DNA from: Methyloprofundus sp. | GTDB taxonomy: Bacteria; Pseudomonadota; Gammaproteobacteria; Methylococcales; Methylomonadaceae | Direction of reading: 5' to 3' | DNA length: 64,000 bases | Assembly (NCBI GenBank): GCA_012960135.1 | Contig: DUBW01000040.1 | Coordinates: 185-64,184, forward strand | Shown: in pieces, positions 1 to 64,000 of the stretch | How positions within the stretch are numbered: the first letter of the stretch is position 1 | How the letters are laid out: each line of letters starts with the position of its first letter | Notes under the pieces: generated by a model | Database searches by the model: none | The model's input: the letters and a program-made list of their open reading frames with translations, nothing else | Told to the model about the DNA's origin: nothing | Made by a program: the position numbers and the translations under genes

Positions 1-1
1 G

Positions 2-208
2 ACCGGTGTTGATAAGACAGCATTAAACATCCTTAAAGCAAACAGCGCAGGCATTACTAAGAAAGCGGTTGAAATGGCGTTAGAGGGCGATACTGGAATG
101 ATTAAGTTATGCCTTGATAAGTTGTTACCGCAAAGTTCACTTGTCCAGCAACAATTGCAAGAACAGATATTAGCACTTGAAGAGGCTGCACATAATGATT
201 CAAAGTAA
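2..208 (+). CDS. 5'-partial DUF5681-like / phage terminase-small-subunit-like protein
   Basis: Frame 2 is open from the window edge to TAA at 206-208: TGVDKTALNILKANSAGITKKAVEMALEGDTGMIKLCLDKLLP...; the KAxExALEGD..LCLxxLLP pattern is recognised from DUF5681-type phage/satellite proteins. Confidence 0.6.
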   Translation, partial: TGVDKTALNILKANSAGITKKAVEMALEGDTGMIKLCLDKLLPQSSLVQQQLQEQILALEEAAHNDSK

Positions 209-446
209 CCAGGAACTGCAAAAGAGGCTGGATGCTATGAAACCTAATGACTCACATAACGTCGCTATTATATTTCTGAGTGGCGATACTGCAAATGGCT
301 GTATTGAAAAGTCTGGTCACACTATTGAGGAGCTAAGGCGTTGTGAAACTGTGCATGTGGTTGTGGGTTTTGATGGTGATGAAGAGGCTACAATGAAAAG
401 CGATAGGTTAAGTCTTGAGATCAGGGAATTGCTTGCATGTGATTAA
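195..446 (+). CDS. small hypothetical protein of the integrated element
   Basis: ORF track 177..446; ATG at 195 overlaps the end of the upstream ORF, so is the likelier start. Confidence 0.55.
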   Translation: MIQSNQELQKRLDAMKPNDSHNVAIIFLSGDTANGCIEKSGHTIEELRRCETVHVVVGFDGDEEATMKSDRLSLEIRELLACD

Positions 447-586
447 CTAACTTTAAAGCTCAGCCAGGCTAGGATTTTTTGTGCCTGATGATAAGGTTAA
501 GCAATGTTAGAGACGTATACTGAAACGTGTACCAGGAGCTATTGATATTTATTAGTGATTAATAAACAATTACTTACTGCCAATAA

Positions 587-676
587 TGGCGGAGAGGCAG
601 GGATTCGAACCCTGGGAGGGGATAAACCCTCAACGGTTTTCAAGACCGCCGCTTTCGGCCACTCAGCCACCTCTCC
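587..676 (-). tRNA. tRNA-Ser(TGA)
   Basis: Reverse complement GGAGAGGTGGCTGAGTGG...GTC-TTGAAAA-CCG...GGTTCGAATCCCTGCCTCTCCGCCA; long variable arm, encoded CCA. Confidence 0.97.
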
Positions 677-816
677 GTAAGACTGGTATAATACGCAATT
701 TTGAGGAAAATGAAAAGTCTTTTATGCAGAAATGATTGATGTAAATTGTTTTAATTAATAATTCAAGGATTTAAAAGACGGTTGCATTATTTTTTCCTGT
801 CATTCTTTGCCAGTCT

Positions 817-1116
817 TTATTGCTCCTTGCTTGAAGCATGCCCCATCTTATGCGTCAGCGTGTTATAAACTTTCATGCATAAAATTGATGATGCAAGAAT
901 CAAAGTAATCGCATTTGCATAGATAATGGCGGTATCATCCAAATATATGCCATAAATAAGCCACAGTAATACGCCTGTGGTAAAAATACTGTACATACTT
1001 AGTGAGAGTGACTCTGTGTCTCTCGTTTTAAGTGTCATAATAGCTTGCGGCAAAAAAGAAAGAGTGGTGAGTGTCCCCGCCACATAGCCTATTATTTCTG
1101 GCGAAATTGTGATCAT
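817..1116 (-). CDS. SemiSWEET / PQ-loop family transporter
   Basis: IGYVAGTLTTLSFLPQ motif, 3 TM helices, 99 aa. Confidence 0.9.
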   Translation of the reverse strand: MITISPEIIGYVAGTLTTLSFLPQAIMTLKTRDTESLSLSMYSIFTTGVLLWLIYGIYLDDTAIIYANAITLILASSILCMKVYNTLTHKMGHASSKEQ

Positions 1117-1183
1117 CTGATTTGTTGTATGGTGTTTATATAACCAGCTCTATAGTTATTGGCTAGCCTAATGGGAATTGCTT

Positions 1184-1807
1184 TTATTTCGTATCCCCTG
1201 CCCTGCGGTGATGATCCTGGTCTTCGACTTTATCTTTAACAAAATCATTTTTTCGTTTTAGCGTAGGAAATAAATGATTTTTTTCCCAATAAAATCCTAA
1301 CCAGATAAAAGGAATTGTAATAAGCAAGTCGATAGCAAAGTGCGCTTCCATCAAGATGGTTAATCCGGCGGTGCAGAATAATAAGGCACCGATTAAATAA
1401 AAGCGGAAGCCCAAGACTATGCCGCTAAGAAACATGGTATGCGCCAGAATAATGTGGATGGAAATTGCAGTTGCCTGAGCTTTCATCATTTCGGCATGCC
1501 ACAATAAAAATATCAGCAATATTGCAAAAAAAGCACTGCCCCAAAAAAGCATTTGGTACTTTATTAAGTGTTCCGTTTCATAACCTGTTGCCAAAGCTTT
1601 GGTTTTTTCACTTAGCATAGAGCAGAAAAAGAAAACAGGTGACATTAATAGCCAGTAGAATACACCTGCTCTACCTGAAATCTCTATTAACACTTCACCA
1701 AAAAAGCATAGGGATATCAAGGCAATGAAAATTATTTCATTAATATAAATATGGTGCAAAGCTGCATTCATATTCCACTTTGAATTTAATTGGCTCTGTT
1801 CAGTCAT
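1184..1807 (-). CDS. hypothetical multi-pass membrane protein
   Basis: 207 aa with about 6 hydrophobic segments; co-oriented immediately after hemN. Confidence 0.8.
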   Translation of the reverse strand: MTEQSQLNSKWNMNAALHHIYINEIIFIALISLCFFGEVLIEISGRAGVFYWLLMSPVFFFCSMLSEKTKALATGYETEHLIKYQMLFWGSAFFAILLIFLLWHAEMMKAQATAISIHIILAHTMFLSGIVLGFRFYLIGALLFCTAGLTILMEAHFAIDLLITIPFIWLGFYWEKNHLFPTLKRKNDFVKDKVEDQDHHRRAGDTK

Positions 1808-1820
1808 AAAAATACCTCAC

Positions 1821-3200
1821 TTATATAACTTTTGAAAATTGCTGTCTGTTCGCATTAAGATAGCGATCGAAGATCATACAAATATTGCGAATAAGTAAGC
1901 GTCCTGCTGTTAATACATGAATGCCTCTGTCATCCATCGTTAGTAAAGCATCTTTTTGCATGCGATATAAAACGGTGAGTTCATCAGAAAAATAATCTCT
2001 AAACTGAATAGCGTATTGCTGCTCAATTTGTTCAAAGCTTAAGGAGAAATGACATATTAGCTGGGTAATCACCGCACGGCGTAGTTTATCATCGTCATTT
2101 AACACAAGTCCCTTAAATACTGGTAACGCACCTAGCTTAATGGCTGCATCATACGCAGCTAAATCTTTTACATTTTGTATATAGCTATCGGCCACACGTC
2201 CAATAGATGTTATACCTAATCCAATCAAGTCACAATCTGAATGCGTCGAGTAGCCTTGAAAGTTGCGATATAATTTATTGTCTCTTTGCGCTATTGCCAG
2301 TTCATCATCAGGCTTGGCAAAATGATCCATGCCGATATAAATATAGCCGGCTTCTAGTAAACGCTGAATAATCATTTGCAGGATATCCAGCTTAACTTCT
2401 GCACTGGGCATGTCTGCTTCATTCATCTGCCGTTGTGTTTTAAACCTTGCAGGAAGATGTGCGTAGTTAAAAATTGAAAAGCGATCAGGATCGACACTGA
2501 GAATTTTATCCAGGGTGACAGAAAACGATGCAACCGTTTGCAAAGGTAAACCGTAGATTAGATCGATACTGGTAGAGCGAAAGCCCTCTTTTCGTGCAGC
2601 CTCTAATACCGCAAAGGTTTGCGCTTCTGATTGAATACGGTTAACCGCTTTCTGTACTGCAGGATCGAAATCCTGAACGCCTAGACTGATACGATTAAAG
2701 CCTAATTCACGCAACTGTTTAATCGTTTGATTATCTGTTGCGCGTGGATCAATTTCTATCGAATACTCGCCGCTATCATCCTCTCTTAGATTAAAATTCT
2801 GGCGTGTCTCATTCATCAAACGATCCATCTGCTGATAATCTAAAAAGGTCGGTGTTCCTCCGCCCCAGTGCAACTGATTAACGGTACGTTTATTATCAAA
2901 AAGCCGACCTTGCAGCTCGATCTCCTTAAATAAATTAGCTAGATAGGGCTCCGCATGCTCTCTATTTTTGGTGATGATTTTATTACAAGCACAGTAATAG
3001 CAAACGGTATCGCAAAAAGGAATGTGAAAATACAGCGATAAAGGGCCACCCCGCTGATTAGATAATTCAATTTGTTGCAGGTAGTCTTGCTCGGTAAAAC
3101 CGTCATGCAACTCTAAAGCAGTGGGATAAGATGTGTAACGTGGCCCCGATTTATCGTAGCGATTAATCAGATCCAGATCGAATTTTACGGATTGATTCAT
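1821..3200 (-). CDS. hemN: oxygen-independent coproporphyrinogen III oxidase
   Basis: GPRYTSYPTA, radical SAM CxxxCxxC (CDTVCYYC), YRNFQGY. Confidence 0.97.
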   Translation of the reverse strand: MNQSVKFDLDLINRYDKSGPRYTSYPTALELHDGFTEQDYLQQIELSNQRGGPLSLYFHIPFCDTVCYYCACNKIITKNREHAEPYLANLFKEIELQGRLFDNKRTVNQLHWGGGTPTFLDYQQMDRLMNETRQNFNLREDDSGEYSIEIDPRATDNQTIKQLRELGFNRISLGVQDFDPAVQKAVNRIQSEAQTFAVLEAARKEGFRSTSIDLIYGLPLQTVASFSVTLDKILSVDPDRFSIFNYAHLPARFKTQRQMNEADMPSAEVKLDILQMIIQRLLEAGYIYIGMDHFAKPDDELAIAQRDNKLYRNFQGYSTHSDCDLIGLGITSIGRVADSYIQNVKDLAAYDAAIKLGALPVFKGLVLNDDDKLRRAVITQLICHFSLSFEQIEQQYAIQFRDYFSDELTVLYRMQKDALLTMDDRGIHVLTAGRLLIRNICMIFDRYLNANRQQFSKVI

Positions 3201-3241
3201 TATATTTGTCTATGCTCAAATTTAAATCAGCACCAGTTTTC

Positions 3242-3299
3242 GGGAGTAGCTTTTAGCCTGTATGACTAACGGAGCCTGGTAGGCTAAAGCCTACTTCCC
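3242..3299. repeat. REP-like inverted doublet
   Basis: GGGAGTAGCTTTTAGCCT...AGGCTAAAGCCTACTTCCC; same GGCTTTAGCC/GGCTAAAGCC core as the other copies. Confidence 0.7.
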
Positions 3300-3306
3300 T
3301 CATTAA

Positions 3307-4893
3307 CTATAATTCTCGTGTTGCACTGAATTGAATATCGGGCCAGCGCTCTTCTGTCAGCTGCAAGTTAACCCGACTAGATGCCAGATAGACTAGGTAA
3401 CCGCCACCATCTTCGGCTAAATTATCGAAGGCTTTTTTCTTGAATTCTGCAAATTTTTCTGCGTTATCGGAACTAACCCACCGCGCTGTATTAATTGAAA
3501 CATTATCATATACACATTCAACATTGTATTCGGCTTTTAAGCGGAATGCAGTGACATCGAACTGCAATACCCCAACTGCACCGAGTATCAGATCATTATT
3601 TTTTAAGGGTTTAAATAACTGGGTAGCACCCTCTTCTGTTAATTGCACCAGACCTTTTTTCAATGCCTTTCCGCGCAAGGGGTCTTTCAGAACCACACGA
3701 CGAAATAACTCAGGTGCAAAATAAGGAATGCCTGAATATTTAAGCACTTCGCCTTCAGAAAAGGTATCACCCACCTGAATGGTGCCGTGATTATGCAAGC
3801 CAATTATATCGCCAGAATAGGCTTCTTCAATGTTTGTACGGCTAGCCGCTTTAAAGGTAATGGCATTACCGACCTGTATTTTTTTGCCGATACGCACGTG
3901 ATTAATTTTCATGCCTTTATCAAACTTCCCGGAACAGACCCGTAAGAATGCAATTCTGTCACGGTGTGATGGGTCCATATTGGCCTGGACTTTAAATACA
4001 AAGCCAGAAAATGTCTCTTCCTGGGCACTGACAAAACGCTGATCTGCTTCCCGACCTTTAGGTGCTGGTGCATATTCAGCAAAAGCATTCAGTAACTCTA
4101 AGATACCAAAATTATTAATCGCAGAGCCAAAGAAAACAGGCGTTTGGGTTCCGGCTAAATAGGCATCTAAATTAAACTCATGACTTGCGCCCTTAACCAG
4201 TTCAATTTCTTCTCGTAGTTCGTCCGCCTGATCACCCACTAAAGCATCTAATTCAGGATTATCCAGACCTTTGATGGTATCACCTTGCATGATTTTCCCA
4301 CCATGTGTCGCACTGAATATATGTACTGTATCTTCATATAAATGATAGACGCCTTTAAAACGCTTACCCATCCCAATCGGCCAAGTTATTGGCGCACACT
4401 CAATATTGAGTACCGATTCAACTTCATCCAGGAGCTCAATCGGCTCTTTACCTTCCCGATCCAGCTTATTAATAAAGGTCAAAATAGGCGTGGTACGCAA
4501 GCGACACACTTCCATCAATTTGATGGTGCGGTTCTCTACCCCTTTTGCCACGTCGATCACCATTAACGCTGAATCAACCGCTGTCAGGGTACGATAGGTA
4601 TCTTCAGAGAAGTCCTCATGCCCGGGGGTGTCCAGTAGATTCATGATGGCAGAATTATGCTCAAACTGCATCACCGAGGTGGTTACCGAAATACCCCGCT
4701 GCTTTTCCATTTCCATCCAGTCAGATGTCGCATGACGGTCTGCCTTACGTCCCTTAACCGAACCTGCTTGCTGTATTGCACCACCGAATAATAATAATTT
4801 TTCAGTTAATGTCGTCTTACCCGCATCCGGGTGAGAGATAATGGCAAAGGTTCTTCTCCTATTAAGCTCATTGATAAAATCTACATCTGACAT
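3307..4893 (-). CDS. prfC: peptide chain release factor 3
   Basis: [29 protein letters not shown] GTPase motifs; 528 aa. Confidence 0.98.
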
Positions 4894-5197
4894 TGGGTCT
4901 TTTTTCCTGGTGTGTTCAAGTATTTGTACAACAAATAATGTTAATTCAAAGCCCTGAATTCAGAAGTCTATCAGTTGCATATCAACCACACTTCCATCAA
5001 AGCATTCTTAATTAAAGAGTGCATTATACCTGCTTAGCTACAAAGATATAAACCATACTCAAGTTTGGCATTACTTGAATGCTGATAAGCGCCCCAAATT
5101 AATGAACTACTCTAGGTACTTCTGGGCAACTAATATCTTATATCCATAATCCTGCATAGTAGGCTGCCTGGAATGTGCAGCGATTATCTAGCGGGGA

Positions 5198-5629
5198 TTA
5201 TAGTGAATCAACGCCCTGATTGGCTAATTGATCTGCTTTTTCATTACCGGGATTACCCGAGTGCCCTTTAATCCAGAGCCAATCTATTTCATGTTTCTGC
5301 ATAGCTGCATCTAGGCGTCTCCATAAGTCTTCATTCTTAACTGGTTTGTTTGCTGCAGTTTTCCAGCCACGTTTTTTCCAGTTGACAATCCATTCTGTGA
5401 TGCCCTGTAACACGTACTTGGAATCACTATATAGCGTCACGGAATAGGGTTGATTTAGCGCTTCTAAAGCCTGAATAGCGGCCATCAATTCCATGCGATT
5501 ATTGGTGGTTTCCAATTCACCGCCATACAACTCTTTTTCAGTATCGCCTCTTTTAAACCAAACTCCCCAACCACCTGGTCCCGGATTTCCACGACAGGCG
5601 CCATCCGTATATATTTCAACTCTCTGCAT
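5198..5629 (-). CDS. rnhA: ribonuclease HI
   Basis: [33 protein letters not shown]. Confidence 0.98.
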
Positions 5630-6341
5630 TATATTGTCTTTGTCTTATTGGAATATCAATTATTTTAGCCATTGCATATTTTGATTGATAGTCTCGTATG
5701 GGTGTCAAAGGGATAAGATGATAGCACCTTTTAATCGCTTTAATACCATAGGCAGCAACTCTTAGTTCCTGCTTTCTTGACTCTGCATGTTCAGAATTTA
5801 TTCGTGTTGTATCAAAATTGAACCCAGCAGCCACGTCAACTTCAAAGTTTAGTAAGCGCAACCAGTCTTCAATTCGTGTTCGACTAACCAGATCCGGAAA
5901 CCAGCGAGTATGCTTTTTTCTGCGCTTTATATATTGCAGGTTAATGTATATATTCCAGGGATTAAAGCTGAGAATAGTTAATTTACCTTCTGGCTTTAAA
6001 ATACGTTCAACTTCACGTAACACTCGGTGTTTATGTTGAGAAAATTCTAGTACATGCGGCAAAATAACCATATCTACCGACTCCGACTTAAACGGCAAGG
6101 CGATAGTCGACCCTCTGACTAGCTTGCTTTCGTAACATGAGTCCTGCTCGTCATCTAGGACATAAAATTGCTCATATAAACTACAATCTATAAAGTCGTT
6201 TTCCCACCCTAAAGCACCGATTTGGACAATAATCTGCTTACAACTCACAGTAATTGAGTGCTTCAAAAATGCTGTTTCCTGCTGTTGTAATATCTGTCCT
6301 TTCGTGGTGTCAAACCATTCATGTATTACCTTGCGATGCAT
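5616..6341 (-). CDS. class I SAM-dependent methyltransferase (YafS-like)
   Basis: [27 protein letters not shown]; usual position upstream of rnhA. Confidence 0.85.
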
Positions 6342-6386
6342 TTTCTTTACTCATATAAAAACAAGTAAATAACGATACCAGATTAC

Positions 6387-6548
6387 TAAGGAACCCGCAC
6401 GGAATAAGTTGAGCATCTGGCACAGGGTTTTTATTCGCATTCAAGGCATAGAATCAGGAGCATAGCTCGCTACGTAACAGTTTCCGCACCACAGAAGACG
6501 GATAAAAAGACAAGTCAGTTGCTTAAATTATTTCGTGCACGCTCCTAA
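6387..6548. repeat. ~162-bp palindromic MITE-like element
   Basis: Imperfect terminal IRs TAAGGAACCCGCACGGAATAA and TTATTTCGTGCACGCTCCTAA, plus an internal IR (TTTTTATTCG / CGGATAAAAA). Confidence 0.6.
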
Positions 6549-6579
6549 TGCAAATAAAGTAATTTTTATACCTCATGTC

Positions 6580-6729
6580 TTACCAGATAATTCCGACAGC
6601 AACAATTGACACCACAAAACATAGGGTCGCTAAGTCTTCTATGGCATGTAATAGCCAGTGCTGTTGATCCTGCATAATCATATCAATTCGATTGGTAATT
6701 TGATCTTGCATATGAATTTTATGTTGCAT
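6580..6729 (-). CDS. unannotated 49-aa protein with C-terminal TM helix, immediately downstream of lexA
   Basis: GGAG RBS 7 nt before ATG; MQHKIHMQDQITNRIDMIMQDQQHWLLHAIEDLATLCFVVSIVAVGIIW*; below the size range of the ORF track. Confidence 0.6.
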   Translation of the reverse strand: MQHKIHMQDQITNRIDMIMQDQQHWLLHAIEDLATLCFVVSIVAVGIIW

Positions 6730-6742
6730 TTTAGTTCTCCTA

Positions 6743-7369
6743 TTAATTAATATAACTACGCATTTGTCCGACTAAAACACCTTGTATTTCCACTTGTTCA
6801 GGTCTGTATTTCATAGCAGACATATTTGAATTCGCTGGAATGAGTAATGTTTCATGCGGGTATTGCTCAATAAACTTTAAAGTCGCCTCTGATTTCTCTA
6901 TTAAAGCGACGACAATTTCACCGTTACGTGCACAACTTCTTTGCTCAATAATGACCCAGTCACCGTCAAAAATCCCCTCCTCTATCATTGAGTCCCCTTT
7001 TACTTGCAGGATATAACAAGTCTTATCAGTTTTAATCTGCTCGGGAATATTAATATAACTAATTTGTTCAATTGCTTCTATCGGCCTACCTGCAGCTATA
7101 AAACCCACAAAAGGAGTTCCTGCCGACTCATCACTAGCTTGTAAATATTGCTTCGCCTGTTCCGTTAGCCTGATACCTTTTTGCTTGCGATCAGATGATT
7201 CAACCAGGCCTGCTTCAATCAGCGCTTTAATATGTTTATGTAACGACCCCCGTGAATTTAAACCCAGTGCACTACAGACCTCATCTAAGGTGGGTGGATA
7301 GGGAAAATCCTTGTGGTTATTGAGCAGAAATTCAAAAATATCCTGCTGTTTTCGCGTTAAACCATTCAT
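6743..7369 (-). CDS. lexA: LexA repressor
   Basis: wHTH (LTRKQQ..PPTLDE..LHKHI), cleavage site GFIAAG, catalytic Ser (GDSM) and Lys (ATLK); start placed at ATG 7369 after a GGAG RBS. Confidence 0.93.
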   Translation of the reverse strand: MNGLTRKQQDIFEFLLNNHKDFPYPPTLDEVCSALGLNSRGSLHKHIKALIEAGLVESSDRKQKGIRLTEQAKQYLQASDESAGTPFVGFIAAGRPIEAIEQISYINIPEQIKTDKTCYILQVKGDSMIEEGIFDGDWVIIEQRSCARNGEIVVALIEKSEATLKFIEQYPHETLLIPANSNMSAMKYRPEQVEIQGVLVGQMRSYIN

Positions 7370-7373
7370 TTCT

Positions 7374-7424
7374 GTTCTCCTTTTGTTTTGTTGCAAGTAT
7401 AGTAGGAGAACAAATAAAGAACAA
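7374..7424 (-). promoter_or_regulatory. lexA sigma70 promoter with GTTC-N7-GTTC-type operators
   Basis: Minus strand TTGTTC-N17-TATACT; perfect GTTC-tttattt-GTTC at 7408-7422 overlaps the -35; second near-match at 7374-7388 overlaps the RBS. Confidence 0.7.
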
Positions 7425-7570
7425 GGTTATTTTGCAATTTATTTATATTTTCCCTCAAACTATCCGTTATTGGCTTTATGAGTTAGCAACCCACTAATAA
7501 TATAGCCATGGTAAAATTATTTTATCTAGGCCCATTCACCTAATAATGCCTCATTACACGGATTTTTGAC

Positions 7571-9340
7571 TTGATACAGATTGATCTTTTAGCCGTCGCT
7601 TTAATACTTCCGTGTTCTTTATTTCTGCTCGCCAGCAATCGTTTTCCTGCCGACAGTATCTTATTGGGTGTGTTGAGTTTGTTACTTATTGGTGGCATAT
7701 TAACCCCCTCAGAAGCTCTCTCTGGATTTTCCAGCCCAGGCGTGGCAACCATCGCGGTACTCTATGTCACCGTGGCAGGATTGCGCGAAACAGGTGCTAT
7801 TGCATGGTTAGGTCGCCTGCTCCTGGGACGGCCTGCGAATATGTCTCTAGCATTGATACGTTTGCTGTTACCTGCCGCAACTATTAGTATGCTTATAAAC
7901 AACAGTCCTGTGGTTGCGATGTTTACCAGTGCAGTGCAAGACTGGAGTAAACGTAGTGGATATAGTGCTTCACATTTTCTATTACCGCTTAGTTATGCAT
8001 CCATCATGGGTGGAACCTGCACTCTGATCGGTACGAGTACCAACCTTGTTGTCGATAGTTTAATGCGCCAATCTGGTTATCCCGGCTTTGACTTATTTGC
8101 AATTGCTGCAGTTGGATTACCCATAACCATCGCTGGCTGCCTATATCTTATTGTTTTAGGACCCTATTTAATTTCGGAGCGTAAGGGAGCCATTGAGCAA
8201 TTCAGTGATGTTCGCGAATACCTGGTAGAAATGTTAGTGAAACCGAATTGTGAACTATCAGGGCAAACCATACAGGATGCTGGCCTGCGTCATTTACCCG
8301 GACTGTTTTTAATAGAAATCGTGCGCGATGGCGAAATTATTCCAGTTGTATCACCACAAACGGTTATTCATACTAATGACCGGTTGGTATTTGCGGGTGC
8401 AGTCGATTCAGTAGTTGAACTACGTCGTATCCGCGGTCTGGTGATTGCGACAGATCAGGTATTTAAACTGCAAGGACGTGATCATGAGCGGCGTATGTTT
8501 GAAGCTGTTATCTCTGCAGAAAGTCCGGTTGCCGGGCGTAATATACGCGAGGCTCGCTTTAGACATCGGTATAATGCCGTTATTTTGTCTATTGCCCGCA
8601 ATGGTTACCGCTTAAAAGGAAAAATTGGTGATATCGTGCTACAAGCCGGTGATACATTATTGCTCGAAGCACAAAAAGGATTTCTATTTAAATTTCGTAA
8701 TAGCCGGGATTTTTTGCTGGTTAGCCGATTAGAAAACTCCCAAAATCTACGTCATAATCGTGCCTCCTGGGCGATTGGCATCATGGTCTTAATGGTCATA
8801 CTTATCATTAGCGGCACTATGAATATACTATCCGCTGCTGTGTTAGCTGCCGGTACTATGTTGATTAGTGGCTGTTTAAATATGGAAATTGCGCGTACTA
8901 GTATCGACTATAAAGTGTTACTTGTGATTGCCTGTGCCTATGGACTGGGAACGGCAGTACAAAAAGTGGGGCTTGCCGATTTGCTTGCTGCCCAGGGCCT
9001 GTTAATTGCTAATGGTAATCCTCTAATACTGCTGGCAATAGTCTATATTGCCACTGCATTATTAACCGAAACGATTACCAATAACGCAGCCGCTATTGTC
9101 ATGTTCCCTATCGCCATGAGTGGTGCGCAAAGCCTGGATGTCAACACAGCACCCTTTGCTGTTGCCGTCATGATTGCCGCTTCTGCCAGTTTCGTGACCC
9201 CCACGGGCTATCAAACCAACCTAATGGTCTTTGGCCCTGGAGGATATCGCTTTAGCGACTATGTAAAACTAGGCCTGCCACTCAGTCTATTAGTTGCCTG
9301 TATAGCGCTGTGGATTATTCCTCAGGTATGGTCATTTTAA
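7571..9340 (+). CDS. SLC13 family permease with TrkA-C domains (possible sulfate/carboxylate transporter)
   Basis: GFSS..V.TIA, INNSPVV, GGTCTLIGTSTNL, two RCK-C-like soluble domains, TPTGYQTNLMV. Confidence 0.9.
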   Translation: MIQIDLLAVALILPCSLFLLASNRFPADSILLGVLSLLLIGGILTPSEALSGFSSPGVATIAVLYVTVAGLRETGAIAWLGRLLLGRPANMSLALIRLLLPAATISMLINNSPVVAMFTSAVQDWSKRSGYSASHFLLPLSYASIMGGTCTLIGTSTNLVVDSLMRQSGYPGFDLFAIAAVGLPITIAGCLYLIVLGPYLISERKGAIEQFSDVREYLVEMLVKPNCELSGQTIQDAGLRHLPGLFLIEIVRDGEIIPVVSPQTVIHTNDRLVFAGAVDSVVELRRIRGLVIATDQVFKLQGRDHERRMFEAVISAESPVAGRNIREARFRHRYNAVILSIARNGYRLKGKIGDIVLQAGDTLLLEAQKGFLFKFRNSRDFLLVSRLENSQNLRHNRASWAIGIMVLMVILIISGTMNILSAAVLAAGTMLISGCLNMEIARTSIDYKVLLVIACAYGLGTAVQKVGLADLLAAQGLLIANGNPLILLAIVYIATALLTETITNNAAAIVMFPIAMSGAQSLDVNTAPFAVAVMIAASASFVTPTGYQTNLMVFGPGGYRFSDYVKLGLPLSLLVACIALWIIPQVWSF

Positions 9341-9419
9341 AAACAGAATTACGAGTTATTATCTGAAATAGACTGCTCTTAGATCAGACTCTGACAAATA
9401 AAAATACTAACAGAAAGAG

Positions 9420-10020
9420 TCAGCCGCCTAGGTTTTTATTCAAAGAAGAATAGTGCGCTTCCACTTTTTGTTCTAATGTCGAACTAAACAATCTAATAAA
9501 ACTATCCAGACTATAGCCAACAAGAAAAGAACTGATCCTCGTTACGCTAGCAACATCAGATAAAAAGATAAAACCAAACAAACCCAATAGCGCCATCACT
9601 TTATATGCGCACTAAAATAGATCAACCAATCACTCGCGGCATAAATCTGCGGCAGCCCTGTTGCTTTACTACGCTTAATTTTTCTATGTGATATGAATAT
9701 ATCACCTCTGTCAGTACAGCAGCCAAGACAATCAATAAAGTTTTTGCATCCATATTCATATTGTCTATATCAATATAAGCTTTTTCACCAATAAACCAGC
9801 CGCCTATCGTAGCCGTATAAACTGCTAACAGAATGACCAAGAAGCTTCGCCACTGTCCTGCCCTTTCTGGGTCATAGCGGTAAATCAGTCCTGCTTCTAC
9901 TGTATTTGATGCCTAGGCAATGGAATTAATTACTTTCTTGCAATCTCCTGCAGATGGCGCCTCATCAACAAATAACAAACAACAAATGAAATGGCAGGTA
10001 ATACCCCGGCCTGGGCTTCC
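9420..10020 (-). pseudogene. fragmented membrane-protein gene
   Basis: Hydrophobic reading segments broken by stops and frameshifts (..VILLAVYTATIGGWF.., ..LLGLFGFIFLS..FLVGYSLDSFIRLF..). Confidence 0.5.
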
Positions 10021-10027
10021 AGAGAAC

Positions 10028-10498
10028 TTAGCTGATGTATCTGTTCCTGTGCGGGCATAACCTTGCAGGGTCTAGCAGGACCGAGGTAAACTGCATTTGC
10101 TCCCAATGATTATTGATATACCTAATCTTGTCACTATGCAAATCCTTATTCAATTCGTTGATCTTGGTAAATAATGCTTCTATATCATTATTCGTTTTAG
10201 AGAGATATTTCGCCAATGTTTCAATGCTATTCCTGCCCTGTTTTATGTCCTCAATGGCATAAATAAAATCGTTTATTTCCACGTGTATTTCACTTAAAAC
10301 ACAGTTAAACTTGACTCGCTGTTCAGGCGTAATTCGTAGTTCGCTATTACCCACCGGTTGTGTATCATATCCCTGATTGCGCCATAAATTTTTAATATAT
10401 GGCAATTTAAGCATGCCTATTATAAGCAGGATAAATACGGTGGGAAGTAAGCCCCAATAGGCACAAATTAAATCTTTAATGCTAAGCACTTCGCTCAT
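10028..10498 (-). CDS. hypothetical protein with N-terminal TM, possibly the 5' part of the broken gene downstream
   Basis: ORF track; RBS-like GGAG upstream. Confidence 0.6.
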   Translation of the reverse strand: MSEVLSIKDLICAYWGLLPTVFILLIIGMLKLPYIKNLWRNQGYDTQPVGNSELRITPEQRVKFNCVLSEIHVEINDFIYAIEDIKQGRNSIETLAKYLSKTNNDIEALFTKINELNKDLHSDKIRYINNHWEQMQFTSVLLDPARLCPHRNRYIS

Positions 10499-10932
10499 AG
10501 CCTTACTCCATTTTATTTAATACTGGTACTATTTATATTAGCATATCTCACCGAAACAAAATCGCACCATAGGAGCAAACTTTTAGACAGAAATTGTAGA
10601 TACTTCACCAGGTTAAATGTTAGATAATCATTGATGATTCTCAGTAAGTATTTCGGTTTATTTATGGCTCAACAGATTAGATAAAGTAAAAAAATGCTAA
10701 GTATAGATACGAGAGCCTTAGCATCAAAATTGGTAAAGAAAATGATGGGAAGTATTAAAACAGGGGATCAGATTTCGTGAAACTTGAATCCTGCGATGCT
10801 TTATACTGATATAGCCGCTATTTTGATGCCGGGCTAAGAGAAGGTTTAGATATTTAAAACCCGTGATACAAAAATTAGCACACCCTCACAATGAATTGAG
10901 GGTGTGCCCAATACTAATTATTTCTTTGTGTT

Positions 10933-11415
10933 TTAGCGTTTTCCGGTGCCTTCATCATGTGTATCCATAATACGGTTTATAAAGCTGGTTTGTTGAGCTG
11001 TTCTATCTGCTTGAGACAATTCTAGCATGCCCTGAAGGCCCGAATAACGTTTCTTTGCTTCTACCAAATGTTCTTTTGCCGAAACATAATCATCAACTTT
11101 TACAGCTTTGCGAGCTTTTTTCATCGATTTATTAGCACGCATACGATTACGGTCTACTTTATCATTTGCATTAATTTCTTTGGTTGCCTTTAATGTACTC
11201 CTAATTCCCTTTAAAATCAGTTCTTTATCTGCATTTTCATCGACTAGGTTCATGACTTCATCAACAGACAGTTCAGTGGCCATAATAGCCTGAAGTGGCG
11301 TCATTGAATTATACATACATGCCATACCCATGCAGATAGCATTAGCAGGTGTGGAAATGAGCCCTAAAGAGAATGCCAATGTAGCAGCTAGGGCAGCGCT
11401 TTTTAATAATTTCAT
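10933..11415 (-). CDS. secreted helical hypothetical protein
   Basis: Sec signal peptide ending ANA; mature N-terminus ICMGMACMY. Confidence 0.8.
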   Translation of the reverse strand: MKLLKSAALAATLAFSLGLISTPANAICMGMACMYNSMTPLQAIMATELSVDEVMNLVDENADKELILKGIRSTLKATKEINANDKVDRNRMRANKSMKKARKAVKVDDYVSAKEHLVEAKKRYSGLQGMLELSQADRTAQQTSFINRIMDTHDEGTGKR

Positions 11416-11701
11416 ATAATATTAACCTTTTTATAATTATAGTTATTTAATCTGCAACTTATTAAATATTAAGCAAATTCACGAAATCGAACTTTATCAT
11501 AAATTTACCCTATTAATAATAAAATTTTAATAATTTAAACGCTAGATACATTTTTACGCAAGAATAGGTCATTTAATAAACCCTGAATTCGTATAATAAG
11601 TGCATAGCCTCTACATGTAACATGCTAGCAATACAATGATAGTTTGAAACAAGACTTAAGTGTAATGTAAGCATTTGTCACTCCCTTTACGGAAGCTAAA
11701 C

Positions 11702-11923
11702 ATGAGCTATAAACACTTAAGTCTTAAAGAGAGACATCATATAGAACTTGGATGTAGAAAGAGTACTTCTCAAAATGAGATTTCCAAAACATTAGGGTGA
11801 AACCAAAGTAATATCTCACGTGAAGTAAATAGAAATAAACGATTAAGAGGATATCGTCATAACCAAGAGAATGGATATGCTCAAGAACAACATAAACACA
11901 AGCCTAAAAAGATCAGGTTGACG
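11702..11923 (+). mobile_element. IS30-family transposase 5' remnant
   Basis: MSYKHLSLKERHHIE...SQNEISKTLG*NQSNISREVNRN; IS30 HTH with an internal stop, truncated. Confidence 0.8.
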
Positions 11924-11924
11924 G

Positions 11925-12154
11925 TTAACCTGAGTCATGGAGCGAGGCGCACAATACCCATCCTGCTAGTGATGCAGTACCATCACCCAGTAAGTGTGAA
12001 TCAAATCCAAAAGGTACAGAGGGTTCAAAGCTTACACCATAGGAATCATAAAAATTCGTGCCCTCAAGCTTTGTTCCTGAAGCAGATGGTCCTTCGTTAA
12101 ATGTTATTGTCGCAGCACTAACCACTCCAACAAATAAGTTAATATTTTTTTCAT
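11925..12154 (-). pseudogene. truncated, frameshifted secreted-protein N-terminus
   Basis: AAGGAG RBS + ATGAAAAAAATA (MKKIL...) with a frameshift to VSAATITFNE...; ends at the IS30 remnant. Confidence 0.4.
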
Positions 12155-12237
12155 TATTATCTCCTTGTTAAAATTTGGAACCGCCAGATAAGGCTTGTTT
12201 TTTTATAACTCAAGAATAATTATACGTTAAAAAAATT

Positions 12238-14382
12238 TTACTCAATCTCCATCGCCGCTCTAACGCATCGAAGAATTCCATAATTATAGGCTTCATCTAA
12301 AGCCTCAAACACAGGTTTTAAGGTTGTGTTTTTCTCTGCTGGCAGACTGAGCATTTCATCTTGTATTGTATTTATTTCCTTTTCGCTTAGCTCTACCACA
12401 TCAACTAATTCTATAGCACCTGAAGCAATGCCCTCGGCAAGATGCCCATAGATAGTCGTGTCTTTTAGGTTACGCTGCGCAGCTATTTTGTCGACAGAAA
12501 AACCTACTTTAAATAAAGCAACTGTCTCATCAACAGTTTCAGATAGTTCTGAGTTTTGTTCTTGTATTTCATGAATCCCACGGATAACAGCTAAAAACTT
12601 ATCAGCATATAAATCAAGTTTCTTCTCTCCTACACCTGAAATCAGAGCAAACTGTTGATGGTTTTCTGGCACTGCTTGTACCATTTCTGTCAGGCTGACA
12701 TCGCTAAAAATAACATACGGCGGAACATTCTGTTCCTTTGCTAATTCACGGCGCTTGGCACGTAACGCATCCCAAAGGACATTATCTCGGTGCCGGGCAA
12801 AATCTCCTCGGGTTACTTTTGCTTTCTTAGTCTTCGCTTTAGCTAGATCTTTACGTAGCCTGATTTGTGTTTCACCGCGCAATAAGGGCCGGCAACAACT
12901 ATTGAGTTTTAATGCACCGTATCCTTCATAATCGACATCCACTAGCCCTTTTACGATTAATTGCCTGAATACTGATCGCCACTGGCCCTCATCCAGCTCT
13001 TTGCCGATACCAAAGGTGCTTTGTTTATCATGAGCAAAACTCTTAATACGTTCGGTATCCTTACCCAATAAGACATCCAGTAGATAATTCACCCCGAAAC
13101 GCTGATCGGTACGGTATATACAGGATAAGGCCTGCTGTGCTGCAACGGTTCCATCCCAAGTTTCAACAGGCTCCAGACAGGTATCGCAATTACCACAAGG
13201 CTGGGTTTCTGATTCACCGAAGTAGTTTAAAAGTACCTCACGCCGACAAGATACCTGTTCGCATAAACCCAGCATCGCATCCAGCTTGTGTAGTTCGACA
13301 CGCTTATGTATTTCATCCGCATCCGATCCTTGTAGCATCTGTCGTAGGGTAATAACATCCTGCAGACCGTAGGTCATCCAGGCGTTAGCGGGGTCGCCAT
13401 CACGCCCAGCACGGCCGGTTTCCTGATAATAACCTTCAATACTTTTAGGCAGATCAAGGTGTGCCACAAAGCGTACATTAGGCTTGTCTATCCCCATGCC
13501 AAAGGCAACAGTCGCTACGATAACCACACCTTCTGACATTAAAAAATCATGTTGATGCTTATTGCGTAGCTCATGCGATAAGCCTGCATGATAAGGGTAC
13601 GCATCAATGCCTTTTTTCTGTAACCACTCGGCTGTCGCTTCCACTTTCTTGCGCGACAAACAATAGACAATACCGGCATCACCACTATGCTCGGTTCTAA
13701 TAAAGTTTAATAATTGATCTCGCGCTTTGTCTTTTTGCACGATATGGTAACGAATATTCGGTCGATCAAAGCCGCTAATAAACAATTCAGCATGACTTAG
13801 TGACAATCGGCTAATAATCTCTTCACGGGTACGCTGATCTGCCGTAGCTGTCAGCGCGATGCGGGGAATATTAGGGAAGCGCTCTGCCAATAAGGATAAT
13901 TGTAGATAGTCACTACGAAAATCATGCCCCCATTGAGAGACGCAATGCGCTTCATCGATGGCAAACAGGGAAATATTTAAACGGCTAAATAATTGTAGAG
14001 TGCGCTCGGACGTTAGACGCTCCGGTGCAACATAAAGTAAATCAAGTTCACCACGTAATAGCTGTTGTTCTATGCTTTGAACCTGCTCATAACCCAGAGT
14101 GGAATTTAAAAAAGCGGCTTTAACACCTAACAGATGCAGAGCATTCACCTGATCAGCCATCAAAGCTATCAGCGGAGAAATCACAATACCGACGCCTGGA
14201 CGAACAATCGCAGGAATTTGATAACACAGAGATTTGCCACCCCCTGTAGGCATTAAGACCACTGCACTGTGCCCGGTAATAAGTTGCTCAACGATGGCAG
14301 CCTGATTACCTCGAAAACTCTGATAACCAAATACAGCCTGTAAAACCTCTCGTGCCTGGCTAACATTCTCAGATTGCGTCAC
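12238..14382 (-). CDS. recQ: DNA helicase RecQ
   Basis: [43 protein letters not shown]; start placed at GTG 14382 (AGGA RBS) because the ORF-track start lies inside a repeat. Confidence 0.96.
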
Positions 14383-14402
14383 ACTTTTTATCCTTTGCCT
14401 TG

Positions 14403-14567
14403 AACCTAGAAAAATCAGTTGCTCACGGCTTCTAGTACAAACTCTTGATTCCACAGCACTTCAAAAAAACTCTCGCTTAACCTAAGGGTGAAGCTAAGAA
14501 TTTTCTAAAACACAGTGAAACCAATATCTTGCACTATAAATTCGCGTTCAACTGATTTTTCTAGGTT
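14403..14567. repeat. 165-bp MITE-like element with perfect 19-bp terminal inverted repeats
   Basis: AACCTAGAAAAATCAGTTG (14403-14421) and CAACTGATTTTTCTAGGTT (14549-14567). Confidence 0.75.
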
Positions 14568-14638
14568 GAAACGTTATATAATAGCTACATTATAAATTAA
14601 GTGTTCACACCTATATCAGGATTTTTTATATTTAAAGC

Positions 14639-16210
14639 ATGAGTCTTACAAACCGTTTACAGCTATTAATACAACATAACCAGCAGTCGCTGTTAAAAAA
14701 TGGACTGAAAGGTATAGAAAAAGAAAGCCTGCGTCTATCAGATCAAGGCTATATTGCTCAGTCAGAACACCCCAAACAGCTTGGCGCAGCCCTCACCCAC
14801 CCGCATATTACTACCGATTACTCGGAAGCTTTATTAGAGTTTATTACCCCACCCTTTGCAGATATAAACCAGACTCTGGACTTTATGCATACGATTCATC
14901 AGTATGTGCATGACAATCTGGAGAATGAGCGTTTATTAGCAACCAGTATGCCCTGTGGCATTAACGGCGATGAGAGTATTCCCATTGCCAGATACGGTGA
15001 TTCCAATATCGGCAAAATGAAACATGTCTACCGTAAGGGCTTATCGCATCGCTATGGGCGCACCATGCAGGCAATTGCCGGTATTCATTTTAATTATTCC
15101 GTACCTGAGGAGCTCTGGCCAATCTTGCACCGACTAGAAGGCTCAGAGAGTTCTCTAGAAGATTTTAAGTCTTCCGCTTATTTTGATTTAATTCGTAATT
15201 TTCAGCGTCAGGGCTGGTTAATTCTATACTTGTTTGGCGCTTCACCAGCGATCTGTAAAAACTTCTTCAAAAGCCGTCCCGAACTGATGGCGCAATTTGA
15301 TGAGTTTGACTCGGGTACTCTTTACTGTCCTTATGCGACTTCACTACGCATGAGCGATATAGGTTATAAAAGTAATAATCAGGCCGACTTGAATATAGAC
15401 TACAACTCACTGAATGGCTATGTAGGCAGCCTATCCCATGCGATTAATACGCCCTACCCGGACTATGAATCTATCGGCGTAAAAGTGAATGGCGAGTACC
15501 AGCAGCTCAATAGCAATATTCTACAGATTGAGAATGAATTCTACAGTACCGTTCGTCCTAAACAGATCATTCAGCCTTGTGAAAAACCTACGCTGGCCCT
15601 TAAGCGCCGTGGCGTACGCTACGTAGAAATTCGCTCGCTAGATCTAGATTTATTTAATCCCATAGGCATAGACGCTGACCGTGCACGGTTTATCGAAGCA
15701 CTATTACTGAGCTGTTTAGTACAGAAAAGCCCAGAAATTCATGCAGAAGATTCGGCTACTCACAACGCCAACCAGCTAAAAGTTGCACATGCAGGACGAC
15801 AACCCGATGTAACACTGATCAAAGACCAGCAATCAGTCTGCTTAAAAGACTGGGCCCATGAGATACTTGATAAGGTACAACCCATTTGTGATATTTTGGA
15901 CGCAGATGAATCAGACAACTATTATAATCAAGCACTACAAGCACAGCGTAAACTCGTAGACAACCCAGACCTGACCCCTTCAGCAAGAATTCTGAGCGGA
16001 ATGCGCACCGCAAAACAGTCGTTCTCCCCCTTTGCTGATACACTCTCACAACAGCATACTGCAAACTTTACCCAGCACAAGCTGAATGCAGCAGATACTT
16101 TTAAATTTAAGCAGATGGCGAGCGATTCGCACACAAATCAACAAGATATTGAAGACAATGATACGTTGGAATTTGATGCATTCTTGAGTAAATATTTCAG
16201 CCAGCAATAA
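14639..16210 (+). CDS. gshA: glutamate--cysteine ligase
   Basis: GIEKESLR, HITTDYSEALLEFIT, MQAIAGIHFNYS, QIENEFYS, GVRYVEIRSLD. Confidence 0.97.
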   Translation: MSLTNRLQLLIQHNQQSLLKNGLKGIEKESLRLSDQGYIAQSEHPKQLGAALTHPHITTDYSEALLEFITPPFADINQTLDFMHTIHQYVHDNLENERLLATSMPCGINGDESIPIARYGDSNIGKMKHVYRKGLSHRYGRTMQAIAGIHFNYSVPEELWPILHRLEGSESSLEDFKSSAYFDLIRNFQRQGWLILYLFGASPAICKNFFKSRPELMAQFDEFDSGTLYCPYATSLRMSDIGYKSNNQADLNIDYNSLNGYVGSLSHAINTPYPDYESIGVKVNGEYQQLNSNILQIENEFYSTVRPKQIIQPCEKPTLALKRRGVRYVEIRSLDLDLFNPIGIDADRARFIEALLLSCLVQKSPEIHAEDSATHNANQLKVAHAGRQPDVTLIKDQQSVCLKDWAHEILDKVQPICDILDADESDNYYNQALQAQRKLVDNPDLTPSARILSGMRTAKQSFSPFADTLSQQHTANFTQHKLNAADTFKFKQMASDSHTNQQDIEDNDTLEFDAFLSKYFSQQ

Positions 16211-16296
16211 AATATTCGGGCACATGTCTGTAAGCTTAAGACCCGCAAAACAGTGATGCTTACAATTCACACAGTAAACAGCAAACATAGCAATAT

Positions 16297-17004
16297 ATGA
16301 GCAATATCGAATCCCTACAAACCGAATTAGCAGGTAAAAACCCGCGTAAAGTTCTCCGCCATGTACTAGATAATTACGCTAACGTCGCCATTTCCTTTAG
16401 TGGCGCTGAAGATGTTGTCCTCATTGATATGGCTTTAAAAATTCGCCAAGATATTCAAATATTTTCCCTCGATACCGGACGTTTACACCCAGAGACTTAT
16501 CAATTTATCGAGCAAGTTAGAAAGCATTACAATATTGAAATAGAGCTGCTAAGTCCTGACTATCAGCAACTAGAAGCCTTTGTTAAACAAAAAGGCCTGT
16601 TTAGTTTTTATGAAGATGGGCATAAACAATGCTGTGCTATCCGTAAAGTAGCACCGTTAAAACGCAAGCTGGCGACTGTTGATGCCTGGATTACCGGACA
16701 ACGCAAAGACCAGAGTGTGGATACCCGGCAAAATATCCCTGAAATACAAGTTGATCCAGCATTTGCAACGGACAGCCATCAACTGATTAAATTTAACCCC
16801 TTAGCTAACCAGAGTTCGGCTCAGATCTGGGACTATATAGAAGCCTATCAGGTGCCCTATAACAAATTACATCAGCAAGGTTATATTAGCATCGGTTGTG
16901 AACCCTGCACTCAACCAGTCTTACCTAACCAACACGAACGCGCGGGGCGCTGGTGGTGGGAAGAAACTACAAAGAAAGAATGCGGCCTGCATATTGCCAA
17001 ATAA
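16297..17004 (+). CDS. cysH: (phospho)adenylyl-sulfate reductase, Fe-S (APS reductase) type
   Basis: SFSGAED, LDTGRLH, CC pair (QCCAIRK), SIGCEPCT, C-terminal ECGLH. Confidence 0.93.
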
Positions 17005-17155
17005 TAGAAATCCAATAGCTGTATTACCCTGTAGAATTTGAAGATACTAAAGGAAAATCCTATCATTTCCTTCACGCCCTTCATGTTAAAAAAACAAAAT
17101 TACCTAGCGACCTTCGACCCTCTCTCACGCACTTCACTATTTAAGAATTCGACAC

Positions 17156-18076
17156 ATGAAAATCCAATGGTTCCCGGGACATATGTACAAAGCGGGCAAG
17201 GAAATAAAAGAAACCTTGCCCGATATAGATTTACTGATTGAAATACTCGATGCACGTTTACCCTTTAGCAGTGCCAATCCATTATTATCAGAATTACGCG
17301 GCGATAAACCCTGTATAAAAATTCTCAATAAATCAGACCTGGCCGACCCAGTACGAACTCAACAATGGCAGGAGTTTCTAGAACAGGAAGACGGTGTGAA
17401 AACTCTTGCTCTAACAGCTGTGCATACTGATAAAGTTGATACAGTAATTGATTTATGTCGTAAATTAATCCCGCATAAAGCGACAGCTAGCAAAGTCATC
17501 CATGTGCTGATTATGGGTATTCCCAATGTTGGTAAGTCCACCCTAATTAATGCCCTGGCAGGACGCACAATTGCTAAGACAGGTAACGAACCTGCTGTGA
17601 CCAAACACCAACAGCGTATCGATTTGCGCAATGGCATTATTCTTTGCGACACCCCAGGTATGTTATGGCCAAATCTGGAAAACCATAATACCGGTTACCG
17701 TCTCGCAACGACTGGAGCAATCAAAGATACCGCTTTAAAACACGACGATGTCGCTTCGTTTGCCGGAGAGTTCTTTTTGCAGCATTACCCCGATGCCATA
17801 AAACAACGCTACCAACTGGAAACACTGCCAGCTACTGACTATGAACTACTACAACTCATCGGTAAAAAACGTGGTTGCTTACGTTCCGGTGGGCACATTG
17901 ATATGGATAAAGTTGCCAAAATTCTACTCTCTGAAATTCGGGATGGCACCTTAGGAAGAATCACCTTGGAAACACCAGATATGATGCAAACAGAACTAGC
18001 TGAATTGGCTATTATCCGTGCACAGAAAGCAGAAAAAAAAGGAAAACGCAAAAAGAACTGGAAAAGTGAACGATAG
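17156..18076 (+). CDS. ylqF: ribosome biogenesis GTPase YlqF/RbgA
   Basis: IQWFPGHM, circularly permuted NKSD / GIPNVGKST / DTPG. Confidence 0.95.
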   Translation: MKIQWFPGHMYKAGKEIKETLPDIDLLIEILDARLPFSSANPLLSELRGDKPCIKILNKSDLADPVRTQQWQEFLEQEDGVKTLALTAVHTDKVDTVIDLCRKLIPHKATASKVIHVLIMGIPNVGKSTLINALAGRTIAKTGNEPAVTKHQQRIDLRNGIILCDTPGMLWPNLENHNTGYRLATTGAIKDTALKHDDVASFAGEFFLQHYPDAIKQRYQLETLPATDYELLQLIGKKRGCLRSGGHIDMDKVAKILLSEIRDGTLGRITLETPDMMQTELAELAIIRAQKAEKKGKRKKNWKSER

Positions 18077-18277
18077 AAATTACTTTTCCCTTATTAGGTC
18101 ACAGCATAAGAAAGGCCCAACATCTTTAAAAGGCGTAAGTTTGTTTATCCAAGAAAAAACAAAGCTCTTTGTAAGTGTTGGTTTTTGGAACTTGAGAGTT
18201 ATTCTAAAATATTGAGTATAGTTGTATTCATAGCGATTCTACGTGCGGGGCGAGCCATCATCATAATCAAGCCATGC

Positions 18278-18576
18278 GAGGGGCCCCTCCTTTTTCGAAA
18301 GTTCATTTTGGGCACCCTAGCCCACAACGCGGCAAAAGCTGAACGGGACTGATTAAAATCTATGATGCCCTGATTCGCCCTGCGGCCACTAAATAAAAAT
18401 CCTAGAGGGGTTTTTATTTAGTGGCCGCAAATGGCTTGACGTGATGTCGGAATGCCTTGTATTTTCTCTACGCAAAAAGACGCTTCGAGAAAACACCCGG
18501 CCCTATCGCTATCAGGGACTAAAAATCTTCACTTCGCTTAAGCTCCGTTTCCAGGATTTTCAGCGGTAGAATTATT
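18278..18576. repeat. diverged copy (A) of a ~300-nt structured non-coding element
   Basis: Shares ordered blocks with 44687-44999 and 49206-49509; contains an 18-bp perfect hairpin at 18382-18428. Confidence 0.75.
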
Positions 18577-18749
18577 CTTGGGAAATGCGAGGAAATTTTG
18601 TATTGGACACTATATATTCCAAGACAATTTTTTGTAATATATGAGGAGTTTTTAGTTATCAAAGTAACGTACTAAGGTAACGTACCTTTTAACTTAAAAT
18701 AAAAAAGGTTTTTTAACCTGCTAATTTGCAAGATAAAAAACCCATAATC

Positions 18750-18834
18750 TGGTGCCGATGGCCGGAGTTGAACCGGCACGACTTGCGTCACCACCCCCTC
18801 AAGGTGGCGTGTCTACCAATTTCACCACATCGGC
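18750..18834 (-). tRNA. tRNA-Leu(GAG)
   Basis: Reverse complement GCCGATGTGGTGAAATTGGTAGACACG-CCACC-TTGAGGG-GGTGG...GGTTCAACTCCGGCCATCGGCACCA; canonical position after secG. Confidence 0.97.
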
Positions 18835-18851
18835 TTTATTTCGGGAGAACT

Positions 18852-19277
18852 TTACGGTGTAACAACACCTTCTTCTACTTCAATCGTTGGTACGCCTTCT
18901 TCAACACCCGACGCTTCTCCTACAATTTCAGGTACGTCTACTTCGGTTAGCGGCTCATCAACAATAACTTGCTCGCCATCAACCATTGGCAGTTCAGTTT
19001 CAAGCACCTCTACAACAGCTACATCCATAATATCTACATCATTCCCACTTTTGCCACTAAGAACTGCCAGCGATAAACTAGTGGTAAAAAAAACAGCCGC
19101 AAGTACTGCAGTTGTTCTGGATAAAAATGAGGCTGAACCTTGAGCACCGAAGACTGTACCAGATGATCCACTACCAAAAGCAGCACCTGCATCAGCACCT
19201 TTTCCGTGCTGCATTAATACTAAGCCTATGACGGCTAACCCAACTAAAACATGACCTATGATAATAACTTGATACAT
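18852..19277 (-). CDS. secG: preprotein translocase subunit SecG
   Basis: VLMQHGKGADAGAAFGSG..FLSRTTAVLA; acidic tail. Confidence 0.96.
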   Translation of the reverse strand: MYQVIIIGHVLVGLAVIGLVLMQHGKGADAGAAFGSGSSGTVFGAQGSASFLSRTTAVLAAVFFTTSLSLAVLSGKSGNDVDIMDVAVVEVLETELPMVDGEQVIVDEPLTEVDVPEIVGEASGVEEGVPTIEVEEGVVTP

Positions 19278-19278
19278 T

Positions 19279-20031
19279 TTATTTTTGAAATGAAGAGTAA
19301 ATCTTTAAAAAAGAGTCCGCACTTAACGAATCTCCGCCAACTAGCGCACCATCAATATCTGGCATTGCAAATAAAGCAACTGCATTTTGTGGTTTAACAC
19401 TACCACCATATAAAATCTGAATATTTTCGGCAATTTGCTGATTTTTTTCTGCTAATAATTGACGAATAAATAGATGTACTTCTTGTGCCTGTTCAGCTGA
19501 TGCTGTCAAGCCTGTGCCTATGGCCCATACGGGTTCATATGCAATAACGGCTTTTTTAAAATTTTCGATTCCAGAAAAATCAATCACCGCATTAAGTTGT
19601 TTTTCAACGACGTCAAATGTTGTACCGTCTTCTCTTTCTTCGAGTAACTCACCGATAGCAAGAACAGGAATGATATCTGCATCAATAGCTTGCTGAAATC
19701 GCTGTGCAACAGTTTGACTAGTATCGGCATAGTTTGCTCTACGCTCTGAATGCCCAACGATTGCATATTTACAGTTAAAATCTTTCAGCATGACTGCCGC
19801 AATTTCACCTGTATATGCACCTTCTACATGGGTGGCAACATTCTGCGCACCCAGACCAATGGTAGTATTAGCCAGACGCTGACTGACTTCAGGAATATAC
19901 AAATACGGAGGACATACTGCAATATCGGCATCTTCAGAAGGCAAGCCATCAATAAGACCATCAACAAGCTTTTGCGCGCTTTGCTGATTAATTTTCATCT
20001 TCCAGTTGCCAACAACAAGATTTCTTCGCAT
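19279..20031 (-). CDS. tpiA: triosephosphate isomerase
   Basis: GNWK, GHSERR, AYEPVWAIGTG, LYGGSVK. Confidence 0.96.
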   Translation of the reverse strand: MRRNLVVGNWKMKINQQSAQKLVDGLIDGLPSEDADIAVCPPYLYIPEVSQRLANTTIGLGAQNVATHVEGAYTGEIAAVMLKDFNCKYAIVGHSERRANYADTSQTVAQRFQQAIDADIIPVLAIGELLEEREDGTTFDVVEKQLNAVIDFSGIENFKKAVIAYEPVWAIGTGLTASAEQAQEVHLFIRQLLAEKNQQIAENIQILYGGSVKPQNAVALFAMPDIDGALVGGDSLSADSFLKIYSSFQK

Positions 20032-20085
20032 CTCAAACTCCAGAATTAAATAAACCGCTTATCATAGCTATTATCAGCATGTATT

Positions 20086-21426
20086 TCAAGCAGTGATTGC
20101 ATTCTTAACATCATCAGCTAAAGATTGTGCATATTTGTTTACTTTTACTTCATCAGCACCCTCAACCATAACCCTGATTAATGGTTCCGTACCTGATGCA
20201 CGTAATAATACACGCCCATTATCACCTAAAGCTTTTTCTACCAACTTGACAGATTTCTGTATCGCCTCATTGCTGGCAAGATCCACTTTTTTACTGACTC
20301 TTACATTGAGTAATACCTGTGGATATTTACTCATTTCAGACTTAAGCTCATATAGCGACTTTCCGGTTTTATGTACTTCAGCCAATACCTGTAGCGCGGC
20401 GACTATTCCATCTCCTGTGGTCGTTCTATCCAGGCAGATAATATGTCCTGAACCTTCTCCGCCTAAAATACTATGATGCTTTTGCATTAACCCCAATACA
20501 TATCGATCGCCCACATTGGCACGAAGCAGATCTATGTTAAGTTTTTTAAGCGCATGCTCCATGCCTAAATTACTCATTAAAGTACCCACCACAGGACCTG
20601 TTAATGTCTTGGCTGATTGCCTGGCTTTAGCAATGATAAAAACTAACTCATCGCCATCTACAATTTCGCCTTTATGATCAACCATAATCAGGCGATCTCC
20701 ATCGCCGTCTAAGGCAATTCCTAGATCCGCATGAAATTCTATAACTGCTTCCTGCAGACGTTCAGGCATAGTTGCGCCACATTTTTCATTTATATTCAAG
20801 CCATTGGGGTCAGTTGCAATTTTGATGACTTCCGCCCCCACTTCACTGAACACATGAGGCGCGATATGGTAAGTCGAGCCATTAGCACAGTCGACAACGA
20901 TTCTAAGCCCATTAAAATCGATACTGGCTGGAATACTCGCTTTACAAAATTCTATATATCGGCCTGGCGCATCAGGCAGTCGCCGTGCTTTACCCAGTTT
21001 ATCTGAAGCCACTGTATTCATAGGCTGGTCAAGATAATACTCAATTTTATATTCTAGTTCATCGGCTAACTTGACACCTTCGTTAGAAAAGAATTTGATG
21101 CCGTTATCATAATAAGGATTATGAGAGGCACTGATCACTATACCCGCCTTCGCGCGCAGTGTTCGTGTCAGGTAGGCTATTCCCGGTGTTGGCATAGGGC
21201 CTAATAAACGCGTATTGACACCTGCCGCCGAGAGTCCCGCCTCTAAAGCCGACTCGAACATATATCCGGAAATTCGCGTATCTTTACCGACTAAAACAAA
21301 GCCTTGCCCTTCCTCGGCAAATACTCTACCGGTTGCCCAGCCTAATCTTAGAAAAAAATCAGGTGTGATGGGCTCTTCTCCGACCGTACCTCGAATACCA
21401 TCAGTTCCAAAATATTTCTTGCTCAT
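20086..21426 (-). CDS. glmM: phosphoglucosamine mutase
   Basis: [29 protein letters not shown]. Confidence 0.98.
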
Positions 21427-21452
21427 ATCTCTGCTCCCTGTTCATCCTTAAC

Positions 21453-21485
21453 AAAAAAAAGGAGAGGTTTTAAACCTCTCCTTTT
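21453..21485 (-). terminator. intrinsic terminator after ftsH
   Basis: AAAAGGAGAGGTTT-T-AAACCTCTCCTTTT hairpin with a T8 tract on the minus strand. Confidence 0.85.
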
Positions 21486-21488
21486 AGT

Positions 21489-23417
21489 TTAGTTTTGCTC
21501 AGCAGTATTAATGTTGGGGGCTTCTGGTTCTTTCGTGCCTATAGCACTTGCTGCTTTAATCCCATGATTAGGTGGCTCAATATCATCCCAGCCTTGCGGA
21601 TCTCTTACTCGCCGACGCGCCATCAGATCTTCAATCTGATCCTTATCAATAGTTTCATATTTCATTAAAGCATCAGACATGGAATGTAATATATCTTCAT
21701 TATCTTTTAAGATTTTCTCGGCACGCTCATAGTTTTTATCAATAATAGAACGTATCTCTTCGTCTATAGTATGCGAAGTCTCATCGGCAACACTTTTATG
21801 TTGCGTCACTGAACGCCCTAAAAAGACCTCACCTTCTTCTTCACTATAAGCCAAAGGTCCTAAGCGCTGCGAAAAACCCCATTTAGTAACCATATTTCTT
21901 GCTAGTTCAGTAGCGCGCTCGATATCGTTTGAAGCGCCTGTGGAAACTTGCTCCCAGCCAAAAATCTGTGCCTCAGCAATACGTCCACCATATAAACTGG
22001 AAATCATGCTATCTAGTTTACGCTTGCTAGCACTGTACTGATCCTTCTCAGGCAAAAACATGGTAACACCCAGAGCACGTCCACGCGGCATAATACTCAC
22101 TTTATAAACCGGGTCATGCTCAGGAACTATATTACCAACGATAGCATGGCCGGCTTCATGATAAGCCGTCATCTTCTTCTCTTTTTCATCCATTACCATA
22201 GAGCGCTTTTCTGCGCCCATAATAAGCTTATCCTTTGCTTTCTCGAGGTCAAACATACTGACCAAGCGCTTGTTCATTCTAGCCGCATATAAGGCAGCTT
22301 CATTTACCAGGTTTGCCAAATCAGCACCAGAAAAACCTGGCGTGCCTTGTGCAATATATTTAATCTGCACATCATCGGCAGCAGGTACTTTACCCATATG
22401 CACAGCCAGAATTTTTTCCCGACCTTTTACATCTGGGAGACTGACTGTTACCTGACGATCAAATCGCCCAGGACGCAATAACGCAGCATCCAGCACATCA
22501 GCCCGGTTAGTTGCCGCGATAACAATAACCCCTTCATTGCCTTCAAAGCCATCCATTTCAACTAATAACTGGTTTAAGGTTTGTTCGCGCTCATCATTGC
22601 CTCCACCCAGGCCGGCACCACGCTGACGACCCACAGCATCAATTTCATCTATAAAGATAATACACGGAGAGTGTTTTTTTGCCTGCTCAAACATATCCCT
22701 GACACGTGATGCACCGACACCAACGAACATTTCCACAAAATCAGAACCAGAAATAGTGAAAAATGGCACCTTGGCTTCACCCGCAATAGCTCTCGCTAAT
22801 AAGGTTTTACCTGTTCCTGGAGGGCCTATCATCAACGCACCACGCGGTATTTTTCCACCTAGCTTTTGATATTTTGCTGGGTCTTTAAGAAAATCCACCA
22901 TTTCTTCGACTTCTTCTTTGGCTTCATCACAACCTGCAACGTCGGCAAATGTCACTTTTATCTGGTCTTCTTCAAGCATCCGGGCCTTGCTCTTACCAAA
23001 GCTCATCGGCCCGCCTTTACCACCGGCACCGCCTTGCATCTGACGCATAAAAAATACCCAGACGCCAATCAATAATAGCATTGGGAACCATGAGATAAAA
23101 ATCTGCATTAACATGGATTCCTGATCAGCCGCCTGGGCCTTGATTTCCACACCATTTGCTAATAGATCATCAACCAGGTGAGGATCATTCGGCGCATAGG
23201 AAGTAAATTTTTCGCCTCCTTGCAGTTCTCCTTTTATGCCGTTTTCATCGTCTAAAATAACATTTTGTACTTGCCCTGATTTTACCGCGTCAATAAATTG
23301 CGAGTAGGAAAGTGCTTCATTTTTTTGTGTTCCCCGGGAACCAAAATTATTAAATACGGACATCAAAACAACGGCTATGACTACCCATAAAAGTACATTT
23401 TTAAACAAATCGTTCAA
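21489..23417 (-). CDS. ftsH: ATP-dependent zinc metalloprotease FtsH
   Basis: Two TMs, [23 protein letters not shown]; start placed at TTG 23417. Confidence 0.98.
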
Positions 23418-23553
23418 TTTTTTTCGCCCCTGACTACCAGTCCTTATCAAAAAATCATTAGATAGTAATTATATCAGGCTTATGTTCCCTGACTTATCAC
23501 TATTCATTCCAGCTTGCCAAAAACAAACCAGTAACCATATATAATAAGGGCTG

Positions 23554-24177
23554 TTATTGCTTTTTAAAGCCCTTAGCTAAAATATAAACTTCATTACTCC
23601 GCGCTCTAGAAGACTTCGGTTTTCTAATCAGTACCTTTGTAAATGAGCTTGCTACCTGCTTTTTATATTCCTCAAAACCCGCACCTTGAAATACCTTAAC
23701 CAGAAAGGAGCCACCCTCGACTAAAACTGTCTCTGCCGTTTCGAGCGCTAATTCACATAAATACATCGCACAAGGCTGATCTATCGCCTTATTACCACTT
23801 AAATTAGGCGCCATATCAGATAAAACCAAATCGACCGGTGCACCATCCAGAATTTCACTCAACTGCTCATAAACTGCATTTTCCCTAAAATCCCCCTGAA
23901 TAAAGTCTACGCCCTCAATGGGAGCTATATCCAGAATATCCAGAGCAACAACTTTTTGTTTCTTACCAACGATGCCTCGCACGTACTCAGACCAGCCGCC
24001 GGGAGCCGCACCTAAATCCACGATATTCATGCCGGTGTGCACGAGTTTATCTTTTTCAATGATTTCAATAAGCTTAAACGTAGCCCGGGATCGATACCCT
24101 AACGCTTTCGCTTTTTTAACATATTCATCATTAAGATGCTCTTGCATCCATTCATTACTACTTTTACTACGCGCCAT
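23554..24177 (-). CDS. rlmE: 23S rRNA Um2552 methyltransferase
   Basis: GYRSRA.FKL, DLGAAPGGWS, SDMAPN, SRARS.EVY. Confidence 0.97.
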   Translation of the reverse strand: MARSKSSNEWMQEHLNDEYVKKAKALGYRSRATFKLIEIIEKDKLVHTGMNIVDLGAAPGGWSEYVRGIVGKKQKVVALDILDIAPIEGVDFIQGDFRENAVYEQLSEILDGAPVDLVLSDMAPNLSGNKAIDQPCAMYLCELALETAETVLVEGGSFLVKVFQGAGFEEYKKQVASSFTKVLIRKPKSSRARSNEVYILAKGFKKQ

Positions 24178-24232
24178 AAATTGTGTTATTAGTGTAGAAT
24201 TGCATTACATTTTTTATTGAAGGACATACAGA

Positions 24233-24547
24233 GTGAATTCTGACCAACTGAAACAAATGAAAACCAAGGCTCATGAGCTAAAGCCTGTAATTATGATAGG
24301 CCAGGCCGGCTTAACCGACGCGGTACTTAAAGAAATTGAACTAGCGCTTGATATTCATGAACTGATTAAAATAAAAATTCGCGCCGAAAGAGAGGAGCGA
24401 AAATTAATTCAGCAACACATCTGCACAAAAACTTCTGCTGAACTAATCCAGAGTATCGGTCAGGTTGTTGTTATTTACCGCAAAAAGCCCGAGCAAGCAA
24501 AGAAAAAACCTGCGCCACATACCAGAAGAAGAGACGGCACTCGCTAG
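24233..24547 (+). CDS. yhbY: YhbY family RNA-binding (CRM) protein
   Basis: AH.LKPV.MIG..GLT, HELIKIK; divergent from rlmE. Confidence 0.93.
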   Translation: MNSDQLKQMKTKAHELKPVIMIGQAGLTDAVLKEIELALDIHELIKIKIRAEREERKLIQQHICTKTSAELIQSIGQVVVIYRKKPEQAKKKPAPHTRRRDGTR

Positions 24548-24563
24548 GAAATTTAACAAACCA

Positions 24564-24629
24564 TAGAGCGTGGCTTTAGCCAGTCAATATCTGAAATTCC
24601 AGATAAAAGTGAGCTAAAGACACGTCCAC
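24564..24629. repeat. REP-like inverted doublet
   Basis: TAGAGCGTGGCTTTAGCC...GAGCTAAAGACACGTCCAC between the convergent yhbY and greA. Confidence 0.7.
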
Positions 24630-24642
24630 CATTCAATAATAC

Positions 24643-25119
24643 TTAAATATATTGAATAGATAAAATTTCGTAATCTACTTCACCGCCAGGCGCCTTAACC
24701 GTAATAACATCTTCCTCTTCTTTACCAATCATTGCTCTGGCAATAGGGGAGCCTACAGAAATACGTCCTGCTTTAATATCTGCTTCATCTTGACCAACAA
24801 TCTGATAGATTACTTTTTTCTCAGTCCCTAAATCTTCTATTTCTACCGTTGCACCAAAAATAACCTTGCCTTTAGCATCAATCGTTGTAACGTCGATTAC
24901 CTGTGCATTAGCTAATTTTGCTTCAATCTCATTAATGCGCCCTTCCGAAAAACTCTGTTGCTCACGAGCAGCATGATATTCTGCATTTTCTTTTAAATCA
25001 CCATGCGCTCTTGCTGTTGCAATCGCTTCAACTATACGAGGTCTAGTTACTGTTTTTAATTCTTCTAACTCAGCATGTAACTTATCTGCCCCTGCAACGG
25101 TAAGAGGTACTTTATCCAT
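24643..25119 (-). CDS. greA: transcription elongation factor GreA
   Basis: [26 protein letters not shown]. Confidence 0.98.
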
Positions 25120-25198
25120 CTAAAACTCCAAACTTTCTAGTTTATATTCAATTAATTAAAAACCAGCCTTCAACTTAGGGCTGGGTATTGTCAACCGG

Positions 25199-25258
25199 GT
25201 AGAGCGGGCTTTAGCCTGTCTATACCCACAATTAAAGCGGGCGAAAGCCACACCCTAC
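25199..25258. repeat. REP-like inverted doublet
   Basis: GTAGAGCGGGCTTTAGCC...GGCGAAAGCCACACCCTAC. Confidence 0.7.
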
Positions 25259-25292
25259 AAACCTAAAATAATAAATACTGGTACAAAAAATA

Positions 25293-28200
25293 CTAATGAA
25301 ATTCTTTATGCAAATCCTGCAAACAATTGACATCCCCAGCATCCAGCTCACCCAACGCATAGCAAGCAGCTTTTGCACCCGCCATAGTGGTGTAATAGGT
25401 CACATGATGCTGTAGTGCTTCTCTACGCATGGTAAACGAGTCTGCTACCGCTTTAACTCCTTCAGTGGTATTAAAGATTAATTGAATCTGATCATTTTTA
25501 ATCATATCAACCGTATTAGGGCGACCTTCATTCACTTTATAAACCACTTCACAGGCTATTCCTGCACTCTCAAGTACTTTTGCAGTTCCACGCGTTGCGA
25601 CGATAGCATAGTTTTTTGCAATCAGCATTTGAGCTATTTCAACTATTTTGGGTTTATCCGCTTCACGTATGCTAATCAGTACTTTACCACTACGGCTTAA
25701 ATCCACACCCGAAGCACGCTGAGATTTGGCAAAAGCCTCACCGAAGGTCTTGCCCACACCCATGACTTCACCGGTTGATTTCATTTCCGGCCCTAATAAT
25801 GGATCTACACCTGGAAATTTAACAAAAGGAAAAACTGCCTCTTTAACTGAAAAATACCCTGGAATGCGCTCTTCGGTAATGCCCTGCTCTATCAGTGACT
25901 TTCCTGCCATACACAGCGCAGCAATTTTTGCCAAAGGATAGCCGGTTGCCTTAGAAACAAAAGGCGCCGTACGCGAAGCTCGGGGATTGACTTCTAAAAC
26001 ATAAATGGTTTCACCCTGAATCGCAAACTGAGTATTCATCAAACCTCTTACGCCCAGTGCTTCCGCCATTTGAGCCACTTGAACCCGTAATTCATCTTGC
26101 AAATGCGGCGCTAAATCATAAGGTGGAATTGAACATGCGGAATCGCCAGAATGCACCCCGGCTTGCTCAACATGCTGCATTAAGCCACCAATTAATAAGG
26201 TTTCGCCATCATAAATCGCATCTACATCCATTTCAATCGCATCATCAAGAAAGCGATCCAGTAGTACCGGTGAATCATTGGAGACACTGATCGCTTCCTT
26301 CATATAACGTTGCAATGCCTCTTCGTTATAAACAATTTCCATACCCCTCCCACCCAATACATAAGAAGGACGTACGACCAGAGGAAAACCTAATTCTTTA
26401 GCAACATTCAGTGCCTGCTCTATTGATGAAGCCGTGCCATTAGGCGGTTGCTTCAAGTCTAATTTAACCAGTAATTTCTGAAAGCGCTCTCGGTCTTCTG
26501 CCAAATCGATAGCATCAGGCGACGTACCGATAATCGGCGCTCCTGAGGCTTCTAATTCACGCGCTAATTTCAGTGGTGTTTGCCCCCCATATTGCACGAT
26601 GACACCGACAGGATTCTCCAGATGAATGATTTCCAGCACATCTTCTAGTGTTAGTGACTCAAAATACAAGCGGTCCGAGGTATCAAAATCGGTGGAAACT
26701 GTTTCCGGATTACAATTCACCATAATGGTTTCATAACCCTCTTCACGCAATGCTAAAGCAGCATGCACACAACAATAATCAAACTCGATTCCTTGTCCAA
26801 TACGGTTAGGGCCACCGCCTAAGATAATAATCTTTTCTTTATCTGTTACACGCGCCTCACATTGCTGCTCATAAGTAGAATACAGGTATGCCGTATCAGA
26901 AGAAAATTCAGCCGCGCAGGAGTCTATACGCTTATAAACCGGGCGTATATTCTGTTTGTGCCGCGCTTTGCGAACATCTGACTCTTTGCTATCCAGTAAT
27001 TTTGCCAGACGCGCATCAGAAAACCCCTTTTGCTTTAAACGGAATAACTCTGCAGCCTTGATAGTCGCCAGAGTCTTTGTGGCTAAAGATTTTTCAGTTA
27101 AAACCAGATCTTCCACTTGCGCTAAAAACCATGGATCAATTTTGCTCGCTTCATGCACATCATCAAAAGACATGCCACTACGAAAAGCATCAGCAACATA
27201 CCATAGACGCTCTGGCCCTGGGTGGCGCATTTCTCGTTGCATTCTATCGCTGGCATCAGATTCATTGAAATCCACAATTTCATCCAGTCCATCGACGCCT
27301 ATTTCCAAACCGCGCAGGGCTTTTTGTAACGACTCCTGAAAAGTCCGCCCGATAGCCATTACTTCACCGACTGATTTCATCTGCGTGGTTAATCGATCAT
27401 CCGCCTGGGGAAACTTTTCAAAGGTAAATCGAGGAACCTTGGTTACCACGTAATCAATCGTAGGCTCAAAGGAAGCAGGAGTTGCGCCACCTGTTATCTC
27501 ATTTTTCAATTCATCCAGCGTATAACCGACAGCCAGCTTAGCTGCCACTTTTGCAATCGGGAAGCCTGTTGCTTTTGACGCCAAGGCAGATGAGCGCGAC
27601 ACCCGCGGATTCATTTCAATAACCACCATACGCCCATCAACCGGATTGATAGCTACCTGCACATTCGATCCGCCAGTATCAACGCCGATTTCACGTAACA
27701 CAGCCACCGAAACATTACGTAGAATCTGGTATTCTTTATCGGTAAGTGTCTGCGCAGGTGCTACGGTAATCGAATCCCCGGTATGCACCCCCATAGGGTC
27801 AAAATTCTCAATAGAACAGATGATGATGCAATTATCATTGCTATCACGCACAACTTCCATTTCGTATTCTTTCCAGCCGAGTACTGACTCTTCAACCAAT
27901 AATTCCTTGGTAGGTGATAAATACAGACCACGCTCGCAAATCTCAACAAATTCTTCTTTGTTGTACGCAATTCCACCACCACTGCCGCCCATGGTAAATG
28001 ACGGACGAATCACGGTTGGATAACCCACCTCTGCTTGCACCGCAAAAGCTTCTTCCATGCTATGCGCCGTTTTAGATTTAGCCACTTCAAAGCCGAGCCT
28101 ACCCATCGCCTGATTAAACAACTCTCTATCTTCCGCCATATTAATGGCTTCTTTGCTTGCCCCAATCATTTCCACGCCATATTTTTCTAATACGCCATGC

Positions 28201-28511
28201 TTATCAAGATCTAAGGCACAATTCAAAGCGGTTTGCCCTCCCATCGTCGGTAAAACCGCATCAGGACGTTCTTTTTCGATGATTTTCTCAACTGTCTGCC
28301 AATCGATTGGCTCGATATAAATCGCATCAGCCATATCCGGGTCGGTCATAATCGTTGCCGGATTTGAGTTGACCAGAATAATACGATAACCTTCTTCACG
28401 CAAAGCTTTACAAGCCTGCGTCCCTGAATAGTCAAACTCACAGGCTTGACCAATTACAATGGGACCTGCGCCTAATAATAAAATGGATTGTATATCGGTT
28501 CTTTTTGGCAT
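25293..28511 (-). CDS. carB: carbamoyl-phosphate synthase large subunit
   Basis: [17 protein letters not shown], duplicated ATP-grasp domains, MGS domain. Confidence 0.99.
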
Positions 28512-28531
28512 ATTCGTTTATAACTCTATTA

Positions 28532-29659
28532 TTAGTTAGCTAGCTTCATCATTTCCATAAAGTCATCAAATAATGACTCAACATCATGCGGTCCTGGGCT
28601 CGCTTCAGGATGCCCCTGAAAGCTCATTGCCGGAATATCGGTACGCGCAATACCCTGTAAGCTACCATCAAATAGGGAGTAATAAGTCGCTGTTACATTA
28701 TTTGGCAATGTTTTTTCATCCACTGCAAATCCATGATTCTGGCTACTAATCATTACTCGTCCAGTTGCTTTTTCCTGTACCGGATGATTGGCGCCATGAT
28801 GGCCAAACTTCATTTTCTCAGTCTTGGCACCACAGGCCAAAGCTAATAACTGATGCCCTAAGCAAATACCAAATACCGGAATTTTGTGCTCTAAAATCGT
28901 CTGAATTGCAGATATGGCATAAGTACAGGGTTCTGGATCGCCGGGGCCATTGGACAGGAAAACACCATCCGGATTCATTGCCAGAACATCCGCAGCAGGG
29001 GTTGTCGCAGGTACGACAGTAACCTCGCAACCACGATTGACGAGCAAACGTAAGATATTACGCTTAACACCAAAATCATAAGCGACCACATGTTTGGTAA
29101 AATTGTCAGCTTGAGTATAGCCTTGCACAAGATCCCAGGTATTTTCTGTCCACTTGTAAGGCTGTGAGGTAGTTACCTCTTTTGCAAGATCCATCCCTTT
29201 TAAACCTGGAAATGCATCCAGGATAAATTTTGCAGTAGCTTCGTCGATCGTTTCACCTGCCATGATGCAGCCACGCTGTGCCCCTTTATCGCGTAATAAT
29301 CGCGTTAATTGACGGGTATCAATTTCTGCAATAGCAACAACATTATTAGCCTGTAAATATTCAGACAAGCCTTGTTGTGAACGAAAGTTACTGGCAAGCA
29401 CCGGTAAATCACGAATAACCAGACCACTGGCAAACACATCCGCTGATTCATTATCTTCATCGTTGGTACCAACATTGCCGATATGAGGATAAGTTAAGGT
29501 GATAATTTGTTTTGCATAGGAAGGATCACTGAGGATTTCCTGATACCCGGATAACGATGTATTAAACACCACCTCCCCAGCAGAACAGCCATCTGCGCCT
29601 ATCGACAGACCATTAAATACTGTTCCGTCCTCTAATAATAATAAAGCAGGTTTGTTCAA
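28532..29659 (-). CDS. carA: carbamoyl-phosphate synthase small subunit
   Basis: [22 protein letters not shown]; start placed at TTG 29659. Confidence 0.98.
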
Positions 29660-29679
29660 TGTAAGCACCTTAAATGTAC

Positions 29680-29711
29680 AAAAAACGGGAAGCACCTCGC
29701 GGCCCTTCCCG
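29680..29711 (-). terminator. terminator-like hairpin in the carA leader (possible attenuator)
   Basis: Minus strand CGGGAAG-N12-CTTCCCG-TTTTTT, ending about 20 nt before the carA start. Confidence 0.6.
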
Positions 29712-29893
29712 TTATAGAATAAATATAGCGTTATTCGGATAGCCGAATTATTAGTGTAATTTTACTGAATTATCGGGGTGCGGTCATTAAGATTTTGTAA
29801 ATTATCATTATTCAGGAAATATATAAAACCTGGATAGTGATTTTAACCCCCTGTAGAATTAAAGCTAGGCATAAAAAAACGCACAACGTTGTC

Positions 29894-30370
29894 TCAATAT
29901 AAGTCCGAGCTTTTGTCCATATTCCCTGTATCGCTATAGCACATGGCGACACCCACATTAAGCTGCCTTGCTTCCTGTACTTCACAGACAACAATCTGGT
30001 GGTCACCTGCAGATATTTCATGGCTTACTTTACAATCAAAATACGCCAGACTCTCTTGTAATACAGGCGCTCCGGTTAATGCTGCCGCCCAGGTTCCTAG
30101 CGACATTTTATCGCTCATTCCGGACTTGCCAAAATGCTCGGCCAGATGCATTTGCTCCCGACTTAAAACATTCACACTGCAAACACCGCCTTTTTGTAAT
30201 AATTGATAAGAGTAATGCTCAGGATTAATGCTAATCGCCAGCAACAACGGTGAAAAAGACACCTGCATCACCCATGCGGCAGTAAAGGCATTGGTTTTAT
30301 CACCATCTGCGACAGCAACGACATAAACACCCTGAGTAATATGCTGTAATATATTTTCTATTTCTTGCAT
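29894..30370 (-). CDS. flavin reductase family protein
   Basis: GVYVV, SFSPLL, GDHQIVV.EV. Confidence 0.88.
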   Translation of the reverse strand: MQEIENILQHITQGVYVVAVADGDKTNAFTAAWVMQVSFSPLLLAISINPEHYSYQLLQKGGVCSVNVLSREQMHLAEHFGKSGMSDKMSLGTWAAALTGAPVLQESLAYFDCKVSHEISAGDHQIVVCEVQEARQLNVGVAMCYSDTGNMDKSSDLY

Positions 30371-31200
30371 GGCTCTTTCTCCAAAACGATACGCATAGAT
30401 AAATCTATCGCCTGTACATTTTTAGTTAAAGCGCCGATAGAAATATAATTCACCCCTGTCTCCGCTATCTCACGAATGTTACTCAGCAAAATATTACCTG
30501 AGGCTTCCAGCTCGCACCGCCCTGCTACTTTATTAACGGCTAACTGTAAATGCGCAATAGAAAAATTATCCAGCATAACTCTATCTGGCCCCGCTGCCAG
30601 TGCCTGATCTAGTTCAGCCATGGACTCAACCTCAACCTCTAGCAACTTATCACTTATTTTCCTTGCCTGGGCAACAGCCTGGGCAATAGAGCCTGCAGCC
30701 ATAATATGGTTTTCTTTGATCAGAATCCCGTCATACAAGCCAATCCGATGATTATGGCAGCCACCACAGGTCACCGCATATTTTTGTGCATCACGTAAAC
30801 CCGGGATGGTTTTCCGGGTATCCAGGACCTGACAACCTGTTCCTGCAACCTCATTCGCATATAGACGGGCTAGTGTGGCAATTGCAGAAAGAGTCTGTAA
30901 TAAATTCAGTGCCGTCCTTTCCCCGGTTAATAAAGCGCGCGCGTTCCCCTTCAGCGTACATAGCAAAGTGCCGGCTGCTAACCATTGTCCTTCCTGAACA
31001 TGCCATTGCACTTTTAAATCAGTAGATAAAGCGTTAAAAACGGCATTAAACCATTCCTGCCCACAACAGACCATAGCATCACGGGTGATTACATTTGCTT
31101 CTGCCTCACAAGCCGCTGGAATAATTAACGCAGTAATATCACCACTGCCTATATCTTCATCCAGAAAAGCTTGTACATTGATAGACATAGAATAGGACAT
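30358..31200 (-). CDS. nadC: nicotinate-nucleotide diphosphorylase (carboxylating)
   Basis: EDIGSGDIT, GERTALN, DTRKTIPGLR, LIKENH, MLDNF, EASG. Confidence 0.97.
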   Translation of the reverse strand: MSYSMSINVQAFLDEDIGSGDITALIIPAACEAEANVITRDAMVCCGQEWFNAVFNALSTDLKVQWHVQEGQWLAAGTLLCTLKGNARALLTGERTALNLLQTLSAIATLARLYANEVAGTGCQVLDTRKTIPGLRDAQKYAVTCGGCHNHRIGLYDGILIKENHIMAAGSIAQAVAQARKISDKLLEVEVESMAELDQALAAGPDRVMLDNFSIAHLQLAVNKVAGRCELEASGNILLSNIREIAETGVNYISIGALTKNVQAIDLSMRIVLEKEPCKK

Positions 31201-31464
31201 CTGTTAGAAAAGACACAATGAGAGGTAGTGATAATGCGTGATTAAACTATAAAATCACCAAGAGAATGGAGCAAGGATTAAATAATACCCAGATCTTGAC
31301 TTGTCCTTTTGCCCGTTTTCTGTATTGTAACAATAGTTGCGTAGCTTGCTATGCGCCTATTGCTAGGCATTGAAAACGAACAAAAGTCTGCATATCATTA
31401 AATCCTCACTCCTAAAAGTACGCAGCGCATCACTCACACAACGTACCCCAAAACAATAGACCGC

Positions 31465-31965
31465 CTAATTTGATGCTTGCAATTTACTCAGTACCACACT
31501 CATCAATTGCGTATCATAATGGCGTTTTAAAGTTGAATCGGTAGGTCGTGGAGGCATTGTTGCTTCAGTTTCAGCGACTAATTGTTGAATCACATCTCGC
31601 TTTAATTCTTTTTCTACAGGAATATCAGTTTTTGTGCTTGCTGGTATGGATATCTCTTCAACAACAGGCTCTTTACTTTTACTCGCACTGGATCTATCAG
31701 CGCTCTGTTCAGCTTCCTGGTTCTGTAGATAGTGCCGTCTTAATGCAGAATCTTCCGGGAGATTGCTAACTGCTTTAGTGGCTGCTGCAGGCTTGGTTTT
31801 AACCGGATCGGGTGCTTGTATCGCTTCTGGTCTCTCGCTATTCGCCTGGGTTGTTGCTAGTGTATTAGCATCCCCAGATGCAGAACCTTCTGTATCATTC
31901 TTGTTCATGCGCAGATAAAACCACCCTGCAGCTACAACGACTAAAACCACGATAAATTCAAACAC
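31465..31965 (-). CDS. membrane-anchored hypothetical protein with a repeated DSxLxRHY motif
   Basis: N-terminal TM, low-complexity linker, LPEDSALRRHY and PTDSTLKRHY. Confidence 0.75.
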   Translation of the reverse strand: MFEFIVVLVVVAAGWFYLRMNKNDTEGSASGDANTLATTQANSERPEAIQAPDPVKTKPAAATKAVSNLPEDSALRRHYLQNQEAEQSADRSSASKSKEPVVEEISIPASTKTDIPVEKELKRDVIQQLVAETEATMPPRPTDSTLKRHYDTQLMSVVLSKLQASN

Positions 31966-32131
31966 AGATTTCTCCTTTTAATTATTTATTTTTATATGAG
32001 AACCAAGAACGCACAGTTTGAGCGCCTTTAACAAATACCCATTACTCAGGTCGCATTATTCCATATAATAATGCGGATAGTAATAAGATTTTTTATATAC
32101 TTATCTTTTTTCTTTTAAACCACCCTTAACA

Positions 32132-32698
32132 ATGAAAATTAACAATCACTGGCTGATATCGGCAGATAAAATAAACTCGCCTAACTTCGATACACGTGAT
32201 GATGAAAAGGATATATCATTAATCGTCATTCACTGCATTAGCTTACCTGAGGGGCAATTCAACACCCCCTATATTGAACAATTATTTACTAATCAGCTTA
32301 GCGATCAGTCTCACCCGGATTTTGCTGAAATTTGTCACCTTCAGGTTTCCAGTCATATCGTTATTAACCGTGCGGGTGTGATTGCCCAATATGTCCCTTT
32401 CAATAAACGCGCATGGCATGCGGGGGTTTCAGAATACAACCACCGTAAAAAATGTAATGATTTTTCGATAGGCATAGAATTAGAAGGAACGGAATATAGT
32501 CCCTATACAGAGATACAATATACTCAACTTGCTTTACTAATCGATTGTTTACTCCAATCCTACCCCAGACTTAGCCGGAAAAACATTACTGGACATAGTG
32601 ACATCGCACCACTGCGTAAAACAGATCCTGGCAAGTCTTTTGACTGGGAAAAACTCTATTCATATCTAAACAAAATGGTCAGGAATACCGGTAATTAA
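32132..32698 (+). CDS. ampD: 1,6-anhydro-N-acetylmuramyl-L-alanine amidase
   Basis: IVIHCISLP, VSSH, AWHAG, DFSIGIELEG, GHSDIAP.RKTDPG. Confidence 0.96.
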   Translation: MKINNHWLISADKINSPNFDTRDDEKDISLIVIHCISLPEGQFNTPYIEQLFTNQLSDQSHPDFAEICHLQVSSHIVINRAGVIAQYVPFNKRAWHAGVSEYNHRKKCNDFSIGIELEGTEYSPYTEIQYTQLALLIDCLLQSYPRLSRKNITGHSDIAPLRKTDPGKSFDWEKLYSYLNKMVRNTGN

Positions 32699-32765
32699 TA
32701 AAGTACCCTAACCTACTTTAAATTGCTCGCCACTGCATTCCGTCGTATTTATTGATAGAAAAAAC

Positions 32766-32892
32766 GTAACTACTCAGCGTATTTTTATATAAAAAACACA
32801 TGACTGAAAGAGAGTAGGATGGGCACGCCAACTTTTACCTATCCTAATTAAATATCAATGCATTACGATATTAAAACATGCGGAGTAGTTAC
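32766..32892. mobile_element. 127-bp IS66-type MITE with target-site duplication
   Basis: IRs GTAACTACTCAGC and GCGGAGTAGTTAC (12/13 match); flanks GAAAAAAC and CAAAAAAC (7/8); same IR as the IS66 end at 48570. Confidence 0.75.
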
Positions 32893-32901
32893 CAAAAAAC
32901 A

Positions 32902-32926
32902 AATGAAACGAATGAAACGAATGAAA
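32902..32926 (+). repeat. short tandem repeat (AATGAAACG) x ~2.8
   Basis: aatgaaacg aatgaaacg aatgaaa. Confidence 0.7.
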
Positions 32927-33036
32927 ATAATAGCTGCAAATTATTCACGGCATTCAAGTCTATAAAAGTTGTGAGAACAAGCGGTAATCTTATTAGATAT
33001 AAGTCATTTTCGTTAGAGCTGCTTCGTGCAATTCAC

Positions 33037-33657
33037 TTAGGAAAATATGACCCGTTCAATCACTGCTAATGCCCGCCTAATATGTTCAAAGCTATGTGAA
33101 CCACCGGCATAAGTCACCACATTTGCTTTATCTTTATATTTCAACAGGGTATTTTCAGAGTCTATCAATTCATCAGCCATATCCAGCAAAATTGTTCTGT
33201 CTATGCATTGCTTGCTATTGATCAATTCTTGTTCATATTTCCCATATTGATTGCAATGCTCCTGGTTCCAACTGTATGGCTGAGCCGTTTCATAATTTTC
33301 AGTCACTCCGATAAATTGCGGCAGTAATTCACTCGGTGTTATAGCGGGATTAATCATAATAGCCTTACACCCCGTTTTCATTGCCAGATATTCACTGGCA
33401 AAACCGCCCATTGATGAACCCATAAAAACAACATCAAAAGATTTATCCAAGCACTGATTCCACTGAAGAAGCATATCTTCTATAATATTTTCAAAATCCC
33501 TATAATCTATATTTGGCGTATAAAACTGAATATCTTTTTGTAAACAAAATTCTTGCATCACCAGAAGTTTGTCTTTGCTGGTTAGCAAGTTGTCGTCTAA
33601 ATCTAATGACGCAGAATTGAATCCATGTAAGTAAATAATTGCTTTATTCATAATCAC
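33037..33657 (-). CDS. YqiA/YcfP-family alpha/beta hydrolase
   Basis: IYLHGFNS, GSSMGG, INPA, GGSHSF. Confidence 0.9.
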   Translation of the reverse strand: MIMNKAIIYLHGFNSASLDLDDNLLTSKDKLLVMQEFCLQKDIQFYTPNIDYRDFENIIEDMLLQWNQCLDKSFDVVFMGSSMGGFASEYLAMKTGCKAIMINPAITPSELLPQFIGVTENYETAQPYSWNQEHCNQYGKYEQELINSKQCIDRTILLDMADELIDSENTLLKYKDKANVVTYAGGSHSFEHIRRALAVIERVIFS

Positions 33658-33892
33658 GATTGTATTTTTGCCTGGCTAAAGGCTAACCTAGTGAATTTTC
33701 CAGAACTCTAATTTCTTAAATGCCCATTGCCATAGGCCGCCTATATTTCAGGTTTAAGCGTAAACTAATCGTCCCAAATAGAGCACCTAAAACAATAATG
33801 CGGTTTTTCTGAAAAAATATCATTAAAAGCAAGACACATTGATGCAAATCCTTTATTAAATTTGGCTGATAAGAGAGCCGCCTAGTGCTGCA

Positions 33893-34240
33893 CTAGCCAT
33901 CAGTACCAACATATTTTTTACTCAAGACCAATCCACTGATACTGCCCCAAATAATCAAGTATGAATTAAAAAATATCGTTAGCAATGTTGTATCTTTCAC
34001 TCCCCTTAACAGATCATAGATTTCATCCCAAAGCAGAATACTTATAAAAAGTGCAACAAACCATCGGAATTTTTGATCTATTTTTAAATAATACAGTGCC
34101 ATCGGAGTGATAAACCCCGCAAAAAAATGATAAAAATTGTTCATGATTGCTTCTACGGTAAAAGAATCCAACTTAACCGCCCTATCGGCGAAATAGTAAA
34201 TAAATAACCCGGTACACAAGACAAACCAGAATAAACGCAT
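33893..34240 (-). CDS. hypothetical membrane protein
   Basis: 115 aa with 4 hydrophobic segments. Confidence 0.7.
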   Translation of the reverse strand: MRLFWFVLCTGLFIYYFADRAVKLDSFTVEAIMNNFYHFFAGFITPMALYYLKIDQKFRWFVALFISILLWDEIYDLLRGVKDTTLLTIFFNSYLIIWGSISGLVLSKKYVGTDG

Positions 34241-34374
34241 AATTGTATTATTAATTAGAATAAAATATATTGAGTAGAGCTAAAAGGAGCTCTATAACAC
34301 TCTGTTTTTATATTTGAGAATAGCATAAAGTATATTTTTTGGTGTCTCCTTAATTCTGGCTTCACCGTTTCATG

Positions 34375-35073
34375 CTAATAACGAATGAACAAACTACCAG
34401 AAATTAAGTGATCCATTTGATTATTCTGGCTTTCGAGATTGACGAACTGATTAATATAACCCAACTCAAACCGGTAGTGCTGTTTAGAGTCAACGAAGAA
34501 ACCTAAGCCTGTAAACAGTCGATTTTGTCCGAAGCCACTTTTTGCTCCCCAGTCAGTACTATTCATATTAACAAAGACCTCGTCCCATAAGGACAGGTAG
34601 ATGCGTTCAGAAAATATCGGGTAGGTATATTTTAAAAATTGCCTAAACCGCCAGCCTGCATCATTGCCGGTATTTAGGAAGCGCTGTTCCAAACGAGTAC
34701 GTGTCGCAAGCCCCCCCCAGGAGTATGGCTTATTCCAACTTAGCTGCTGCCAAATCCGATGTTCATCTGTGTGATCTTGCCCTTCTGGATAAGTTCTTAC
34801 CCAGGCATACCCCAGCCATACGCTGACCTGGTCAGATAACTGGTACCCAATGCCAGGTCGAACTATACTCTGCCCCTGCTGACTTGCATTGTTAAACCAG
34901 CGCCCCTGCCCCTCCATCCACCATTGCCATTTTCTCAACTCTGAATCAGCGTGAGTAAAACTTCCTTGACCCTGAATAGCCCCCCATATACCAAATTTAT
35001 CGACAGTCTCGGCAGTGGCATTTGACCAGGGGAGTATCGCTAATACGCATATTAATGGGAAAATCATTTTCAT
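34375..35073 (-). CDS. DUF2490-like outer-membrane beta-barrel protein
   Basis: Signal peptide; EHRIWQQ, RTRLEQRF, WRFRQ, DEVF, QNRLF.G.G, ELGYINQ; start placed at ATG 35073. Confidence 0.85.
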   Translation of the reverse strand: MKMIFPLICVLAILPWSNATAETVDKFGIWGAIQGQGSFTHADSELRKWQWWMEGQGRWFNNASQQGQSIVRPGIGYQLSDQVSVWLGYAWVRTYPEGQDHTDEHRIWQQLSWNKPYSWGGLATRTRLEQRFLNTGNDAGWRFRQFLKYTYPIFSERIYLSLWDEVFVNMNSTDWGAKSGFGQNRLFTGLGFFVDSKQHYRFELGYINQFVNLESQNNQMDHLISGSLFIRY

Positions 35074-35116
35074 TTCAAGCTTCTTCCAAAAAGAAGACGT
35101 TAAAGAACTGTCTATG

Positions 35117-35577
35117 TTAAGGTGTAAAATCATTAATAACAGCAGCTCCTACAGTTTCATTGCTGGCCTCGTCTATGAGTACTAAGCTCCCAGTCAAACG
35201 GTTTTTAGAGTAGGCATCAATAAACAAAGGCGCAGTTGCCCTAATAGTGATCAGCGCAATATCATTCATATCTATATTGGTATCTCCATTAACTTTTTCC
35301 AGTGTGTTGATGGTCGAGTCTATAATGAATCTCACCATGACCACGCAACGTGTATCACGAATCGTGTGCTTGATCGCCTATTTACCGTTTAGCTGGAGTG
35401 GATTAGCACTTAACCAACTTAGTTGGGGAGTAATATCCTGAGTTGTGTGTGGCGGTTTTTCTAGCCCTACTATCATATCGCCTCGACCGATGTCGATATC
35501 ATCCTTCAGCCTCAGGGTGGCTGACATAGAGGCAAAGACCTCATTGTCCTGAGTATCCATATCATCCACCAGGATGA
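35117..35577 (-). pseudogene. cysN: sulfate adenylyltransferase subunit 1, C-terminal fragment
   Basis: LKDDIDIGRGDMIV and MNDIA...PLFID.Y..NR.TGSLVLIDE.SNETVGA; internal stop/frameshift; 5' part missing at the IS3 boundary. Confidence 0.85.
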
Positions 35578-36306
35578 TGTAATGGTCAACAAAAACCGAA
35601 CACTTTTAACTCATGCCCTGTGCCATTTACATAATACCGCTGCTGACGATGCTGATGGCCTGCATATTGGCTACCTCACTCCGAGTGATGCAGTATAGAC
35701 CTGGTGCTGATTTTCTTCTCCAACAAGCCACTGGTAGTGCTCTGACACATCATGATGTTCGCATATGATCATCAACTGCCCAGCCCACAACTTGCCGAGA
35801 AAATAAATCAATGACAACGGCCACACTTAAAGCCAACCTTCAAGTGTCCACGCATAAAAAGCACGGGTACTGGCTCTCATAACGCGACATAATGCCGTAA
35901 TAGGGTAGGTTTTCTATTGCTCTCGAATAAAAATATACTTTACTCGACTTCTTTCGCAAAGAAGACTGCTACCTTTTTTAATATTTCGCACTCCATACGT
36001 AATTTCACAACTTACTTACGTAGCCTGACTCATTCGGCCTGACCAGATAAACTAGGCGTTAATTTTGTTTCGACTGTTGATCCTCGTTCTGCTCTAACCC
36101 AACGCCCAATCGCACTTAAGGATACACCTAAGCTGTCTACGGCTTGTTAATAGGTATATCCTTTCTCAATCACTAATTTGGCTGCATCTTGTTTGAATTC
36201 AATATTATAGCCAGGTCTTTTTGGTTTTGTTTGCTTACGCATATTCACCTTTAATGGACATGATAAATCTGTCTTTTGAAGTGTCCTGTTTTATTAAACC
36301 ATTTCA
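35578..36306 (-). mobile_element. internally deleted IS3-family element with both IRs
   Basis: IRs TGTAATGGTCAACAAAAACCGAACAC and rc TGAAATGGTTTAATAAAACAGGACAC; OrfA (EFKQDAAKLV..LRMEREILKK) and OrfB (VIDLFSRQVVGWA) fragments with stops. Confidence 0.88.
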
Positions 36307-36453
36307 CTAATACAGGGACAGTTTCTTTGGGAAATAGATCTAACAATACTTGAGGTTTATCTTGGAGCTAGACTGTTGCGTGTGTGGAGTCGGAGCTATT
36401 TGATGAGCTATTTTAACAATGATGAAGCGCTGCACCAAAACCACTATTTTATT

Positions 36454-36547
36454 GCACCACCCTAGTGCGCCCCAGCATTAATTATTATTCAGTAACGCTG
36501 TAATTAATAACAATATCAATGATGTATATTCTTGGCATGATATGTGT
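36454..36547 (+). promoter_or_regulatory. NtrC-like site and sigma54-like promoter of nirB
   Basis: GCAC-N7-GTGC at 36454-36468; TGGCATG-ATAT-GTGT at 36533-36547 (-12 element non-canonical). Confidence 0.5.
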
Positions 36548-36589
36548 ATTGCACTACTAATAAATATTAATCCTTCTATTGAGGCTCGG

Positions 36590-39124
36590 ATGAGTAATAA
36601 ACAAACATTGGTTGTAATTGGTAACGGTATGGTTGGCCAAAACTTCCTAGTCAGCTTAATGGCAAGTGATATAAAGGACAACTATGAGGTTGTTACCTTC
36701 TGTGAAGAGACACTTCCAGCTTATGACCGCGTTCACTTAAGTGAATATTTTGCTGGTAAATCGGCAGATGATTTATCACTAATGGAAGCAGGTTTCTTCG
36801 AAGATAACAATATCACTATTCATATAGGTGATAAAGCTTCTATCATTGATCGTAGCAATAAAACGGTTACCTCTGAAAAGGGTGTTGAAATTGCTTACGA
36901 TAAGCTTGTTTTAGCTACAGGCTCAAGGGCGTTTGTTCCACCTATTCCAGGTCATGACCGTAAAGGCTGCATTGCTTATCGTACGATTGATGATCTTGAT
37001 GAAATGATGTCTGCAGCCAAAACATCTAAAGTGGGTGCGGTAGTAGGTGGTGGTTTATTGGGACTTGAAGCGGCAAAAGCTCTACAAGATTTAAATTTGA
37101 AAACACATGTTGTTCAGTTTTCTCCTCGATTAATGGCAGCTCAATTAGATGCTGGCGGCGCTGGCTTACTAGCAAGTAAAATTGAAGATCTGGGTATTTC
37201 AGTATTGACCGGTAAAAATACGATTCAAATCGTGGATGGTGATACATGCAAACATAAGATGATTTTTGCTGATGGCGGTGAGCTGGAAGCAGATATGATT
37301 TTGTATTCAGCAGGTATTCGCCCACGTGATGAACTCGCTAATGCCTCAGGTTTAAAAATTGCTGACCGTAGCGGGGTAGTCATTAATGATAATTGCTTAA
37401 CATCTGATGAAGATATCTATGCCATTGGTGAATGTGCATCATGGAATGATCAAACCTTTGGTTTAGTGGCTCCTGGTTACGCTATGGCTCGTACCGTGGT
37501 TGACCACCTTACTGGCGGCAACGAGACATTTAAAGGTGCTAATATGAGCACCAAATTAAAACTAAATGGCGTCGATGTGGCAAGCATCGGTGATGCACAT
37601 GCTTCGACACCTGGCTCTTTAGTTTATACCTACCAAAATGGTGTGGATGGTATTTATAAACGCCTTGTTGTGAGCCAAGATAATAAATTATTACTTGGTG
37701 CCGTATTGGTTGGTGATGCATCAGGTTATCCGACCTTATCTCAATACTATTTAAACCGCATTGAACTGCCAACTAACCCTGATTCATTAATTTTGCCATC
37801 TCGCAGTGATGAGTCTGTTGGATTAGGTCCTGATGCTTTACCTGCATCTGCACAAATTTGTTCATGTTTTGATGTGACTAAAGGTGACATTTGTACGTCG
37901 ATTGAAGGTGGCTGTACGACATTAGGTGCATTAAAAGATGAGACTAAGGCCTCGACAGGTTGTGGTGGCTGTGCTGCATTACTAAAATCAGTTCTCAATT
38001 GTGAATTAGAAAAAGCAGGATTCGACGTTAACACTGATATTTGTGAGCATTTCGCATATACACGTCAAGATTTATACAACTTGGTTAAGGTTGAAGAAAT
38101 CAAAACGTTTGCTGAATTAATTGCAAAGCATGGTTCTGGTAAAGGCTGTGAAATTTGTAAACAAGCTGTCGGTTCAATTTTAGCATCGTACTGGAATGAA
38201 TATATATTAAAAGATGCACACGTTGGCGTTCAAGATACCAATGATACCTTCTTAGCGAATATGCAAAAAGATGGTACCTATTCTGTTGTGCCAAGAATGA
38301 CGGGGGGCGAAGTCACACCTGAAGGTCTTATTGCCATTGGTCAGATTGCTAAGAAATACGGTCTATATACCAAAGTAACCGGTGGGCAACGTGTTGATTT
38401 ATTCGGTGCTCGAGTAGACCAGTTACCTCCAATTTGGCAAGAATTAATCGATGCTGGATTTGAAAGTGGTCACGCTTACGGTAAATCATTACGTACCGTT
38501 AAATCATGTGTAGGTAGTACATGGTGTCGTTTTGGTGTTGATGACAGTGTTGGTTTAGCGGTTAAACTTGAAAATCGTTATAAAGGTCTTCGTGCACCAC
38601 ATAAAATCAAGTTTGCTGTTTCTGGTTGTACACGTGAATGTGCCGAAGCACAAAGTAAAGATATTGGTATTATCGCTGTTGAAGGTGGTTGGAACTTATA
38701 TGTCTGTGGTAACGGTGGAATGAAACCACGCCACGGAGATTTATTTGCAACTAATCTTGATAAAGAAACCTTAATTAAATATATCGATCGTGTCCTAACA
38801 TTCTATGTTCAAACAGCTGACAGAATGCAACGGACTTCGGTATGGATGGAAAATATGGAAGGTGGCTTAGATTATCTGAAATCAGTGGTGATTGATGACA
38901 AATTAGAAATCTGTAACCAATTAGAAACTCAAATGCAGCGTGTTGTTGATACGTATCAATGTGAGTGGAAAACAACGATTGCAGATGAAAGTAAACTGAA
39001 ACGTTTCCGTACTTTCGTGAATAGCGATAAACATGACGAGAATATTATATTTATTGAAGAGCGAGGTCAAATTCGTCCTGCCAATATCGAAGAGCGTGAG
39101 CTTGCACTAGCGGAGGAAGCATAA
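36590..39124 (+). CDS. nirB: assimilatory nitrite reductase (NAD(P)H) large subunit
   Basis: VIGNGMVG, GGGLLGLEAA, BFD-like Cys clusters, TGGQRVDL, SGCTRECAEA. Confidence 0.97.
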   Translation: MSNKQTLVVIGNGMVGQNFLVSLMASDIKDNYEVVTFCEETLPAYDRVHLSEYFAGKSADDLSLMEAGFFEDNNITIHIGDKASIIDRSNKTVTSEKGVEIAYDKLVLATGSRAFVPPIPGHDRKGCIAYRTIDDLDEMMSAAKTSKVGAVVGGGLLGLEAAKALQDLNLKTHVVQFSPRLMAAQLDAGGAGLLASKIEDLGISVLTGKNTIQIVDGDTCKHKMIFADGGELEADMILYSAGIRPRDELANASGLKIADRSGVVINDNCLTSDEDIYAIGECASWNDQTFGLVAPGYAMARTVVDHLTGGNETFKGANMSTKLKLNGVDVASIGDAHASTPGSLVYTYQNGVDGIYKRLVVSQDNKLLLGAVLVGDASGYPTLSQYYLNRIELPTNPDSLILPSRSDESVGLGPDALPASAQICSCFDVTKGDICTSIEGGCTTLGALKDETKASTGCGGCAALLKSVLNCELEKAGFDVNTDICEHFAYTRQDLYNLVKVEEIKTFAELIAKHGSGKGCEICKQAVGSILASYWNEYILKDAHVGVQDTNDTFLANMQKDGTYSVVPRMTGGEVTPEGLIAIGQIAKKYGLYTKVTGGQRVDLFGARVDQLPPIWQELIDAGFESGHAYGKSLRTVKSCVGSTWCRFGVDDSVGLAVKLENRYKGLRAPHKIKFAVSGCTRECAEAQSKDIGIIAVEGGWNLYVCGNGGMKPRHGDLFATNLDKETLIKYIDRVLTFYVQTADRMQRTSVWMENMEGGLDYLKSVVIDDKLEICNQLETQMQRVVDTYQCEWKTTIADESKLKRFRTFVNSDKHDENIIFIEERGQIRPANIEERELALAEEA

Positions 39125-39489
39125 TGGGCTCTAATAACAAGTGGGTGGACGTTTGTAGTCGAGACGATTTGCAGCCAAACTCTGGGGTGTGTGCGTTAGT
39201 AGAAGATCAGCAAGTGGCTATTTTTTACATGCTTGAAGATGAAACCGTATTTGCCATTAATAATTATGATCCTTTTGGTAAAGTTAATGTGCTATCTCGT
39301 GGACTAATCGGTGATATACAGGGCGAACCCATGGTATCCTCACCATTATATAAACAACATTTTAGTCTTAGAACTGGACTTTGTGTTGAAGATAAAATGG
39401 TTAAAGTTAATACGTATGGGGTTCGCATTACTGGCAACCGTGTTGAAGTCAACCTCTATAACAATACCCCATGGGGAGAAGCAACATGA
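39124..39489 (+). CDS. nirD: nitrite reductase small subunit
   Basis: VLSRGLIGD..GEP.VSSPLYKQHFSL.TG.C. Confidence 0.96.
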   Translation: MGSNNKWVDVCSRDDLQPNSGVCALVEDQQVAIFYMLEDETVFAINNYDPFGKVNVLSRGLIGDIQGEPMVSSPLYKQHFSLRTGLCVEDKMVKVNTYGVRITGNRVEVNLYNNTPWGEAT

Positions 39490-40403
39490 CGCTTAGCTAT
39501 TACATAGCAGATGTATTTACAAATCAGATATTTGCAGGTGCTCAAATTGCTGTTTTTCCAAACTCAGGTTCATTGAGTGATGATCAGATGGCTGCTATTG
39601 CCAGAGAAATTAACTTATCTGAAACTGTCTTTGTTTCAAACCCGAGTGGAGAAGCTTTATCTCGAACCATGCGTATCTTTTCACCATTAGAGGAAATTGA
39701 TTTTGCAGGCCACCCCATTATTGCGACCGCCTTTGTTTTAGGTGAAAGTGATGATATTGCCTTAACAGATGGTGTGACGGCATTAACCTTCACCCAAAAT
39801 ATTGGTGAGATAGACGTGAATGTTTCCGCTTCTGCCGGAAAAGTTAATTTTGTACAATTTTCACGCAAAGTGTCATCAATTATTGATAGGTTTACCCCCA
39901 CTATTGCTGAAATTGCAGAGCAATTATCAATTAGTCCTGATGAGATTGATCACAAAAAATATTCAACACGTCTTGTGTCATGTGGCCTCCCTTATTTAAT
40001 CGTTCCAGTGTGGAATTATGAAACGGTTAGAAATGCTAAATTTAATTTCGCTTCATGGAGTATGTCTGCTGCACCGCAAACAGCAGCCCAAGAAATATTG
40101 TTATTTTCACCTAAAACACCCTTTAAAGATGCTAACTTCAATGCACGTTTGTTAGGTCCGAATATTAGTGTTAATGACGACCCTCCTGTTGGTAGTGCGA
40201 TGCCTGCTTTTGCATCTTATTTATGTTCCTTCGATTTTACCCAACAAGGCACACATACCTTTGCTGTAGATCGAGGTGATGATAAAAATCGTCGTAGTGT
40301 ATTGAATATTGAAATGGATCATAAAGCTCAGTCTGAACTTGCTTTAAGAATTGGTGGTGAAGCTGTGATGGTTGCTGAAGGTAAAATGCATATTCCAGCA
40401 TAA
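39486..40403 (+). CDS. PhzF-family isomerase/epimerase-fold protein
   Basis: DVFT..F.GAQ.AV, EINLSETVF, RIFSP.EEIDFAGHP; start overlaps the nirD stop. Confidence 0.9.
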   Translation: MTLSYYIADVFTNQIFAGAQIAVFPNSGSLSDDQMAAIAREINLSETVFVSNPSGEALSRTMRIFSPLEEIDFAGHPIIATAFVLGESDDIALTDGVTALTFTQNIGEIDVNVSASAGKVNFVQFSRKVSSIIDRFTPTIAEIAEQLSISPDEIDHKKYSTRLVSCGLPYLIVPVWNYETVRNAKFNFASWSMSAAPQTAAQEILLFSPKTPFKDANFNARLLGPNISVNDDPPVGSAMPAFASYLCSFDFTQQGTHTFAVDRGDDKNRRSVLNIEMDHKAQSELALRIGGEAVMVAEGKMHIPA

Positions 40404-40587
40404 ATATTTGAAGAAAGCATAGGCTTTAGCGTGGATGTTTTTCGACATTAATCAGCAATACTGGCCCGTTGTTTGATAAGTCTAGAAATTATTATCCTAT
40501 TGTCTTGTTTAATGGGGAATAGCTCTACTGAAAATGAGTAGTAGGGCTTTTTTTATAATATGTTTTAACGTGGTGTAAATCTTTGTA

Positions 40588-41805
40588 ATGAAAGAGCAGT
40601 TAGTCCTAATTGGTAATGGTATGGCAGGTATGAGAACAGTCGACGAACTGTTAAAGCTTGCACCTGAAAAGTACGATATAACAGTATTTGGTGCCGAACC
40701 TCACGGTAACTACAATCGTATTATGCTGTCGCCAGTACTCGCAGGTGATAAAACCATTGGTGAGATTGTTATTCATGATTTTCAGTGGTATCAAGATCAC
40801 AACATCACCTTACATACGGGTACAACAGTCACAGCAATAGATAAAGGTAATCAAAGTGTTATTACCGCTGGCGGCACACAGATATATTATGACCGTTTAA
40901 TTCTCGCAACAGGATCCAACCCAGTGATCTTGCCAATTGATGGTAAGGAGCTCGAAGGAGTGATTAGTTTCCGTGATATCAATGATGTCAACATCATGAT
41001 TGAAACAGCTAAAACACATAAAAAAGCCATCGTTATTGGTGGAGGGCTACTGGGTTTAGAAGCTGCTAATGGTTTAATGATTCAAGGGATGGATGTATCT
41101 GTAGTGCACCGGAGTAATACCTTAATGAGCCAGCAATTAGATCAAGCTGCATCAGATTTAATGCTTGCTGAGCTACAAGTAAAAGGCATGCATTTTTTAA
41201 TGAATCACGATACGGCAGAACTTGTGGGTAATGAGCGTGTTGAAAAAATACGTTTTAAAGATGGCTCTGAACTCGATGCTGATTTGGTTGTTATGGCGGT
41301 AGGTGTTCGTCCTAATATTAAATTGGCACAGGATTCTGGTATTGCTTGTGAACGCGGTGTATTAGTTGACGATACACTAAAAACGTTCTCAGACAATATT
41401 TATGCGGTGGGTGAATGTGTGCAATATCGAAATGAAACATTCGGACTTGTAGCACCACTTTATGAACAGGCAAAAGTCTGTGCCAAACAACTAGCTCATG
41501 TAGGTGGTTCTAAATACCTCAGTTCCGTGACGGCAACTAAACTTAAAGTAACGGGTATTAACTTGTTCTCTGCAGGTGATTTTATTGGTGATAACGAATC
41601 AGAGGTGTTGATCTATCAAGATACATCTCGCCACATTTATAAAAAAATCGTATTAAAAGAGAATAAAATTATTGGCACGGTACTTTATGGAGATACAACG
41701 GATGGGAATTGGTATTTTTCATTATTGAGTGATGAGAAGGACATTTCCGGGATCCGTGAAGATATTTTATTTGGTCAACATCAAGTTGATGAGGATTTAT
41801 GCTAA
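40588..41805 (+). CDS. FAD-dependent oxidoreductase, nitrate reductase electron-transfer subunit (NasC/NasB-like)
   Basis: LIGNGMAG, YNRIMLSPVL, GGGLLGLEAA, ATKLKVTGI; lacks the NirB C-terminal half; precedes nasA. Confidence 0.85.
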   Translation: MKEQLVLIGNGMAGMRTVDELLKLAPEKYDITVFGAEPHGNYNRIMLSPVLAGDKTIGEIVIHDFQWYQDHNITLHTGTTVTAIDKGNQSVITAGGTQIYYDRLILATGSNPVILPIDGKELEGVISFRDINDVNIMIETAKTHKKAIVIGGGLLGLEAANGLMIQGMDVSVVHRSNTLMSQQLDQAASDLMLAELQVKGMHFLMNHDTAELVGNERVEKIRFKDGSELDADLVVMAVGVRPNIKLAQDSGIACERGVLVDDTLKTFSDNIYAVGECVQYRNETFGLVAPLYEQAKVCAKQLAHVGGSKYLSSVTATKLKVTGINLFSAGDFIGDNESEVLIYQDTSRHIYKKIVLKENKIIGTVLYGDTTDGNWYFSLLSDEKDISGIREDILFGQHQVDEDLC

Positions 41806-41923
41806 TGATGTTTCAAAGTGTCGAAATATATCGAGACTTTAATTTAGCCCGTCACTCCCTCGAAAGTAGGAATCTAACGATAGTTAATACTTCCACAGCC
41901 CATGGTTCCCGGCATATACGAGG

Positions 41924-44590
41924 ATGACGGACAAGAATATAAATATGAATGAAAATGTAACAATATCAACAACCTGCCCATACTGTGGTGTGGGCTGTGG
42001 TGTTTTAGCGACTAACAAACCAGATGGCACCATTAGTGTGGAAGGTGATCAATCTCATCCTGCCAACTTGGGTAGATTATGTTCAAAAGGCTCAGCATTA
42101 GCTGATACTATTGGTCTAGATGGTCGATTACTTCATCCTCAAATAAATGGTCAACAAACTTCGTGGGATGAAGCATTAGATGCCGTTGCGACTGGTTTTC
42201 AAAAGGTGATTGATGAACATGGTCCAGATGCGGTGGCATTTTATGTCTCAGGTCAGCTATTAACTGAAGATTATTATGTGGCTAATAAGCTAATGAAAGG
42301 CTTTATTGGTAGTGCCAATATCGATACTAACTCTCGTTTATGTATGTCCTCTGCTGCGGCGGGTTATAAACGTGCTTTCGGTAGTGATTCCGTACCTTGT
42401 AGTTATGAAGACTTAGAAAAAGCAGATCTCATTGTTATCGAAGGTTCTAATACAGCGTGGTGTCACCCCGTTGTTTATCAACGTATTAGTAAAGCAAAGC
42501 AAGATAATCCTAATTTAAAGATTATCGTTATTGACCCTCGCAAAACGGCTACTTGCGATATCGCCGATTTACATTTATCTCTTAAACCGGGAACTGACGC
42601 TACATTATTCAATGGTTTATTACGTTATTTAAACCATAGTGATGTGATTGACTGGGATTTTGTTAATCATCATACAGAAGGTTTTTCTGATGCTTTATTA
42701 TCAGCACAAGACTCAGATCTTAATGTGGTTCATGTTGCACAGACGTGTGAACTAGGCAGCCATGATGTTGAGCTGTTTTTTCAACTATTTGCGGACACTG
42801 AAAAAGTGGTCACGCTATACTCTCAAGGCGTGAATCAATCTTCTTCAGGTACGGATAACTCAAATAGTATTATCAATTGTCACCTTGCAACAGGTCGTAT
42901 TGGTAAACTAGGGATGGGACCATTCTCAATTACGGGTCAACCTAATGCCATGGGTGGGCGTGAAGTAGGGGGCTTATCAAACCAACTTGCTGCTCATATG
43001 GAGTTGGAAAATCTAAAACACCACGATTTAGTTTCTCGTTTTTGGAATACAGATAATCTAGCATCAACGGCTGGCGCTAAAGCTGTCGACATATTTAATG
43101 ATGTTGCTAGCGGCAAGATAAAAGCGATTTGGATCATGGCAACAAACCCAGTGGTGACCTTACCTGATGCAGATAAAGTACGTGCTGCATTACAGGCGTG
43201 TGAGCTGGTTGCTGTGTCAGATTGTGAACAAAACACCGATACCACGGCTTGTGCCGACATCTTATTGCCAGCATTAGCTTGGGGCGAAAAGTGCGGAACA
43301 GTGACTAACTCCGAACGTCGTATTTCACGTCAACGTAACATCTTAGCTCACCCTGGTGAAGCAGAAGAAGATTGGTGGATAATCAGTCAAGTAGCTGAGA
43401 AACTAGGTTTTAAAGAACAGTTTAATTACGCATCAAGTGCTGATATTTTCCGTGAGCACGCTGCTTTATCAGGTTTCGAAAATGATGGGAAACGTGATTT
43501 TGATATTAGTGGTTTAGCCACATTAAGTGATGAACAATACCATCAACTTCAACCGATACAGTGGCCAGTAACAACTGCAAATCCACAAGGTACGGAGCGC
43601 TTATTTACTGACAAACAATTCTTTACACCAACGGGAAAAGCACAGTTTATTGCCATCACACCTCGACCACCGGTTAATGCAACAAACGAAGACTATCCTT
43701 TAGTATTAAATACAGGTCGAGTTAGAGATCAATGGCATACCATGACGCGTACTGCTCGCAGTGCGAAACTGAATGGCCATATCCCCGAGCCCTTTGTTGA
43801 AATTCACCCCCTTGATGCTGAAAAATGGTCAGTAGAACAAGGTGCCTTGGCTCAAGTTGATAGTCTATGGGGAACCCTGTTAGCACGTGTGCAGATTACT
43901 GATACTCAAAGAGTGGGTAGTATTTTTGTGCCTATGCATTGGAATAAGCAGACAGCTTCATTGTCTAGGGTTGATGCCGTAGTCAATCCCGTGGTTGATC
44001 CCATATCGGGTCAACCAGAATTTAAACATACACCGGTTAAGATTAAAACTTATCAGGCAGTGTGGCATGGCTTTATTTTATCTAGAACACGATTAACCCT
44101 ACCTGATACACACTACTGTGTATCTATTAAAGGAGAACAATTCTGGCGTTATGAGCTCGCGGGGGATGCAACGATTGATAATTATTCTGCGTGGGCAAAA
44201 CAGCAAATAGGTCAAGAGGGAGAATGGTTAGAGTTTGCTGACCAAACAGCACAGCGTTTTCGTGCTGGCATGATTAAACATGATCTGCTTGATGCAGTAG
44301 TATTTGTTGCTCCTAATCATGAATTACCTACACGAACATGGTTAAGTCAATTATTCACAGAGTCACCTTTAAGTGATGAAAGCCGGTCAAATTTACTTGC
44401 CGGTAAGCCAGGGGCAAATCAACCCGATGTCGGTGCTTTAGTCTGTGCTTGTTTTGGTGTGGGTGAAAATACAATTAAAGATGCCATTTCCTGTGGTGCA
44501 GCTAAATCTATTGAAGATATTGGCAAGCAACTTAAAGCAGGGACAAACTGTGGCTCATGTATCCCAGAGATCAAAAAATTATTTAGTTAA
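41924..44590 (+). CDS. nasA: assimilatory nitrate reductase catalytic subunit
   Basis: TCPYCGVGCG, LCSKG, NIDTNSRLCMSS, GQPNAMGGREVG, molybdopterin C-domain, C-terminal BFD [2Fe-2S]. Confidence 0.96.
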   Translation: MTDKNINMNENVTISTTCPYCGVGCGVLATNKPDGTISVEGDQSHPANLGRLCSKGSALADTIGLDGRLLHPQINGQQTSWDEALDAVATGFQKVIDEHGPDAVAFYVSGQLLTEDYYVANKLMKGFIGSANIDTNSRLCMSSAAAGYKRAFGSDSVPCSYEDLEKADLIVIEGSNTAWCHPVVYQRISKAKQDNPNLKIIVIDPRKTATCDIADLHLSLKPGTDATLFNGLLRYLNHSDVIDWDFVNHHTEGFSDALLSAQDSDLNVVHVAQTCELGSHDVELFFQLFADTEKVVTLYSQGVNQSSSGTDNSNSIINCHLATGRIGKLGMGPFSITGQPNAMGGREVGGLSNQLAAHMELENLKHHDLVSRFWNTDNLASTAGAKAVDIFNDVASGKIKAIWIMATNPVVTLPDADKVRAALQACELVAVSDCEQNTDTTACADILLPALAWGEKCGTVTNSERRISRQRNILAHPGEAEEDWWIISQVAEKLGFKEQFNYASSADIFREHAALSGFENDGKRDFDISGLATLSDEQYHQLQPIQWPVTTANPQGTERLFTDKQFFTPTGKAQFIAITPRPPVNATNEDYPLVLNTGRVRDQWHTMTRTARSAKLNGHIPEPFVEIHPLDAEKWSVEQGALAQVDSLWGTLLARVQITDTQRVGSIFVPMHWNKQTASLSRVDAVVNPVVDPISGQPEFKHTPVKIKTYQAVWHGFILSRTRLTLPDTHYCVSIKGEQFWRYELAGDATIDNYSAWAKQQIGQEGEWLEFADQTAQRFRAGMIKHDLLDAVVFVAPNHELPTRTWLSQLFTESPLSDESRSNLLAGKPGANQPDVGALVCACFGVGENTIKDAISCGAAKSIEDIGKQLKAGTNCGSCIPEIKKLFS

Positions 44591-44686
44591 CCTTAGCTTG
44601 AAGCAGGAGGTGAATATTAGAATTAGTCACTGAAGGTGAATTTATTATTGTTTCTAGCGTATAAATATTTCAAACTGAATAGACAA

Positions 44687-44999
44687 AAACGGGGAGTCGC
44701 TATTTTTGCGAAAGCTTGTTTTGGGCATCCCAGCCCAAGCAAGCGGCAAAAACTTAACGCGACCACTAATGCCTCCGGCGCCCCAGATGTCCTGCGTACG
44801 TGCCACTTCGCCACTACCATCGTAAACTCGGCGCTGGCTTCGTAACACTCCCTCAAATGACTGGACGGCGTTTCGGAATGCCTTTTTTTTTGTCTCCACC
44901 TACGCTAGCGCTACGATTCCGACAAAACAACGGCCCTACGCCTTCTGGGGACTACCAGCCCTCGCGTTCGCTCTCCATAGCTGGCAGCGGTAGATTATT
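44687..44999. repeat. copy B of the ~300-nt structured non-coding element
   Basis: About 12 differences from 49206-49509; GC-rich, multiple hairpins. Confidence 0.9.
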
Positions 45000-45108
45000 A
45001 GACATGCCAATAAGTTTCCAGAGAGTAAAAATAGTTACAGAGTGACTATTTATTTATCTTGAGCAGGGGATGGAATCTATACGTGCTCTTTAATCGGCGA
45101 ACTTAAGC

Positions 45109-45223
45109 GCACTGAGACAGTGCGGAGCAGCTTTGTTTTGCGATATTGTGGTGCTCTCAACCGTTAGTAGGAAATTAAAAAACAATTACAAAACATAAAG
45201 TTATGACTTGGCATGATTCCCGC
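45109..45223 (+). promoter_or_regulatory. NtrC-like site and sigma54 promoter of narK
   Basis: GCAC-TGAGACA-GTGC at 45109-45123; TGGCATG-ATTC-CCGC at 45209-45223 with correct GG-N10-GC spacing. Confidence 0.7.
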
Positions 45224-45273
45224 TATATCTCTTTTGATACCAACGTTGGTACAGCTCTAGAAGAGATTCTCCT

Positions 45274-46740
45274 ATGTCTGCACAAAAGTTAAAACTATTA
45301 TCATTTAGTGGTAATACCAAAATCCTTCATCTAAGTTGGATGGCTTTTTTCATTAGTTTTGTTGTTTGGTTTAATCATGCGCCATTACTAATTGCAATAC
45401 AGCAGACACTTGGTCTTACTGATCAACAAATAAAAACAATCTTAATTCTTAATGTTGCATTGACTATTCCTGCCCGAATTGTTGTCGGGATGTTAGTTGA
45501 TAAATTTGGCCCAAGAATTACTTTTCCCTTACTACTTGGTGTTTCAAGTATTATCTGTTTCTTCTTTGCTTTAGCCCAAAATTTTGAACAATTAGCTGTT
45601 GCTCGTTTTATGCTTGGTTTTGTAGGTGCTGGTTTTGTTATCGGAATTAGAATGATTTCAGAATGGTATCCAGCTAAACAAGTTGGTCTAGCAAGTGGTA
45701 TTTATGGTGGTTTGGGTAACTTTGGTGCAGCTGGTGCAGCTGTCTCTTTACCTACGATTGCACTGATGTTTGGTGGTGACGATGGCTGGCGTTATGCGGT
45801 TGCGTTAACAGGTGTTATTGCACTTATCTATGCCTTCATTTACTACAATGCAGTATCAGATACTCCAAAAGGGTCAACATACTTTAAACCTAAAAAATCA
45901 GGTGGCTTAGAAGTAACCAGTAAAGGTGACCTTTATTTTTACTTATTCATGAACATTCCAATGTATGCAGCCTTAGCTGTACTTGCATGGAAACTATCGC
46001 CAAGTGGTGTTAGCTTATTAACGGCTGAAGTGGTACAAGCTATTTATATCGGTTTGTTTGCCCTGTATTTTTATCAGGCTTACCACATCTACCAAGTAAA
46101 CAAAGAAATCTTTGTTAAAGCGGTGCCAACCATTCATCGTTACAAATTTAAACAAATTGCTGTGTTAGATTTAACCTATATGGTTGCATTTGGTTCAGAG
46201 CTAGCTGTTGTATCAATGTTGCCTTTATTCTTCTTTGAGACCTTTCAGATCAGTGCAGTTCAAGCGGGTATCTTGGCATCAAGTTTTGCCTTTATGAACC
46301 TAGTGTCACGTCCAACAGGTGGCTGGTTGAGTGACCGTTTTGGTCGTAAAAATGCACTTAGCATTTGTATAGCCGGCTTGTCTATTGGGTATTATGTGAT
46401 GAGCCAAATTACCTCTGAATGGTCCATTGCTCTTGCGGTGTTAGCATCAATGGCATGTGCTTTCTTTGTTAATGCTGGCTGTGGAGCTGTGTTTGCCGTT
46501 GTTCCATTAGTACAACGTCGTTTAACTGGGCAAATTGCAGGTATGGCAGGTGCTTACGGTAATATTGGCGCCTTGGTTTTCTTAACTATTTTGTCTTTAG
46601 TTACAACTGAAACATTCTTTTTAGTGATTGCGGCAACAGCAATTGTGACATTATTAGCAGTTCAATTTATGGATGAACCAAAAGGCCAAATGGCTGAAAT
46701 TCTACCTGATGGCACAGTTCAAATGATTGACGTAAACTAG
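45274..46740 (+). CDS. narK: MFS nitrate/nitrite transporter (NarK/NasA family)
   Basis: Nitrate signature [32 protein letters not shown]. Confidence 0.92.
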
Positions 46741-46759
46741 ACGTCAGTAGATATAAAAT

Positions 46760-46806
46760 AAACGTAACAGTCCACTTTCAAAGATTGAAGGTGGACTGTT
46801 ACGTTT
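46760..46806 (+). terminator. strong intercistronic stem-loop
   Basis: AAACGTAACAGTCCAC-TTTCAA-AGA-TTGAAG-GTGGACTGTTACGTTT; no long U-tract. Confidence 0.6.
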
Positions 46807-46821
46807 CTCTGAGGATGAAAA

Positions 46822-48546
46822 ATGACAGCCAAATTAAAAGTCAGTGTTGGTTCTTATTCTGATAAGGGTATAAAAGAAGAAAACCAAGACTCGATAGGTC
46901 ATATGATTCCAACTAATTTAAACTTATTATCGGCAAAAGGTGCTGCCTTCACTTTAGCTGATGGTGTCAGTAGTAGTTCTGAAGCAAAACAAGCAAGCCA
47001 AACTTGTGTGACAGGATTTTTAAATGATTACTTCAGTACTCCTGATTCCTGGTCTGTTAAAAAATCAGGTGGCAAAGTACTTACATCAATTAATACATGG
47101 TTATACAGTCAAAGCAATCAATTTCAAGATATTTCTCGTGGTTTAGCAAGTACATTTTGTGGCTTAATTTTGAAGTCCACAACAGCTCATCTTTTTCACG
47201 TTGGTGATTCACGTATATATCAACTGAGAGCGAATAGTTTAGAGCAATTAACAACTGATCATCGAATCCATATGCCTGGTGAGAAAGAGTATCTTGGTCG
47301 GGCAATGGGGGTTGATTATCGTTTAGATATTGATTATAGAAAAGTACCAACAGAAGTTGGTGATCTATTCTTTATTTCTACAGATGGCGTACATGATTAC
47401 CTATCTGATAAAGAGATTAAGAAAATACTGACATCAGATGAAACAAATTTAACACTTATATGTGAACAAATAGTTGTTCACTCATTAAAACAGGGTAGCC
47501 TTGATAATGTAAGTTGCCAGTTATTACGAATTGATCAACTTCCATCACAAGATGCAGATGAGATTTTTTCTAAATTAACAGCGCTACCATTTCCACCAGA
47601 ATTATATGAAGGTGTTGTTTTAGATGGCTATCGCATTACAAGGGAGTTACACGCAAGTTCAACAAGTCAGCTATATCTCGCTATTGACACAGATACTGAT
47701 GAAAAAGTCGTCATTAAAACACCTTCAGTCAATTTTGAAGATGATCCTGCCTATCTAGAACGATTTCAACTTGAAGAGTGGGCTGGCCGACGACTTGACT
47801 GCCCGCATGTTATTAGGACTATTGAGCAACACCGACCTCGTCGTTTTCTTTACTATGTGATGGAATATATTGAGGGAAAAACCTTAGAACAATGGATTGA
47901 AGACCAGACAGAAGTTGATTTAACCATGATTAGAAACATTGTTTCTCAAGCTATTTCAGGCCTGAGAGCATTTCATCGGCTTGATATGCTTCATCAAGAT
48001 ATCAAGCCTGGCAACATCATGATAACCGCAGAAGGTTTGGTTAAAATTATCGACTTTGGTTCAACCAAAATTGCTGGCATTGCTGATATTTCTACACCGA
48101 TTGAACGTAAAGAGTTACTGGGTACAAAACACTATACTGCACCTGAATACCTTATTGAACAATCAGGCACAACACAATCTGACCTATTTTCTCTTGGCTG
48201 TATTATTTATGAAATGATTACCGCTAAGCTTCCCTATGGTGATGGACTTGCCAAAGCAGCAGATCAGCGATCACTGAATCGTTTAAAGTACATACCGATT
48301 AGTAACCATATAGCAAATATTCCCCATTGGGTGGATAAGGCAATCAGAACAGCTGTTCAAATTGACCCAGATAATCGTTATGAAAAATTATCAGAACTTG
48401 AATCAGATTTGAGAAAACCAAACCCTAATTATTTGAGAGAAGATCAACTTCCATTGCTAGAACGTAATCCACTTGGTTTTTGGAAGGCTTTTGCAGGGAT
48501 ATTATTTGTATTGAATTTGATATTAGCTTATTTATTGCTTAGATAG
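46822..48546 (+). CDS. bifunctional PP2C phosphatase / Ser-Thr protein kinase, membrane anchored
   Basis: PP2C motifs ADGVS, HVGDSRIY, TDG, DNVS; kinase motifs HQDIKPGN, DFGS, YTAPE; C-terminal TM. Confidence 0.92.
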   Translation: MTAKLKVSVGSYSDKGIKEENQDSIGHMIPTNLNLLSAKGAAFTLADGVSSSSEAKQASQTCVTGFLNDYFSTPDSWSVKKSGGKVLTSINTWLYSQSNQFQDISRGLASTFCGLILKSTTAHLFHVGDSRIYQLRANSLEQLTTDHRIHMPGEKEYLGRAMGVDYRLDIDYRKVPTEVGDLFFISTDGVHDYLSDKEIKKILTSDETNLTLICEQIVVHSLKQGSLDNVSCQLLRIDQLPSQDADEIFSKLTALPFPPELYEGVVLDGYRITRELHASSTSQLYLAIDTDTDEKVVIKTPSVNFEDDPAYLERFQLEEWAGRRLDCPHVIRTIEQHRPRRFLYYVMEYIEGKTLEQWIEDQTEVDLTMIRNIVSQAISGLRAFHRLDMLHQDIKPGNIMITAEGLVKIIDFGSTKIAGIADISTPIERKELLGTKHYTAPEYLIEQSGTTQSDLFSLGCIIYEMITAKLPYGDGLAKAADQRSLNRLKYIPISNHIANIPHWVDKAIRTAVQIDPDNRYEKLSELESDLRKPNPNYLREDQLPLLERNPLGFWKAFAGILFVLNLILAYLLLR

Positions 48547-48569
48547 GGGTGACTTTATCTAACTGGTTT

Positions 48570-48838
48570 GTAACTACTCAGCGAAGCTGAGTAGTTCAAT
48601 GAAATTATAAAGAAAATCCAGGTAACTTCCTCTCAAAGACCAGCGTCATTGCCTCAGTTGCACTGCCGCCCTGTTGTCGGCAAGTTGATAAATAACCTCT
48701 GACACGACAAAACATCTCGGCGCCCTGGGTACTGCGAAAACAGCCCCATATTTTCTGTTGAACTTTGGTCATACGAATCGAATTTCCAGCGGCATTATTG
48801 GTAAAGGATACGTAGCCATTTGTCATAAAGCGCAGCCC
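48570..48838 (-). mobile_element. IS66-family transposase 3' remnant with right end
   Basis: LRFMTNGYVSFTNN.A..IRMTKVQQK..GCFRS..GAEMFCRVRGYLST; ends at GCTGAGTAGTTAC (48570-48582), with a duplicated IR forming a hairpin. Confidence 0.82.
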
Positions 48839-48839
48839 C

Positions 48840-49205
48840 CCCCTGTGTCAGGATAGTTATCACCATAAACAAATGCTGAGATTCTTCCACCGTTACAATA
48901 TCAGGAATACGCACGGTTTTAGGAGGCCTGATTAATTGGAGATCTGTCCAGGTTTTTTTGTAATACCTGTGTATAAAAAAACTTCAGTCCATAAAGACCC
49001 AGTTTAACCGCACTCCAGGACAAACGATCAAGTAAATCATGAAAATAATCCAGTAATTGAACCTGGGTTAAATGCTCTAACTGATAGTTGAAATACTCAC
49101 CAACACGCCACATTGCGCAGGAGTATGCATCAATCGTCCTGGGTTGCAGACCCTTCAACATAAGATGTTTGCAGTGTAACTCATACTGACGATTGAAATG
49201 TGCTG
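48840..49205 (-). pseudogene. N-terminal fragment of a tyrosine recombinase of the type paired with IS91-like transposases
   Basis: HLMLKGLQPRTIDAY..DYFHDLL..SWSAVKL.LYGLKFFY, frameshift to LIRPPKTVRIPDIVTVEE, then fused to the IS66 remnant. Confidence 0.78.
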
Positions 49206-49509
49206 AAACGGGGGAGTCGCTATTTTTGCGAAAGCTTGTTTTGGGCATCCCAGCCCAAGCAAGCGGCAAAAAATTAACGCGACCACTAATGCCTTCGGCG
49301 CCCCAGACGTCCTGCATACGTGCCACTTCACCACTACCATCGTAAACTCGGCGCTGGCTTCGTAACACTCCCTCAAATGACTGGACGACGTTTCGGAATG
49401 CCTTTTATTTTGTCTCCACCTACGCTCGCGCTCCGATTCCGACAAAACAACGGCCCTACCCCTTCTGGGGACTACCAGCCCTCGCGTTCGCTCTCCATGG
49501 CTGGCAGCG
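49206..49509. repeat. copy C of the ~300-nt structured non-coding element
   Basis: Direct repeat of 44687-44990; directly upstream of the integrase fragment on the minus strand. Confidence 0.9.
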
Positions 49510-49660
49510 AATGAAGTTTTCATTGCCTTGTAAGCTCATGCGTTTTTGTAGAGATTACACATTCCCTTTGATGAGCAATAATAGGTAATGAGGTGACAAA
49601 TTACTGGATGGAGCTGTTTTTCTCCGCGATAGCGGCTTCGTCCAACAACAAATATTACGC

Positions 49661-52600
49661 TTAACGATATTTTATTCTTGCCGCGTTATCTTGTTTAAGA
49701 ATTCGCTGTAACCGTGTGATCAATTCATCGGTGGGATGAACCCGCCACTCGTCGCCTAATTGCACACTTGTTTTCGCCGTATCAGAAAGGTAATTGATAA
49801 CCAACATACATTGCCCACCGGAAAAAGGCTGTAGAGTGTGCTGTAAGCTATGCACAAAATCAAGTGTTTTTTCAGCCGTTTTGTCACACGTCCAATCGAG
49901 CATTAAGCAGCGCGCAAAGTTTTCCCTTGCTTGCTCCATGCTATATAACTTTTCGGCGGTAACGCTTAACATCCCTGAATAACCATCGATACGCGCCGAA
50001 CCCTCAACCACTAACACTTCATCTGTCGTTAATAAATCTTTATACAGCTCAAAGGTTTCACTATAGATAGCCACATCGACACGCGCACTTTTGTCATCCA
50101 GAGTCGCAAAGCCCATATTTCGCCCTTTTCGATCTAGACGGGTTCGAATGCCAACCAGTAGACCTGCCAGGCGCACATCTATTTTGCCTCTGCTATTTTC
50201 TACATTAGCCATAGTTTTGGCAATGCTACCATGTACGATATTTTGTAGCTCGGGCCAATACTGGTCTATCGGGTGGCCTGTTAAAAACAAACCTAGCGCC
50301 AGTTTTTCAAAAGCCAGGCGTTCTTTTTCTGGCCAGATTGCAACATTGTTTGCGTAATCCTTTATTTCATCATCCTGGCTTTCTGCATTAACAGCCAGAC
50401 CGAATAAATCATTTTGTCCTACTTCTGCCATTTTGACATGCCGCTCGGCAACTTTGATAGCTCTGGGTAATTCTGCCATATGACTGGCACGGTTATCATT
50501 AAAGGTATCGAAGGCTCCGCCACGTATCAAGGCCTCAAAAACACGCCGATTGACTTTGCGTAAATCGACGCGTTTACACAAGTCATACAAGCCGGTAAAA
50601 GGACCGTTGGCTTTTCTTTCACGAAGTAAATCTTCAATCGCCGCTTCACCTACGCCTTTTATTGCGCCGATACCATAGAGGATTTCTTCCGCTTCATTTA
50701 CAGTAAACTGAAAATTAGAAACATTGATATTTGGTGGGCATACTGCCAGTTTCATATCCTGGCACTCGGCAATCAAGATAACAATCTTATCGGTATTATC
50801 CATATCCGAAGACAGGACTGCAGCCATAAATGCAGCTGGGTAGTGGGCTTTTAACCAGGCAGTTTGATAAGCGACCAACGCATAAGCAGCAGAGTGTGAT
50901 TTATTAAAACCATAGCCGGCAAATTTCTCCATTAAGTCGAAGACATAGGTCGCTATTTTTTCATCTATACCATTTTCTATAGCGCCTTTAGTGAAAATCG
51001 CCCGCTGTTGCGCCATTTCCTCTACTTTTTTCTTACCCATCGCACGGCGCAATAAATCCGCCCCGCCTAAGGTATAGCCCCCCATTTCACGAGCGATCTG
51101 CATCACCTGCTCTTGATACAAGATGACCCCGTTGGTCGGCTCTAATACAGGTATCAGGATAGGATGTGCATATTCCGCTTTGGCACCATGCTTGACATTA
51201 ATATAATCATCAACCATGCCTGATTCTAATGGACCAGGGCGGAACAAAGCCACCAGTGCAATAATATCGTCAAAGCAATCGGGTTTCAGCTTTTTAATCA
51301 GTTCTTTCATGCCGCGAGATTCAAGCTGAAATACGGCTGTAGTTTCCGCGTTTTTTAACAGCTCATAAGAGGCAGCATCATCGCGGGGAATCTGTGTGAT
51401 ATCTACCGGTGGCTGATTAGTATCCGCCCGCTTCTTATTGATGGTCTGTAATGCCCAATCGATAATGGTTAAAGTTCTTAATCCTAAAAAATCGAACTTG
51501 ACCAAGCCAACCGCTTCCACATCGTCTTTATCAAACTGGGTCACCAGATTGCCGCCACCCTGTTCACAATAGAGTGGTGAGAAATCAGTTAACTTAGTCG
51601 GTGCGATAACCACACCACCCGCATGTTTACCAGCATTTCTAGCTGTCCCTTCTAATGAAAGCGCCATGTCCATCAGGCTTTTTACATCAGCATCGGTATC
51701 ATAAAGCATCTGAAATTCGGCGACATCTTTCAGGGCTTTAGTGAGTGTCATTCCGATTTCAAAAGGCACCAGTTTTGACAATCTATCGACAAAGCCATAA
51801 GGGTGGCCTAGTACCCGCCCCACATCGCGAATAACCGCTTTTGCGGCCATCGAACCATAAGTGATAATTTGTGAAACTTTATCCCGTCCGTAATTGCGAG
51901 CAACATAATCGATCACTTCGTCACGTCTATCCATGCAGAAATCAACATCGAAATCTGGCATGGAGACCCGCTCGGGATTTAAGAAGCGCTCGAATAGCAA
52001 ATCAAATTCAATCGGGTCTAGATCGGTGATATTCAGCACATAGGCAACCAGCGACCCGGCTCCCGATCCACGACCTGGACCAACGGGAATGGCATTGTCT
52101 TTTGCCCACTGGATAAAATCAGCAACAATCATAAAATAACCTGGAAAACCCATCTGAACAATAATGTCCAGTTCCATTTTTAAGCGCTCGTCATAGGCTA
52201 TGCGATTTTCTGCAGGAGTTCCTTGCCCTATCGCCGGATATTTTTCTAATCGGGCATCTAGACCTTTCTTCGATTCGGCAATAAAAAACTCATCCAGTGA
52301 CATCCCTTCGGGTACCGGGAAATCAGGTAAAAAGTTCTTGCCTAAGGTTAATTGAATATTACAGCGCCTGGCGATTTCAACCGTATTAGCTAAGGCCTCT
52401 GGTATATCCGCGAATAATGCCTGCATCTCTGCAGTACTGCGTAAATATTGCTGATCGGTATAATCTTTAGGGCGACGGTTATCATCTATCACCCGCCCCT
52501 GATTAATACAGACTCGCACTTCATGGGCGCCAAAACTTTCAGATTTTAAAAACCGCACATCATTGGTTGCAACAACGGGTAAGTCTAAATCAGTAGCTAG

Positions 52601-53158
52601 GGCCACTGCTCCGGCAAGGTAGCTTTCTTCGTGTTTCTTGCCAACACGCTGTATTTCCAAATAAAAGCTTTGTGGAAATAGCTGCTGCCAGTATTGTGCG
52701 TTATTTTTTGCCTGTTGTTTATCGTCGGCTAATAAAGCCTGACCAATATCCCCTTCCATAGCGCCTGATAAAGCAATCAGGCCACCATGATTTTGCTCCA
52801 GCCATTCACGTCGTATCATCGGGATGCCTAAGTGCTGTCCTTCCTGATATGCACGGGATATGAGCTCAGTTAAAGTCACATAGCCGAGCTGGTTCTTTGC
52901 TAGTAGCGTCAAGCGGAAAGGCTGTGCCGCAGCACCTGGGTTAAAAATATTTACATCTGCACCAGCGATAGGTTTAATCCCTTTAGCAAGTGCTGCACGA
53001 TAGAATTTAACCAGGGCAAACAGGTTGGATTGATCAGTGATCGCTACCGCAGGCATATTAAGCTCTGCGAGATCATTGATAAGCGGCTTGATTTTGACTA
53101 CGCCATCGACTAAAGAGTATTCAGAATGTAAGCGTAAATGGATAAATTCAGGCTGCAT
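49661..53158 (-). CDS. dnaE: DNA polymerase III alpha subunit
   Basis: PHP (HLRLHSEYS), GRGSGAGS, SMPDFDVDF, GYGFNKSH, OB fold; 1165 aa with no insertion. Confidence 0.99.
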   Translation of the reverse strand: MQPEFIHLRLHSEYSLVDGVVKIKPLINDLAELNMPAVAITDQSNLFALVKFYRAALAKGIKPIAGADVNIFNPGAAAQPFRLTLLAKNQLGYVTLTELISRAYQEGQHLGIPMIRREWLEQNHGGLIALSGAMEGDIGQALLADDKQQAKNNAQYWQQLFPQSFYLEIQRVGKKHEESYLAGAVALATDLDLPVVATNDVRFLKSESFGAHEVRVCINQGRVIDDNRRPKDYTDQQYLRSTAEMQALFADIPEALANTVEIARRCNIQLTLGKNFLPDFPVPEGMSLDEFFIAESKKGLDARLEKYPAIGQGTPAENRIAYDERLKMELDIIVQMGFPGYFMIVADFIQWAKDNAIPVGPGRGSGAGSLVAYVLNITDLDPIEFDLLFERFLNPERVSMPDFDVDFCMDRRDEVIDYVARNYGRDKVSQIITYGSMAAKAVIRDVGRVLGHPYGFVDRLSKLVPFEIGMTLTKALKDVAEFQMLYDTDADVKSLMDMALSLEGTARNAGKHAGGVVIAPTKLTDFSPLYCEQGGGNLVTQFDKDDVEAVGLVKFDFLGLRTLTIIDWALQTINKKRADTNQPPVDITQIPRDDAASYELLKNAETTAVFQLESRGMKELIKKLKPDCFDDIIALVALFRPGPLESGMVDDYINVKHGAKAEYAHPILIPVLEPTNGVILYQEQVMQIAREMGGYTLGGADLLRRAMGKKKVEEMAQQRAIFTKGAIENGIDEKIATYVFDLMEKFAGYGFNKSHSAAYALVAYQTAWLKAHYPAAFMAAVLSSDMDNTDKIVILIAECQDMKLAVCPPNINVSNFQFTVNEAEEILYGIGAIKGVGEAAIEDLLRERKANGPFTGLYDLCKRVDLRKVNRRVFEALIRGGAFDTFNDNRASHMAELPRAIKVAERHVKMAEVGQNDLFGLAVNAESQDDEIKDYANNVAIWPEKERLAFEKLALGLFLTGHPIDQYWPELQNIVHGSIAKTMANVENSRGKIDVRLAGLLVGIRTRLDRKGRNMGFATLDDKSARVDVAIYSETFELYKDLLTTDEVLVVEGSARIDGYSGMLSVTAEKLYSMEQARENFARCLMLDWTCDKTAEKTLDFVHSLQHTLQPFSGGQCMLVINYLSDTAKTSVQLGDEWRVHPTDELITRLQRILKQDNAARIKYR

Positions 53159-53193
53159 AACTAGCGAGTCAGGTGTTAAGGGAGTAGGCGAGA

Positions 53194-53790
53194 TTAACGT
53201 GGTTTTCCAGGGACAAACTGCTTTACAGGCGCAAAGGAACGCCGGTGCTGCTCGGTAATACCCAGCTGTGTTATTTTTTCTTTATGCAATTTTGTGGGGT
53301 AGCCTTTATGCCTGGCAAATTCATACCCCGGGTAAAGTGCATCTAACACTAACATTTCCTTGTCTCGATATACTTTAGCAATAATCGATGCCGCCGAAAT
53401 TTCAGCCACTAATAAATCACCCTGAATAATCGTTTCTCCGGGGCATGAAACATCAGGATACTGATTACCATCGACTTTTAGCCATTCAGCCTCTACAGGT
53501 AAAGAACTAACAGCACGTTGCATCGCTAATAATGAAGCTTGCAGGATATTAATTTGATCTATTTCACTGGCTTCAGCTCTGCCTATAGACCAGGCGATCG
53601 ACTGTTGTTTTATCAGCTCAGCTAAAGAGTCTCGCTTTGTTGCCGATAATTTCTTTGAATCGGTCAGACCAATAATAGGTTGTTGTGGATCTAAAATAAC
53701 GGCAGCAGCGATCACCGGGCCAACGATACAACCACGGCCTACTTCGTCAACACCCGCTATGATTTGCTGTGGACAGCACAAGCTGGTCAT
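53194..53790 (-). CDS. rnhB: ribonuclease HII
   Basis: [31 protein letters not shown]; start placed at ATG 53790. Confidence 0.97.
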
Positions 53791-53799
53791 TGCTGTGGA

Positions 53800-53960
53800 A
53801 AGCACATGAAATAATTTATTACTTCATGCAGCCACGACTGCGTATTTCTAACAGCTAGACAACCGTACCCGTGGACGCGCGAAGTATAGCAAAGTCTGGA
53901 AACGAGTTCTTCAGCCTCGTCTGCCACTTGCGGGGCTAAAGACCCCACTTCCAAAATAAT
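53800..53960. other. structured spacer between lpxA and rnhB, possibly an IS200/IS605-type end remnant
   Basis: Hairpin GTGGGG-TCTTTAG-CCCCGC; the minus-strand block GTCCACGGGTACGGTTGTCTAGCTG...GCAGTCGTGG resembles IS200/IS605 terminal regions from memory only. Confidence 0.3.
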
Positions 53961-53988
53961 GGTTGTTTGTTTATTTCGCGCATGATCC

Positions 53989-54759
53989 TTAACGTAGAAT
54001 ACCGCGAGTAACATTGCGCAAAAAACTGACCATATTGGAAATTTCATCACAGTCCCCCGCCAGGTCTTCCATTTCTTCAATGGCATCTTCTAGGCGCAGG
54101 TTATTTTTATACAGGATTTTATAGGCTTTGCGAATTAAACGAGCGGCTTCAGGACTGCTACCTGAACGTTCCATACCCACTGAGTTAATTCCGTGTGGAC
54201 GCGTAGGGCGACCGCCAACCATCACATACGGTGGCACATCCTGGGTAATGGTACTACCCATCGCTGAAAAGCTAAAGGTACCAATCTGGGTGAACTGATG
54301 GACCAGAGTGAAGCCACCTAATATGGCATTATCACAAAGGTGTACATGCCCAGCTAATGAAGCACCATTAGCCATAATGACATTATCTCCAACCACGCAA
54401 TCGTGAGCAACGTGGGTATAAGCCATAAATAGATTATCATTGCCGATTCGCGTCTCCGCATGGTCTTGCAAAGTACCTCTATGCAAAGTGGTAAACTCAC
54501 GTATTACATTTCTATCGCCAATCGTTAAACTGGTTTTTTCATCCGCATATTTTTTATCCTGCGGATCTTCTGCTATCGATGTAAATTGATAGATATGGTT
54601 GTCCTTACCTATCTTTACCGGCCCTTTTATGACTACATGAGGACCGATGACAGTCCCCGAATCAATAGTGACATCAGCACCGATAACAGAAAAAGGTCCT
54701 ATCTGGACATCATCTGCTATCTCTGCCTTGATATCAACTACTGCTTGTGCGTCAATCAA
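53989..54759 (-). CDS. lpxA: acyl-ACP--UDP-N-acetylglucosamine O-acyltransferase
   Basis: Hexapeptide repeats, PQDKKY, HVAHDC, LAGHV, VHQF; start placed at TTG 54759. Confidence 0.97.
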   Translation of the reverse strand: MIDAQAVVDIKAEIADDVQIGPFSVIGADVTIDSGTVIGPHVVIKGPVKIGKDNHIYQFTSIAEDPQDKKYADEKTSLTIGDRNVIREFTTLHRGTLQDHAETRIGNDNLFMAYTHVAHDCVVGDNVIMANGASLAGHVHLCDNAILGGFTLVHQFTQIGTFSFSAMGSTITQDVPPYVMVGGRPTRPHGINSVGMERSGSSPEAARLIRKAYKILYKNNLRLEDAIEEMEDLAGDCDEISNMVSFLRNVTRGILR

Positions 54760-55207
54760 TCTTATCACCGACAGCGGCACACCGAATCACTGCACTGGCA
54801 ACAAACTCACCATCAACAGTGGCAGTACAATGAAATGACCAGATATTGAGCCTGCTTTTTTCAAACACGGCTTCCAGCATCATCTGATCTCCAGGGACTA
54901 CGGGGCGCTTGAATCTTGCTTTATCAATACTAGTCAGGAAATAAGTCATACCATGCCCTAGTTCATCAGGGGATGTTTCTGAGGCGAGTAGTCCAGTTGC
55001 CTGGGCTAAAGCTTCAAGAATCAATACACCAGGGAAAATCGCCATATGTGGAAAATGCCCTTGAAAAAAAGGCTCATTAAAGGTGACATTCTTAACCCCT
55101 AGTAACCTGACCCCAGGCTCACATTCTACGACTTTATCTATCAACAGGAATGGGTACCGGTGAGGTAGAAATTCCTGAATCTGTTTAATATCAAGTACTG
55201 TTTCCAA
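54752..55207 (-). CDS. fabZ: 3-hydroxyacyl-ACP dehydratase
   Basis: LPHRYPFLLID, FFQGHFP, PGVLILEALAQ. Confidence 0.98.
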   Translation of the reverse strand: METVLDIKQIQEFLPHRYPFLLIDKVVECEPGVRLLGVKNVTFNEPFFQGHFPHMAIFPGVLILEALAQATGLLASETSPDELGHGMTYFLTSIDKARFKRPVVPGDQMMLEAVFEKSRLNIWSFHCTATVDGEFVASAVIRCAAVGDKID

Positions 55208-55432
55208 TTTTACAACCTTTTCAACTTAACGAATTAACACTTTAAACATATCTTTTTTCGCCTAGCTTAACTAGCAAATCCAGCATTGCTTTATCACTAC
55301 ATTGCAAAACATGACAAAAACTATGTCTGATACACGATATTAAAGCTATGTTCTCTATTTTCTCTTGTTGACAAAGAATACATGCTTTCTAACAACAATG
55401 CTGCATTCTATTCTAAAGACTTTTAAAGCCGG

Positions 55433-55930
55433 TTAAGGCATTTTAGAAAGCTTCTCTTGTACTTTCTCGGTGACATCTACTTTGTCACTGGCATGAATAA
55501 CGCCTTCGGTTAATAGCAAATCATAGTCGCCTTCTTCAGCAAGTGCTTTAACGGCTTCAATGATTCTATTTTGCATTTTACCTAATTCTTCGTTACGGCG
55601 TATGCTGAAATCTTCTTTAAATTCTTGTTGCGCGCGTTGAGCATCTCTACGAATAGCAATGATTTGACGTTCTAAATCTCGTTTTTTTGTATCCGCCATA
55701 GTCATCCCATCTCTGGCCAGTTTTTCTTCCAGACTCTTGATCTTTTTTTGCTGTGCTACCAACTGCTTGTCTTTAGGAGAAAACTCTTTTTCCAGACGCT
55801 TCTTAGCATCAGCAGCCTGAGGAGCATTGGCCATTAACAATGGTATATTCACAACTCCTATTCTAATTTCTGCCTGGGTCGTCTGGCTTAATATAAGCAA
55901 TCCCAATAAAACAGCTAATTTTTTTAACAT
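55433..55930 (-). CDS. skp: OmpH/Skp periplasmic chaperone
   Basis: Signal peptide, IGVVN, coiled coil, GYDLLL..VI..S..VDVT; start placed at ATG 55930 (GGAG RBS). Confidence 0.92.
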   Translation of the reverse strand: MLKKLAVLLGLLILSQTTQAEIRIGVVNIPLLMANAPQAADAKKRLEKEFSPKDKQLVAQQKKIKSLEEKLARDGMTMADTKKRDLERQIIAIRRDAQRAQQEFKEDFSIRRNEELGKMQNRIIEAVKALAEEGDYDLLLTEGVIHASDKVDVTEKVQEKLSKMP

Positions 55931-56348
55931 TAACATTCTCCATACCACTATTTAAAAAAGCAAGATCCAATGAGGCATTATACTGTATCTATAAAAAAAT
56001 GAGAGCCTTTAGCGACTAATATAATAAATTTATAGCCATTAAATGAAATCACTACTTTTGATGCACCTGGAGATAAATAACAGTCAAATATTTGGGCCGA
56101 ATTTTTACTTGTCATAAGTACTATAACAAGAGGTTCATAGCATGCTACGCGTTAAAAACGAACAAGAGTTCTGCGTCAAACTACCGTATATTATTAAATC
56201 CTCACCCCTTATTATGTACAAGCAAGACCATATCTATGGTGAGTCTAACTAAAAAGTAGAGTCATATGAAATTATTAGCATCAGTTTACCTGGGTTGATA
56301 CTCAGAGTGTCAAGTATTCTGCCTCGTAACCTGTAATGAACATGTAAT

Positions 56349-57592
56349 ATAGAATCAATATTTCATTCTTTATTAATGCTGATGATCGTTGTCTGGGGCG
56401 TCTCTGTCGTTATGCGAAAAATAGGTTTGCCAACCATTATGGGCGAACAGGTGAGGGGCGTGGCAATCGACCCTGCGGCACTTGACTGGTTTACGCCTAA
56501 TGAAGTGATCACAAACATCGGCACTTTCTTTTTGATGCTGCATACCGAGATTGAGACAGAACCACGAGAGTTCTATGCGGCGGTCATGGATTCATTTGCG
56601 CTAAATGTCAACCAACCTGTCGCATATTCATCATATCAAACTTGCTCTGCAAGCATGGGGCTTTTTCCTCAAACTCCCAAGGTATGTTTACAACGGTAAT
56701 GGGTGATTCATGTCGCCTGCTGTTTGACTACGGTATCACTGCCACCATTTGATCTACTAAACTATGCGTGCAGTTGCTGCTGTGGTCACGCTTACGAAAT
56801 TACGCGACCTAGGGTTCCAGAATTCACGTATGCCCAGAATCATCGCCGCGATCAGTGTTGTCGATGACATATTATTCATGATCTTCTTTAGTTTTGTGCT
56901 CGGTTTTATCAAAGGCGAAGCATTTGATTTAATGCAAATGGCAATTATCTCTGGCAAAGTTATTTTATTTTTTTACGGTCACATTATCAATCGGCATATT
57001 TCTCTACCCTCGATTAACATTTCCGTTTAGAAGCAAGAAAGGCAAAGGCTTTACCTTTATTTTAGTGTTAGGTTTTGCAGCAGGGGAATTTGCCGAACAT
57101 ATGGGACTACATTTTATAATCGGAGCCTATTTTACAGGTTTATTTTTTGAAGAGAAAATCATCAACAAAAGACTTTTTGAAATTTCCAACGATAGACTTT
57201 ATACACTTTCCTATTCATTTCTAGGGCTTATTTTCTTAATTCGCTGGGTTTTAATATTATCTTTGACCTACCCGGACATTTAATCTGGTTTTTAGTAGTA
57301 TTGACGTTGTCGGTATTGATAGGTCATATTTTAAGCGCCGGAGCCATGACTAAACTTAAAAACCTCACCTGGCCGGAAGCATTAACTATAGGTGTAAGTC
57401 ACTGCGCCCGTGCCGAAATGGCTTTTAGCATTGCTTCTCTCAGCATAGAAATGGGAGCTGGATAAAAACCTTTTTTCTGTGATCATCTTTACCGCATTTA
57501 TCCTCAACCTATTAACACCTATACTATTAAAAGGCTGTTCAGTGCTGATCAACAAACAAATTCATAGCATCAATTATTCATCTCGCAAGTAA
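56349..57592 (+). pseudogene. cation:proton antiporter (CPA2 / Na+/H+ exchanger) pseudogene
   Basis: Fragments in several frames: KIGLPTIMGE, AAISVVDDI, GLHFIIGAYF.G, ARAEMAF; start degraded to ATA. Confidence 0.8.
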
Positions 57593-58920
57593 TGCCGGGG
57601 CATTCTAAAGATAACCGGGCTGAGTAAACCTAGGGCAATCAGGTTTGGAATTGCCATCAATCCATTTAAAATATCCGCAACCAGCCAGACTAAAGTGAGC
57701 TTGCTCATTGCACCAATGGGAATGGCAATTAACCATAACAGCCGGTATGGCCAGATCACTCTAGTACCAAATAAATATTCAGCACAGCGCTCACCATAAT
57801 AGCTCCAGCCTAGAATAGTAGTAAATGCAAACACCACCAGCCCCAGAACGACTACATAGCTGCCTACCCCCGGCAACCCAACTTCAAATGCCAATGTTGA
57901 CAAGGCTGCACCATTTTCACCACTAGACCAGACACCACTCAATATAATTACCAGCGCAGTCATCGTACAAACCAGAATGGTATCTATAAAAGTGCCTAAC
58001 ATAGCTATCATACCCTGACGTATGGGATCATTTGTCTTTGCTGCTGCGTGTGCGATGGGGGCACTTCCAAGCCCAGCTTCATTAGAAAAAACACCTCGTG
58101 CGACACCAAAGCGAATAGCCGCCCAGACAGCTGCACCGGTAAAGCCGCCCACTGCGGCAGTTTCAGTAAAAGCACTTTGCACAATTAAACCCAGAGCCTG
58201 TGGAATCTCCTGGTAATGACTAATAATTACCCAAAGCGCACAAATTATATAGCTAATTGCCATAACAGGAACAAGGCTCGCGGCAACCTCTCCAATACGC
58301 CGAATACCTCCAAAAATCACAACCGCACTAAACAGGGTTAAGACTATTGCTGTATAACTTGTAGGAATTTGAAACTGGGCATGAATTGCATCAGCTACGG
58401 AATTGGCCTGTACCATATTACCAATGCCAAACGCGGCAAAAGCGCCAAAAAAGGCAAAAGCATAAGCCAGCCAACGCCACTTTTTTGACAGACCATTTTG
58501 AATATAATACATCGGCCCACCAACATGCTGACCTTGATCATCAATCTCCCGATATTTAACTGCGAGTACAGCTTCGGCATATTTAGTCGCCATTCCAAAT
58601 AATGCAGTGAGCCACATCCAAAATATAGCCCCGGGCCCGCCCAAAGCAATCGCTGTTGCAACCCCTGCAATATTACCCGTGCCAATCGTAGCTGATAACG
58701 CAGTCATTAAAGCCTGAAATGGGGTAATATCTCCCGCATTATCTGATCGCCTCCCCTGCCAGAGTATACACATCGCAGAGAACACTTTGCGAAAGGTAAA
58801 AAAGCGTAAGCCTATCGTTAAATAAACACCAATACCCAGCAGTAAGGCCAAGGTCACTGGCCCCCAAATATGGGAACTGATTTCAGTTAAGATATGTTCT
58901 AGCTGTTTCATATTATCCAA
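57574..58920 (-). CDS. alanine/glycine:cation symporter (AlsT/AgcS family)
   Basis: TIGTGNIAGVATAI..GGPGAIFWMW, GGPMYY, RGVFSNEAGLGSAP. Confidence 0.95.
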   Translation of the reverse strand: MDNMKQLEHILTEISSHIWGPVTLALLLGIGVYLTIGLRFFTFRKVFSAMCILWQGRRSDNAGDITPFQALMTALSATIGTGNIAGVATAIALGGPGAIFWMWLTALFGMATKYAEAVLAVKYREIDDQGQHVGGPMYYIQNGLSKKWRWLAYAFAFFGAFAAFGIGNMVQANSVADAIHAQFQIPTSYTAIVLTLFSAVVIFGGIRRIGEVAASLVPVMAISYIICALWVIISHYQEIPQALGLIVQSAFTETAAVGGFTGAAVWAAIRFGVARGVFSNEAGLGSAPIAHAAAKTNDPIRQGMIAMLGTFIDTILVCTMTALVIILSGVWSSGENGAALSTLAFEVGLPGVGSYVVVLGLVVFAFTTILGWSYYGERCAEYLFGTRVIWPYRLLWLIAIPIGAMSKLTLVWLVADILNGLMAIPNLIALGLLSPVIFRMPRHYLRDE

Positions 58921-58933
58921 TATTTTTACAGGT

Positions 58934-59362
58934 TCACTTCTTCACAACAGGCGGCATCTCTTCATAGACTGAAATACCTGGGTCCATAAAATCCCAGTGT
59001 GGTTTATGTTTATTATAAACGACAGCACTCGGCTTAAACCATGAACTATCATCTAATGAGCCTACTGCCACGGCTAGTGAATTTTTTAAACTGCCGAGCT
59101 TGCCAAAAAGCGGACTACCGCAAACTGGGCAAAAATACCGGGTGACTGAAAAGCCATTGTCAGCAACTGATCCATAGCTGCTCGGTTCACCACTGATATG
59201 CACATCTTTTTGTTTAAAAAAGGCATTCGATGCATGCCCTGTTCCTGTCGCTTTTCGACAATCATCACAATGGCACTGACTCATGACTCGCGGAGGAGCA
59301 AAAATAGTATAGCTAATTTTGCCACACAAACACCGCCCCGCTGCGAAATATTCTTCTGTCAT
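58934..59362 (-). CDS. GFA/CENP-V family zinc protein
   Basis: CLCG, CHCDDCRK, RYFCPVCGS. Confidence 0.9.
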   Translation of the reverse strand: MTEEYFAAGRCLCGKISYTIFAPPRVMSQCHCDDCRKATGTGHASNAFFKQKDVHISGEPSSYGSVADNGFSVTRYFCPVCGSPLFGKLGSLKNSLAVAVGSLDDSSWFKPSAVVYNKHKPHWDFMDPGISVYEEMPPVVKK

Positions 59363-59593
59363 GAATAGACCCTCCTGATTTGTAGTCGCTTGTTATGCTG
59401 ATATTAGCATTTCAACATAGGAAAAGGGTTTATATAGGTATTTAAGCAGCCATTCCCCTTGTTCTTTTAGCCATATTTTATGAAATCCTGCATTAGAAAA
59501 TGCAGCGATAACTGTCAACGCAATCGCACAGGCACTGAACAGCTCTTTAACCATGCTAACAAACTAAACCTTTTGAATTGTAATGTGTTCTAG

Positions 59594-60427
59594 TTATTCC
59601 AGTACCTTAATTGCACCAGGATGTTTCACTAACATAGAAAAGCCATTTTTATATTTATTAACCCAGCCTCTGGCTTCAATTTTTTTGCCTTTTAATGCTT
59701 GCAGTTGATCAAAATACTGCAAATGTTCATTTTTAATACGCACATCAAAATGATCGCTTAATTTTAAATAACGACTTTTCGCGGTACTTTTAATCCCAGT
59801 AACACGCCCGACTATTCGCTGCCAGCCTTGCTTATTGGCACTGCTTAATTCACTGGTCAATTTCGGCGTATACTCAGCGTACTGCCAAATACCAAGATGA
59901 CTTGCTTCAGCTGCTTGCTCTGCAGCAAGTAATGCGGTCACATATTTTAAATTCGGCGGGTAGATACTGGTGCTGGCATAACCTAAGCGAACTAATTCAA
60001 GGTTTAAATGTAGCCCTTGCTCTGTAAACAGGTGTGCTAAATGGCGCTTATATTTATCCTTTTTTTGCTGGTCAAATTCTAATCGAACTCGGGTGTTTAC
60101 TAATTGCTGCGTCAACCATTGCAGAGCTGCGCCGCCTCCTGCCTGTGCTGCTTGCCTGGGGTGTTCAATTTCAGGTGTATTGATACCGACCAGGCGAATT
60201 TTACGCCCATCAGTCAGTAACACGGTATCACCATCATAGACTTTTTGAACTGGATAATAACTATAATCCTGAGTCAGTTTGAGTTCAGTTGCAGCAGGAT
60301 GTTTTATATCGGAATAATGCTGACGACCCTGTGCGCCTGTCCATTTAAAGATATCCGTTGCATGACTCAACTGGCTTAATAACATTAAAACAAGATAGCT
60401 AAGCCTATGGGTGCTTTTATATTTCAT
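59594..60427 (-). CDS. thermonuclease (SNase) family protein with DUF4124-like N-terminus and C-terminal OB fold
   Basis: Signal peptide, KW....HYSD, VYDGDT, RLVGINTPE, DKYKR.LA. Confidence 0.88.
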   Translation of the reverse strand: MKYKSTHRLSYLVLMLLSQLSHATDIFKWTGAQGRQHYSDIKHPAATELKLTQDYSYYPVQKVYDGDTVLLTDGRKIRLVGINTPEIEHPRQAAQAGGGAALQWLTQQLVNTRVRLEFDQQKKDKYKRHLAHLFTEQGLHLNLELVRLGYASTSIYPPNLKYVTALLAAEQAAEASHLGIWQYAEYTPKLTSELSSANKQGWQRIVGRVTGIKSTAKSRYLKLSDHFDVRIKNEHLQYFDQLQALKGKKIEARGWVNKYKNGFSMLVKHPGAIKVLE

Positions 60428-60551
60428 TTGCGGGTATTTTGCACAATAAGTAACTGCCCTGCTGTACTCATGTTAAATAGATTTGAAAATTATTGTAGAT
60501 GATATACTCTGTGGCAAGACATGCAATCCATCCTGAGCCCCAGAAGAACTA

Positions 60552-61487
60552 ATGAGCGACTTAAATTTTACTAATATTTTTGCCAATTGTCAGTCACAAC
60601 TGAACTCTTACTCGTATTATCAAAGATTACAAGCACTCCCTCGAAATCAGCGCTGGCTGACTTTAGCTGCGCTCTTCTTAGCCACGCAGGTTATTATATT
60701 TGGTAGTCTACACCTGCTCTTTGGTAAAGTCGCCATGATTGGCTTTTTAGCCAGTATTTTAGCTGGCCTGGCAACCGGTGTCGGCGCCTTACCTGCCGTT
60801 CTGTTTAAACAAGTTTCTAATAGCCTCTATACCGGCTTACTCGGCTTTGCTGCGGGGGTCATGCTTGCAGCAGCAGCCTTCTCCTTATTGATTCCGGGCA
60901 TAGAATATGGCAATGAATTATGGCCAGACAAAGGCCTTTGGGTTGTTGCAGCCGGCATGTTATTCGGCGCACTATTTCTGCATTTAGCCGATAATAAATT
61001 ACCGCATATTCATTTTAAAAATGACCTGAATGTGCATACTGATTCTTTACAAAAAATATGGCTATTTATCTTCGCCATTACCATTCATAACTTTCCCGAA
61101 GGCATGTCTGTGGGCGTTAGCTTCGGCAGCGGCGACATGCATAATGGTATTGTTTTGGCCATCGCTATCGCCTTGCAAAACATCCCCGAAGGGCTGGCAG
61201 TTGCCCTGCCCCTAGTTGCGTTAGGCTATAACAAATGGACTGCCGTAGGCATTGCAACACTCACTGGTTTAGTCGAACCTGTGGGCGGCCTATTAGGCAT
61301 TACCATGGTGTCAATTTTTTCTCCGCTACTCCCTTTTGCCATGGGCTTTGCCGCTGGCGCCATGATTTTTGTCATCTCCGAAGAAATTATTCCAGAAACT
61401 CATTCTCAAGGACGTTCCCGTTCTGCAACCTTTGCCTTGATGATAGGCTTTATCATTATGATGGCATTAGAAAGCTTATTAGGTTAA
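60552..61487 (+). CDS. ZIP family metal transporter (ZupT/GufA-like)
   Basis: GFAAGVML, HNFPEG, QNIPEG, EPVGG, EIIPE. Confidence 0.93.
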   Translation: MSDLNFTNIFANCQSQLNSYSYYQRLQALPRNQRWLTLAALFLATQVIIFGSLHLLFGKVAMIGFLASILAGLATGVGALPAVLFKQVSNSLYTGLLGFAAGVMLAAAAFSLLIPGIEYGNELWPDKGLWVVAAGMLFGALFLHLADNKLPHIHFKNDLNVHTDSLQKIWLFIFAITIHNFPEGMSVGVSFGSGDMHNGIVLAIAIALQNIPEGLAVALPLVALGYNKWTAVGIATLTGLVEPVGGLLGITMVSIFSPLLPFAMGFAAGAMIFVISEEIIPETHSQGRSRSATFALMIGFIIMMALESLLG

Positions 61488-61510
61488 AGCCGCGTCCATA
61501 ACACTATAAA

Positions 61511-61948
61511 ATGATTACTATTATTCAGCGCGTTACCCAGGCACAGGTTAGTATTGCAGATAAGCAGGTCGGTAGTATAGAGCGCGGCATTTTGGCGCTG
61601 GTGGCGATAGAAAAGCTGGACAGCGAAAAGTCTGCACAGCGTTTATTTGAGCGCATCGTAAACTACCGTATTTTTCCTGATGTAGAAAATCGCATGAATT
61701 TGAGTTTAAATAATATCCAGGGCGGATTATTACTGATCCCTCAGTTTACCCTCGCTGCCGATACGAATTCAGGCAACCGACCCAGTTTTACCCCAGCAGC
61801 AACGCCGGAAAAAAGTGCTGAATTATTTAATTACTTTGTCAGTCATGCAAAATGCAGTTACCCTTACATACAAACCGGTGAATTTGGTGCTGATATGCAA
61901 GTATCACTGATCAATGATGGACCTGTGACCTTTACGTTAAAAGTGTGA
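61511..61948 (+). CDS. dtd: D-aminoacyl-tRNA deacylase
   Basis: IQRV, PQFTL, GEFGADMQVSLINDGPVTF. Confidence 0.97.
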   Translation: MITIIQRVTQAQVSIADKQVGSIERGILALVAIEKLDSEKSAQRLFERIVNYRIFPDVENRMNLSLNNIQGGLLLIPQFTLAADTNSGNRPSFTPAATPEKSAELFNYFVSHAKCSYPYIQTGEFGADMQVSLINDGPVTFTLKV

Positions 61949-61958
61949 ATATTAGCCC

Positions 61959-62012
61959 TAGGGCGTGGCTTTAGCCAGCCAACATTAAAGGAGGGCTAAA
62001 GCCACGCCCTAC
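61959..62012. repeat. REP-like inverted doublet (perfect 18-bp arms)
   Basis: TAGGGCGTGGCTTTAGCC and GGCTAAAGCCACGCCCTAC. Confidence 0.8.
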
Positions 62013-62067
62013 CAGAAATGAATAAATCATTACTCAAACAATCGCGACCATTTAAAGATATCTCCCT

Positions 62068-62865
62068 ATGAATCCATTCTTGCTTGAAGGCTTTGCAAGC
62101 TTTTTTTATATTGCCAGTAGCATCACTTTAATTGCCGATATAAAAGAGAACCGCCTAAAAAAACAGGCCTTAATACTTGCCTGGGTAGCTGTACTAGGTC
62201 ATTTTGTAACACTTTCACTAAGCGCCTGGGAAAAACGAGGAATAGATTTTAGCTTTTTTCATACCGCCTCGATTATTTCCTTAATCATCGTTTTTATGCT
62301 GTTGATTACATCCTTTTCCAGACCGGTGGAAAAGCTAGGCATCGCACTTTTCCCTATTGCAGCTCTGATGCTGACATTAGATGTAGCTTACCCGAGCACG
62401 GTAAAAACGACACAAGAGTACTCATTCGCAATGAATACGCATATCCTCAGCTCAATTATTGCCTTTAGCCTGCTGACCATTGCCGCTTTTCAGTCCTTAT
62501 TACTCGCCCTACAAAACCGCCAGCTAAAGAGCCGTAATCCTGGTCGCTTAATGCTTGCCTTCCCCCCCTTACAGGCAATGGAATCCTTACTATTTCAGAT
62601 GATCAGTGCCGGTGTATTCTTCTTAAGCATCTCCTTGCTCAGTGGTTTTATCTTTATTGAAGACCTGTTTGCCCAGCATCTGGTACACAAAACCATCCTG
62701 TCTATAATTGCCTGGGTTATCTTTAGTAGTCTATTAATTGGCCGGAAATGCTATGGATGGCGAGGCAAAAAAGCAATCCGCCTGACGCTATACGGATTCG
62801 TCTCGTTATTACTCGCCTACTTTGGCAGCAAGCTGATGTTAGAACTGATCTTACAAAGAGTTTGA
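62068..62865 (+). CDS. cytochrome c assembly (CcsA-like, YpjD) inner membrane protein
   Basis: HILSSIIAFS, PPLQAME, HKTILS, G.RG..A, AYFGSK. Confidence 0.9.
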   Translation: MNPFLLEGFASFFYIASSITLIADIKENRLKKQALILAWVAVLGHFVTLSLSAWEKRGIDFSFFHTASIISLIIVFMLLITSFSRPVEKLGIALFPIAALMLTLDVAYPSTVKTTQEYSFAMNTHILSSIIAFSLLTIAAFQSLLLALQNRQLKSRNPGRLMLAFPPLQAMESLLFQMISAGVFFLSISLLSGFIFIEDLFAQHLVHKTILSIIAWVIFSSLLIGRKCYGWRGKKAIRLTLYGFVSLLLAYFGSKLMLELILQRV

Positions 62866-62907
62866 ATTGCAGGAAATTAAGCCACCCGAGCAGCCTGATT
62901 ACCCATT

Positions 62908-63072
62908 ACCCTAAAAACATCAGTTGAGCATGAATTTTGTGTGAAATCTGGGTGTGAAGGACAAAAAATAGCTCGAAGAGAATGGCCGTAGCCCTCGTCG
63001 ATAGATATTCTGCAGGATTTCGCGTTCAAACTTATGGCTCTACAACATTCAATCTAGCAACTTGATGAAAAA
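62908..63072. repeat. degenerate ~165-bp palindromic element related to 14403-14567
   Basis: ACCCTAAAAACATCAGTTG resembles AACCTAGAAAAATCAGTTG; internal imperfect IR. Confidence 0.45.
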
Positions 63073-63516
63073 GACAGATTATTTCTCGATCGATACTTTT
63101 TTAGAAACTGAGGCAGATCTCATTCTGCCAATAGAATTAAACTATTTCAGTTTGGGGTGGGCGCTTGTTTTTAGCTTAATCCTACCAGCAATTGCTGTCT
63201 AATTTTATTGTTCATTGAGCAGTAATAAGGTTGATAAACTTTATCAACCTCTAACGAAGTTTTATTGACGCCCTAGAAGGTGATAAATAATTTTTACATA
63301 GTCTGCTAGATTAGCGACTTTATTACGTCATCAATAGTGCTGTCACTCCTAGTAAGACTTAGCATCATTTAAAAATAAAAATTTTATAGTTGAAAGTCGC
63401 ACTGACCCTAGTTATTTTCCCGATCAGACCGGAGCCTTCTAAATGTGTTCCTGAATTTCTCAGGAGAGGGTTCTAGATGTGTTCGCACAGACGAGTTTTT
63501 AAGCGAGCTGCATCGG

Positions 63517-64000
63517 TTAAAGGCCACCTAAAAACGTCATATCCCCGCCGCCTTTCTTACTTACAAAATAAGACACATCAACCAACTTGCCCTTATAAGC
63601 TCCAACAATAAGTGAACGAATTCGGTAGGGCGTACCAGTCGCACCACCTTGCGCACTCACAGTCCACGAGGTCGATCGATTAGCATGGTAGTGATACCCA
63701 AGCAAATTGTGCTTGTGGCCGCCCCAAGCGTCTAGTGCAGCGCTATAGCCTTCGAATGCGGAGTCTACGCTGCGATATACCCCAAACAATGCAATGCCAT
63801 CGTAGCCGTCAGCGTGACAGTGGGGTCCGCCGCCTTGACCTACGTGGCAGCCGTTGGCCGAGAGATCTGCGGCCTCTTGCGAGGGAATCAACACGTTGTT
63901 GTATACGGGGAACATCACCGCGCCGTTAATCATGATGCCGTTGTCGTTGGTACTCGCGTAGTTGTAGATGTCTCGCGGACCTTTGTTGCTTGCCACGTCG
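63517..64000 (-). CDS. 5'-partial YHYH-domain protein, GC-rich
   Basis: PHCHADG..DGIALFG..LDAWGGH...GYHYHA; frame stays open past the window edge. Confidence 0.7.
   Translation of the reverse strand, partial: DVASNKGPRDIYNYASTNDNGIMINGAVMFPVYNNVLIPSQEAADLSANGCHVGQGGGPHCHADGYDGIALFGVYRSVDSAFEGYSAALDAWGGHKHNLLGYHYHANRSTSWTVSAQGGATGTPYRIRSLIVGAYKGKLVDVSYFVSKKGGGDMTFLGGL

What the first reader, a model, noticed from the sequence alone, without database searches (positions are those of the whole stretch)
6580..6729. Hidden 49-aa membrane protein behind lexA: candidate SOS division inhibitor
Seen: a strong RBS, a start 13 nt after the lexA stop, a polar N-terminus and a C-terminal TM (LATLCFVVSIVAVGIIW). 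A GTTG-N7-GTTC near-box (6723-6737) overlaps its RBS and start, mirroring the layout at lexA. Known: sulA follows lexA in Pseudomonas, and several non-SulA SOS division inhibitors (SidA, SosA, YneA) are small membrane proteins. Inference: a possible new functional analogue.
Basis: partly seen in the sequence, partly recalled or inferred. Interest (0 to 1): 0.65.

Follow-up and report, generated by a model that had tools for sequence, protein, structure and literature searches.

The report
LexA-coupled small membrane protein family
The 49-codon frame behind lexA is a real, conserved gene for a small membrane-anchored protein that travels with an unusual LexA repressor in methane-oxidising bacteria and seems to be nearly the only thing that repressor controls, so it is a good but untested candidate for a new DNA-damage effector such as a cell-division brake.

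Summary
The ORF at 6580-6729 (-) is real. It starts 13 nt after the lexA stop, behind a GGAGAA ribosome-binding site, and ends in a hydrophobic helix.

It defines an undescribed family. The signature is an N-terminal [IV]HMQDQ[VI]xNR[IV]xxIM motif, a variable linker, and a C-terminal transmembrane helix ending G-x-x-W. The family has about 72 clusters among 1.8 billion proteins and no Pfam, NCBIfam, PHROG, PADLOC or PDB match. It is under purifying selection (median dN/dS 0.13).

In 41 related genomes it occurs in exactly the 24 that carry this LexA type, almost always directly downstream of lexA. Copies that stand alone (divergent from umuD, on plasmids, or in a distant GC-rich gammaproteobacterium) carry their own GTTC-N7-GTTC operator. 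LexA control is therefore well supported by comparison, but not by expression data.

In this genus the only strong operators lie at the lexA promoter, and recA has none. SulA is absent. The division-inhibitor function is plausible (about 45%) but untested. The rivals are a membrane toxin or a LexA/RecA/Pol V feedback factor.

The parts
6580..6729 (-). Small ORF (49 aa plus stop). N-terminal conserved motif IHMQDQITNRIDMIM (residues 5-19), variable linker, C-terminal hydrophobic helix LATLCFVVSIVAVGIIW.
   Evidence: Homologues. Codon-level selection. AlphaFold2 gives one helix over residues 3-48, pLDDT 80.
6735..6740 (-). Ribosome-binding site GGAGAA, 5 nt before the ATG. Conserved as G(G/A)GAA in relatives.
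6723..6737 (+). Judged to be a coincidence of the RBS and codons 1-3.
   Evidence: 4.7 bits; not conserved.
6743..7369 (-). lexA (208 aa). It carries an Ala-Gly cleavage site (IAAGRP), a GDSM serine and a TLK lysine. Its recognition helix reads SRGSLHKHIKAL.
   Evidence: Pfam; sequence. It is the only LexA homologue in the genome.
7408..7422 (-). LexA operator 1, GTTCTTTATTTGTTC. It overlaps the -35 element (TTGTTC, 7424-7419) and the 17-nt spacer of the lexA promoter. The -10 element is TATACT at 7401-7396.
   Evidence: 26.6 bits. Conserved in all relatives examined.
7374..7388 (+). LexA operator 2 in inverted orientation, GTTCTCCTTTTGTTT, lying over the lexA RBS.
   Evidence: 26.8 bits. More distant relatives have a perfect GAAC-N7-GAAC here.
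6386..6548 (.). A roughly 165-nt dispersed repeat inserted just downstream of the small ORF. It is not part of the operon's function but explains the long gap to the next gene.
   Evidence: 31 matching segments elsewhere in the genome, about 13 of them spanning most of the element at 77-89% identity. Close relatives have only about 75 nt here.

Best explanation
The ORF encodes a small membrane-anchored protein. It is co-transcribed with lexA from the lexA promoter and is therefore repressed by LexA bound to two GTTC-N7-GTTC operators.

Proposed sequence of events: DNA damage activates RecA, LexA cleaves itself, and the operon is derepressed. The 49-aa protein then inserts into the inner membrane through its C-terminal helix. 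All Lys and Arg residues lie on the N-terminal side, so the N-terminus is probably cytoplasmic. Its invariant N-terminal helix (H6 M7 Q8 D9 Q10 N13 R14 M19) binds a partner at the membrane. The most likely partner is a divisome component, which would delay cell division until LexA re-accumulates.

What is shown here by sequence and comparison: the gene is real, it lies in the lexA operon, the operators exist, it co-occurs with this LexA type, and it is under selection.

What is inferred: induction by damage, the topology, and above all the division target.

My odds: real protein-coding gene 0.97; LexA-controlled 0.85; acts as a division or growth brake 0.45.
For: Gene and operon:
- The gap after lexA is 13 nt, with no terminator-like site in 6200-7600.
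- The lexA-small pair recurs with gaps of -4 to 23 nt in most loci.

Co-occurrence:
- 24 of 24 genomes with this LexA type have the small gene, and 0 of 17 without it do.

Independent operators at copies not next to lexA. Each has a GTTC-N7-GTTC box 50-80 nt upstream:
- L037, beside a RepA-like gene and iterons.
- L049, L054, L055, L056 and the Methylotuvimicrobium alcaliphilum 20Z plasmid, all divergent from umuD.
- L120 and L121, in a GC-rich gammaproteobacterium of a family outside those sampled from this order, with the same two-box promoter.

Selection on the protein.

The conserved polar N-terminal motif combined with a variable membrane helix argues for a specific binding partner.

No SulA in the 41 genomes.

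Precedent: small SOS division inhibitors sit next to the repressor gene in other lineages. SidA and DidA are small single-pass membrane proteins.
Against: - There is no expression, proteomic or phenotypic evidence.
- There is no sequence or profile similarity to any known division inhibitor.
- Adjacency to lexA is explained trivially by co-inheritance of an operon.
- The module is dispensable. It is absent from 8 of the 24 other sampled genomes of the genus, three of them 90% or more complete.
- It sometimes lies on plasmids, which fits an accessory or selfish function at least as well as a core checkpoint.
- Several copies pair with umuDC, which hints at a link to Pol V instead.
- The SulA search detected only E. 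coli among its control genomes, so divergent SulA-like proteins could have been missed.
Confidence: 0.45

Rival explanations
1. SOS-induced membrane toxin or persistence factor, working like TisB or DinQ. After LexA cleavage the peptide oligomerises in the inner membrane, lowers the proton-motive force and arrests growth. LexA plays the part of a labile, transcription-level 'antitoxin'.
For: - Small size, a single hydrophobic helix and LexA control.
- Operon layout with an autorepressor upstream and a small effector downstream.
- Patchy, dispensable and plasmid-borne distribution.
- The regulon consists almost only of this operon.
Against: - The most conserved part is the polar N-terminal motif, not the membrane helix.
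- The helix has no conserved charged or polar pore-lining residues, only G46 and W49.
- No antisense RNA or known RNA family was found.
- No PADLOC or PHROG match.
- Up to five copies sit in one genome, which is awkward for a potent toxin.
Confidence: 0.2
2. Feedback factor of the damage circuit itself. The N-terminal helix binds LexA, RecA filaments or UmuD/UmuC at the membrane, and so tunes repression, cleavage or Pol V availability. Functional analogies are DdrR with UmuDAb, phage GIL01 gp7 with LexA, and DinI with RecA.
For: - Strict co-occurrence with one LexA clade.
- Recurrent divergent pairing with umuD or umuDC, sharing one operator.
- Small LexA- or UmuDAb-binding co-regulators exist (titles and abstracts of PMC4551915 and PMC11332147; DdrR).
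Against: - A membrane anchor is not a feature of the known co-regulators, as far as I recall.
- The window's genome has umuDC elsewhere (contig C41) without the small gene or a GTTC box.
- Co-occurrence follows from operon linkage alone.
Confidence: 0.2
3. The small gene has its own LexA operator over its RBS and start codon, which would give a second layer of repression.
For: GTTGCATTTTAGTTC is present at 6723-6737. The closest relatives keep GAACTAAAATGCAAC. lexA's own second box also lies over an RBS and has one mismatch.
Against: It scores 4.7 bits against about 27 for the real boxes. One-mismatch matches are at chance frequency. The site is lost in most relatives that still keep the gene.
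Confidence: 0.05
4. Chance ORF or non-coding conserved spacer.
For: It is only 49 codons long, in a 42% G+C genome. There is no family match.
Against: It is intact in more than 40 loci down to 33% identity. There are synonymous changes at invariant residues and dN/dS of about 0.13. The RBS is conserved, and gene callers predict it in public data.
Confidence: 0.02

Closest known systems
SidA and DidA of Caulobacter crescentus (small inner-membrane, damage-induced division inhibitors)
   Same: Tiny single-pass membrane proteins. SidA is 29 aa and induced by LexA cleavage; DidA is 71 aa (PMC4211646). The LexA operator here is of the same GTTC-N7-GTTC type that I recall for Alphaproteobacteria.
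   Different: No sequence similarity was detectable. This family has a conserved, roughly 20-residue polar N-terminal motif that a 29-aa SidA cannot hold. It is encoded in the lexA operon. Its target is unknown, whereas SidA binds FtsW and DidA binds FtsN.
SulA, as in the Pseudomonas lexA-sulA operon and E. coli
   Same: The same genomic slot, directly downstream of lexA (from my own knowledge for Pseudomonas). It would be the SOS division brake in a gammaproteobacterium.
   Different: SulA is a soluble protein of about 160-170 aa that binds FtsZ. The ORF gives no Pfam PF03846 match and no SulA is present in 41 related genomes. This protein is 49 aa and membrane-anchored.
YneA, SosA, ChiZ and DivS (Gram-positive SOS division inhibitors next to lexA) and DdrR of Acinetobacter
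   Same: Small, lineage-restricted proteins encoded next to the S24 repressor gene. The stand-alone copies divergent from umuD mirror the ddrR-umuDAb layout (YneA-FtsW paper PMC13396833).
   Different: Those genes are divergently transcribed rather than co-transcribed. The Gram-positive ones have an N-terminal anchor with an extracellular domain, as I recall. DdrR is restricted to Acinetobacter according to that paper's abstract. Here the anchor is C-terminal with essentially no residues beyond it.
TisB and DinQ (LexA-controlled type I toxins of E. coli)
   Same: LexA-controlled peptides of 27-50 aa with one hydrophobic helix.
   Different: Those are controlled by antisense RNAs and are conserved mainly in the helix. 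Here no antisense RNA is evident, and conservation is concentrated in the soluble N-terminal motif.

Membership tests
SulA (Pfam PF03846) | Sequence match to the SulA domain | tested here: not met
   No Pfam hit for the ORF at E <= 0.01. PF03846 is absent from all 41 related genomes, while the E. coli control is detected.
Small membrane-bound SOS division inhibitors (functional class: SidA, YneA, SosA, ChiZ, DivS) | Transcription controlled by LexA or the SOS response | tested here: inconclusive
   The operon with lexA and the operators at independent copies argue strongly for it. No expression data could be obtained.
Small membrane-bound SOS division inhibitors (functional class) | A single transmembrane segment in a small protein | tested here: met
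   Hydropathy of L33-W49 is about 2.7. AlphaFold2 predicts a continuous helix with pLDDT 88-93 over the C-terminal 20 residues. The feature is conserved in the family.
Small membrane-bound SOS division inhibitors (functional class) | Expression blocks septation and loss impairs damage-induced filamentation | not testable with these tools
   Needs overexpression and deletion experiments.
YneA-type inhibitors | Extracellular LysM domain | tested here: not met
   No Pfam domain at all. There are no residues beyond the membrane helix.
Type I toxin-antitoxin (TisB/IstR, DinQ/AgrB) | A cis- or trans-encoded antisense RNA controlling the toxin mRNA | tested here: inconclusive
   No Rfam match in 6200-7600 at E <= 1. 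No conserved opposite-strand promoter was seen. Novel sRNAs cannot be excluded.
LexA (the upstream gene) | LexA_DNA_bind and Peptidase_S24 domains, an Ala-Gly cleavage site, a Ser/Lys dyad, and autoregulatory operators | tested here: met
   Pfam E-values 5e-12 and 2e-27. IAAGRP, GDSM and TLK are present in the sequence. Two conserved boxes lie at its promoter.
Known phage or defence proteins (PHROGs, PADLOC) | Profile match | tested here: not met
   No PADLOC hit. Only scattered PHROG hits, the best at E = 0.004 and covering at most 3 of 28 members. No relatives in IMG/VR or in GenBank phages.

The most novel reading that the evidence does not exclude
The lexA-small pair is a self-contained, partly mobile DNA-damage switch. 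A LexA with an alphaproteobacterial-type operator has, in this genus, essentially one regulated output: a tail-anchored 49-aa protein. That protein's invariant HMQDQ-x2-NR helix would define a new class of SOS effector, either a division inhibitor with a cytoplasmic, membrane-tethered mode of action or a membrane-located feedback regulator of LexA, RecA or Pol V. The class would be unrelated to SulA, SidA, YneA, TisB or DdrR.
Probability: 0.35. Interest if true: 0.75.

Novelty: new variant of a known kind. Interest (0 to 1): 0.62.

Why it matters
SOS-induced division inhibitors are non-homologous from lineage to lineage and are unknown for most Gammaproteobacteria that lack SulA. I found no description of this family in the databases or in the literature I could search.

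The family is strictly tied to a non-canonical LexA clade. In Methyloprofundus it appears to be the only clear output of that LexA, which makes it an unusually clean system for asking what a minimal SOS circuit is for.

Members also occur in genetically tractable laboratory methanotrophs, namely the Methylotuvimicrobium alcaliphilum 20Z plasmid and M. buryatense 5G. The hypothesis is therefore directly testable.

It also shows how small genes can be under-described: where it is annotated at all it is only 'hypothetical protein'.

Tried and rejected
- **Homology to known families:** Pfam, NCBIfam, PHROGs, PADLOC and PDB sequences gave nothing meaningful. No fold search was run, because the model is a single helix.
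- **Phage origin:** there are no relatives in IMG/VR or in GenBank phages.
rejected as a functional operator.
- **A wider SOS regulon:** a position-weight-matrix scan of the whole genome, plus pattern scans of four related genomes and M. buryatense, found strong boxes only at lexA-small and umuDC-small loci. The remaining matches lie inside coding regions at control frequency.
- **recA:** its promoter is conserved whether or not the genome has this LexA, and it carries neither a GTTC-type nor a CTGT-N8-ACAG box.
- **Obligatory link to umuDC:** rejected for this genome. Its umuDC lies on another contig without the small gene or a box.
- **Start at Met7 instead of Met1:** rejected, because I5 and H6 are conserved with synonymous variation and the RBS precedes Met1.
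- **Earlier notes of this scan:** none on the protein itself.

Full report
**1. Observation**

On the minus strand, lexA runs from 7369 to 6743. It has Pfam LexA_DNA_bind and Peptidase_S24 domains, an Ala-Gly site in IAAGRP, a GDSM serine and a TLK lysine.

Thirteen bases after its TAA stop, and 5 nt after a GGAGAA site (6740-6735), an ATG at 6729 opens a 49-codon frame that ends at 6580. The product is MQHKIHMQDQITNRIDMIMQDQQHWLLHAIEDLATLCFVVSIVAVGIIW. It has a polar N-terminal 30 residues and a 17-residue hydrophobic C-terminus with nothing beyond it. No terminator-like site lies anywhere in 6200-7600, and there is no Rfam match there.

**2. The ORF is a real gene**

A six-frame search of 41 related genomes found an intact homologue in 23 at E below 1e-3. 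A divergent 24th, MSKPIYIEDQIKNRM..., turned up on inspection. Named records place the window among Methyloprofundus and Bathymodiolus methanotrophic symbionts in the Methylococcales.

Alignments A1 and A2 show an invariant core of M1, H6, M7, Q8, D9, Q10, R14, M19, G46 and W49. I5 and N13 are nearly invariant. The linker varies and carries a 12-residue insertion in one clade. The hydrophobic tail varies in sequence but is always present.

The invariant residues are encoded by several synonymous codons: R14 by six, G46 by four, and H6, Q8, D9 and Q10 by two each. Pairwise dN/dS runs from 0.02 to 0.4 with a median of 0.13, while synonymous sites approach saturation. Selection therefore acts on the protein, and translation starts at Met1, because I5 and H6 are conserved and the RBS precedes Met1.

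Gene callers already predict the protein in public data, but where it is named it is only 'hypothetical protein'. A profile search of 1.84 billion representative proteins found just 72 clusters, all 42-155 aa long. Nearly all show the same motif-linker-helix plan. There is no match in Pfam, NCBIfam, PADLOC or PDB sequences, and only scattered insignificant PHROG hits. Phage collections hold no relative.

**3. Linkage to LexA**

- In 23 of the first 24 loci the gene directly follows lexA. The gap is mostly 9-23 nt and once a 4-nt overlap.
- The same holds for additional loci and for two distant family members looked up by identity. One of these has the layout umuC-umuD <> lexA-small-SRAP.
- Larger gaps of 76-172 nt occur in three lineages. 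In one of them the gap is an inserted dispersed repeat.
- Across the 41 genomes, the LexA type of this window (56% identity or more) is present in 24, and these are exactly the 24 with the small gene.
- Five further genomes carry only a distant LexA homologue (32-45% identity), and twelve show no LexA match. None of these 17 has the small gene.
- The flanking genes differ between clades. They are CitMHS and methyltransferase-rnhA here, and folE-dusA in other families. The pair itself stays intact.

**4. The operator, and the key test**

All relatives share a lexA promoter of the form TTGTTCTYTWTTTGTTCTC-N-TATAYT. This is a direct repeat, GTTC-N7-GTTC, overlapping the -35 element and the spacer. 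A second, inverted copy lies over the lexA RBS. In the window these are at 7408-7422 and 7374-7388. This agrees with an earlier first-reader note on the same genome (e1-5224581), and I verified it here by comparison.

Copies of the small gene that are not next to lexA still carry such a box 50-80 nt upstream:

- A plasmid-like contig with iterons and a RepA-like gene, where a lexA-type promoter and RBS are fused directly to the small gene (L037).
- Three chromosomal copies in Methylotuvimicrobium buryatense 5G and related strains, and the copy on the conjugative plasmid of M. alcaliphilum 20Z. In each case the gene is divergent from umuD and shares the box with it.
- A GC-rich gammaproteobacterium of a family outside those sampled from this order, with the complete two-box promoter (L120 and L121).

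Because these contexts are independent, the association with the operator cannot be explained by operon hitch-hiking alone. LexA control is the best-supported functional statement I can make, at about 0.85.

**5.

GTTGCATTTTAGTTC is present at 6723-6737, but three things count against it:

- One-mismatch matches to GTTC-N7-GTTC occur 46 times in the window against 36 +/- 6 expected.
- On a matrix built from 37 distinct true boxes it scores 4.7 bits, against 26.6 and 26.8 for the two promoter boxes.
- Most relatives read GGAGAATGACCATGCAAC at that place.

It is made of the RBS (GGAGAAC) and the Met-Gln codons (ATGCAAC). I do not count it as an operator.

**6. What else this LexA controls**

- In the window's genome the two lexA boxes are the only strong matrix hits. 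The next best score is 19.9 bits, and the sites I inspected lie inside coding regions.
- Exact TGTTC-N6-TGTTC matches in four related genomes occur at about the frequency of the reversed control pattern. Outside lexA, those I inspected fall in coding sequence.
- In M. buryatense, all four boxes with a T-rich spacer belong to lexA-small or umuDC-small loci.
- The recA promoter is conserved in Methyloprofundus whether or not the genome has this LexA. It carries neither a GTTC-type nor a CTGT-N8-ACAG box.
- The window's own umuDC lies on another contig without a box.

In this genus the circuit therefore appears to have one output besides LexA itself, the small protein. Weak sites cannot be excluded, and the assembly is about 90% complete.

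The module is also dispensable and partly mobile. It is missing from 8 of the 24 other sampled genomes of the genus, three of them 90% or more complete. These genomes keep methyltransferase-rnhA, and one has an IS-type transposase in the module's place. The module also occurs on plasmids or plasmid-like contigs.

**7. Mechanism**

AlphaFold2 with the family alignment gives one continuous helix over residues 3-48, with mean pLDDT 80 and the highest confidence over the C-terminal 20 residues. All Lys and Arg residues lie N-terminal to the hydrophobic stretch, and nothing follows it. The positive-inside rule therefore favours a tail-anchored protein with a cytoplasmic N-terminus. The acidic juxtamembrane region leaves the opposite topology possible.

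Conservation is concentrated in a polar, amphipathic N-terminal segment rather than in the membrane helix. This points to a specific binding partner rather than a generic pore.

Three further observations bear on function. No SulA was found in 41 genomes, with the caveat that the control detected only E. coli. Small division inhibitors are known to be encoded beside the SOS repressor gene, as stated in the abstract of PMC13689564. SidA and DidA are small single-pass membrane proteins (PMC4211646).

On that basis I rank the explanations as follows:

| Explanation | Odds |
|---|---|
| Damage-induced division or growth brake | about 0.45 |
| TisB-like membrane toxin | about 0.2 |
| Feedback factor acting on LexA, RecA or Pol V | about 0.2 |
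| Function not yet imagined | the remainder |

The feedback idea is prompted by the repeated pairing with umuD and the strict tie to one LexA clade.

**8. Comparison and novelty**

The protein is not a member of SulA, it is not YneA-like (no LysM domain), and it belongs to no catalogued family. It resembles the functional class of small SOS-induced membrane proteins in its regulation, size and single helix.

It differs from that class in three respects. It is co-transcribed with lexA, it is C-terminally anchored, and it carries a conserved soluble motif.

Full-text searches found no description of the family or of an SOS system in Methylococcales. I rate it a new variant of a known kind.

Its value lies in offering a candidate SOS effector for SulA-less Gammaproteobacteria, in a minimal and experimentally tractable circuit.

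Noticed in passing
window 7374-7424: The lexA promoter carries two conserved GTTC-N7-GTTC (TGTTCT-N5-TGTTCT) boxes, the operator type I recall from Alphaproteobacteria, in a gammaproteobacterial order. recA has no such box and the regulon looks minimal. Several genomes of the order also carry a second, distant LexA homologue (30-33% identity).
   Followed up: partly
window 6386-6548: A roughly 165-nt dispersed repeat lies just after the small ORF. It has 31 matching segments elsewhere in this genome, about 13 of them spanning most of the element at 77-89% identity. The same element is inserted between lexA and the small gene in genome G012 (L020, L042), where it splits the pair by 172 nt. Its relation to the 300-nt element noted by earlier agents was not examined.
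   Followed up: partly
own genome contig C41:18123-20026 (outside the window): The umuD here has an N-terminal extension of about 55 residues that is rich in Gly, Arg and Lys (MTETIQSKRGGSRPGAGRKKG...), ahead of the S24 domain. There is no GTTC box upstream. It may be a self-regulating UmuD of the UmuDAb kind.
   Followed up: no
L037:2200-2500 and L035: Plasmid-like contigs of Methyloprofundus MAGs carry five tandem iterons (CATCGTAGTTTTCCTAACG) and a RepA-like gene. One carries lexA-small. The other carries only the small gene, fused to a lexA-type promoter and RBS as if lexA had been deleted precisely.
   Followed up: partly
L049, L050, L051, L054, L055 and L057 (Methylotuvimicrobium and a Methylobacter MAG): M. 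buryatense 5G has four to five copies of the small gene. Two are identical in protein sequence and sit in lexA-small pairs; the others are divergent from umuDC. Some copies are truncated before the membrane helix (34 aa) or frameshifted, and the lexA beside L057 is broken.
   Followed up: partly
L125:654-1346 (genome G002): In a close relative that lacks lexA-small, an IS-type transposase gene sits immediately upstream of the conserved methyltransferase-rnhA pair, where the module lies in the window. This suggests loss mediated by an insertion sequence.
   Followed up: no
L060:3166-3837: In one metagenomic member the small gene is followed by an SRAP (YedK-like, SOS-response-associated peptidase) gene, and lexA is preceded by a divergent umuDC. 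Together they form a compact damage-response island.
   Followed up: no

Follow-up and report, generated by a model that had tools for sequence, protein, structure and literature searches.

A direct-repeat lexA operator of alphaproteobacterial type predicted in Methylococcales and related Gammaproteobacteria

We describe a 51-bp stretch upstream of lexA in a methanotroph genome that is predicted, with a probability that we put at roughly 0.8, to be the autoregulatory operator of a non-canonical LexA lineage, here called type A. The stretch lies at positions 7374-7424 of the window, by which we mean the whole 64,000-nt segment of DNA that was analysed. In the accepted map of SOS boxes, CTGT-N8-ACAG belongs to Gammaproteobacteria and the direct repeat GTTC-N7-GTTC to Alphaproteobacteria such as Rhodobacter, Rhizobium and Caulobacter. 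LexA is also a textbook case of a regulator whose binding motif drifts in evolution, and as such motif turnover is well known, the type-A operator is not a new kind of system. Judging from sequence comparison, however, the 'alpha' code would be in use in a large and mostly uncultured gammaproteobacterial block, to which methanotrophs, purple sulfur bacteria and the sulfur-oxidising symbionts found in mussels and clams belong. SOS regulon prediction must change in type-A genomes, where scans with an E. coli matrix will find nothing.

The lexA gene and its promoter

The lexA gene occupies positions 6743-7369 on the minus strand of the window and encodes 208 amino acids. Its product scores 161 bits against TIGR00498 in a profile search (cut-off 111), and Pfam assigns residues 1-63 to the N-terminal winged-helix domain (LexA_DNA_bind, PF01726, E = 5e-12) and the C-terminus to the self-cleaving peptidase (Peptidase_S24, PF00717, E = 2e-27). 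A full-length alignment with the LexA structures of E. coli and T. maritima shows a complete cleavage machinery, with the Ala93-Gly94 site, Ser127 (in GDSM) and Lys165 (in TLKF) aligned to the E. coli residues. The recognition-helix region at residues 39-47 reads SRGSLHKHI where the aligned E. coli protein has SPNAAEEHL, so that the helix is indeed unlike that of E. coli LexA, as the initial annotation of this DNA had remarked. The same genome, an assembly of 2.5 Mb in 92 contigs that is 90% complete, also carries recA (C7:38120-39082). Among named genomes, the nearest LexA loci belong to methanotrophic gill symbionts of Bathymodiolus and to Methyloprofundus (81-88% identity), followed by Methylobacter, Methylomonas, Methyloglobulus and Methylomarinum (65-75%), which places the window in Methylomonadaceae, order Methylococcales.

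Upstream of the gene, the lexA strand reads ...aaccTTGTTCtttatttGTTCtcctacTATACTtgcaacaAAACaaaaggaGAACagaaATG, and two putative operators can be distinguished within it. O1, TTGTTCTTTATTTGTTCT (7407-7424, minus strand), holds an exact GTTC-N7-GTTC core, GTTCTTTATTTGTTC, at 7422-7408; this direct repeat has a period of 11 bp and spans the -35 hexamer together with the spacer's upstream half. The putative -35, TTGTTC (7419-7424, minus strand), and the putative -10, TATACT (7396-7401, minus strand), were read from the sequence and are separated by a 17-nt spacer. As this -35 is weak, agreeing with TTGACA at only 3/6 positions, the promoter stays under the threshold of a consensus scan; it is supported by a TATnnT hexamer kept at the same place between both boxes in relatives. 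O2, GTTCTCCTTTTGTTT (7374-7388, plus strand), is an inverted copy of O1 that appears as AAAC-N7-GAAC on the lexA strand. It sits just 3' of the -10, where it overlaps the beginning of the leader as well as the Shine-Dalgarno sequence GGAG (7380-7377), which lies 5 nt ahead of the lexA ATG (7369-7367). The four GTTC-type half-sites form two direct repeats facing oppositely: two arrows, the -10, and two reversed arrows.

The initial annotation had already drawn this picture, with a perfect repeat over the -35, a TTGTTC-N17-TATACT promoter, a second near-match over the ribosome-binding site and no CTGT-N8-ACAG box. Each of these elements was found again at the nucleotide level, the promoter with a -35 too weak to be called by the scan, and CTGT-N8-ACAG has 0 matches across the 64,000 nt. 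Its estimate that one or two lone matches would arise by chance is likewise close to our own figures, with three exact GTTC-N7-GTTC in the window against 1.33 expected. Genome-wide the motif is about two-fold under-represented, at 32 observed occurrences versus roughly 68 expected from base composition. A lone match in the window is insignificant, and the significance of the repeat therefore comes from comparison with orthologues, not from this sequence alone.

For that comparison we extracted 150 nt of sequence preceding lexA in the window and at 76 usable loci, which gave 75 distinct sequences. Exact GTTC-N7-GTTC occurs on the lexA strand in 60 of the 75 (shuffles: mean 0.1, maximum 2), a count that overstates independence, as orthologous promoters are related sequences and not independent events. 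Allowing up to one mismatch raises the count to 74/75, and an inverted GAAC-N7-GAAC (again with up to one mismatch) follows 25-60 nt downstream of O1 in 63/75. Counted from the ATG, the start of the first box falls between -55 and -65, that of the second between -20 and -30. Their start-to-start distance is 33 nt at 43 loci, 34 nt at seven and 44 nt at six, and otherwise 32 or 43-45 nt; these spacings are mostly multiples of the 11-bp period, which places the four half-sites on one face of the helix. The sequences flanking the boxes have diverged freely, while the boxes themselves are kept, and some promoters (loci L016 and L040) carry three or four tandem copies. When the genome was scanned with a matrix built on 59 distinct sites, taken from lexA promoters of the window and its relatives, a set that may itself include O1, O1 was the top site of all 2.5 Mb at 29.0 bits and O2 the third best at 19.0 bits.

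LexA types and the boxes that accompany them

We surveyed 61 Methylococcales genomes, whose families we code f1-f10. Type-A LexA, at 58-100% identity to the window protein, is found in families f1, f2, f3, f8 and f10 with an identical promoter layout. Throughout the last four of these families O2 repeats O1 almost perfectly in inverted orientation, TTGTTCTCTATTTGTTCT ... AGAACAAATAGAGAACA, and the whole operator region makes a near-perfect palindrome of 50 bp. The LexA of family f6 (40% identity) is accompanied by GAAC-N7-GAAC too, that of f4 (43%) by a different palindrome, TTGTCTATAAATAGACAA, and that of f5 (33%) by the canonical box TACTGTTCATAAAAACAGTA; the GTTC-type box is missing from canonical lexA promoters of the same order. 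No LexA was recovered among the genomes searched from f7 and f9, where weak matches were limited to the S24 peptidase domain. Type-A paralogues elsewhere in the genomes carry GTTC-N7-GTTC as well (L206, L207), and one genome (G038) has two identical copies of such a paralogue with this box. The two f4 loci examined more closely, L158 and L159, have a shortened helix region, GESGVHKHIRKL, and a Y-family polymerase gene after lexA; their palindrome, possibly yet another LexA motif, is present in the L158 promoter and less perfect in that of L159.

LexA proteins of other types in these families accompany mutagenesis genes. An imuA-like gene directly follows every sampled canonical lexA of f5 (seven sampled), and genomes of f1, f2, f3 and f8 hold second LexAs, 30-38% identical to the window protein, that head lexA-imuA-imuB-dnaE2 cassettes. 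These second LexAs have operators of their own, either CTGC-N8-GCAG, a variant seen in three genomes of one Methylomonadaceae genus, or ATGTAT-N5-ATACAT. Since the canonical-type LexAs examined head imuA-imuB-dnaE2, we interpret these E. coli-type LexAs as repressors of the mutagenesis cassette and type A as the stand-alone lexA. At six cassette-heading loci from f2, f3 and f8 (L199-L204), the second LexA has the helix YRSDNAAYQHL and its operator is the palindrome (C)ATGTATAAA(A/T)ATACATG, unlike both CTGT-N8-ACAG and the direct repeat. At L207 (G098:C1:4312906-4317500), the type-A paralogue has a GTTC-N7-GTTC box to itself, and downstream of it come genes for a 468-aa DnaQ-like exonuclease fusion and a protein of SRAP/YedK type. 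With these neighbours named from their N-terminal sequences only, this locus is a predicted damage-related operon under the same type of operator.

Outside Methylococcales, no LexA among 400 genomes of the phylum exceeds 44% identity to the window LexA, and named genomes were searched with a 44%-identical relative as the query. The helix SRGSLHK[HQ]IQALI together with a two-box operator was found in Sedimenticola, Sedimenticolaceae, Candidatus Thiodiazotropha (for example tGTTCtctctccGTTCtctttgtgtagaatagaGAACaagtggaGAACa), Chromatiaceae and other Chromatiales, and additionally in Thiotrichales, Thiogranum, Thiohalomonadaceae and Piscirickettsiaceae. A neighbouring LexA clade, which includes Coxiellaceae-like metagenome-assembled genomes, has the helix S[KR]G[TV]VHRYV, and the GTTC layout is present in several of its members (G269, G357, L217, L225). 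A third clade, represented by L172 (G129) and L226, keeps the direct repeat over the -35 with half-sites TTCAC/GTGAA and a different recognition helix, SPRSVSLVSRCLRELADRG; L172 has the inverted copy at the ribosome-binding site as well. The pairings of helix and box are SKGTVHRYV with GTTC, SPRSVSLVSRCL with TTCAC, and SPNAAEEHL or STNSIRGHL with CTGT-N8-ACAG. Thus, the half-site changes with the helix while the architecture stays constant, a pattern that would follow if the repeat were read by the protein encoded downstream. A helix of the form S-[RK]-x-x-[LIV]-H-[KR] is common to type A, to the neighbouring gammaproteobacterial clade (SKGTVHRYV) and to alphaproteobacterial LexA (SKSG[IV]HRLI), and the alphaproteobacterial lexA genes examined have GAAC-N7-GAAC upstream.

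The box is also found at a second gene in sister lineages. GAAC-N7-GAAC or AAAC-N7-GAAC occurs at recA of Sedimenticola, Sedimenticolaceae, Chromatiaceae/Chromatiales and Piscirickettsiaceae, all of which have type-A LexA, and in Sedimenticola and Sedimenticolaceae it lies directly 3' of a -10-like ATAAT hexamer. This provides independent evidence from another gene that the repeat is the type-A LexA box. As some type-A lineages have the recA box and Methylococcales lack it, the regulon differs among lineages.

Taken by itself, a match at the lexA promoter could be an accident, given that one or two are expected per 64-kb window, and it is the recurrence in 60/75 orthologous promoters against 0.1 expected that brings the probability of chance practically to nil. 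The repeat might instead be a promoter element, or the site of some regulator other than LexA, that merely co-occurs with lexA, and because O1 overlaps the -35, its conservation could partly be that of the promoter. We regard this as very improbable: O2 repeats O1 in inverted form 3' of the -10, where a promoter element would be out of place, the half-site follows the LexA helix in related clades, the canonical lexA promoters of the order are without the box, and recA, a classic LexA target, has it in sister lineages. A less remote alternative concerns what LexA reads, namely one large palindrome of four half-sites, to which a LexA tetramer, or pairs spanning the dyad, would bind. The inverted arrangement of O2 and O1, the near-perfect 50-bp palindromes of four families and a spacing of mostly 33 or 44 nt, a multiple of 11 bp, would all agree with it. 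We nevertheless consider it unlikely, as direct-repeat boxes stand partnerless in front of certain lexA paralogues (L206, L207) and also at the recA gene in Sedimenticola and Chromatiaceae, and other promoters (L016, L040) have three or four tandem copies instead. From these lone boxes and tandem copies, the direct repeat seems to be a sufficient unit.

Predicted targets of the box in the Methylococcales genome

Classical SOS genes were located by tblastn with E. coli probes, and the box was sought within 400 nt upstream of each. Matches were 45-73% identical, and gene assignments are thus safe. No box lies within 400 nt upstream of recA, uvrA, uvrB, uvrD, rep, either of two copies of ssb, dinB, ruvB or dnaE in this genome, and recN and dnaE2 were not found by tblastn in the 90%-complete assembly; at other genes, the thresholds used could miss weak or degenerate boxes. 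These results divide the proposal of the initial annotation. Its gammaproteobacterial lexA with an operator of Alphaproteobacteria type is upheld by the footprint, the boxed paralogues, the recA box of sister lineages and the helix. Its non-canonical SOS regulon finds no support in this genome, where recA, uvrA and ssb, which it had proposed to scan for further boxes, are without one, as are the other classical genes located, and recN was not detected.

Of the 32 exact genomic boxes, ten fall outside open reading frames of at least 110 aa, and none except that of lexA lies at a plausible repair-gene promoter. The best hits of the matrix scan outside lexA were inspected and rejected as targets. 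The site at C7:10751 (19.4 bits) is between two convergent gene ends with no Rfam RNA; C86:4021 falls within the gene preceding gmk, in coding sequence for the conserved C-terminal stretch REQVQN; and C41:7597, 5 nt before a DnaQ-like exonuclease gene, is not kept in either of the two orthologues that a search of 41 genomes yielded. Across 41 Methylomonadaceae genomes, TTGTTC-N5-TTGTTC has 42 matches versus 41 for the reversed control, with no enrichment beyond lexA, and the 13 of 30 inspected matches that have a T-rich spacer are all beside a type-A lexA. The only detectable target in this genome is therefore predicted to be the lexA operon, consisting of lexA and a small membrane protein gene. 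A regulon of one operon offers no replication of the site within the genome, and support for the operator rests on orthologues.

The second gene of this predicted operon is an open reading frame of 49 aa at 6580-6729 (minus strand), which starts 13 nt after the lexA stop and is presumably co-transcribed with lexA, and hence under the same operator. Its product is polar at the N-terminus, MQHKIHMQDQITNRIDMIM..., carries a transmembrane helix at the C-terminus (tail-anchored) and matches no Pfam family. Homologues with an xIHMQDQ(V/I)xNRI motif and a hydrophobic tail follow type-A lexA at nearly all Methylomonadaceae loci and also in f2, f3, f8 and f10, bringing the total to five Methylococcales families; no homologue was seen after lexA in the sulfur oxidisers examined. 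By its position, the protein is a candidate damage-induced effector, for example a division inhibitor. Division inhibitors adjacent to lexA are represented by sulA, which follows lexA in Pseudomonas, and small membrane division inhibitors by SidA in Caulobacter and YneA in Bacillus. The gene described here resembles these in being small and beside lexA under a putative LexA operator, and SidA and YneA in encoding a small membrane protein, but the 49-aa product has no detected sequence similarity to them.

We suggest a mechanism in which LexA dimers would sit on O1, which covers the -35, and on O2, which extends from about +1 to the ribosome-binding site, and would exclude RNA polymerase. Binding would probably be cooperative, because all half-sites are on one face of the helix. 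Upon DNA damage, RecA filaments would trigger self-cleavage of LexA at Ala93-Gly94 through the Ser127/Lys165 dyad, and cleavage would derepress the operon of lexA and the small membrane protein. As no classical repair gene located here has the box, the system appears to be a minimal damage-inducible module of two genes in this genome. Methylococcales may thus offer a natural case of an SOS response in which only the repressor and a single small membrane protein are left and recA is no part of the regulon. Methylomonas and Methylobacter can be cultivated, which makes this reading of the operator testable.

Two further promoter regions deserve description. A umuD-umuC-like pair (G000 C41:18150-20100) adjoins an IS66-family transposase fragment. 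Of a canonical SOS box, its upstream region contains just the left half, TACTGTACAC..., and the pair resembles a module gained by horizontal transfer whose cognate repressor this genome lacks. The recA promoters across Methylococcales (L081-L103; G000 C7:37900-38120) have neither type of LexA box and share the element CTATGnGATAAT, CTATG(T/G/C)(G/C)ATAAT, even in families without LexA. The same element is present at recA of Thiodiazotropha and Thiogranum.

Descent of type-A LexA and its relation to known systems

We built two maximum-likelihood trees, of 47 and 68 LexAs, the second including Patescibacteria, Desulfacinum and T. maritima. Type A forms a clade (100/99) of five Methylococcales families with Sedimenticola, Thiodiazotropha, Chromatiaceae, Thiotrichales and Piscirickettsiaceae, and Methylococcales are a single group (96/86) inside a type-A grade of sulfur oxidisers. 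Alphaproteobacterial LexAs form a clade (100/99) that contains no type-A sequence, and the canonical CTGT-binding LexAs of E. coli, f5 and others a third (100/100) on a long branch. LexA phylogeny, which the initial annotation had named as a check, thus sets type A apart from both. The backbone that links the alphaproteobacterial, type-A, neighbouring gammaproteobacterial and Patescibacteria groups is not resolved in these trees.

One account of the operator would be recent horizontal acquisition of an alphaproteobacterial lexA together with its box, an event of the kind reported for Acidobacterium capsulatum. The GTTC-N7-GTTC core is identical, the recognition helices are alike, and the window LexA scores higher against alphaproteobacterial LexA (143 bits, 37% identity) than against that of E. 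coli (103 bits, 31%). Such a transfer is, however, not supported by the trees, since type A has its own clade in both and is not nested among alphaproteobacterial LexAs. Additionally, alphaproteobacterial LexAs have a longer linker (220-225 aa against about 200), and the position of Methylococcales as one group within the sulfur-oxidiser grade fits vertical descent. We therefore judge recent transfer to be improbable.

A wider reconstruction, which we advance tentatively and at somewhat less than even odds, would make the GTTC direct repeat the code native to LexA in a large set of early-branching Gammaproteobacteria (Chromatiales-like sulfur oxidisers, Thiotrichales and Methylococcales), inherited vertically and possibly ancestral to Proteobacteria. 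The CTGT-binding LexA of E. coli type would then be later and derived, and in methanotrophs only the private repressor of mobile imuA-imuB-dnaE2 cassettes. In Methylococcales, the SOS response would have been pared down to two genes, those for LexA and the small membrane protein, with its links to recA and excision repair lost. Type A is relevant to the question of an ancestral or a convergent origin of the direct-repeat motif.

The GTTC-N7-GTTC (GAAC-N7-GAAC) SOS box is attributed to Alphaproteobacteria (PMC8565304, PMC3323433). Type A shares with the alphaproteobacterial system the core motif, the 11-bp period, the box in the lexA promoter, the S-[KR]-x-x-[ILV]-H-[KR] helix and the S24 domain. 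It differs in its separate clade, its shorter linker and its paired inverted boxes flanking the -10, and in this genome also in that recA, uvrA, ssb and other classical targets are without the box. With canonical E. coli-type LexA it has in common the family, the domain architecture, the catalytic residues and the logic of autoregulation, which is here predicted from sequence; it is set apart by 31% identity, a helix other than SPNAAEEHL, the absence of CTGT-N8-ACAG from the window and the 100/100 branch between them.

Our full-text search, whose coverage was incomplete, found no paper on the LexA box of methanotrophs or on direct-repeat LexA boxes in Gammaproteobacteria. A parallel is the non-canonical LexA of Sideroxydans, Gallionella and Nitrosomonadales, which reportedly recognizes GAAC/GTTC half-sites in a palindrome, GAACGaaCGTTC, and is said to control a full-sized SOS regulon. 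Both cases involve a large proteobacterial group that relies on a LexA unrelated to the standard of its class and on GAAC/GTTC half-sites. They differ in that the type-A site is a direct repeat and its detectable regulon in this genome a single operon.

A further direct repeat was observed in another class of the phylum. At three loci (L168, L173 and L188), LexA has the helix AS(T/V)N(A/S)V(S/A)(K/R)AL, and TGTTCAC-N3-TGTTCAC lies upstream of lexA. The period of this repeat is 10, and at one locus it is 11 with an imperfect first copy.

Follow-up and report, generated by a model that had tools for sequence, protein, structure and literature searches.

What occupies the spacer that separates the convergent genes for a YlqF-like GTPase and tRNA-Leu(GAG) in Methyloprofundus sp., and how might such a sequence move? 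The spacer lies in a 64,000-nt stretch of contig DUBW01000040.1, the whole of which was analysed and is here called the window. It is flanked by the gene for a circularly permuted, YlqF/RsgA-type GTPase (17156-18076, plus strand) and by tRNA-Leu(GAG) (18750-18834, minus strand), after which come secG and tpiA. The original prediction, made from the letters alone, had placed at 18278-18576 a cryptic, diverged third member of a family of structured non-coding sequences, with ordered blocks in common with 44687-44999. The blocks of the two regions do correspond in alignment, and an element is present in the spacer, with true limits of 18276..18565 (copy A; minus strand, 290 nt, A-type). Its plus strand reads G+CGAGGGG...TTTTCAGCG. 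The last block of the prediction, CAGCGGTAGA(A)TTATT, belongs only partly to the element, which stops at CAGCG (18565); GTAGAATTATT is flank, since a relative without the element at that place still has GTAGAATTATT. The tRNA-Leu side of the spacer in the relative begins exactly after CAGCG and retains the tetranucleotide GTAG (18566..18569, unstranded), which is target and not element.

Copies, subfamilies and distribution of the repeat

Two further copies were located in the window, both B-type and both on the minus strand: copy B (44689..44989, 301 nt, then GTAG) and copy C (49208..49509, 302 nt, then AATG), which is 96% identical to copy B. The motif TTTTGGGCANCCNAGCCCA occurred three times in the window, compared to 0.19 expected. 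Copies B and C (44689-49509) form direct repeats 4.5 kb apart and enclose two long ORFs (45274-46740 and 46822-48546), the enclosed block lying downstream of a third (41924-44590). Recombination between copies B and C could delete or amplify this 4.5-kb block. No promoter or terminator above chance was found in copy A, and no ORF was common to the different subfamilies of the element, marking it as non-coding.

A family of three members was not upheld. With copy B as BLAST query, 58 pieces were recovered from its own 2.5-Mb, 92-contig genome, and iterated nhmmer returned 87 pieces that merged into 69 elements or fragments. About 45 of the 69 are full-length, and many lie at contig ends. Copy A was missed with copy B as query; used as a query itself it returned at least 10 further near-full copies of 87-93% identity, and it is therefore a member of a second subfamily (A-type) and not an isolated relic. 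A third subfamily (C-type) carries another head on the common body. Many copies are mosaic, with common ends and exchanged middles, others have internal deletions, and element length in the family is approximately 285-320 nt.

Scanning one genome per species for an exact pattern identified more than 106 loci, all in Methylococcales, in one Methylophaga MAG or in co-binned symbiont MAGs. Hosts included Methylobacter tundripaludum SV96, Methylomonas, Methylomicrobium, Methyloglobulus and Methylomarinum, as well as the gill-dwelling methanotrophic symbionts of Bathymodiolus japonicus and B. platifrons. M. tundripaludum SV96 has about 20 copies. Of 201 Methylococcales genomes searched with a B-type query, 67 had a match, as had 31 of the 52 genera; in more distant families only the internal core was left. 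B-type copies 95-97% identical to that at 44689-44989 of the window were present in other genera and in another family (G018, G107, G214), which argues for horizontal spread and, on sequence identity, suggests that the transfer was recent. Large plasmids of Methylomonas and Methylobacter also carried copies, as did a few IMG/VR contigs, and the GenBank phage set had none. One Methylococcales MAG held 25 copies of 99-100% identity, indicating a recent burst.

Ends, target and insertion

The ends of the element are asymmetric. On the plus strand, A- and B-type copies start with one variable base (A, G or T) and then CGGGGAG, and C-type copies with C(A/T)GGCGCGCC; the plus-strand end is a hairpin directly followed by CAGCG, which was present in 116 of 129 unique copies. 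The folded strand thus reads 5'-CGCUG-hairpin-UAGU... and is inserted 3' of C-N-N-N. Comparison of the two ends revealed no terminal inverted repeats. Filled sites compared to empty sites gave 242 matches representing many independent insertions (more than 10 sites), several at 98-100% identity, and the flanks of filled sites join exactly in the empty ones, with neither duplication nor loss of target. These exact joins at more than 10 independent sites establish the element as mobile.

The fourth base past CAGCG was G in 91% of the 129 unique sites (C at -4 on the folded strand) and in 10 of 10 fresh copies, and the base preceding the other end was seldom C. The GTAG beside copy A is accordingly NNNG on the plus strand and CNNN on the folded strand, and the occurrence of GTAG beside both copies A and B is explained by this preference. 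Copies were found within other mobile elements and within genes. Those in the genome of the window were mainly intergenic and of mixed orientation to neighbouring genes, avoided divergent-promoter spacers (3 of 42) and favoured the 3' ends of genes; truncation was not in excess at either single end.

In being small, non-coding, high-copy and mainly intergenic, with internal deletions and mosaics, the element resembles classical MITEs (Correia, ERIC, RPE). Those carry terminal inverted repeats and are flanked by target-site duplications made by DDE transposases, however, and having neither, the element was rejected as a DDE-derived MITE.

Covarying fold and folding strand

The original prediction contained two stems, and both were recovered where it had put them. 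TTTTCTC (18462-18468) and GAGAAAA (18487-18493) form hairpin P8 (18462..18493, minus strand), which covaries with TTTTGTC/GACAAAA in B-type copies and TTTTCAC/GTGAAAA in Methylobacter. AAAATC (18522-18527) and GATTTT (18555-18560) form the subterminal hairpin P9, which covaries with CCAGC/GCTGG and together with the terminal CAGCG (18561-18565) spans 18522..18565 (minus strand). The central hairpin, P7 (18384..18426, minus strand), has a subfamily-specific sequence at the same position, again as had been noted.

Helices were tested on a MAFFT alignment of 32 non-redundant cores, with shuffles and slid partners as controls. Across five helices, 82.3% of cells were paired compared to 66.3% in shuffled and 35-52% in slid controls, and double changes were seen in 22 of the 26 pairs. 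In the A-, B- and Methylobacter types the head domain forms a long, irregular hairpin arm (P1-P4; 18282..18350, minus strand) that was 91.9% paired compared to 31-47% when slid; its base is P1 (18283-18287 with 18345-18349, minus strand) and its tip is P4 (GGGC 18310-18313 with GCCC 18320-18323, minus strand). The reverse alignment of the complete element gave eight helices with 48 pairs that were 92.5% paired (39-45% slid); 21 of the 48 were double-changed, and 0 of 500 shuffles attained these values. Helix variants are inherited by subfamilies, so that independent events are fewer than these cell counts suggest. Strongly conserved unpaired stretches accompany the fold.

Besides the local hairpins, two long-range helices were identified, all strands of which are on the minus strand. 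P6 pairs CCCTGAT (18368..18374) with ATCAGGG (18511..18517) and varies as CCCCAGA/TCTGGGG, CCCTGAT/ATCAGGG, CCCCGAT/ATCGGGG, CTCCAG/CTGGAG and CTTTG/CAAAG. P10 pairs GTGAT (18441..18445) with ATCGC (18505..18509) and varies as GGCGT/ACGCC, GCGAT/ATCGC and GCCGT/ACGGC. The mini-hairpin P5 (18358..18366, minus strand) is ATC/GAT in copy A and GCC/GGC in B-type copies, with all three of its pairs changing on both sides. On the folded strand the terminal GCU also pairs with AGU past the P9 hairpin, and both termini are brought to a single junction of P9, P6, P5 and P1. One multi-helix fold is kept although subfamilies swap modules. The head of copy A (window 18276-18292) has mutated to a perfect 12-nt palindrome, GAGGGGCCCCTC, at the cost of one P1 pair (C.A in place of the U-A of the subfamily), and copy A may therefore be decaying.

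The minus strand of the window was identified as the folding strand from folding energies, z-scores and the reverse alignment, opposite to the strand read in the prediction. The reverse strand was more stable in 32 of 32 representatives, by a mean of 18 kcal/mol. With a dinucleotide-shuffle control the mean z was -3.03 for the reverse strand compared to -1.67 for the forward (lower in 26 of 32; Wilcoxon p = 3.5e-6), and RNAalifold gave -40.6 and -31.9 kcal/mol, respectively. At three positions most sequences have G.U and the others G-C or A-U; read on the opposite strand, the G.U pairs would be A.C mismatches. A wobble count on the forward alignment gave no strand signal (35 vs 40), owing to register errors.

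Judged by the covariation counts over the whole family, selection is acting on the fold, as had been predicted. The proposal of a structured RNA or single-stranded DNA site outside any named family also held: no Rfam 15 family matched the element at the gathering score or at E<=10 when copies A and B, C-type copies and other loci were searched, the sole matches in these loci being tRNAs and genuine group II introns. In RefSeq nothing was annotated beneath a plasmid copy, and the literature searched, including work on mussel-symbiont mobile elements, did not describe the repeat. The prediction had overlooked the mobility, the order-wide spread and the two long-range helices.

Candidate movers and modes of movement

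No copy with a transposase between its ends was found and no long version of the element was detected, the two ends being far apart only in one IS110-interrupted copy. Y1 HUH genes, including RAYT-like genes of 230-250 aa, were present in 7 of 7 genus genomes searched, but no ends common to the element and a Y1 (TnpA)-encoding element were found. IS200 (Y1) was rejected as the autonomous partner, the hairpin ends of the IS200 copies of the genus being unrelated to those of the element. A 640-nt IS200 element occurs in about 40 copies in one genus genome (G012:C1; L160, L168, L170-L172). Two of its hairpin motifs, CCCCCAGC-TCT-GCTGGGGGACT (or CCCCAG...CTGGGGGACT) and GCCTCCGGC, resemble P6 and P5 of the element, a likeness that may be due to chance.

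In this genome the intact RAYT-like gene has no flanking copy of the element. RAYT-like pseudogene units beside two truncated copies were rejected as separate elements, bounded by inverted REP-like ends of their own. Units of this kind (IS200-type Y1; ends AAAACCAATAGGGTCAGAC...) lie outside the window in the same genome (G000 C19:33789-34277, C86:3363-3470, C59:82200-82646). In the two truncated copies the unit abuts TTTTGG^GCA, once per orientation, suggesting that this is its target.

IS91 (Y2) was discarded as the autonomous partner on two counts: the IS91 ends, GTTGGACG... and ...TTCGTTG, are unrelated to the element, and Y2 genes are missing from element-rich genomes. The IS91-family element concerned is 2.44 kb long, is present in 77 copies in one closed genus genome (G007:C1; L155-L157), often in tandem pairs, and encodes a 251-aa ORF, which we take to be possibly an integrase, and a 367-aa Y2 transposase. 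Adjacency to IS110 was incidental, the nearby IS110 copies being separate elements. Where the ends of the IS110 elements and group II introns were defined, they too were unrelated to those of the repeat. A 1210-nt IS110-family element with a CT core lies inside a C-type copy at ACGTCCT^GCGTCC (L189, G027:C6:1979218-1980722), and another copy of it is broken off by a C-type copy (L186), a sign of nested activity; this IS110-family element appears to target the repeat.

Reverse transcriptases were also rejected as partners, belonging as they do to ordinary group II introns. Intact introns were found less than 1 kb from element copies at G000:C86:990-2900 (L191) and at L106:3950-5950 (M. tundripaludum SV96), with RT ORFs of 416 and 432 aa and Rfam D1-D4 and domain V matches; their proximity was judged to reflect clustering of mobile DNA and not partnership. 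The element itself is not an ORF-less group II intron, its boundaries being DCGGGG and CAGCG instead of GUGYG and AY, with no domain V match.

The reading we favour, tentatively and at slightly less than an even chance, is that the element is a non-autonomous, non-coding sequence that would leave one site and enter another as a folded single strand, moved by a trans-acting HUH-type enzyme. The closest mechanism is most likely the "peel and paste" of the IS200/IS605 type, with which scarless insertion, asymmetric ends, a hairpin at the cut, a 5' target motif and a partial lagging-strand bias are consistent. The folded single strand would most likely be ssDNA on the lagging-strand template. For a candidate HUH enzyme (IS200/IS605 TnpA or RAYT-like) acting in trans, the recognition site would be the subterminal hairpin together with the conserved bases that flank it (ACUA ... 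CAGCG), and the cut would fall immediately next to the hairpin.

The lagging-strand bias differed between genomes. The folded strand was on the G-rich strand (lagging-strand template) in 30 of 41 copies at the loci of the B. japonicus symbiont (p = 0.004), and in the burst genome 10 of the 12 main-contig copies had it on the lagging-strand template, relative to dnaA. The bias was weak in a closed relative and absent in the genome of the window, where orientations split 26:20 (26 of 46 copies).

Several features are common to the element, to IS200/IS605 derivatives of the PATE type and to the REPIN/RAYT system. All lack terminal inverted repeats and target duplication and have strand-specific, subterminal hairpins with short conserved flanking bases. 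Less clearly, they would also have in common insertion directly 3' of a short target motif, as read on the active strand, and some lagging-strand-template bias. PATE-type and REPIN elements are mobilised in trans, and the genus of the element has Y1 HUH genes. Unlike them, the element is about 300 nt long with an eight-helix fold that includes long-range helices, has a hairpin 5 nt from the cut and a single C at -4 as its target, and bears ends unrelated to the IS200 copies and RAYT-like units examined, with no Y1 gene found between or beside them. The targets of IS608 and ISDra2 are 4-5 nt, whereas that of the element is one base (91%). IS91/ISCR and Helitron-type rolling-circle elements and their non-autonomous forms share the lack of duplication and inverted repeats, mosaic interiors, a hairpin just inside one end, a short conserved terminal motif and an abutting tetranucleotide; the IS91-family element of the genus differs in its unrelated ends, and Y2 genes are missing from element-rich genomes, as described above. 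Caution about an HUH enzyme is called for by the lack of a matching enzyme-bearing element, the single-base target and a fold that uses all 300 nt. Such a fold, with two long-range helices, would exceed the known needs of HUH transposases and would suit RNA at least as well.

The main rival, which we think rather unlikely, is an RNA-based reading. Here the functional and perhaps mobile form would be an RNA with the multi-helix fold, transcribed from the minus strand of the window, that spreads through an RNA intermediate (by reverse splicing or reverse transcription) or has a ribozyme-like or ribonucleoprotein role. The whole-element fold, its two long-range helices and the conserved unpaired stretches are in keeping with this, but an internal promoter or terminator was not found and copies face either way relative to neighbouring genes. 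Certain fixed positions have conserved G.U pairs; DNA, however, also tolerates G.T pairs. Different 5' or 3' heads on a common body recall SINEs, although truncation is not concentrated at one end. Exact insertion without duplication would be expected of reverse splicing, and group II intron reverse transcriptases are present in these genomes, yet group I and group II intron signatures and Rfam ribozyme matches are lacking and the flanks are too variable for guide-target pairing. Like HEARO/omega RNA, IS110 bridge RNA and ORF-less group II introns, the element is a non-coding, structured unit some hundreds of nt long that coincides with a mobile-element end and inserts precisely. It differs from them in that no partner protein, programmed target, intron-boundary or domain V signature, or Rfam match was found.

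Doubtful as well, and marginally more so, is a new mobile class. Its members would be self-folding single strands of about 300 nt (RNA or DNA) whose whole eight-helix architecture, and not the ends alone, would serve as the enzyme substrate and which have persisted and moved horizontally across the order. A host-encoded enzyme, or one of a new type, would cut beside the hairpin and join the strand next to a single C.

Distinctly less probable is a REP-like nature of the copies, with the host retaining them because the fold has a cellular role, such as stabilising or ending mRNA or binding nucleoid proteins, with spread being slow and secondary. A host role would account for copies being mainly between genes, away from divergent promoters (3 of 42) and towards gene 3' ends, and for a family that is old and order-wide. 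Bursts of identical copies, copies within other mobile elements and genes and the many decayed or internally deleted copies argue otherwise, as do the lack of a terminator-like feature and the 95-97% identity across families, which implies horizontal spread.

A transposon-linked guide RNA whose scaffold occurs as stand-alone copies (omega RNA of TnpB/IscB, or an IS110 bridge RNA) is alike in size and structural complexity and also begins exactly at an element end, but this is largely refuted and has only a very slight probability: the TnpB domain (PF07282) had no match in 8 genus genomes in which the positive control worked, the IscB-type RRXRR domain (PF14239) had none in 9 genomes (where the control was silent), IS110 adjacency was by chance only, insertion sites have one common base in variable flanks instead of a programmed 10-16-nt target, junctions have neither microhomology nor a repeated 2-nt core, and the Rfam HEARO and IS605-orfB RNA families do not match.

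On the features of its sequence, then, the element in the spacer is a non-autonomous mobile repeat without inverted repeats or target duplication that is not assigned to any named family (Rfam 15 searched). It may have gone unannotated because it offers repeat and IS finders no ORF, inverted repeats or duplication to detect. Some genomes of Methylococcales, an order that includes deep-sea mussel gill symbionts, hold dozens to hundreds of copies. Assemblies are broken by the element, with many contigs ending within copies. Copies lie within other mobile elements and also flank gene blocks in matching orientation (4.5 kb for copies B and C), and so can bring about deletions, duplications and rearrangements. 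For a bacterial repeat, the fold shows an unusual wealth of covariation, which makes possible a covariance model for mapping and experiments on the recognising enzyme. A mover that proved to be new would represent a new mechanism of transposition; a Y1 HUH enzyme in that role would widen the known recognition range of such enzymes.

What the first reader, a model, noticed from the sequence alone, without database searches (positions are those of the whole stretch)
44687..44999. Copy B/C folds with strand asymmetry pointing to a minus-strand structure
Seen (44800-44848, minus strand): GUGUUAC/GUGGCAC, a symmetric GAA/GAA internal loop, GCCA/UGGC, then GCCG/UGGU. The four G-U pairs would be A-C mismatches on the plus strand. 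One B-to-C change converts G-C to G-U, keeping the pair. Known: GA-rich symmetric loops are common RNA motifs. Inference: the minus strand is the functional one, the same strand as the integrase that follows copy C.
Basis: partly seen in the sequence, partly recalled or inferred. Interest (0 to 1): 0.7.

Follow-up and report, generated by a model that had tools for sequence, protein, structure and literature searches.

The report
Structured mobile repeat with topoisomerase-type target
The hairpin is real, but it is one arm of a 300-base, heavily folded "jumping" DNA repeat found in hundreds of bacterial genomes, which encodes no protein and always lands exactly four bases after a C, the known cutting signature of the cell's own topoisomerase I.

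Summary
The hairpin at 44800-44848 (minus strand) is exactly as described. Alone it is not significant. It is the variable central arm of a 301-nt element (44689-44989). About 65 copies lie in this 2.5-Mb genome. Related copies occur in 182 of 301 sampled genomes of the same order, and in about 8% of sampled genomes of the class outside it. Rfam has no match.

About ten helices over the whole length show compensatory changes between subfamilies. G-U cells outnumber A-C cells 110 to 29. The minus strand folds better in 17 of 17 representatives. So the minus strand is the folded one.

The "integrase" is not a partner: copy C is inserted into codon 5 of the recombinase gene of a decayed IS91-type element.

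Insertions are exact, without duplication or inverted ends. No longer coding version and no recurrent neighbouring gene was found.

The 5' flank has C at -4 (226 of 263; 39 of 40 in a second family), with consensus T-C-N-T-T|T/A. This matches the published cleavage motif of bacterial topoisomerase I.

Best reading (about 0.45): a single-stranded DNA element joined at type IA topoisomerase sites. Rivals are an HUH transposase acting in trans, or an RNA intermediate. RNA-seq was unavailable.

The parts
44689..44989 (-). Copy B: complete 301-nt element, 5' CGCUGCCAGC ... GCGACUCCCCGU 3' on the minus strand. G+C is about 57%, against about 40% in the genome.
   Evidence: The ends are defined by about 40 aligned copies with unrelated flanks. 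It matches covariance model R1 over its full length. Composition.
44800..44848 (-).
   Evidence: Hairpins of other sequence stand at the same place in all 17 representatives.
44951..44988 (-). 5' hairpin P1 (GCUGCCAGCU ... GGGCUGGUAGU), with a G-U pair that is invariant at its base.
   Evidence: CCAGCY/GGGCUGG is replaced by AAAAUC/GAUUUU in other families. Four of its 7 pairs show changes on both sides, and G5-U48 is present in 17 of 17.
44696..44764 (-). 3' domain: helix GUCGC/GCGAC enclosing UUUUUGC/GCAAAAA and the hairpin UUGGGC-UGGGAU-GCCCAA. A 7-nt unpaired tail UCCCCGU follows (44689-44695).
   Evidence: GUCGC/GCGAC becomes GUCCC/GGGAC or UGCCGC/GCGGCA in other families. This is the most conserved part across the class.
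44990..44993 (-). Target bases 5' of copy B: C-T-A-C, with C at -4 (window 44993).
   Evidence: The rule holds in 226 of 263 unique flanks.
49208..49509 (-). Copy C: 302 nt, 96% identical to B, inserted after codon 5 of a tyrosine-recombinase gene. The flank is CATT|, with C at -4 (49513).
   Evidence: The joined flanks restore the reading frame of the homologues.
18276..18565 (-). Copy A: a member of the diverged family F2 (about 12 loci in this genome), 5' CGCUGAAAAUCCUGG ... GGGGCCCCUCGC 3'.
   Evidence: 280 bits against R1.
48860..49643 (-). Not part of the element. This is a decayed IS91-family element hit by copy C. Its left end GGACGAAGCCGCUAUCGCGGAG starts at 49643, right after the dnaE stop. 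The recombinase start codon is at 49523-49521. The recombinase frame is frameshifted and then cut off by an IS66 fragment (48605-48826).
   Evidence: Pfam Phage_int_SAM_4 and DDE_Tnp_IS66. The same left end and the gene order recombinase-Y2 transposase are seen in G007 and G009.

Best explanation
Window 44689-44989 is one copy of a widespread, protein-less, non-autonomous mobile element of about 260-310 nt.

Shown:
- It is mobile.
- Its insertions are exact.
- The fold is under selection on one strand.
- The target has C at -4.

Inferred:
- The element moves as single-stranded DNA of the folded strand.
- Its 5' junction is cut and rejoined by a type IA topoisomerase, most simply the host's own topoisomerase I. 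That enzyme cuts single-stranded DNA four bases 3' of a C and stays bound to the new 5' end.
- The enzyme-activated 5' end of the element is joined to the 3'-OH of a cleaved target (...TCNTT-3'OH).
- The element's 3'-OH end attacks the enzyme-linked 5' end of the downstream target.
- The fold would keep the two ends together, with a roughly 10-nt single-stranded junction between the 3' domain and P1, and would present that junction to the enzyme.

Odds: that it is a mobile element folded on one strand, about 0.9. That a type IA topoisomerase is the catalyst, about 0.45.
For: Mobility:
- There are about 65 loci in the own genome and hundreds of candidate matches in two relatives (508 and 233 first-look candidates), while some same-genus genomes hold only weak or diverged matches.
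- Genomes often carry several identical copies.
- Two copies 94-96% identical to F1 lie in a genome of another family.
- Copies lie on two methanotroph plasmids.

Exact insertion:
- Joined flanks match uninterrupted paralogous sequence. In 23 of 28 cases the ambiguity is 0-1 base.
- There are no inverted ends.

Structure:
- fold_alignment gives 43 pairs, 22 of them compensatory.
- For a 55-pair structure, 96.1% of cells pair and 23 pairs (95 cells) have changes on both sides. No shuffle of 500 reaches this, and slid controls pair at 41-49%.

Strand:
- G-U cells number 110 against 29 A-C cells, and 17 of 17 representatives fold better on this strand.

Target:
- C at -4 in 226 of 263 unique flanks. 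T is preferred at -5, -2 and -1; G is depleted at -1; T/A is preferred at +1.
- C at -4 in 39 of 40 flanks of the independent family F5.
- In other gammaproteobacterial families: 14 of 20 at the model boundary, and 5 more if the boundary moves one base.

Published enzyme behaviour:
- Bacterial topoisomerase I selects a C four nucleotides 5' of the cut (PMC3467081).
- In vivo the E. coli motif is TCNTTA/T, cut four nucleotides after the C, with the enzyme on the 5' end (PMC9352719).

No partner gene:
- No version with both ends around an ORF was found.
- No recurrent ORF lies next to 36 loci from different genomes.
- IS91 transposase is absent from 6 of 15 genomes with at least 6 full-length, equally scoring copies.

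The folded strand and the strand that carries the C(-4) motif are the same.
Against: - No transposon is known to use a type IA topoisomerase. Every known element with exact, duplication-free, asymmetric insertion uses an HUH or other dedicated enzyme.
- Y1 (IS200/RAYT) genes are present in all 17 genomes tested, so a trans-acting HUH enzyme cannot be excluded.
- The rule 'C at -4 of the element's own 3' end' holds in F1, F2, F3, F5 and G350. It fails in the SV96- and G495-type families, which end ...CACUAUCG|. How the 3' end is made is therefore unexplained.
- With DNA parameters the F1 central hairpin does not form in isolation. Invariant G-U pairs are more typical of RNA.
- No replication-strand bias was seen, as might be expected for single-strand targets (p = 0.41).
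- If the universal host enzyme suffices, the patchy host range needs another explanation.
- Nothing here is experimental.
Confidence: 0.45

Rival explanations
1. Same element, ordinary chemistry. It is a non-autonomous passenger of an HUH single-strand transposase (an IS200/IS605 TnpA, a RAYT-like domesticated enzyme, or an unrecognised relative) that acts in trans. The enzyme would recognise the terminal hairpins and cut 3' of a loosely defined tetranucleotide beginning with C.
For: - The element has no inverted ends, makes no duplication, has hairpins next to both ends and inserts exactly. These are the hallmarks of IS200/IS605 and their PATE derivatives.
- Y1_Tnp genes are in 17 of 17 genomes tested.
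- In the own genome two loci (C19, C86) carry the inverted last 37 nt of the element. At C19 this lies about 120 nt upstream of a RAYT-like gene.
- HUH enzymes also make 5'-phosphotyrosine links, so the polarity fits equally well.
Against: - IS200/IS605 targets are fixed tetra- or pentanucleotides read by a guide inside the element. Here only one base is fixed.
- The surrounding preferences reproduce the topoisomerase I motif.
- No autonomous copy with these ends was found in the loci held here (about 115 pattern-derived loci plus the own genome). The roughly 700 genomes scanned with the full-length model gave only matches of about 205-310 nt; a copy split by an ORF would not score as one match.
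- Of 16 RAYT-like loci, only 3 have an element within 2.5 kb.
- The number of Y1 genes does not track the number of elements. G012 has 44 Y1 hits and only diverged copies.
Confidence: 0.3
2. The folded molecule is RNA. The element is transcribed, the RNA fold is the selected object (a retroelement template, a ribozyme, or a guide or decoy RNA), and new copies arise through an RNA intermediate.
For: - Structure is conserved with compensatory changes over the entire length, not only at the ends.
- There are 8-13 G-U pairs in each family consensus, and one G-U pair is invariant.
- A few copies are truncated at the 5' end.
- Reverse transcriptase genes are in 13 of 17 relatives.
Against: - No promoter lies in or upstream of copy B.
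- Insertions are exact, without the duplications or deletions typical of target-primed reverse transcription.
- There is no sense bias in genes (11 against 13), so it does not behave as an intron.
- There is no Rfam match to any ribozyme, intron or guide-RNA family at E < 0.1-1.
- Four element-bearing relatives, three with clear matches (G014, G020, G006, G008), have no RVT_1 hit.
- Truncation also occurs at the 3' end.
Confidence: 0.12
3. A family of chromosomal small-RNA genes or cis-regulatory structures (for example CsrA-sponge-like RNAs with GGA loops) that has merely been duplicated.
For: GGA motifs lie in or next to loops of several hairpins in F1 and SV96 (sequence). The structure is conserved.
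Against: - Positions are not syntenic between genomes, and no neighbour gene recurs.
- Copies interrupt transposase genes in both orientations.
- Copies within a family decay neutrally.
- The GGA loop of P8 is GUA in F2.
- There is no promoter.
Confidence: 0.05

Closest known systems
IS200/IS605 family and its non-autonomous PATE derivatives (HUH Y1 transposase, single-strand 'peel and paste')
   Same: Asymmetric ends without inverted repeats, no target duplication, hairpins near both ends. Insertion is exact and lies 3' of a short motif on the strand that carries the hairpins. Excision is precise. The chemistry uses a 5'-phosphotyrosine link.
   Different: The target is a single fixed base (C at -4), not a fixed tetra- or pentanucleotide. 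The whole 300 nt is structurally constrained. No autonomous relative with the same ends was found.
REP/REPIN elements with their RAYT transposase
   Same: Non-coding, folded, dispersed by the tens to hundreds. Persistent across a clade without an obvious autonomous IS.
   Different: REPINs are symmetric pairs of 20-40-nt palindromes with a GTAG/CGTC tag, and they flank the RAYT gene. This element is 300 nt, asymmetric and multi-helical, and does not regularly flank RAYT-like genes.
IS91/ISCR and Helitron-type rolling-circle elements (HUH Y2)
   Same: No inverted repeats and no duplication. The 5' flank and the element's 3' end can share a short motif. An IS91-type element is present in the window.
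   Different: IS91 targets are GTTC/CTTG (established knowledge). The IS91-type copies here sit after (T/C)GTT. Y2 transposase is absent from 6 of 15 genomes with fresh copies.
HEARO / IscB-TnpB omega RNAs
   Same: Structured non-coding units of about 300 nt that occur in many copies and are mobile.
   Different: There is no Rfam HEARO match and no adjacent nuclease ORF in 36 loci.
Cleavage specificity of bacterial topoisomerase I (type IA)
   Same: A C four bases 5' of the break, an AT-rich TCNTT|A/T context, a single-stranded substrate, and the enzyme on the 5' side (PMC3467081, PMC9352719).
   Different: Topoisomerase I is known to reseal its own break. Transfer of a defined mobile element by it has not been described.
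Integron attC sites and other recombination sites read as folded single strands
   Same: One strand is recognised by shape, and sequence is free to covary.
   Different: attC sites are 57-141 nt, lie in arrays next to IntI and recombine at GTT. This element is dispersed, and the only recombinase nearby is an IS91 passenger gene that the element interrupts.

Membership tests
Classical MITE | Terminal inverted repeats | tested here: not met
   The ends CGCUGCCAGC... and ...GCGACUCCCCGU are not inverted copies of each other, and the repeat finder reports no arms at the ends.
Classical MITE | Target-site duplication | tested here: not met
   28 pairs of filled and empty sites: 14 with no overlap, 9 with one base.
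IS200/IS605-derived PATE | No inverted repeats, no duplication, subterminal hairpins | tested here: met
IS200/IS605-derived PATE | Insertion 3' of a fixed tetra- or pentanucleotide | tested here: not met
   Only C at -4 is fixed (1.27 bits). Every other position carries at most 0.13 bits.
IS200/IS605-derived PATE | An autonomous relative with the same ends encoding TnpA | tested here: not met
   No pair of 5' and 3' parts was found around an ORF. The only split copies hold an IS110 or an IS200 with unrelated ends.
REPIN-RAYT system | The RAYT gene is flanked by the repeats | tested here: inconclusive
   3 of 16 RAYT-like loci have an element within 2.5 kb. Two own-genome loci carry an inverted 37-nt 3' fragment, one of them upstream of a RAYT-like gene.
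IS91-family derivative | A Y2 transposase is present wherever the element is active | tested here: not met
   Absent from 6 of 15 genomes with at least 6 identical copies, and from G002, which has hundreds of candidate matches.
Group I/II intron or IStron | Ribozyme core recognisable; sense orientation inside genes | tested here: not met
   No Rfam hit at E < 1. 11 sense against 13 antisense.
IscB/TnpB omega RNA (HEARO) | Match to the family model, and a nuclease ORF next to at least some copies | tested here: not met
Structured non-coding RNA gene | A discrete transcript of the folded strand | not testable with these tools
There is no promoter-like site in or upstream of copy B on the minus strand.
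Structured non-coding RNA gene | Secondary structure kept through compensatory changes | tested here: met
   The same is expected for a folded DNA strand.
Substrate of type IA topoisomerase | C four bases 5' of the joint, in a TCNTT|A/T context, on the transferred strand | tested here: met
   against PMC3467081 and PMC9352719.
Substrate of type IA topoisomerase | Cleavage and strand transfer by the enzyme | not testable with these tools
   This needs biochemistry or genetics.

The most novel reading that the evidence does not exclude
This would be a new class of bacterial transposable element that encodes nothing and is moved by the host's essential topoisomerase I. A folded single strand of about 300 nt captures the enzyme's cleavage-religation cycle, so that the element is spliced into any transiently single-stranded TCNTT|W site. 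That would explain three things: why no transposase partner exists, why the whole element (not just its ends) is under structural selection, and why the family spans many gammaproteobacterial families.
Probability: 0.45. Interest if true: 0.95.

Novelty: new variant of a known kind. Interest (0 to 1): 0.8.

Why it matters
- The family is large (most genera of one order, plus scattered families across the class). It has no match in Rfam release 15, and three literature searches of the held library turned up no description. Where an annotated record was checked, nothing was annotated under the match.
- It breaks assemblies: N runs and contig ends fall inside copies. It inflates symbiont genomes and disrupts genes.
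- Its target rule makes a long-standing idea directly testable, namely that topoisomerases can drive illegitimate recombination in vivo. The published R169A-type change, which shifts the enzyme's preference from C to A at -4, predicts a shift in the insertion sites.
- If the catalyst is instead an unrecognised HUH enzyme, the element is still an unusual case of a mobile DNA whose entire length is shaped by single-strand folding.
- For the original finding, the useful corrections are these. The strand call is right. The evidence offered for it was not informative. The integrase is a victim, not a partner.

Tried and rejected
- 'Variable middle between conserved ends'. This was an artefact: the middles are runs of N, i.e. 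assembly gaps.
- Integrase as partner. It is unique in the genome, absent near about 115 other loci, and interrupted by copy C.
- IS91 element as parent. Its ends differ, and its transposase is missing from many genomes with fresh copies.
- IS200 next to a copy in G011. It is an insertion into a copy and has unrelated ends.
- IS110 inside a copy (L049) and beside one (G015). These are secondary insertions.
- RAYT flanking. It is not regular.
- Copy number of Y1 or reverse transcriptase genes against element load. No relation was found.
- Intron-like behaviour. There is no sense bias.
- Replication-strand bias. None was found (p = 0.41).
- Rule that truncated copies break after internal CNNN. 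It held in 2 of 4 clear cases, which is uninformative.
- Rfam at gathering and at permissive thresholds on the window and on 7 loci. Nothing was found at the element.
- Phage collection. No match.
- E. coli genomes. No match.
- Literature searches for a described repeat in methanotroph symbionts, or for topoisomerase-driven elements. Nothing relevant was found.

Full report
**What is at the coordinates.**
The stretch 44689-44989 is a G+C-rich island (about 57% against about 40% around it) between the stop of an assimilatory nitrate reductase gene (41924-44590) and a nitrate/nitrite transporter gene (45274-46740). Read on the minus strand, positions 44848 to 44800 give GUGUUAC-GAA-GCCA-GCGCCGAGUUUACGAUGGUAG-UGGC-GAA-GUGGCAC. 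Copy C has UGGU for UGGC.

On one sequence it is not statistically remarkable:
- z = -1.9 for the central segment with RNA parameters.
- With DNA parameters the isolated 49-mer prefers another fold.
- z = -1.7 (minus strand) and -1.1 (plus strand) for the whole element.

**It is a dispersed repeat.**
- A self-search finds copy C (49208-49509, 96% identical) and a diverged copy A (18276-18565).
- In the whole 2.5-Mb assembly, 81 BLAST pieces group into 61 loci, and a profile search groups into 65.
- Several copies sit at contig ends. Many are interrupted by runs of N. These first looked like a variable middle but are assembly gaps.
- The ends are sharp: 5' CGCUGCCAGC and GCGACUCCCCGU 3'. There are no inverted terminal repeats.
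- A second family of about 12 loci (F2, to which copy A belongs) has the same length and order of blocks but about half of the sequence is different.

**Distribution.**
- A 27-nt pattern from the 3' end hit more than 116 stretches of public genomes. Nearly all are methanotrophs of one order: gill symbionts of Bathymodiolus mussels with very many copies, and Methylobacter, Methylomonas, Methylicorpusculum, Methylocucumis, Methyloglobulus and others.
- Methylobacter tundripaludum SV96 has several copies 100% identical over 284 nt (two fetched; G160, whose copy coordinates match that record, shows six equally scoring copies), in unrelated intergenic places.
- Among 20 relatives the load ranges from hundreds of candidate matches (G002, G011) to weak or diverged matches only within the same genus. 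A genome of another family holds two copies 94-96% identical to family F1.
- A full-length covariance model (R1: 289 positions, 55 pairs) finds the element in 182 of 301 sampled genomes of the order, in 51 of 63 genera. It usually finds several equally scoring copies per genome.
- The same model finds it in 33 of 400 sampled genomes of the class. Thirty of these lie outside the order, in about 27 families, with full-length matches.
- Rfam release 15 has nothing at these places, even at E < 0.1-1.
- Two methanotroph plasmids carry it, with no feature annotated under the match in the one record that is annotated. No phage record does.

**The fold.**
Comparing families shows compensatory replacement helix by helix:
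- P1: CCAGCY/GGGCUGG against AAAAUC/GAUUUU.
- The long-range helix: CCCCAGA/UCUGGGG against CCCUGAU/AUCAGGG.
- GGCGU/ACGCC against GCGAU/AUCGC.
- UUUUGUC/GACAAAA against UUUUCUC/GAGAAAA and UUUUCAC/GUGAAAA.
- GCC-GGA-GGC against AUC-GUA-GAU.
- GUCGC/GCGAC against GUCCC/GGGAC and UGCCGC/GCGGCA.

On a 17-sequence alignment (A2):
- RNAalifold predicts 43 pairs, 22 with changes on both sides.
- For a 55-pair structure, 96.1% of cells pair, and 23 pairs (95 cells) have changes on both sides.
- None of 500 shuffles reaches any of four measures. Sliding the partners by 1-3 columns drops pairing to 41-49% and the covariation score from 0.364 to about 0.06.

Every representative has a hairpin there, with unrelated sequences: for example GUUGGAUACCC-CUUGCU-GGGUAUCCAAC in SV96 and a long A/U-rich hairpin in F2.

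**Which strand.**
I selected covarying pairs from folds of both strands, treating G-U and A-C alike. The 36 pairs selected hold 110 G-U cells and 29 A-C cells. The strand corresponding to the window's minus strand has the lower folding energy in 17 of 17 sequences, by 15 kcal/mol on average. The family consensus sequences give the same result.

Within families, however, departures from the consensus pair go to G-U and to A-C equally: F1 26 against 24, F2 23 against 17, F3 28 against 57. Inserted copies thus drift neutrally, and the single B-to-C change carries no information.

**The integrase.**
- The frame after copy C matches Pfam Phage_int_SAM_4. It is followed by an IS66 fragment.
- It is the only such gene in the genome and is absent next to the other loci.
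- Intact homologues in relatives G007 and G009 are the first gene of IS91-family units: recombinase, then Y2 transposase. In G007 these units stand in tandem. Their left end GGACGAAGCCGCUAUCGCGGAG also stands in the window at 49643, right after the dnaE stop.
- The recombinase start codon lies upstream of copy C (49523-49521).
- Removing copy C in silico gives MKTSFSAHFNRQYELHCKHL, colinear with MKPSLESKYNHYYSLHCKHL and MTPSIELKFNHYYIQHCKHL.
- Copy C is therefore an exact insertion into that gene. Its orientation there is a coincidence: elements inserted in ORFs lie sense 11 times and antisense 13 times.

**How it inserts.**
In the B. japonicus symbiont many copies sit inside other repeated sequences. 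Uninterrupted paralogues then serve as empty sites. Joined flanks align end to end, with 0 bases of ambiguity in 14 of 28 cases and 1 base in 9. There is no duplication and no loss.

The 3' flank shows no signal. The 5' flank does:
- C at -4 in 226 of 263 unique flanks (1.27 bits).
- C avoided and T preferred at -5.
- T preferred at -2 and -1, and G nearly absent at -1.
- T or A preferred as the first base after the element.

A separate 260-nt family (F5: CGCUGUCAGCCC...GGCGCGCCUG) has C at -4 in 39 of 40 flanks. Copies in other gammaproteobacterial families have it in 14 of 20 at the model boundary, and in 5 more if the boundary of one subfamily is moved by one base.

In F1, F2, F3, F5 and G350 the element's own last four bases also start with C (CCGN|, CCUG|). 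In the SV96- and G495-type families they do not (...CACUAUCG|).

**Search for a partner.**
- No copy with both ends around an ORF exists in the data held. The only split copies contain an IS110 (L049) or an IS200 with unrelated ends.
- No ORF family recurs next to 36 loci from different genomes.
- Y1 transposase genes are in 17 of 17 genomes, and reverse transcriptase genes in 13 of 17. Neither count relates to element load.
- Y2 (IS91) transposase is absent from G002 and from 6 of 15 genomes with at least six identical copies.
- RAYT-like genes are not regularly flanked by the element. Two own-genome loci do carry an inverted 37-nt 3' fragment of it, one of them upstream of a RAYT-like gene.

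**The clue.**
A single required C four bases 5' of the joint, in the context T-C-N-T-T|T/A on the strand that folds, is the published cleavage specificity of bacterial topoisomerase I.
- In vivo mapping in E. coli gave the motif TCNTTA/T. The cut lies four nucleotides after the C. The substrate is single-stranded DNA. The enzyme is bound to the 5' end, and the 3' end is left free (PMC9352719).

This polarity is what an insertion at the element's 5' end needs. It also explains why the 5' junction of every copy, being a former target, remains a cleavage site.

In the consensus fold, the 7-nt 3' tail and the first 3 nt are unpaired. A circularised or end-juxtaposed element would thus offer a 10-nt single-stranded junction between two helices.

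I therefore rank a topoisomerase-I-dependent, single-stranded DNA mechanism first (about 0.45). A trans-acting HUH transposase comes second (about 0.3) and an RNA-mediated route third (about 0.12).

Weak points:
- There is no precedent for such a mechanism.
- The origin of the 3' end in some families is unexplained.
- No replication-strand bias was seen.
- The G-U-rich F1 arm folds with RNA but not with DNA parameters.

**Verdict.**

The object is a member of a large family of folded, protein-less mobile elements for which I found no description. Its target rule points to the host's topoisomerase I. At the least, this is a new variant of the single-strand transposon theme. If the topoisomerase reading holds, it is a new kind of element.

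Noticed in passing
window 48605-49643 (minus strand): A decayed IS91-family element lies directly after the dnaE stop. It keeps its left end and a recombinase gene that is interrupted by copy C, frameshifted, and then truncated by an IS66 transposase fragment. The Y2 transposase gene itself is gone.
   Followed up: yes
window 44867-44891 (plus strand): On the plus strand, copy B offers a hairpin GGCGUUUCGGAAUGCC followed by nine U, about 280 nt after the nitrate reductase stop. This is a terminator-like site made by the element. Other copies have UUUUAUUUU there.
   Followed up: no
L171 (G011:C202) 2178-2440, and many loci of the B. japonicus symbiont: A second, about 260-nt family (F5: CGCUGUCAGCCCCGGACGGGCUGAUAGUC ... 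GGCGCGCCUG) has the same 5' architecture, dozens of copies and the same C(-4) target rule.
   Followed up: partly
L049 4137-5444; L158 (G015) 6434-7610: One IS110-family element is inserted inside a copy, and another lies 165 nt from the 5' end of a copy. IS110 elements may use these repeats as targets.
   Followed up: no
own genome C19:33789-34253 and C86:3363-3399: The last 37 nt of the element, inverted, lie about 15 nt from a shared GGGUCAGAC motif. At C19 this is about 120 nt upstream of a RAYT-like (Y1) pseudogene.
   Followed up: partly
L111 3135-2829 (B. japonicus symbiont): A chimeric copy has the 5' hairpin of the F2/F3 type and the central arm of the F1 type. The subfamilies exchange modules.
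   Followed up: no
own genome, many contigs (e.g. C11:7600-7696, C16:8475-8629): Runs of N sit inside copies and several contigs end in copies. The repeat is a main cause of the fragmentation of this assembly.
   Followed up: partly
L188 (G007:C1:15086-19964): Two IS91-type units of 2441 bp stand head to tail and are 100% identical, as expected from rolling-circle transposition. That genome has 77 Y2 transposase hits.
   Followed up: no
own contig C40 (window and 6 kb beyond): All five copies on this 100-kb contig lie in the same (minus) orientation. Genome-wide there is no significant link to GC skew.
   Followed up: partly
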